In this document: positions 1 to 33,223 of the stretch, in pieces
Layout: each line of letters opens with the position of its first letter
Numbering within the stretch: the first letter of the stretch is position 1
DNA from: Catajapyx aquilonaris
Lineage: Eukaryota
Assembly: GCA_000934665.2 (NCBI GenBank)
Contig: JYFJ02004288.1
Location: forward strand, 1-33,223
Direction: 5' to 3'
DNA length: 33,223 bases
Position numbers and translations under genes: made by a program
The notes under the pieces: generated by a model
The model's database searches: none
What the model saw: only the letters and a program-made list of their open reading frames with translations
Told to the model about the DNA's origin: nothing

Positions 1-79
1 GATAATCTTAATGGAAACTTTTTATCACATCCTGTGTATAACCCCACCACTCCATTTTTTGGGGGTGTCCCAATATTTT

Positions 80-520
80 CAGATCAGGGCAAGTATTAAT
101 ACTACACTTCCTGACATTTTTAAAGTGATGGTCCAATTTCCCAGTATCGAGAGAAAAGGTAATTTTCCCTTATTCAGCCAAGTTGTTCAACAGAAGCTTT
201 CAGGTAAGGTCATGGAATATTTTGGAAGCAGCTCAATGCGAAGGTGCTCTGGATAGGGTAGCGGCTGTGCTGAAGCATACTTCAGATTGACTCCTATCAC
301 ACAGTACTGATATACCAGATGCTAAGGCTTTCTATACAGAGTTTTGTAAAGTGGAAAGCAAGGCAATGCTTTTTTTTTGGTGAAAAATGAGGATGTGAAT
401 GCCACACAAGAAAAATTAGGTTCAGAGATCATGGCCAGGCCATGATGCATTCCAGGAACAATGAAACTGCATCAGCTGGTAATTGTAGAAAAAGGTAAGG
501 TGTGTGTGAGAGATCTAACA
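80..520 (+). pseudogene. Degraded DNA-transposon transposase fragment (Sola-like DDE, tentative)
   Basis: Translation across frameshifts and stops gives HF*SDGPISQYR..GNF..SWNILEAAQCEGALDRVAAVLKHTSD*LLSHSTDIPDAKAFY..IPGTMKLHQL. This resembles the SDGxxxQY..HGKGxxDGxGxxxKR..IxGT pattern of such transposases. The superfamily assignment is from memory. Confidence 0.55.
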
Positions 521-1360
521 ACAAAAAGCTTTGACTGTCAACTCTGTAACACATCTTTCACCCTGTCACAACAGTGTTTAAAGGTTATTGCAGAGGTGTA
601 TATGATCAATTATCATGTAAGTCACACTACGTAAGAATTCATGAAAATGTAATTTCCATATGTGATAAGCCACTCTTGCAAAAATTTGTGAATGTTAATT
701 GCCACTGACTATACTAAAATGCCAATTATTATTCAACGAATATACACCAAATTTTTAAACTCCAAAATTAACCCTAACCCTTTACACTATACTAAGCCTA
801 CTTCAGCAGTGCAAAGTTCTTCCCCCACTGCTACCAATAATAGCATGCCTATAAAATCTAATAGATGCTTTACAGGGTTAACATTTCTCATTGACATTGT
901 TGATGTTTTTCATTGTCATTTGCGACATATGAGTTGTGCCGCATGCATCAATAAGAAATGAGCCAGTTCTGGAAAAATCATCCACGTCCACAATCACATT
1001 CTAGCAGACTGCCATTGAGATACACATCCATGGGAAAGAGGCAGCTGGTTGCCTTCTGGAAACTGCTTGTAACAGTGGGAAAGACATTATGATGTCCGAG
1101 GTCATGGCTGTAATCGTGCATGGTGAGTGTCTGAATTCAACTCCCCTTACCAGCTCGTCATGCTGAGAAATGACATTTTGGGATTCTATTATATGATTAC
1201 TCTATGATGAAACTGATGTTTTAACATAATCCCACACAGCTTGAATAGTGTGAATAGTTATAATGTAGTTTTCAATAAGTAGTGTACACAACTATGCGAT
1301 ACACAATTTAAATTATAGCCAGTCAGGCTAACTGTGGAGAGGCCTCAAGGCAATAAGTTG

Positions 1361-1404
1361 GTTCTACTGGATTTTACTGGATTCTACTGGAGGTTACTGG
1401 ATTT
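1361..1404. repeat. 10-bp tandem repeat (TTCTACTGGA-like) x4
   Basis: ttctactgga ttttactgga ttctactgga ggttactgga. Confidence 0.7.
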
Positions 1405-1723
1405 TGTCAGCCACACCCTTCAGTGGGCCAACCACCTATGACTATACCTGGACTTGCCATTATGCATCCTGCACATTGTTGACCTAGCTGTTGCAGATTT
1501 GAAATGGTTGCTCCACATGTATAGAGGGATCCATCTCACATGTTGTTCTGGAACTCAGTCACCTGTGATATAAGAAAGTAAAACCTGAGATATGACTTAA
1601 CGCTTTCCAACCATAGTAAGCATAAAATTAGTCATTAATTCAATTACGTTCAACCCATGCCAGTGCAGCCTTCCTTTTTTCATGCTGAGCAACTGAGAGC
1701 TGAGCTACTCAAAAGTTTGATCT

Positions 1724-2086
1724 TGTTTTTTTGGTTTTTTGGTGGTATTATTCTGTGATAGGGCCGGAGGCCCTCTCAGAGGGAACGGCACCTGAAGAAA
1801 ATCACAAAAAATTGAATGGAAGATATCTTCCATTCAATTTTTTGTGATTTTCTTCACACTCCGTGCAAGGAAGGACATGGGGATAAGGATGGGGATTTTT
1901 GGGGAGGTGACACAGGTGCAATGTCTGAAAATGGGTCATGTGCAGTCTCCCTGTAGGTTAGGTTGCCAGACACCTCCAAGGCGCAGGTCAGAGATTCCCT
2001 GACACAGGCAAAAGGGAACTCCCGGGCGGGGTTTGAACCCAGAACCTTTCGCACAGCAAGCCGGGACATTACCACCCCGCCTCCCC
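1724..2086 (-). mobile_element. tRNA-derived SINE interrupted by a 64-bp palindrome
   Basis: The minus strand begins GGGGAGGCGGGGTGGTAATG, has B-box GGGTTCAAACCC, and ends GGGCCTCCGGCCCTATCACAG followed by an A-rich tail. Confidence 0.7.
1793..1856. repeat. Perfect 64-bp palindrome, no spacer
   Basis: TGAAGAAAATCACAAAAAATTGAATGGAAGAT followed directly by its reverse complement. Confidence 0.95.
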
Positions 2087-2150
2087 AGAAGTTCCCATTT
2101 CAGGTATCAATTTTTCATACTAAGGTGCATGCTGCTGAGGTTAATTCTTA

Positions 2151-2454
2151 GGCCTCTTTCACATGAGGCCACCATGGACGCGCCGCTGCATAAATTTGGC
2201 TAACTCTTCTCTGGCCGTGTGTTGCAGATTTGTTCACCACAGCAGACATGCCACCAGCCAAGTTATAGTCTAAAAATGCAAGTCAGGCAGCACGAAAAGT
2301 CGCATCTTGTGTGAAAGGATTCATATGATTAAATGCAAAGATGTGGCAGCGCAGCCAGTTGGCGGCGTCAAAAATCGCCCTGCCTGCCACCAGTATTTCT
2401 GGTGGTGTTCTGGCGGCACAACCAAGGATGCAGCCACCATCACATGTGAAAGGC
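2151..2454. mobile_element. MITE, PIF/Harbinger-like
   Basis: TIRs GGCCTCTTTCACATG ... CATGTGAAAGGC, with TTA on the left flank and GC-rich internal subrepeats. Confidence 0.55.
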
Positions 2455-2458
2455 TACT

Positions 2459-2767
2459 CTTTCTTTCTTTTTCTTTCCTTTTCCTTTTTCTTTTGTGATA
2501 CCCATTGCCACCACTTATGAGGTATTGGGGGGGGGGGGNACTAATTGCCCCAAGCAATATTGATGTAGTTCAATATTAACTGGTGCCTTGGACGAAGCAC
2601 CCGGGCCCACGGGCAGGGTATGTCAAGCATCACCACCCTAGACGTAGCCAGAGACGACCCAACTCTGCACGAGATAAAGGGGGGAAAGCCCGGGCTGGGG
2701 ATCGAACCCGGGACCCTTATATCCATGGACACATATGTTACCGCAGCGCCACTACGTCTCCCAAAAG
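2459..2767 (-). mobile_element. tRNA-derived SINE with 13-bp target-site duplication
   Basis: A-box-like TGGCGCTGCGG, B-box GGTTCGATCCC and an A-rich tail. Flanked by the perfect direct repeat GTGAAAGGCTACT at 2446-2458 and 2768-2780. Confidence 0.8.
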
Positions 2768-3534
2768 GTGAAAGGCTACTTGCAGCAATGCAAGGACATA
2801 GTAGCCGCGCCACCACTACAGGGCTGGCAATAATAACCTGGAGTTTGTCGTCAACGGAGTGACCAGTGAAGCATGACAGATACCACGACCACCACTACAG
2901 GGCTGGCAGGGCTGATGATTGGCTGTGAGGTGCGTGGGTGGGAGGTGGGGAGTGGGACAGTGGGTGACCGAGGGTGTGAGGGGGAGCTGTGAGGCTCCCC
3001 TAGGGGAGGAGTCGGGTCGTCGGGGGCAGTGGGAGGCTGTGGGTGGTGGAGGTGATCGCAGCGCTTGTCTATCGGCCGGGTGGGGTAACTATCCGGGGGT
3101 GTTTGAGGATACACTTAATTTTTTATCTCGAAAACGGCTCGGAAATTCGCGATTATGAGGATTTTAGGCAATAGTAATTATGTGGCAAGGAATCCAACGG
3201 TGTAACTCCCGAGGTTTCTGCGACGCCGGGAAGTGCGAAATCTTTTCCATCCTCCTCCTCCTCCTATATCCTCCTCGGATAGAGGCTTCATACAGGGTGT
3301 TTCAGAGTCACGGTTAAGCGCGCGCAAGGGGGTGGGGAAAAATCGTAGGTGGTGACAACCCAGGTCAGTTTTATAAAACAATTAGAAATACGGCAGGAAT
3401 CAATTTATTTATTACGGCAGTATGGCGTGACGTCACATCCTTTCTGTTCGAATTGAGTGGCGCGGACTGGCAGGTTGAACCTGGTTGAACGGCTTTTTAG
3501 CCTTGCGGGTTGCACTGGAAAAGGCGCCCTCATA

Positions 3535-3736
3535 CTACACCGGCAGGGTACTGAACAACTTTGTACAGTACCCTGCTGGTGTAGCATGGGATCCGCGCTG
3601 AAGGTAGGGCTGTATCCGCTGAAGATAGGGCTGAATCCGCATGGAAGGAAGATTAGGTTAGGTAACCTAACCCAACCTAACCATCCTTCCATGCGGATAC
3701 AGCCCTATCTTCAGCGTGTACAGCCCTACCTTCAGC
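3535..3736. mobile_element. Hairpin plus fold-back element with 21-bp subrepeats and a central (TTAGG)/(CCTAA) tract
   Basis: Imperfect hairpin at 3535-3584. Inverted arms at 3597-3736: GCTGAAGGTAGGGCTG..GCATGGAAGGA / TCCTTCCATGC..CAGCCCTACCTTCAGC. Confidence 0.65.
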
Positions 3737-6042
3737 AGATACACGCCTATTCTTCAGCAGATACCTAGGAGAGTAGCTATGAAAATACAGGGATTCCAGT
3801 AACAAATTTGTAGGCCTATTTGTAGGTCAGCATGTACCCTTACACCAATTTTACATCTTATTACACAGATATGGCCAAAGGACCCACCATTTTGTAGGCT
3901 ATTTAGTCGAATTTATGTTTAAATGTGCCTATCCAGATCATAGTGAGCGGATGCATCATTTCTCGCAAGCAGCTGCCTTTTGTACCCACCCAACCCGCAA
4001 TAAGGTACATGGAATCTACGGAACCGTATCGTTATAATATACAGTACTGTATCGCCACAAAATACAGTAGCGTATCGGCAGGGATCTCACCTCACCCGCA
4101 ATAGTATTGATCCGTGTGCTACCATTGGTATACAACATGGCTGTCGCAAAGCGGAATCGGAAAATAGGATGCAGCGTGTATGGTTGAAATGTCTGTAACT
4201 CCTGTTCTACACGGTTGTTTGAGCTCAAATTGCTTTTCCGCCACTTGCGAAAGTCAGCACTAGGTCCCTAAGCACTTACTTTAACAGTAAGTACTACTGC
4301 GAACGCTGTACGTCGTGCCCACCTAAACTAGATAATTACCCCGCCTGATGTGTGTGTGTGTGTGTTTTTTTTTCAGTGGCATGGAAAAAAAAGTGTCCTG
4401 GTGGGACAAGTACGTCAAAGTCTAAAATTACAAAAAGACTTGCTCTTTCATACGTATATGTCAGTTGGAGTTTTTGTAGTGAAGCTTAAAGTTGCAAATT
4501 ACTTTTTGACTCGCCTTGTATGTACCATGGCTTGGATTAAGACTTTTGGTACACATTTGGTTAACATTACACAAATCACTGGCCTGAATTGACATCACAC
4601 AAAAGTACAACCATCCGTCACATGCTACTGCTTACCCATTACGCATCTATCCAGTGGACATTTCATCGCAACAGATCCACCTAGAAGTCCGGCAGCAGGC
4701 TGGCCGCACACTAGAAAATTATACAAAAATTAACACATTCACCAATATTACCCACAAGTACACGTTTTTATACTGTACATGTCCCAGTGCAGTGTTTATC
4801 GGCCGCATCGGTCTTGGTCGGATGCTCCATGTATAGCTTGTAACTATGGGTGTGCCTCTGGGAGAGCATCTGTGTGATTACGTCAAGTTCGTATTCTTTC
4901 TAGAAGTGGTATCCTTCACGTCCAACCTGTAGGCCGTGATTTTCCGAAACCTCGCACCGGCCTGTGTTTCGGCAATCTCGCATCTCTAAAGCCAGTCCTG
5001 TACTCTCGATTTGAAGCAGCTTTCGACAGATCTTGTGCATCAGGGCCAGCCAACCCCGCCATCACTACTTCTCCGGTCACCAGCTCAATTTCCGGACAAA
5101 ACCGGCCAAAATTCCCGTACTCGTAACGGTTAGGCCCGAATATGGGAATTGGGAAGAAGTCGATGCTTGGGGAAAAGAAAAGAGGGAGAGGAAAGAGGGA
5201 TTAGAATTTCCAAGCCTCGTACACAAGCAGAGATTATGTGACCAATAACCTCAAAATGCATAGCCTAAAATTACCTTAGCTATAATATTATGGTACAGCC
5301 CATTTTAAAAAACTGCCAGACTAAAATTAATAGTTAAATGTGCGCCAACTGGCGGATGAAACACTACTTAGCGGTCGGCTTTGATTGGCAGGTGACGTCA
5401 CGCTTCTAAGCCACCTCCTTCCTTCCCGATTCCCGCCATTTATAAACAACAGGGAGCAATGGAAACCAACAGAACTGTTGAATACGTTTGAACCTTGGTT
5501 TGAACTGTACTCGAACAACATTGTCAACGATAACAGCGTTGAAGAGAAACCATGGGCCCTGGTCTGCGATAGTGAAGGTGGCGGAAGAGCAATCTTAGCA
5601 GTGAATAATGAAAAAGGCAGTTAAGCATTTTGAGCCAATGATATTTTATTACTTCGAACCAAGTTTGTCACAAGGAAATTTGGGTGACGCCATTACTATC
5701 GTTTAACCATACGTTTATGTTGCAAAATAAACTTAAATATTTATCTGAATATAAAGAATAGTCTATGTGTTCAGTTACCTTACCAAATAGCGGGCAATTG
5801 ACATCACCATTGTTTTCAGTACTAAGGAAGTCACAATGACAATAATGATGTCAATTGTAGACGCTGACACTCTCCTCCACGTCAAGGACGTCAGTGACAT
5901 CAACGGGCAACCCGGGCAACCAATCTGTGAGTATAGACTAGCCTACTCTACAAGCTTATGTAGGCTACTGTACCAGCTCTTGACTGTTACTTATTAGTAA
6001 TTAGTCGTATACATCTGAGTGTAAGCACGTGATGATCTAAAT

Positions 6043-6199
6043 CAGCGGTTCTTAACCTGGGGTACGAGCAAGGTGCACCTCTGGACTTACAGTTAGTCTA
6101 ACTATGAGCTTAATCAATCAACCCTGGTATATAGGGAGTGCGACAAGGACCAACTGTCTTCATAGGGGTGCGGAGGCCCGACAAAGTTAAGAACCCCTG
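6043..6199. mobile_element. hAT (Charlie-like) MITE
   Basis: TIRs CAGCGGTTCTTAAC / GTTAAGAACCCCTG, with perfect 8-bp TSD ATCTAAAT at 6035-6042 and 6200-6207. Confidence 0.9.
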
Positions 6200-6638
6200 A
6201 TCTAAATAATATACGATGAGGGTAGCTATATTATCAAAGGCACTGATGGAACTGATAATGCGTATTAAATGAACGTTCTGGCTCTGTCATGTACAGATAT
6301 AACCGAGTCACTCCACTCGATGATTCGGTATTCAGTGGAATGTGACAAATGATGCCTCTGAATAATCAGTATTTATTACAGTTATAAGAACAGGGCCTTC
6401 TATATAGCCTCAATTCTAGTCCTCATTTTTCAGTTATAACTTAATTAAAATTTAAGATAATCTCCCAAAAATGCCAGCTTCATTACATTGTATTTGGTTG
6501 CACTGTGTCAGTAGACTTTCTTGGCTGGAAGAGATTACAGAAAAGTTTAAAAAATCAGATCGCTGTTAAAAATCAACCTGAAATGAAATTTACAAACGAA
6601 AAAAGTTTTCTGTTGTGCAACCTGCTCATATTTAACAA

Positions 6639-6758
6639 CTAGCAGCGGAGCCCGCTCTTCGCACTGCCCGTTTCCGTGGTTTGCTTTTTGCTACCGTAGC
6701 CATGGAAAAACCAAACATGCTGGACAAACAAACCAACAAACTTTGGCCTTTCATATAG
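6639..6758 (-). mobile_element. Short non-autonomous Helitron-like element
   Basis: The minus strand starts CTATATG and carries a (TTTG)n tract. It ends with a GC-rich segment GCGAAGAGCGGG and a terminal CTAG followed by T, the layout of small arthropod Helitrons. Confidence 0.5.
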
Positions 6759-7869
6759 CTTACACGGGAATAATTGATAAATAAAGTTATTCAGTAAATG
6801 AAAGAAGTTCAAAAAATATGCATTTTCACTGAGCAAAGTCAGACAATCATGATGTGTCATTGTTGCAGGTTCACCGGAGAGATGGCTTTGAACATGTGTC
6901 ACACGTGTACGTATGTCATCTTGTGGCGTAAATGAGGGTGTGCAGCAGCCAGTACTTTTATGGATTTATGAAATTAGGCAATATATTCAATCCAACAGAC
7001 AGTATGTTGTTGGACCTCGTACAGTACATATCTACGTTATATATGGTTGAATTTAAAGGGTACATTTTGATAATTATTTTGAAAAATTATCAAGAAGTTG
7101 CAAAATAATTATTGCTGAGAAGAGATAACAAACATGGGTCTCCGTTGGAATGTGTGTAACAGTGTACAGCTAAATATGTAGAGCAAGAATAAAGTACAGC
7201 ATAACAAAGATCAATAGAAGACAAAGATGGGAACCCATACCTCCGATGCAAATATTTTGCCGTCCAGCCGCCATACCGATGAGTTCAGATATTGAATAAT
7301 TTACTGAATAATATATTATATTGTTGACCAAAGGGTAGTGCTTTAGAACACTCTTTCCACTGACAAATAAACTTCTTGTGTTGCAGCAAATATTAGTACC
7401 GTATTACTTTGACATATTTTATTATTGCTGTCACCTGGGGCGGCCGAAGAAGCGGGAACATATGGGCTGACCCGGCCTGTGATAGGCCCTACAAAACAGG
7501 CCGATAAAATCAAAATCAAAAGCATGATAATGATGATGAAATGCCCTACAGAAATCTCACCAAACAAATCGGTACTGGTTCTGTAGAAGTTTATGTGCAA
7601 CATGCCAGTATACACATTCAAAAAACTGTGAAAATGAAAACAACTTCTCTTTCATGACTCCTTTGCGGATTATACACTACTGTATAAAGTGCTCATTATT
7701 GAACACATTTTTTGCTTAAAAATTGATATTGAAAATCTTCGACTTGTCACTAATAATTCTTTATCCCTCGTGCGTAAATTATTATTTACTTCTAATATTG
7801 CAAAACTCTGCATGTGTTTTCTCTACAATATTATGGATAAGTCGGTCTTGCTACTGTATAATGTTACAG

Positions 7870-10800
7870 TTACTCTTTCTTTGATTTTCTTTTGAATAAC
7901 ATTGACAATATGCAGACAAATGATCGAATCAAGAAGTATAGCAGACCAAGGATCACAAAGGCAACTAGGGCAAACACCAACATAACGTCGAGGAGGTAGA
8001 GCTGATATGATGGAAGCTGTCTGGAAACTGGTCTTAAATGAGGAGCTCCTTGGTGACGAAGAGCAAATTCCGTCCAAAAAATAGCTCTCTCCATGGGGGG
8101 ATCTGGCTGGTCCCGAAAAATTTTGGATCGGTACTTCATATTTTGTTGAAAACTGTAAAAAAAAAAGTGAATGCTTATTGGTCTTACACTATTCTAATCA
8201 CCTGACGGGATGAGAGTTAAAACGGTATTTTTTTTTGTACCTGGGATCTGTTGTAAGTCGTCGAAGAGCATCCAAGACCTTAGACGACGTCACAGTGGCA
8301 ATATCCATTTTTATTCCGAACCCAAATTGATTCGCAACACCTGCGTTATATTCCTGGTCCCAGAAGAACGGAAACGAAAGGACAGGAACACCGTGGTACA
8401 GAGTTTCCATCGTACTGAAGAGACCACCGTGTGAGATGAAGGCTTTGATTCGGGGATGGCCTTGAAAGAAAAATAAAGTTGCGATGCTGTTAGGAAGAGT
8501 GAAGTTTGTGACCATATGAAGACCTCGGGGGAAGAACGATCAAGGTCCACTTTTTGTCAAAAAGATAGTTTCACTAGAATAGAATATGATGGTTTGGTCG
8601 TGGTTGTGGAGTAATGATCATATATAGGTCACTATGGAAGGCCCTGAAAGTGGGATTTACAATATAACCTTATGGTCCTTCGAAATTTGAAATTGGAATA
8701 TCTCAGTTTCACCTGAGATGGACCTTGATTGTTCTTACCCCGAGGTCTTCATATATAGCTTATTCGTCATGGATAAGTACTAATGTCATAAAGTCATAAG
8801 TGCGCAAGGAGGATGTCCTCATCAGACACTACGCAGAGTACAACACTTGTTGCACCTCTTTTGCGTACAGTAGGCTACACTTGAAACAGGTTCTTACTGG
8901 ATCATTATCTTTGTCCACATCAAGTGCTGCAAGTGTCAGATCTCTTCTTTGAGACATATATATTTGTTGACGTTTCACCATGTTTTCTGATAGACGCCTC
9001 AACATACCATTGTCAATTTTTAAACATTTCAGTCGTGATGTTTGCCCAAATCTTTCACTATGGTTTGTTTTTGTGGACAGGCTTCTCTTTAACTAGCCCC
9101 ACCGTGGGGCTCATTATTATCTTGATATATCTAAAGAGCTGTGCCCCCCCCCCCCTCCCAAGGTCGTCACACTTAACATCAGCGGATTACTTCTTGTGTG
9201 GCTATTTAAAATAACGTGTCTACAAAAACAAACCACGAAGGATCTTCGGGTAACAATCATGGCCGAATAATTTTAAAAAATCGACAAATATACAGTAATA
9301 GTATATGTTGAGGTGCTGTGTATCAGAAAATGTGAGCAAATGTGTCTTGAAAAGGAGGGCGGACACTTAAGTAGCACGATGTGATGGCGAGTCATTCTCT
9401 CATTCTTACACTCTCATTTTCATATACCGTAACTTACAAGGGAATGACCAACCAAGGGTGGTATCCTTCGATTTGGCTGAAACTTGCATGAGGGGTCAAT
9501 CATGTGCCATAAACACAGTGGTGAAAGTCCTAGATTTCCGTTTTCAGCCATTTCCGAGATATGAGCGACAGAAGCGTGGACAGAGTATCCGAATTTTGGC
9601 CGCTCGTACAGGAGTCTGGCGGGAAAGAGACAATGTCGACAAGGTGCAAGGCCCCGGCCAAAATCGGATGCTTATGTTGCTCATATCTCGGAAACGGCTG
9701 AAAACGGTCACTTAGGACTTTCACCATTGTGTTTATGGCACATGATTGACCCCTCATGCCAGTTTCAGCCAAATCGAAGGCCACCCTTGGCCATTCCCTT
9801 GTTAGTTATACGTTACTGTTTATTAAGTCGATCGCACGACCTCTTAAAAAAGTGGGACTTCACGCTGATACACCATGTAGGCCTACCGGTATGCAAGCTA
9901 CAAGTACTATCGGGTGCAAATACTTTTGGCTACTTTATCCTGGTCTTGAAGCAACCCTTCACACGCACACACACACACACCTCCTTAATGTGGGGTCTGT
10001 GCGAAGGGTTGCTTCAAGACCGGGATAAAGTGGCCAAAAGTATTTGAACCCGCCATTTCTAGATAATTTCAGTGGCCCAAAATGGTTTTACCTAAAATAT
10101 CCTGTTGAGGCAGCCAGTCTACCAATTTCACATTAGGTGGAGCTCCTACTTCCTCGTTGGTAACAGGCTTATCCCATTTGACCAAGAAACGTTGAGGTAG
10201 CTGGGCAAAGGCTTTGAAAAAATTCTCTCTGATGAACTCCCCACTTTTTTGAAACTTAACAACTGTTCCAAAACTGAAGTATATGAATCCATCTTCCCCA
10301 GAAGAGTCGACAAAATCAGCTAGGTCCTTTAAAAAAGATGGAAACAAAAGTGTTAACGGGAATGGTAAGTCATCATAATTATGATCTTAACCCTTCCAGT
10401 CTGGTCACACTGGGTAACATACCCACTAGGGTTTTTTTTCTCATGGTGTCGCATATAAAAGTGACCCAAGTTGGTAAGTTACCCATATAGTGAGCAGACT
10501 ATCAACAGTGGATTGGTAAAGAACTTGCCTTTGGGAGAGGCTTTGGATCTTGGCAATGAACACACCCGATGGATATGACGTTAGGAGGGTATGATCTCGG
10601 ATATTCCAGGCTGACATCTCGGCAGCTGAGAATTAGGCTGACATTTCTGTCAATGTCTTTCAGAGGAGGAGTGTCATCTTTGATGTACAATGGCTTCAGC
10701 TTTTTCTCTAGGTCGGGAATTATAATATGATCTTTGAGATAATTCCACCCTAGTACTTTGAGGGTGTTTGAAGCTCTTTGCCAGATGGTCATTCTGTCTC

Positions 10801-13240
10801 CATAGCCAGATAGGATACTCGGCGAATATGCAGTGGAAAGGGGCGCTCCCACACTATGCAGAAGCCAGGGATACATACCAGAACCAGACATGTACAAGAA
10901 GGGACATTTGAAGATGTGCACCAGGGGTAGTGCAAAGTCATGCAAGCCTCCGTTTATGATCATTAAATCCACTTTTTTGCCGGATTCCACCAATTCTTTA
11001 ACCTAACCAAAGAATTGATAATATTATTTAAAACCATCCTGTACATATACACTATACAGGGTCATCGAAAAAGAATGTCCAATTTAAAAAACCATATAAC
11101 TCGAAAATGTGTAGACATATCTAAACGATTTAAGTGTTGAAATGCTAAGGAATGTCTAAGGTTTTGTTCTTACCATATAGTTTCTTTCGATATGAGCACC
11201 ATTTGTCGCTCGGAAAATTTAAATACGGTAATCGTTGTCTTGCCTAACCCGCTCAGGCATGTCTGGCGTTACCATTGCAATCTTTTCCCGTAGGTGATGG
11301 AGATGCCAGACGCTTCACCATACATGTGTCTCCACAGAGGGAGCATGGTGGTCTAGTGGCTATGCTACTGGCTAGCCAAGCGAGACTCGAAGCTAGAGGT
11401 GCGGGCGAGGTGGGGTTCAAATGCCGTCCCCATCACCTCTGCTTGGTCGAGTCTTTTTCCGATTTTCACCCGACAAGTCTGGGAAGAATTGCACTCCCTT
11501 CTCTGCCCAGGGCCAAGAGAAAAGATCTGGTATTTAAGAGGGCCAGAACTCAGAAATGACAAGAAACTACGGTAATTAAGAGCGCCCTCCTTAGTAACCT
11601 CCCCCTCCAAAAGGGCCCAAGGCCCTATCCAGGGATATTTCAAACAAATAAACAAAATGTGTCTCTACAAAAAAGTCAATCGGGGTAAGATCTGGGCTTC
11701 TGGAAGGGCTAGGCATGGGAAACTTTTCATTCAAGACATTGCACACTGGGGGGCTGAACAAATGAACCTTTCCTACGTCAGGTTTGTTTCATGGATAAGG
11801 CGACTTTTTATGTGCATCGTCAAGAACAATGTGTGTGGTGTAAAGATCCGAGATATCCAGCAGCTACGGGATAGGACTGCAGCGGTAATTCCAGTTATCA
11901 TTGAGCAGACTAGGCACGGCATCAATAATTATCACCCTTTTTATCTGTCGAGCGACAAAATAATGAAGCTCGTATCGAATCAAACTAAGGTGAGACCAAA
12001 ACTTTAGAACTTTCTTTTTCATGGCATTTAAATAAACTTAAATCATTCAGATATGTCTACAAGTTTTCGAGTTATAGGGTTTTTAAAATGGGACATTCTT
12101 TTTCGATGGCCCTGTATTAAAACAGAGAAGAAAATATTTACAAGGCATTCACACACTTAGTCCTATATGACAGACAAACCGCTATAGTATACCTACTGTA
12201 ATTGAATTTATATATCTACAAAATTTAATACTATGGCTGTGTTGCTCTAATTAATGGCTCATTGCATTTTCATTCAATAAACCAATAAATTTAGAATAAA
12301 TAGGCTTACTGTAATATCATTTTTAAACCGCCCATCTGGTGAATATGATCATCGGTATTATCAAGAATATGTTATAAGTACTGGTGAATTGTTAAGAGGG
12401 TATTACACAGTTTAGATTAGACATTAGACCCTGTATCGCCTTGTATACTGTATTCGCAGAACTTGTGTCTAAAATGAGTTAAGAATTTCAGGTAAACAGT
12501 AGTTTACTCAGCTAAATTCAAATGAGCCATTGTTCAGGGTGGTGTCAGTTGTAAAGTTTATCCAGTAGGCCTACACTCATCTACAGGACTGAAATGTCGG
12601 CTAGTAGGTGGTGTACAAAAAGTACCCAAGGACGTCCTGGCTGCTAATTGGTTATTTGTCACGCCCAAATGGACCTACAAATTGTAATCATCAGGTGAAG
12701 CAAACTATACCTGTTCATACACATGGTGACTGTATGCAGCAACCCAACGAATGAATCAAACGACCCACATGAAAGTTTTATCATGAATAATTCAATAGAC
12801 TTCAACAACACAAGACATCAAGACAATCATTTTGCATGCTAAGGAATGGAAAAAAAATGTCGTACCTGTTTAGCTTGCAACATGATAAGGTCAGACATCG
12901 CCGAACCTTGTTCGCCCATCATTGAAATCATTATACCCCATTCCGGATCCATCCAGTGGCTTTTTGAAGCGATGGCATTTTGTCCAAATTCTTCCATTAG
13001 CTCAGCTTTCATAAACTCTTCCGACACTAGCCAAGTAACTCCTTTTGGGATATTTTTCATAGGAACAGGTGCAAAGACGGTGACTTCGTGACCCTTTTTC
13101 GCAAGACTCTCGGAGAAGGGGAAAAATAAGTTCATCTCGCTCTTGGTAGTACAAGGCGTGAAGATGACAATGTGCGCTGAATGTGTGACCCTAGTATTGG
13201 CCAGGGACAACAAGGCCGCGAACACTACCTTTAGATGCAT
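7870..13240 (-). CDS. UDP-glycosyltransferase (animal ER-type GT1/UGT), 5 exons: 13240-12866, 11002-10529, 10326-10092, 8460-8241, 8152-7870; 528 aa
   Basis: Exons total 1587 nt and join in frame with phases 0,0,1,2. The protein has an N-terminal signal peptide, the LAKKGHEVTV motif, the UGT signature [44 protein letters not shown], a C-terminal TM helix and a lysine-rich ER-retention tail KRKSKKE. Intron 2 is GC-AG. Confidence 0.95.
8518..8750. mobile_element. MITE with ~32-bp TIRs and ATAT flanks (UGT intron 3)
   Basis: GAAGACCTCGGGGGAAGAACGATCAAGGTCCA ... TGGACCTTGATTGTTCTTACCCCGAGGTCTTC, with ATAT on both sides. A second copy starts at 29610. Confidence 0.85.
8915..9385. mobile_element. 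Tc1/mariner-superfamily transposase 3' remnants in inverted pair
   Basis: The + strand reads PPRSSHLTSADYFLCGYLK*RVYKNKP..CLEKEGGHL, matching the WPPRSPDLxPxDFFLWGYLK motif. A homologous segment lies on the - strand at about 8915-9080. Confidence 0.65.
9437..9801. mobile_element. MITE with ~140-bp TIRs
   Basis: CAAGGGAATG..CCTTCGATTTGGCTGAAACT..GAGATATGAGC is mirrored by GCTCATATCTC..AGTTTCAGCCAAATCGAAGG..CATTCCCTTG. Confidence 0.9.
9907..10052. mobile_element. Palindromic MITE, copy 1 of family shared with 15446-15582
   Basis: Arms TTTTGGCTACTTTATCCTGGTCTTGAAGCAACCCTTC / GAAGGGTTGCTTCAAGACCGGGATAAAGTGGCCAAAA. Confidence 0.85.
10391..10500. mobile_element. piggyBac-like MITE remnant in UGT intron 2
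   Basis: Starts TTAA|CCCTT and has internal inverted repeats AGTCTGGTCAC..TGGGTAAC / GTTACCCA..GTGAGCAGACT. The right terminus is missing. Confidence 0.4.
11057..12114. mobile_element. Tc1/mariner-type fold-back non-autonomous element with nested SINE
   Basis: TA|CAGGGTCATCGAAAAAGAATGTCC ... GGACATTCTTTTTCGATGGCCCTG|TA. The long imperfect arms each contain transposase C-terminal coding remnants (VTPDM..YRI*IFRATNGAHIE). Confidence 0.88.
11337..11656 (+). mobile_element. tRNA-derived SINE
   Basis: A-box TGGTCTAGTGG, B-box-like GGTTCAAATGC, 3' end GGGCCCAAGGCCCTATCC plus a CAAA-rich tail. TSD ATGTGTCTC(C/T)ACA at 11324-11336 and 11657-11669. Confidence 0.8.
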
Positions 13241-13782
13241 CCTTCACACTGCACTGACTCTGTATGGTAAGCGAAAATCCTGACACGCACCGATGGTTTT
13301 TTGCTCTTCATTCAAGGCCGTTTACACCAAGGTTTACACATTTTGGGATGATGTAACAAAAACCCCAGCTGATAATTGGAGTGATATAAGAACAGCGGAA
13401 GAATGGAATGTTACGAATGGTTCTGAAGTACACGAGGGTCTGATAAGGATAAGATACGTCTCTGCGCGTTTGAAATGAGATCTGGTAGATATTAATGATT
13501 TTTAGGTTTCATGATGTTATGCAACATGTGCCTTCAATATATTAAATGTCAGAAAGAGTACATTATTTACACATCAATGTTTACATAGTGCAGTTTTTAA
13601 AGTTTATCATAAAAATTATAATATACGAGGCATTTTATCAGAAATAATGTAGGCAAAAATGTGCTGTAGACTAATATTATAATTTTTTACAGTAAAAATT
13701 AATTTGCATTCGTAAAATAGTAGGCCTCCTATAAAGGAACCACGTGTCTGGTGTTAGACACTTTATGGTCCAAAACAAGGCC

Positions 13783-14060
13783 AATAATAATAATAATAAT
13801 GGATACCCCGTGATAAGCCTCCTTGGGCTTTTTAGGGGATCATCTTTTTAAGTGACCGACTTTAATCATTGCCTTTGATGCGATGGATTTTGATAGTGGG
13901 GGGGGGGGGAACGGGAGAACCCCGAGAAAACCCACGCGAACACGGAGAGAACCCATCGAAACTCTATCCACATAAACATCCTCTGTCCGATCCGGGGATC
14001 GAACTCTGGACATTAGAGGTGGAAGGCTGTGGCGCTAACCACTCGGCCACCATGTCGCCC
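13783..14060 (-). mobile_element. tRNA-derived SINE with V-domain-like core and (ATT)n tail
   Basis: A-box TGGCCGAGTGG, B-box AGTTCGATCCC, core GTTCTCTCCGTGTTCGCGTGGGTTTTCTCGGGGTTCTCCCG, tail (ATT)6. Confidence 0.8.
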
Positions 14061-14421
14061 TTCCGTTTTAACTCTTGGTTTATGCATGGCTCGCAAGAAA
14101 ATATTCACAAATTTACCCACAAATTTTTGGGGGCCCAAATTCGTGGACATGTGGCCTATGGAATACCACGCCCATTATTCTGGTTACATTTTAAAGGAAA
14201 ACTAATTCCATATGCACATTCTCCTCATCTTTCTCTTTCATTTAATATAATTATATTAGGTTTATTGGATTTTGACCACTTCCACGAACGGAAAAAATTC
14301 TCCAAAACGGTCTCATTTTAGGCTTAAACTCTTTTAGGCTTAAAATCGCTTAAGCTAGATATTAAATGCGTAAAATATTAATATCTAAAATATTCCAAGG
14401 TAAGCGAGTCATGCCATCAAT

Positions 14422-17400
14422 TTATGTGGAGTAAACGTTGATGCTTTGACTTTGCCGCACGTAAGCCAACCAATAGGCCACGTTGAACAGCAAGAAGCCG
14501 GTTGGGAAGAGGCCTAAAGAAAGACGGTCCAGAGTCTCCAAGTAGGCAGGCTCTTTTTGAGGAGCATTCTCAATGGCCGAATTTTCAAACTCCTCTGAGA
14601 CTGGGGAAACAGTGGCCACTTGGCGTTTGAAGAGTGGGTTCGTAACTACAGGACCAAAGCGATTTCTCAGCTGCACCATTGCCAGTCGAGTCTTGCGAAT
14701 CCACAAAGGAGATACCACCAACTGAAATCAAGCAGGAAAATCAGTTTGTGACACACTCTGATGTCACCACTGGCCTAACCAACCACCCTCTTCCAAACAA
14801 AGAATGGGTTGCATATACTGGTATATAGGAGGAAGTAGCCTACTGTATACATATGTCTACCTTATAAATCCCTCGTATTACCCTATAAATCCCTGTAACT
14901 CACTCGTGGCCCTCGCGACTTCTGTCTCGACTGAGGGCATTTTTTCGACTTCCGCAGTTTGGACTTGTGGAGGTAGGTAGAAATGTAAAAGCAGAAGGCA
15001 TATTCCAAGAGGGCGAAGAAAACGAATCCAATGCAAGCGATGATCCACACTTCTATGCACTTGACTCCTTGAGCTGGTGGCGATCGAGTGCGAACAGCCT
15101 CGTACATGGTCACAAGGGTTAAAAGAGTGGTTACAAGGAGAACCATCCTGCCTGGAACCACCTCTGGTGGCACAATGAAGCTAATCCAGGATATGAATAC
15201 GAATAGAGCGCTGGGAATGTATGTCTGTAGGACATAGTAGCTCAGACGACGTCGTAAAACCAAGTAGAGTCGAGCTGACGAAAATTCAACTGAAGAGATA
15301 ACATGGGCATAAATTAATTTACATGCTTGAGGGTAGAAAAACGTGAAGAGGTGGCAGCCGTTCAAGTACGCGAGCCGTTCAGGCATGCATCATCATGATG
15401 CATGGTGTCATGAAAGTCTGCGTGTACAAGATATTATGTAGGCTACTATGGGGCTCAATTGTTTTGGCCACTTTATCCTGGTCTTGAAGCAACCCTTCAC
15501 ACACACCTGCTCAACGTGGGGCCTGTGCGAAGGGTTGCTTTATGACCAGGATAAAGTGGCCAAAACAATTTGAGCCCTATAGTACAGTACAGTCCTTTAT
15601 GAGATTTTAGGCATGCAGTACTTGATAATTATTTTTAAATTTAAAACGTACTGATACTAACCATTTTCCCAGTAAACAGATGTATTCGCCATTTCAGCCT
15701 TCATTTGTACTTCGAAGTAGGGCAGGTGATCCCATATTGTGGCAAACTTTATGGCATCATTATTTCGCCATTCGAACAGCATTATCTTTTTACCAAACGA
15801 ATCTGAAAGAGTTTTGTTTTAATAATAGGGTCTAATGCATTTCTTACTTATGAGCACAAATCAAAATTATGTTTAAGAGTGTATATATATACACTCTTAA
15901 ACATAATTTGTGATCACTTAGGCCTCATTTGTAGCATGTAGCCATTCACAACAATAGTTTTTGCCCCCACGTTGTAGTTACAAGATTTTGATTATTGTAA
16001 TTGTGATTAATATTATGCAATTTACAGAATTAACTTATGTAATTCCAAGTTGCAAGGGTACCGCACCAATGGGCTAACTACTTCGGTACTCCGGTGTACC
16101 CTTGCCAGTGGTACTTCCTTAGGTACTACCTTACTCTTTGGTACTCCTTGGTACTTCTTGAATTTGGCACTCCAGTGTGCACTTTTCAGTCGAGTGGTTA
16201 CCCCCTTGTACCGTACAGTAGCTTCTACACATCACCATGATTTACACATATCCTTGACGCTTATACGTAGTAGGACATACTTGATATTAGGCTATAATAC
16301 TGTATTATGATGCAGGAGTTTAGATAATATGACAATAGGCTCTGTTACTTACAGCTGGTGAAATCCAAATGACACGATTGTACGTCTAGCGGGTAAAGGA
16401 CAAAATCCATTGGACACACCACCGTTGCTTCTCCACTGGAATGGAACCGTTTTTAATGCATTTTTACAAGCGTTAATAATTCAAAGTGCCCCTTCTAGTA
16501 TAATGACGTATACCGTATGTATACCACAGCAATAACGCTGTACTCAATATTCACTGTATTTTTGAAACCCTACATAATTTATTATTATACGCACGCTATG
16601 GAATAACGGATCGTTTTGTTGCCAAAAATCATAATTGATTCTATTTTCTCCAAAAATGATGTGGCTTCCAAGGACTTCATGTTTGTGATGTAAATATCAG
16701 GCAACCAAAATCGGGACAAGGATTTTGGATCTAGCATGAGGGCATCTTCACTCTCAAAATATTCTGCATCAACTAGGACTAATCGCTCCTCTTGCCAGTA
16801 CACCATTACATGAAAGTACATCTTGACTTCCTGCAAAAAAATAGGAATAAAAGGTTACTGTAGCCTATATAGCTGACAAGGACGAGCTTCTTGAAGATAT
16901 CCTACGAGATTCTGTGTAACCACTGCAAATATTTCATTCTGAAAGTGCAGTTCGTGATATCACTGCAGGACATGGACTTTCAATACAAATGAATGCAAAA
17001 AAAGTAATATACAAAGTTTGGGTAAGTTCTTAGACAAGATTTCATGAAAGTATAAGATTAAAATATCGTCATACTATCCTGCATAATCTATTTTCTGACC
17101 ACACTGCGAGCACCTGTTTCTCGCAGGAGTGATGTCCAGGAATTAACTTTAGGCCTAATTGGAATTCCCCAGGTCGTGGTGCATAGTGTGCAAAGTTGAG
17201 AAGTAATTTTTATCACAATAGGCATTTCATATTTTCAACTTTTTCGAAATTAAACGTAATGTTCTTACTGATCGTTCTTCAATTACGTCGGAAATCTCCC
17301 GAAGAAACAGCGACAAGGAGACACGAATAGGTTCACCTGCGGAATGACGTAAAATATAAATTATTATCAAAACCAGGTCAATAAATGAATTTAATGCGTA

Positions 17401-18984
17401 GGCTAATCATTACTCCTTTATGCAGGGTGTTTCAACTTTTTTGCCCGAACAGTTATCGGAAAATTGCACGTAGCTGCTACGTTGTAAGCAGTGACTTGCA
17501 AACGGTGATTTCTCGGAGGAACGGGAAATATTCTCTGCGAATCGTAGGTTGAAGTGGTATACGTGCTGACCGCTGGAAATTGAGGGTCAAGCCTGGAAAA
17601 AAGAGGGTCACACATGCCATGGGATGTGTGACCCTCTTTTTCCCCATTCCCCATTCCTCTGACAAATCACAGGTTGCAAGGCACTGCTTACAAAGTAGCA
17701 GCTACGTGCAATTTTCCGATAACTGTTCGGACAAAAAAGTTGAAACACCCTGTATTTATAGTGCTTTATCAGGAATGTAATGATATCGGTTTGTTAATAA
17801 TGACATGGTGGACGTTAAAAAATAATAAAAAATCTGGTAATGGATTAAATGCAGTGCACCAAACTGGTTCATGTAAGTGGGCATCAATCGCACCCAATGA
17901 CCCATTGCCATATTTTGATTCCAACCCTTCCGGATCACCTATCTCGTTATCCGAGTGCGATATGAGACACAGAATATTGTCATATGCCGCATGCATTTAA
18001 CACAAGATAAATCGGAAACAATCATAAGCAAGGAATGACAACACCGCATCGTACCGAGCCTAATATCGCCCTCAGTTATCGCGGTTGGTTGTCCGGAATG
18101 GGTGGCCTTCAGAATGATAAGCTTAGAGCAAGACTATAATGTATCAGAATCAAACCTTTTTTTCTCAATGGAGGCATCTCTGTGTCGTAATCAGCTGGAA
18201 GTTCAAATATCTTGCGGGCCCCAGAATTTAAGTCCTGACTCTCTCCTGCATGTCCTGTGGTGTCATCATTAGACCATACTAGCCTAAAAATGTGAAATTA
18301 TCTGTTGTGTTACTATTGTACCACAACTATGAAGGAGTCCTGATATTCCTGGCCAAGAGTCTCTATATGACATTATGAGTATGTCTGACCAAGGTCTGAC
18401 TTCGAACCGGTTGTAAGAATGAAATCTCACATATAGGCTTTCACGTATTTACCTGCTGGGTAGTGATACCATCGTGTACTGCTCAATGACAAAAGTTGAG
18501 TAAAAAATTTAGAGTTTGTTTACCCCAGTAACTAATTGAAAGCAAATCAACAAGCCGCGATTTTTGCAACATCCATTGGGCTTCTTTATTTTAAGCCGAG
18601 ATTACTGGGATCAATATGTGACCTGCAATCAATAACCCTTAGCCTACTCCCTCCTCGATTTGAACTATGAACTTGGGCAGTGCAATACCCTGGTAAAAGA
18701 TTACAATTATTTAATGTGCGGAAATTGTAAGAAGCTTAACCTTCAACCAATTCTGCGTCACTAATGTCATGGATCCCTATAGGGACATAATTATTGGCAT
18801 AATGGCTCGATTCCTCTGACGTGCAGGTAATAATAATTTATTTGCGACCTCCTCGAGGGAAATAAACAACTCCGGTATGCTACAGTAGTTCAGTGCCTAA
18901 TAGGTTTTCAGGGAACCTGAATAATGGGACTATATTTTTTGAATTTTTTGACTTCACAAATTGGACGGCATGATGACTCCGAAT

Positions 18985-19035
<51 letters not shown>

Positions 19036-19714
19036 AAAGATATTCATTTTGAACCAAAAATATAATAGGAGTCTTGCAATTTCAAATTTGGGTTTTCAGC
19101 CAATCTCGTCAACGAGTTTTGTGTAAAATGACACGGAAAGTTGATATGACACACTGCATAACATATTTTGTTCTGTGCAAAAACACTCCAAAACATGTCA
19201 AGTGACACACGTGTGGAAGAATGGAAGTATGACACATACACGTATAATGTACAGTACGTCATAGGGCACACATTAGTGGTTCTCTGCGGCAGAATCTGTA
19301 TTTCAACTCGTATTTTCCTCTCGCGTTTGAGATGACACATTTTACAGCGCCGGTTTCGGCAAAAACATTTTCCATTTTGTTGTTTTTTGTGCTACACATT
19401 TCGTTTGCAGACGTCAGATCGGCCAACTCACTAAAATGTGTCATAAGGATGACACATCTTCGCATATTTCCTATTATGCTATGTACTGTAGGCCTACAAT
19501 GTAGGCCTATCTGTAACTGTATTCATATGATATTTATCACTAATAAATTTTTAACATTTACACTAACAAATAACATGCAACGAATGAATTTCGTTTTTAT
19601 AAAACCTAAATTATTAAACTATCACATTTAAATACTAAAATAACGAGCTCTTATGTCATACAAGTACCTTGAAAAGAAGCAAATGGTGGCCCAGCATTGC
19701 ACGATCGGCTTCAT
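14422..19714 (-). CDS. Cys-loop (pentameric) ligand-gated ion channel subunit A, GABA/glycine-receptor-like; 8 exons: 19714-19668, 18283-18156, 17336-17269, 16830-16595, 16435-16353, 15802-15662, 15289-14904, 14721-14422; 462 aa
   Basis: All introns are GT-AG and exons join in frame (1389 nt). Motifs: signal peptide MKPIVQCWATICFFSRLVWS, loop A FWLPDIYITN, Cys-loop CPMDFVLYPLDVQSC, M1 YVLQTYIPSALFVFISWISF, M2 VPGRMVLLVTTLLTLVTM, M3 CIGFVFFALLEYA, M4 LDRLSLGLFPTGFLLFNVAYW. Exon 1 is the least certain but matches paralog B in size (47 nt) and phase. Confidence 0.92.
15446..15582. mobile_element. Palindromic MITE, copy 2, TA target duplication (Tc1/mariner type)
   Basis: TA|CTATGGGGCTCAATTGTTTTGGCCACTTTATCCTGGTC ... 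GACCAGGATAAAGTGGCCAAAACAATTTGAGCCCTATAG|TA. Confidence 0.9.
15864..15909. repeat. Perfect 46-bp palindrome centred on (TA)n
   Basis: AAATTATGTTTAAGAGTGTATAT|ATATACACTCTTAAACATAATTT. Confidence 0.9.
17423..17752. mobile_element. Mariner-type MITE with ~90-bp TIRs and an internal hairpin
   Basis: CAGGGTGTTTCAACTTTTTTG ... CAAAAAAGTTGAAACACCCTG|TA. Internal stem AAAAAGAGGGTCACACAT / ATGTGTGACCCTCTTTTT at about 17598-17641. Confidence 0.9.
18985..19032. repeat. (AAC)16 microsatellite
   Basis: Direct reading. Confidence 0.97.
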
Positions 19715-21806
19715 GTGGCTTCTTTCAGCTCAGCGATCACTTTACAGTTCTTTCATTTATATTTTCATGAGTAAATGGAAAAGGTGGTCCTTACTACAAA
19801 GGTGTCAGATGTACTATGTATAGTAAGACTGTTGATAAGTATATGCACATGCTTGCATACTGAGCGTTTGTGTTAGGGGGAGTAGGGTGTGAACATATAC
19901 GAGTGTATGTGAAAAGAGTCAATCGGGAGTCAATATTGTGTAAGGTGTGAGGCAGTCATCGATCTAGTCACCTGGGGAATTATGAGGGCAAAATAATACA
20001 GTCACATCCAGTTCCAAAAATTGTTGATCGAAGTCATCGTGTTTATGATACGCGTTATATGTGTTCATATATTGATGGGTTTTTTTTCGTTGGTCGGACA
20101 GAACACGCAATGAGCGATGTCGGCAGGTTTACTCTGTTTAATGTTCAAATGATGAAGCATGAAGGTACATGTATTGAAACCGACAGCTATTCTCAGGTAC
20201 ACACATCTGAACGACATGTTGCACAGCATTCTCGATTATGTAGTCACCTCTGGATTTGACAAAAATGTTTCTCTCCTTCAACGTGCAAGTAGAAAGGCAA
20301 GATAGGGCAAGATCGAAGTATCGGGCTGGTCAATAGAGACAGTGGTCACACATAAGGTCAAGTATACTGACTTCGAAATCTTAGAGATATTATCAATTGA
20401 ACCTGAAACAGAATTAACCTGAGCAATCCCCTACAGTAGTTAATCGAATGATTATTATGGACCCCTTTCGATTGATACGTATTTTCTTGGGAGTGTACAA
20501 AGCATCATGTACAAAGCACCTCCATCCTTGGCTTTGTTTCAAATATAACCGCGGCCATTGCTTTTCCCTTCCCAATCGGTAGATGGCACCTCTCCCTCAA
20601 CCGCCCTCAACTATTCACAGGGACACAAACAGGTGTCACATTAACTCAATAATTTGATAGCAAATATTACTAACGTCTTTAGGCCAAGTTACAAAACAGA
20701 GTTGGACATGGGGAATGCCATGCAAGCGACAACTCAAAATTGCCGAATTTCGACATGAACCACTTTGCTTCTCAGCCACTCAAGTAAGACTCGTTCAAAT
20801 TATGCCTATTATGCATATTATGGCAAATGTTTTTAACTGAACTTATTTGTAACCATGTTTTGGCACGTCTTACTTTAATTTGAATGGACCTTGTAAATGC
20901 ACATACTGTACTTCATATGGAACATTCTCTTCTCTGTTTGCCGCTTCCAGATACGTACTTAAGTAGGCCTATATATAATATTATGTATAGGACTACTTAA
21001 TTATGAGTAAAGTTTAGGAGCCCACTGCCCAGGCTGTGACATTGGCCAAAATGAGCCAGGAACTGAAAGGTTTGTCTACAAAAAATTAACATTAAAAATT
21101 ATCTGGATGTTCTCTATTGCAAACAAAAAATTAGTTTCTTTAAGTGGCGCAAATGGTTGTCTCAAAAAAGTCTATAAAAAGTATTTAGTTAAATTTTTAA
21201 GTTACAAACTGGATATTAATAATTTTTTAGAAGTTCAATCATTCAAGATATTGGACTTTGTGTGTGAAGGCAGCCAGGTATCAACCTTGCATGTGAAACA
21301 AGTGAACAGAGGGTCTTGCTCATGTTTCAATAACGGTTCGTCTAGGTCACTTCCAGATCAAGCTGCAAAACAGAAATGCAGATGAAGGTTTGCATTTCAT
21401 TTGATCGTTGTAAACTATAATCACATCACTTTACTTTTAGAGGATCCGGAGATTCTCTGCCACATAATTCACAATATCATATCTGCAGACAGTGTAAACT
21501 GTGTAAAGTATTCCTTCCCAAAAAAAAATAGGATCACCAACTAAGCCTAATCTTTGAGGCACAGGTTTACTGCCACTTTCAAAAGGACCCTATCATTTGT
21601 GAATTTATTCGTATTCAAGAATTTTCCTTAAAAGGGTAGTGATCAGCCTGGGCAAAAAAAATCGCAAGTGATTTAGTGCTTTAATGACTTATTGAAGTGA
21701 AATGAAGTGAAATAATTCTGTGATTATGTACGTATATTACATCAAATGAAAAACAGCACTGCTAACTAATCGTACAGTTTAGTAATGCCGTAATATTGTT
21801 GTCTTA

Positions 21807-21896
21807 TGGCCGGTTTCACCAAGCCCGGTTTTCATAAAAACCCCGGTTCTTTCGGAAAATCCCTGCAATGAAAACCGGGCTTCGTGAAACCGGCCA
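21807..21896. mobile_element. PIF/Harbinger-type MITE
   Basis: TIRs TGGCCGGTTTCACCAAGCCCGGTTTTCAT / ATGAAAACCGGGCTTCGTGAAACCGGCCA, with TTA on both flanks. Confidence 0.85.
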
Positions 21897-22259
21897 TTAA
21901 AGATAGATCTATATTCTATAGGTTGTCTCTTGATTACTATATAGAGATTCCGCATAGTTGATGTCAGCTACATGTATAGTGACTATATAGCCTATTAAAT
22001 ACGGCCAGAGTAATGTAGCCACTACTTTTGCTCCAGCTATGCAGCTTTGATGTTGCTGTTGACCAGCATGAAGTAACATCTGTAAAATGTCAAGAATGAA
22101 TTATTGCAAAGGGGTCTTCTAGAACAAAAACAACAAGATTTAATTACGCCATCAACATTGCAGTACAACAATATCATTATCAGCCTTGCTTGCATCATAT
22201 CAAATGACTAGTAAAATGTGAAAATGACTTTACAAGAGACACAGAGTGACTGAATACAC

Positions 22260-25200
22260 TTAAGCTAAGAGGGAATTATGTTCTGTCATGTAACAAGCCC
22301 AGTAGGCAATGTTGAATATTAGAAAAGCCGTCGGGAATATGACCAAAGCTAGTCCGTCCAAGGAGAGAAGCTTTTCAAATATCCATTTCTTTTTTGGTTC
22401 TGCACCTCCTGGTGGAGAAGAACTGGTACTTTGTCCTGTCGCGCCTCGCAGCCCTTCCAGTTGAATTGACTCTGGACTGGACTTCCCCACTTCCTGGAAA
22501 CATACACGACATAGTATAAGTCAATATCTGGTATGGGTATACAGGGCACCAGAAAGTCAGCCCAGACTTGCATTGATGATACGCGTAGTATTCATCACAT
22601 GAGATTGACATGTGAGTGTTATGACTAGAGTCGCTAGACCATCTTGTTATTAGTTTACTCATTCTGACTGATATTCTTTCCTATTTTGATATATACGCAG
22701 AATTAGGCACTTAGAGCCTTTATCAATTCCACTCTTCTATATACGCGCAAACCCCGAAAACGGCAATTGAGCGAATAAAAACCGAGCATTTCGCCGAATT
22801 CTCTTTTCAAAACGGGCAGATCGCGAAATTCTCACTTTAAAACCGGCAGACCGCACATTGGTCGGCGGGCCAGGCACCGAATCACTGGCGGTTAAATGTT
22901 ATAGGCCATTAACTGATTTTATGGCTTTGCGGAATCGTACAGGTGAGTAACTTGGAAGACGAGACAGGACACTCTCTTGCACTTCTCGGAACCCATCATT
23001 ATGGAGTACTTAAGTTTTTATGTTGTTGCCGAGTACATGCAATGAAAGGATAAACGTGTATCACCATTTCCCAGAGACCCACTCTGCTGTAGATTACGAA
23101 AGAGTACTGAGAAAGCAAATGCACTCTACGTTATAGCCTATTGGATTACCACTCATTCGTACTTGATAATTAGTATAGGTTGTCAAAACTACCACTTCGG
23201 TATATCACGGTTATGCAAGAGTCTTATGCCTTGGCGTGGGGCCTTTATGGTCTGGTCGCCGTAACTCTGACACAGTTATGCAAGAGTGGTGCACTCTCAT
23301 GGAAAATAAACATGAATATAAGAGTAAGAAACTTGAAGCAAAGCAAGTCCTCTGCTGGGAATTGAACCCAGGTCCACAGTGTGTGTTCTGCCAACTGAAC
23401 TACAGAGGCTATGCAGCTCCAGTTCCATTTCTAGCGCCGAGAATGCGGCGATACAGAGCTCACCACAATGGAAGGCAGCGGTGCCGGCACCAATCTGGCC
23501 TCCTGTGCCTTCGACTTAGCCTTTTCAACGGCCATCTTGCGTCGGAATGTGAGGAAAAGGATGAGGGCATACTCCAACAAGGCGCAGAAGACAAAAATGA
23601 TGCAAGTGACCAGCCAGACTTCAATGCTCTTGAGGGAATTGCTGCGAGGAGCATTGGCCCTGAAAAGAAAAATTCTCGCTGGAGAAAGTCCAAGATGCAA
23701 GGTGTGGTATACACTAGACCGTTTGTGAACTCTGGCTACATTGACACTGGCATCTCGAGAAGGGTTATTTGGCATCCCTTTAGTCCCTCTAACCCGGAAA
23801 TAGCACTCTGGGGCGCAGGCCAGACAAAGATACCTTCGACAATAAACGAATTCTTGCTGAGGTTTGGCCCATGTCTCCTCAACCCTGCCAAGACCCCCTA
23901 ACAGGCCAATCACTGCACCAAAGAAGTGTCGACGACTGGCAGCACTTCGTGGCTAAGTCATCGTTAACATCATGATGCTGGCCTTATAATCAGGGTACGC
24001 CCAGATGAAAGCCTGCGTGTCAGCTAGTCGTTCGCAACCACAGAAACGTTGGAATGAAGCACTTAAAAATAGATGACTTTTACTAGCAGTGATTATTTAT
24101 GAAGTGTTTTGCCGTACCTGACCGACGAATACATTGTGACTAGGGTAAGGAGGGTGGTGACTAGCAGCACCATTCGACCTGGAACGACCTCTGCTGACAC
24201 GATGAAGCTGACCCACGAGACCACCACAAATAGTGCACTCGGCAAGTATGTTTGAAGGATGTATGGTCGGATCTTGCGACTCAGCGTGATTTCTAGTCGT
24301 AAGTGGGCAAATTGGGCTGTGAAAGAGGGGGGGTCATAAACTAACAATTATCTGGATACAACTGCATGGCATGCAATTACCGATTCCTGGTGTTCGTATG
24401 ATGGTATCAGGATTGGCCTCCATTGTGACCTCGAACTGTGGTAGTTGGTTCCAACTTTCTTCCAGCTTCAGTGCAGGATCATTTCTCCAGCTAAATGTCA
24501 TCAGTTTTGCTCCATAAGAATCTGAAAAACAGACAAGGTGCAATTTGAAATGCTCGTCTCAAGTCAGAAAATTTAATTGCCTCAGAATGATTGGGGAAAA
24601 AGTGTCAGCAGCTTATTGAAACTTAGATAGCGTTAAATGATATTCATTCAAAATTATTTGTGAATATACAGTAGTTATGGGCTTAAAAGTTCATTTTGTC
24701 CTACAATATCTGGAAATTCTTTGAAGACATAATGACAGTTATTGCAGGTGATACATAATACAGTGTTGGTGGCATATTTCATTTAAAAGTGACGCTCCTG
24801 CATTTTACCGGCATTATATCTGGATTTTTCATTATTGTCGCATCTTTTTCCGACTCATCTGTTTCAGCCTCTGCATCATGTAAATCCGAAAAGAAGTTCC
24901 AGTAACTTATTAGTTACTAAAATAATTCAGGCTTATTCAGAGGCCTTGTTTTGATCCTTTGTATACACCGCATGGTTAAAAAAATGACAAATGGTATTCA
25001 CAGTTTATAGCACCAGTAAGTTAAAACTGACCCAGACTATTCTAATACTTTCTCATCTCAACTCCTCTTCCTTGGCACCTTGCTATGTGAGACAAAAGTG
25101 TCAATGTTTCTAAAATGGAGTTTTAAAATATAAATATTATCGTACAGCAATTATTATTCAGTGTGACTTTGAAAGGTCACGGATTTGTCTAAGAGCAATA

Positions 25201-26676
25201 ATTTCAAAGGCAATTTTTGAACTGACTCCATAGCAGCAGTTAATGGAAGGAGACCCAGAAGAATGGGGAAGCAGATGAACCCAAGAGCAGAGTTATTATC
25301 TGCGAGTCGGTTCAAATGACCTTTTTTTTCTTAAAGGAATAGCAGGTATTTCCTTCTGACAGATTTGGAAAGCTTGCCAGGAAATGAAATTAGGCTGTAG
25401 AGACCTATTTGCAAAACGTTTGAAAATATCATGTGTTATTTGAGCCATAAAATCAATCAGTTAAAATGGGTTACAGCACATCAGGTTTCAAATTAAATGT
25501 GAACCTGGAAGCTAAGTCATGTAAAAAAATAAGCACAATTCATAAGAGATTTAAATCAAGAGTGAATATAGCGTACATAATTATAGTGTAAAACCTGCGG
25601 CATAAAATGCCAAGTTTTTGTTACCTAAGACCTATCGAGCGTCTGGAATTTGTTCGCATACAAGGCCAAATGTAGATCCATCTCTGGTAAACCTTTGTGG
25701 TGTAAAGTAGAGTAAATAAAAACGCCTGCAAAATGTGAAAAATGAAGTCTCCGACCTCCTTTCATATACCTTGTGCATGCACAGCATTCCAATACAGCAG
25801 TACGGTATCATTATTTCTTAATATGATATGCACATTGATCAGGTATCTATTGAATTTAAAACACTGCAGAGAGGCTGTGCTTTCCAAAAGTATATGTAAT
25901 ATAGTATCTTTCATTAATAACTTAATATTCCTGTACATTATAAAAATAATAAGCTGTGCATATGAAGACGTGACATTCAGAACTATCAGTCATATTTTGT
26001 TCACAATTTAGTTGGGCCTCGTGTAATTGAGTCCCTGTCTGGTATACTTTCTGATGGCCCAGTCTGCAGTTTTCTGCAGACTCAGTACCCAATAGAAATT
26101 TTCGATAACAAATAAGGAATAATGGAATATTTTCAAACCCTCACCTCTGGAACGGTAATTCGATTGTGACTATGATTGTTCTGAATTTCTAGTATTAATG
26201 AAAGTGGATTAGAGAACACACGACAAAATAATGGATATTATGACAGCATCGCATCACTTCAGACGCTACAGTAATGTGTACTGTACTGTATAGTGTATAT
26301 AGTATACTGCAACTTACGAGTTGATACACGGCTATAGTATTGAGCATAGGCAGTAGCTTTTAATGCGTAATTAGTAATTTCCGCAGTTTGTATATCAATG
26401 ACCACCAAAAACCTGACAATATTACTTACAGTCGTTTTTGAGCAATTTGAAAGCCCTCTAACTTTAGAACGACATAATTTATAACACCCACCAACACATT
26501 CCTGCCATAAAAATATACAGTGTATGTAATATGGGTTTGTGCCAAGTAGTCTAAGTTACTAATAATATGCAATATAGCTCTTTATATAAAGTGCTCTTGC
26601 AATGACTATACTGCCAGGCTACTGCAGAGTTCTGGGCACACCACTGGTAAGGCAAATAAGCTATGATGAAGATGTT

Positions 26677-26766
<90 letters not shown>

Positions 26767-28519
26767 GTTGTTGTTATTGCATCATCTGGAAGGAAGTCAT
26801 CAGTCAAAATAAAAGCTAAGCTAAAATAATATACAAAGTAAACAGTGTAACTTAATAAATTATATTGCACATCAAAACACTTTTTCAAACGTTTTAAATA
26901 GCCTTACAAGCAAAACTAGCCTACATATATTTGACGTCTAGTGTTTAACACTTTAACCACATCAATAGAGCCTCTTCCTCACAAGTGCAATTGCAGCCAG
27001 TGGAATAGTAAATGTGATTGTTCATAGGCGGCATTATTGTCATTTTTAAGGTTGAATGATGTCACAAACTGTGGCGTATTGTCTTTATAATTGATAAGGT
27101 ACACCATTTGCTATCCTCTCCAATAATCTGCTTGAGGAGTCATTAGTAACAAATTGTAAGATAGTGTCTCGCGGGTGTTCGATATCATCTAACGATTGAT
27201 GAATTAGAGCCAGAAGCAAAGCGGAAGGTGTAGCTGCAAGGCCGTCTACTCTAAACAGTATACATACCCACATTAGTTCAACCAAGCAATCTACTTACAG
27301 CTGGTAAATTCCACGTGACAGTTTTGCACATCGAAAGGGTACAGACGGAAATCCATTGGGCACACAACTGTCATTTCACATCTGGAATAAAAAATGAAGA
27401 CTTTTGCATGTATAAAAATGTTTCACTAGGAAATAGAAGTGTGGGAAAACCCGTGTTATACTCACGCTGTAGAATGCCGAATGGTTCCATCTTTGAAGAC
27501 CTGCAAAGATTCCATGCGACGATGCATTTCGTGAACGCGGAAGCGGCGTAGATTCCAGATGTACAGGTCAGGCATCCAAAATTTTTTAACCAGGCTGGTG
27601 TCTGCCATAGCAAGATCTCCATCTTCAAACACTTTTGGGTTCACAGTAATACGAGGATCTTGCCAGTATTCTCGTAAAAACATGGTCATGGTCACGGACT
27701 AAAAGGAAGGTCAATATTTTAAAAAAAATCCGGAAGGCGAGCCAACTCTATAGAAACGTGCATGTTAGAAATGGGCATAAAATGTTCAGTGTAATAAAGC
27801 AATCACAGAAGTAATGCGAAAATATTGATTGGGGAAGGAAGTAGCACTATTTGAATAGTAACATGCAATGGTACTCGGATTACCCATGTATCAACTGCAA
27901 AGTTTTGGGTTCTACTGCCAACAGTGTAGGCTACATTGCATGTGCTTGTGGCAAATGTCAAGGGAGATATCACAAGCTACTATCTGCTAGTTATCGTAAA
28001 TATGCACTGGGTCAGAAGGTAACTAGAAGAAATTGCTTCTCTTCAGCGTTGTAGTGGTCCCAGCAGTTTATGTAAAAATAGAAAAATTGAACTGGAGTGT
28101 GTGCCAGATAAGTTCCTCGTGAAAATTGACATTTTCCATGCCCCCTCCTCAAAAGTAAGAACATATCCCCCTTTGAAAAAAACAAACAATTTATACGTTA
28201 CCGAGCTGTGTTCATCCACTTCAGACACTTCTCTCACAAGCACCGACAACTTCAGGTCTATCGGTTCTCCTAAAAATAAACTCAATAAATCACACTAATC
28301 CCACTTTGAACACACACTATCCGCACCATTTGCAGGGAACGGTGGCTCAAACCGGTTGTACGTCTCAGTCATATTTAACAAGCTCTCCACAACCAGTATA
28401 TTGCCATTCACCCTGTATAAACACCACACCGATTAAGACACCCTGTCACTTTTAACCTCACACGTAACATACCCAACAGAAGTAAGTAGTGCTAGAATAA
28501 TGAGAGTCCAACACGCCAT
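22260..28519 (-). CDS. Cys-loop ligand-gated ion channel subunit B, tandem paralog of A; 9 exons: 28519-28473, 28412-28327, 28269-28202, 27698-27466, 27381-27299, 24521-24381, 24316-24118, 23659-23464, 22493-22260; 428 aa
   Basis: All introns are GT-AG and exons join in frame (1287 nt). Motifs: signal peptide MACWTLIILALLTSVGVNG, loop D MFLREYWQDPR, loop A FWMPDLYIWN, Cys-loop CPMDFRLYPFDVQNC, M2 VPGRMVLLVTTLLTLVTM, M3 CIIFVFCALLEYA, M4 LDGLALVIFPTAFLIFNIAYW. Exon sizes 47/68/83/141 are identical to gene A. Confidence 0.93.
23348..23409 (-). pseudogene. tRNA-like element lacking an anticodon loop (tRNA pseudogene or tail-less SINE head)
   Basis: GCCTCTG TA GTTC-AGTTGGCA-GAAC ACACACTGTGGAC CTGGG-TTCAATT-CCCAG CAGAGGA. 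The acceptor, D and T stems pair, but the anticodon arm is collapsed. Confidence 0.7.
26677..26775. repeat. Compound microsatellite (ATC)20(ATT)10(GTT)3
   Basis: Direct reading. Confidence 0.97.
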
Positions 28520-29609
28520 CCTGAACAAGCACAGTGGACCCATACAAATAGTTGACGTGTTTGCGAGGCGCATGGGACGCCGCCAGCTGCCCGACTGTTC
28601 TTTCCCGCCACATGTGCGCCAACTCCCACCTCCGCCATCGCTCCCTCCCCTACGTCACTATCGTCGGAACATGATTTACTCCCCTATTTATCCCCGCATC
28701 ACTCAGAAGTCCGACCTGAGTCCGCGACCACCTATCTTCGACTTGTCAGCCAAACCATCCTGGGTGGAATCGACCACCTGAAGGAGATGAGTTTCCCGAC
28801 TGAAACCTTGCCCATTTGCATTTTATTTGCGTCGACTGCAGAACGACAAGGGAGGTCTTCTGTCTGTCTGTTGGATAGAAACGGAGTGGTACCGACTGAA
28901 AGCGCCGCCAGAACGGAGTGGGGGAAGGTTGTAAAAAGAGACCAGACTGATTGGCACTAACTACACTACTCGCATGACTATATTTATTCCTTAAGGGCGT
29001 AAACAATTCTAGAGCATTGAGAGAATACCTGTCATTGAGGCTGACTCGGAGTACCAACAGTGACTAATGACCACTTTGGAAATAGATCCATTCATAAGTA
29101 TATGCCAGTGTTTGTCGGGCTTTTTAAATATTCCGGTATGCTATTTTCAATGTCAGAGGAGTTGATGGTTCTTTATTCAGATATGACATGGCTACCCTGA
29201 TGAGGTCATTAATTTAAGTCATATGCGTCCAATTGGATTTAGATTTGAAAAAGGTGGGATTTCGGGAATTGTGACCTACTCATAATTAATGCTGGGCTTA
29301 GCAGGAGACAAGATGACATACACCCGAGTCTGATGGCAATAGCAGAGTTGGCAAATGTCCTGATTCTTGGTAGGTTCAAAGAAAATGTTCAGAAGACCCT
29401 AATTTTCCGGAGCTTACAGGTGTAATGGGACGGGGAAGTTAAATATAGTATAACCCCGATTATCGTCACCCACGGGACCTGGGCATGGTCGGATAACAGA
29501 AAAGGTATGATAATCTTAGTAACAAAGGAAACTTTAACGAAACAAAAAAATAAGTTAAATAAAACATGGCATATTATGATTTTCTAAGAAATAGTGAAGT
29601 AGGCTATTT

Positions 29610-29776
29610 GAAGATCTCTGGGGAAGAACGATCAAGGTCAAATTTTTGTCAAAAATGAGTTACATACGGTATCTCCGAAGATACTTTCACTAGTTTAGAA
29701 TATATGGTTTGGTCGTGGTTGCGGAGTATAATGATCATAGGTCACTATGGAAGGCCCCGAAAGTGGGATTTACAAT
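29610..29776. mobile_element. Truncated second copy of the 8518-8750 MITE
   Basis: GGGGAAGAACGATCAAGGTC..GGTTTGGTCGTGGTTG..GGTCACTATGGAAGGCCC..AAAGTGGGATTTACAAT is shared with 8518-8663. Confidence 0.85.
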
Positions 29777-30251
29777 GGAGCGTACTGTATCATGAAGGTT
29801 TTTTTAAAATTCAAGGTTACAAGCTTAGGTGAATGTAACTGACAAAGTAGGCTACAGTGGAATCCTCCTATACGGTAACCACATCCGATACAAGCAAGTA
29901 CTGTAGAAAGGTCGGCACCTTCATATTTCCCGCAGTGCCAATGTACAAGTAGGCCTACCATAATTAAAAACTAGCTCTTCAGAGGTTAATGAAGTCAAAT
30001 TTCTTTCAGATATTTAGTCTGAAAGCAGTGAAAGGAGCTCTCACCAGATAAGCGACGTTATGGTTAACGAACGGTATTGATGGTCATAATTCAAGTTCAT
30101 TATTGACATAGCTTTAACGTGACTCGAAAAATAGGATTTTTCTCAAGTATCGTGAATTTTTAATTGCGTGAGAATTTTTGTAGGAGGGGGGGGGGGGGCT
30201 CAAAGGTTTATACANGGTTTATACAGAGGGCTTAGCCAGCTATTATTAATT

Positions 30252-30319
30252 ATTGATAAGTAATTTCTCTGGTCACCTGTACTGTATAGTACAGGTGACC
30301 AGAGAAATTACTTATCAAT
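30252..30319. repeat. 68-bp palindrome with one central mismatch
   Basis: ATTGATAAGTAATTTCTCTGGTCACCTGTACT-GTAT-AGTACAGGTGACCAGAGAAATTACTTATCAAT. Confidence 0.93.
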
Positions 30320-30384
30320 TTTTAATACTGATGAGCAGACGATTACATGGGTTGAATTTTAACATTTTTGTCCAGATGCAGACT

Positions 30385-30527
30385 TTGCACTCCAGACTTT
30401 AATCTGGAGTGCAAATCGCTTACTTGGAGTGCTTAATTTTTCATGTTTAAAAGCAGAGCCAATTGGAGTGCAAACTTTGCACTCCAAGGCTCAGTTTGGA
30501 GTGCAGATGACAATTTTGGAGTGCAAA
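30385..30527. repeat. Cluster of TGGAGTGC/GCACTCCA motifs in both orientations (likely MITE subterminal repeats)
   Basis: Seven copies of the motif within about 140 bp. Confidence 0.65.
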
Positions 30528-33207
30528 TAATTACACCATTACATCTGAATATTTCGACCTCTGCGATTATTTACCTGTTGGGAGGGCATGTAAAAGTTAA
30601 AACGTATGAGGGAGTGTATCTTTCTCCAGTCAAAATATACAGTATAAGGCCTACAAGCGAAAAACATCTGGTCAATTACCAAGAGTATTATGTGACCCAA
30701 GGGAAGAACAGACCTTACTATATATCACCTTGGTGACAATAATGTCAATAATGTCAATAAAACACATCACTGTGGACATACTGCATTTTATAGAGTCACA
30801 TTCCACAACTGAATTCTGTCCGGACATGAAAGAAAATCATTGTAATTAATATCGATTTGCAATATTAATGCAAGATAAGCTAATATTGGCTACATTGTGC
30901 GATCAATAGTAAATCCAGAACAAGCGGTTTTTTTCCTCGCCGTGCATTGTGTAGTTGCCTAATATACTGCATAGCCATTTTATGTAGTAGGAATCGTTTT
31001 CTCAGCAACAACAGTAGTTGGAAGAATCATCAGTTCAATTATGGTTTTAATGATTACTGACGCATCCTGAAAAAGTGCCATGGGTTTTGGTTACGTTCCG
31101 TATAAAGTACAGGTTGGCGACAGGATGACTGAAATAAAGTGTGACCTGGTGACAGTGAAAATGGAAGTGTGCCGGGAATATTCTGGCAAGGAAAAAATTA
31201 TCGACTTGGACCGCACACGGAGATATTTTTGTATAGCCGTATACCATAGCAAACACCAAACAGCAGCCAAAGAAAAAAAAAACTATTGGCTAAGTTTTGT
31301 TCAATAATATATTTGTAACATACAGTTAAGAATATTGAACTTAGGTTCAAAAATTACTCTAATTAATGCCTTGGCTAATGATGCCAGAAATATACAAGTT
31401 TCGTTTGTTGTGAAGCCCATGAACCTGACTTGTAAAGTGCGTGTTTGCGAGCATTCGAATCACGTCCCTTCTTTTGTTATGTCTGACATCCGCCAGCCTA
31501 TCCCCACTCATATTCACTCATATTCCAGGAAGCCTTATCACAAGACACGCATATCGAAGACCTACGTAATTATTATGAAAGGATTGTTCACTTGACGTAG
31601 ATTAAATAGAATGAGAGGCGTCCAAAATGACACCTGACATTCATATCGACGTATTCCTCCAAGCATTTCAGGCTATACAATTATTATTACCATGTACTGT
31701 ACTGTGTAGACTACATAATTATGTATAGTCATGTGGTTCACTATTACACCCTCAGTTATGAATATGGTACTATTTGACTTCTAAAGTCAAACAAATCGAC
31801 CAGAATATGAATGTAACTTTTGAGAGATAGAACATAGATCATGTCAAAGATAATAAACTGATTTGAGCTGTCTAAATCAATCTTGCTTGAAAGCATTTTT
31901 ACATGCATGCCTGAAGATTGCGAAAGCTATTATGTAGACAATAAAGCTTACACTCTGTCCGTATAAAATAGGCGTCCCATGCGGTTCCGAGAACACATTG
32001 CCCTCTTTGTTTATTTGATGGATATGATATTGCTCCTTGCCTGCTGTAGCGTTATACCTAGCGCAAAAAGTGGCTTGGGTTGTGCAGGTCACTGAATAAT
32101 CAATTTTTGCTACGGGAGTACATTATATGCCAACTCTTTCATTTTCTGGTTAGGTTGCTCCTGTGAATGGGTTTCTAAAATTTGTGTTTCCTTCGTAATT
32201 TAAAAAGCGGAATTTTTTATTACAAAGTTACAAGAAGTGTCACGTTATATCGTTGTTTGATGCATACGAAGTGAAGGTGGCGAATATAATATGCAGCATG
32301 ACACATTGAAGGCAACCCTTATATTTGCCCACACATTGGAAAGAGATTAATACAGTGAAACCTGTGTATAGTGGAATCGCACGGGACTCAAAAAATTTCC
32401 GTAATTGACAGGTTTCCGCTATAACCAGATCAAGGACGTTACTTTTTTTTTGCCCTAGAGAAAGAGAGGACAATGGGGAGAAGAATTACGGACATTACCC
32501 TCGTTACTCAATGTAAATTATCAAAGCAGTCATAATGTTGATTATGATTGGTTAGTTTATTTTTGAGGTGAATAATATTTTTTTTTGGTATAACCCTAGT
32601 AGCACTCATTAACCTGAAGGAGTTGGAGCCTCTAGTAATGGACTTGCCAAGACTCGCTCGTCTGCGGCAACTGTTGTCATGTGGCTTGAATTACACCGAA
32701 TTGGCTCATCATGTCCCGATTTATGTCACGAAGGTTGGCCACTTCGTCCTCCGCCTTATGGGTAACTTGTTTACGACTCATGAGTCATGCCCCCATACTG
32801 ACCATGGTTTCGGATGATGATCAATGAGCCAATTTGGTCTTATTCTAGTCTTGGCGTGTCTACTAGTTATAGAGGCTACACTCTCCTAAGGTTTATGTTA
32901 AGGCCAGGTTTCGCTGTAAAATGTAATCATGGATACGTACATTTTGATGATTTGATACAGTCACGTATGTGCTGTTGGAAATGACAATATTGTGCTCCGG
33001 CAGGCATCTGGAGGCGGATCTGCATGGTCTCCATAGAGTGCATGGTGCTCAAAATAATTGGCCTAATTTAAATACGGTATTTTACAATGCACCGACATTA
33101 TGCCGCGCGGGTTTGTTACGAAATGATAATTCCTAAGGATAACACCCCATAAATATCAGGAGATGGAATGTTGGGTGACATTCGCGCCGTGAACATGTCA
33201 AAAACCA

Positions 33208-33223
33208 CTCTCTCTCTCTCTCT
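33208..33223. repeat. (CT)n microsatellite running off the window end
   Basis: Direct reading. Confidence 0.8.

Follow-up and report, generated by a model that had tools for sequence, protein, structure and literature searches.

A UDP-glycosyltransferase gene of Catajapyx aquilonaris with glutamate and asparagine in the catalytic His-Asp columns and a possible lone-carboxylate mechanism

The window, the whole stretch of 33,223 nucleotides that was analyzed, carries an arthropod-type UDP-glycosyltransferase (UGT) gene on its minus strand. The gene has five exons, and its spliced frame is open over 528 amino acids. Exon 1 (12866-13240; amino acids 1-125) encodes a hydrophobic leader, strand beta1, and helix alpha1 with Glu35, and is followed by a GT donor at 12865. 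Exon 2 (10529-11002; amino acids 126-283) ends at a predicted non-canonical GC donor, at which the DNA contigs described below are identical to the assembly. Donor-binding region 1 (SFGT) and the start of the UDP-sugar signature at W354 lie in exon 3 (10092-10326; amino acids 284-362). The remainder of the signature (HGG..S..E and DQ396-397) lies in exon 4 (8241-8460; amino acids 362-435), which is joined to exon 5 in sequencing run X5. Exon 5 (7870-8152; amino acids 435-528 and the stop codon) encodes a transmembrane helix at about 7924-7998 and a KxKxx tail at 7873-7893. Every intron ends in AG and three begin with GT; intron 2 begins with GC in a strong context (AAG/GCAAGT).

The signature match covers residues 354-397, with a pattern that we take to be PROSITE PS00375. 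Hydropathy peaks over a C-terminal helix at about residues 487-511, the C-terminus KRKSKKE is a KxKxx-type dilysine tail, and the leader peptide was assigned by eye and by a profile match. The donor residues S301-F-G-T, W354, Q357, H372-G-G, S377, E380, and D396-Q397 all agree with the homologues. These results bear out an initial annotation of the sequence, which had described the reading frame, signature, transmembrane helix, and ER tail as intact. Exons 2-5 passed the cut-off of the Pfam UDPGT model (PF00201), while exon 1 by itself had no Pfam match. Against a profile of 114 homologues, exon 1 was matched with an E-value of 1.4e-13, and Glu35 was placed beneath the profile His. When the same profile was compared with all 1129 six-frame segments of the window, five strong matches were obtained (E <=1e-13), the next best being at 0.048; no alternative exon 1 and no further UGT copy was found among these segments.

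Glu35 is encoded by GAG at 13136-13138, in FTPCTTKSEMN, and Asn142 by AAC at 10952-10954, in VDLMIINGG at the end of strand beta4. Both codons, as reported in the initial annotation, were recovered in the spliced frame and in DNA contigs. Three DNA runs gave contigs spanning the two codons at a depth of 27-35 (about 30x), and the codons agree in all of them, which speaks against the sequencing error that had been considered for GAG. No letter differed between 10024 and 11082 in the contigs of the three runs, and 0, 0, and 1 letters differed between 12089 and 13400, the single difference being intronic (12714). The three runs that cover exons 1-2 come from a single sample, which may also have supplied the assembly. 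Two base changes separate a His codon from GAG and, therefore, a single-base error cannot account for Glu35. In run X5, which is from another sample and of a kind not on record, coverage includes the junction of exons 4 and 5 and not exons 1-2. A contig of this run has 0 differences and joins 8241 to 8152 exactly where the last intron is predicted; it is likely spliced RNA.

By alignment, Glu35 and Asn142 occupy the catalytic His and Asp columns of animal UGTs. Two fish UGT2A-like proteins have His and Asp opposite the two residues, and in an arthropod N-domain profile, columns 35 and 142 fall on Bacillus YjiC His16 and Asp106, presumably the catalytic pair of that enzyme. In UGT2B7 we take the catalytic residue numbers to be 35 and 151. 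Ngt-1, which is related to YjiC, is described as using His14 and Asp106 (PMC13214531). The H and D highlighted in papers on insect UGTs, taken from UGT2B7, are the same two residues (PMC6429375), and in UGT2B10 the pair is numbered H34/D150 (PMC8781437). The initial annotation had placed both residues in the catalytic dyad and had allowed that another His might fill the catalytic column; the fish and YjiC alignments uphold the placement and put Glu35 in that column. As aligned, the query is not a canonical His-Asp enzyme, since His is absent at the start of alpha1 and an acid is absent at the end of beta4.

On sequence criteria, the query belongs to the superfamily of animal microsomal UGTs (GT1). 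Its top PDB matches were UGT2B7, UGT2B15, and UGT2B10. A full-length profile aligned to PDB entries over the C-domain alone, and exon 2 alone had no meaningful match in the PDB. The best full-length matches were beetle proteins with the motif GGTKSHKIPF, for example P0275 and P0250, at 34-36% identity, and none of the proteins compared exceeded about 37% over the full length. Membership in a named UGT family needs about 40-45% identity or more and thus, at 34-36%, the query cannot be assigned to one. These beetle proteins are, we assume, UGT50-like. Membership of the query in UGT50 was rejected on its 34-36% identity and the absence of that motif; the two group only loosely, in trees. The query shares with the beetle and other arthropod UGTs the leader, two predicted Rossmann domains, the signature, the donor residues, the transmembrane helix, the dilysine tail, and Asp147, but differs from them in having Glu instead of His at 35 and Asn at 142.

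A search of 1.84 billion representative sequences with exon 2 gave 1370 matches. Among the best 150 of these, identity did not exceed 39% and no close orthologue was found. For an unbiased count of residue 35, 171 domains were cut from the best matches, and after 46 were dropped, 125 with a usable N-terminus were left: 111 have His, 2 Glu, 1 Asp, and 11 another residue. A pooled set of 324 rows, reduced by 82 in a register filter and by 5 duplicates, comprised 237 unique domains; it includes later Glu-enriched searches, so that the share of each residue at 35 in it is not unbiased. P0202 was lost to the register filter, and the pooled set therefore holds 14 Glu domains compared to 15 elsewhere. 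His is found at 35 in 208 of the 237 domains, and in these rows column 142 is an acid in 145 and a non-acid in 63 (22 Ser, 13 Pro, 11 Asn, and others). A further 14 domains have neither His nor an acid at 35, their residues being spread over Q, M, N, S, F, L, and V, and 11 of these 14 lack the partner acid. Judged from these counts, Glu35 is a rare state and Asn142 by itself is not. The paired change that had been proposed for the query thus stands in that both residues are replaced; its Asn142 half is common on its own. With exon 2 against longer proteins, 0 of 368 candidates were retained at E <=0.001, which is weak evidence, and none of the 59 stretches from a metagenome locus scan with P0060 could be confirmed. 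Atlas searches returned generic UGT and ion-channel clusters, with no usable taxon among them.

The two Glu matches led to 15 springtail-type UGTs with Ser-Glu at the His column. These were chosen by the trait, and the underlying searches were biased towards it. Four were assigned to species: P0161 to Folsomia candida, P0201 to Orchesella dallaii, P0202 to O. cincta, and P0209 to Allacma fusca. Column 142 is S, N, G, or K in all 15 and never an acid, and one protein with Asp at 35, P0038, has N at the partner column. The springtail enzymes are like the query in having Glu at the His column together with a neutral or basic residue at the partner column. Their N-domains are only about 24-27% identical to that of the query (8 rows measured), most lack an acid at 147, and His146 is absent from all that were tallied. 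An AlphaFold model of the Folsomia enzyme P0161 has a complete GT-B fold (pLDDT 94) and matches YjiC, TuUGT202A2, and UGT51 with Z scores of 30-32. Searches of the main texts of open-access papers turned up neither an assay of a springtail Ser-Glu UGT nor an animal UGT reported to carry Glu in the catalytic-His column. It had been suggested that Ser-Glu might prove common in a characterized UGT family; we found it fixed in this uncharacterized springtail group.

In a 63-row tree built without the two trait columns, 13 of the 15 Ser-Glu UGTs form a Glu-only group (SH-aLRT 88). The other two lie outside that group but inside the springtail radiation, whose remaining members mostly have His. The query, on a long terminal branch (1.05-1.19), falls outside the springtail radiation in 3 of 3 IQ-TREE trees. 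Constraining the query and the springtail Glu rows to one clade was rejected by the AU test with a 53-row tree (p = 0.002) but not with a smaller 34-row tree (p = 0.118). The 63-row tree implies at least three changes. These trees suggest that the query is probably not part of the springtail Glu group and that the Glu35 of the query and the Glu of the springtail enzymes were likely gained separately. A FastTree pairing of the query with P0038, which has Asp35 and Asn142 (0.89), was set aside, as the pair is unresolved in two IQ-TREE trees. Asn is already present at 142 in several springtail relatives with His at 35, suggesting that the partner acid may have been lost first.

Sterol glucosyltransferases use Asp as the base, and a comparable layout was sought in this branch of GT1. 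Scanning bacterial genomes for the GTRGD motif yielded 115 loci, from which 40 without a frame of at least 300 amino acids were dropped and 75 proteins were kept. These are a single family selected by motif and count as one case. One of the 75, searched against the PDB, had yeast UGT51 as its best match (E 1e-64), a sterol 3-beta-glucosyltransferase (PDB 5xvm, 5gl5). The UGT51 sequence contains GSRGD and DILIES and hence has Ser at the partner column. Asp752 of UGT51 is given as the catalytic base in a review table (PMC8883072), and from the numbering we infer that the Asp of GSRGD is Asp752. In a profile-profile alignment of animal UGT N-domains with the 75 bacterial proteins (probability 95.5-97.4), all four modes matched Glu35 to the Asp of the motif and Asn142 to the beta4 +5 column, with local-mode posteriors of 0.80 and 0.88, respectively. 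The query and 66 of the 75 bacterial proteins have a spacing of 15 between the residue at this base position and the conserved GH, and YjiC has the same spacing from His16. The partner column of the bacterial proteins is H in 44, N in 12, S in 11, G in 7, and Y in 1, and is an acid in 0 of 75. The RGD motif of these proteins is also seen in Gtf enzymes.

UGT51 and the bacterial enzymes thus resemble the query in having a carboxylate at the start of alpha1, 15 residues before GH, and, by alignment only, a beta4 partner column without an acid. Their GT-B fold is common to the modelled homologue P0161. They differ in having Asp instead of Glu, in their PF03033 N-domain, and in sequence, with 13% identity between the profile masters. 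The motif G-[ST]-R-G-D-V-Q-P is absent from the query, which reads TTKSEMNL, and exons 1-2 had no PF03033 match. By these comparisons, the query is not a UGT51-family member, though it may use a like mechanism.

We tentatively read the query, at a confidence just short of even, as a catalytically active UDP-sugar transferase of the ER membrane whose Glu35 would serve as a lone carboxylate base, in the manner of UGT51 Asp752. Glu35 would take the proton directly from the acceptor nucleophile, which would then attack C1 of the UDP-sugar with inversion. Asn142 would be a neutral neighbor that orients Glu35 and avoids the charge clash expected of Asp. By analogy with UGT51, the acceptor could be guessed to be an aliphatic hydroxyl of a sterol- or lipid-like compound, and an amine acceptor is also possible. 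The precedent for such animal Glu enzymes is a GT1 branch, its base reported to be Asp, in which a carboxylate is likewise combined with a non-acid partner. In addition, the springtail enzymes have retained Glu at a median pairwise identity of 38% among the 15, while the other non-His residues are scattered, suggesting that Glu has been kept. This evidence for retention comes from the springtail proteins, not from the query gene. Rewired chemistry, as the initial annotation proposed, therefore gains comparative support from the springtail group and the Asp-base layout; the loss of the second acid, to which it also appealed, is nothing special.

Several observations count against Glu35 as a lone base. 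Loss of the partner acid accompanies the non-acidic losses of His as well (11 of 14) and, therefore, is not specific to Glu. At a background of 30%, its chance occurrence would be about 0.03 for three lineages and about 0.09 for two. UGT51 also has a Glu one residue ahead of the partner column (DILIES), and the side chain of Glu is longer than that of Asp. In engineered PtUGT1, His26Glu and His26Asp are described as losing O-glycosylation of dichlorophenol and keeping N- and S-activity (PMC8819650). These are described as single changes with Asp122 kept, and the authors' explanation of the loss is that Asp26 cannot interact with Asp122 (PMC8819650). Asp122 is the residue that is missing from the natural Glu enzymes.

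The main competing explanation, which we consider unlikely but worth serious attention, is that the query is active without a base. Glu35 would hydrogen-bond to and position an amine, or tolerate an ionized thiol or acid, so that N- or S-glycosylation would be favored and ordinary hydroxyls would be poor acceptors. The human UGT1A4 and UGT2B10 and the Arabidopsis UGT76C2 and UGT76C3, all N-glycosylating, lack the catalytic His as the query does, and UGT1A4 has Pro at that position. The absence of the catalytic His from the two human enzymes is described in PMC8781437, and UGT2B10, with Leu in its place, is apparently an N-glucuronidation specialist (PMC7781194). The Cys-Asp enzymes of UGT76C are described as favoring N-glycosylation (PMC12246196). 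PtUGT1 His26Glu, which has the identical residue to the query at the His position, is reported to boost N-glycosylation, and Asp122Asn to be S-specific (PMC8819650, PMC10641439). However, the known His-less N-transferases use assorted residues (Leu or Cys in the natural UGT2B10 and UGT76C), whereas Glu recurs in enzymes of the query type; UGT2B10, UGT76C, and the PtUGT1 variant also retain the partner Asp that these enzymes lack. Moreover, a His-to-Leu change in an insect UGT is described as abolishing O-activity towards DIMBOA without any increase in N-activity (PMC7781194).

It is improbable, though less so than the readings that follow, that the query is weakly active or non-catalytic, as a binding partner, a UGT regulator, or a paralogue in early decay, with Glu35 and Asn142 reflecting relaxed constraint. 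The query keeps 52 of the 63 columns that are conserved in at least 85% of the 114 full-length homologues; the median is 60, and 9 of the 114 are as low. The misses include N252C, H254D, P262S, and W332V. The long branch of the query and the lack of any relative above about 39% over exon 2, among the best 150 of 1370 matches, also fit this explanation. On the other hand, most of the homologues compared are from insects and springtails, so that distance alone depresses the count, and 60 of the 63 columns are conserved in the Folsomia Glu enzyme. The 528-codon frame is open, the donor residues are intact, and the last junction is likely spliced in a second sample. The earlier view of a functional rather than decayed gene thus holds for the frame and donor residues, and is tempered by the 52 of 63 columns and by the small chance of a non-catalytic role.

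We regard it as very doubtful that His146, with Asp147 (codons at 10937-10942), took over as the base from the beta4-alpha4 loop, as had been suggested. In plant UGTs this loop borders the acceptor pocket, and the alternative base of PaGT2 is described as a second His, His81 (PMC10641439). His146 is a rare residue, present in 3 of the 208 His rows, and so a derived one; it occurs in 0 of the 15 rows with an acid at 35, including the other Glu35 enzymes. Arthropod UGTs usually have an acid at column 147 (165 of the 208 His rows), and a neighboring His-Asp pair would have an improbable relay geometry. Lastly, an artefact (a sequencing error, a rare allele, or a misidentified first exon) is scarcely credible because, even though the runs covering exons 1-2 come from one sample, the codons agree at their depth, His to GAG takes two changes, the 1129 segments hold no alternative exon 1, and the same state occurs in named springtail genomes.

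Returning to Glu35 as a lone carboxylate base, such chemistry, which is that of fungal sterol glucosyltransferases, may, with distinctly less assurance than for the query itself, have been re-invented at least twice in animal UGTs. It would then define a third catalytic class, with a Glu base and a neutral partner, beside the His-Asp enzymes and the His-less N-glucuronidators, and would include a conserved springtail subfamily. By comparison across homologues, the Glu/Asn variant appears real and convergent and the catalytic mechanism plausible. The His-Asp pair is regarded as a catalytic hallmark in papers on insect UGTs (PMC6429375, PMC6407175) and, as a result, genes of the Glu35 type could be dismissed as dead. 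The query and the springtail Glu enzymes provide natural material on whether a carboxylate can take over from the His relay when the partner acid has been lost, a question that the described PtUGT1 His26Glu variant leaves open. The Glu/Asn enzymes are also relevant to the engineering of O- versus N-selectivity in GT1 enzymes, and one of the species that carries a Glu enzyme, Folsomia candida, is a standard animal in soil ecotoxicology.

Ser-Glu in place of Ser-His, with the partner acid missing, was found in the UGTs P0161 (Folsomia candida), P0201 (Orchesella dallaii), P0202 (O. cincta) and P0209 (Allacma fusca), as well as in 11 more UGT proteins of springtail type. This group is apparently new to description and, because named full-length sequences are available, it is better assay material than the Catajapyx UGT. 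In the UGT N-domain of the homologue P0038, the His column is Asp and the partner column is Asn, which raises the possibility of a third origin of an acid at the His column.

The textbook partner acid (column 142) was missing in 63 of the 208 His-bearing arthropod-type UGT domains in the homologue alignments. An acid five residues on (column 147) was present in 50 of these 63 domains, and the other 13 had an acid at neither column. The column-147 acid may substitute as the partner in arthropod UGTs. Among the 75 bacterial UGT51-like proteins from loci L001-L115, the same partner column (beta4 +5) is His in 44, beside the Asp base, an arrangement that resembles an Asp-His pair in reverse.

Intron 2 of the UGT is predicted to start with a GC donor (AAG|GCAAGT; window 10527-10528, minus strand), with which the DNA contigs concur. 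Introns 1 and 3 hold a set of four inverted-repeat elements, at window 9460-9785 (arms of 116 nt), 11054-12117 (82 nt), 9911-10052 (54 nt) and 8514-8754 (59 nt). Since contig depth reaches thousands across these four regions, the data suggest that the elements are high-copy MITE-like repeats.

Two tandem Cys-loop ligand-gated ion-channel genes, with Pfam LBD and membrane matches, lie on the minus strand at window ~28654-22260 and ~16854-14422 and have the motif VVPGRMVLLVTTLLTL in common. The UGT start codon is ~1.2 kb past the end of the second gene. Long trinucleotide simple repeats at window ~26551-26903 translate as poly-Asn/Asp or poly-Ile/Met.
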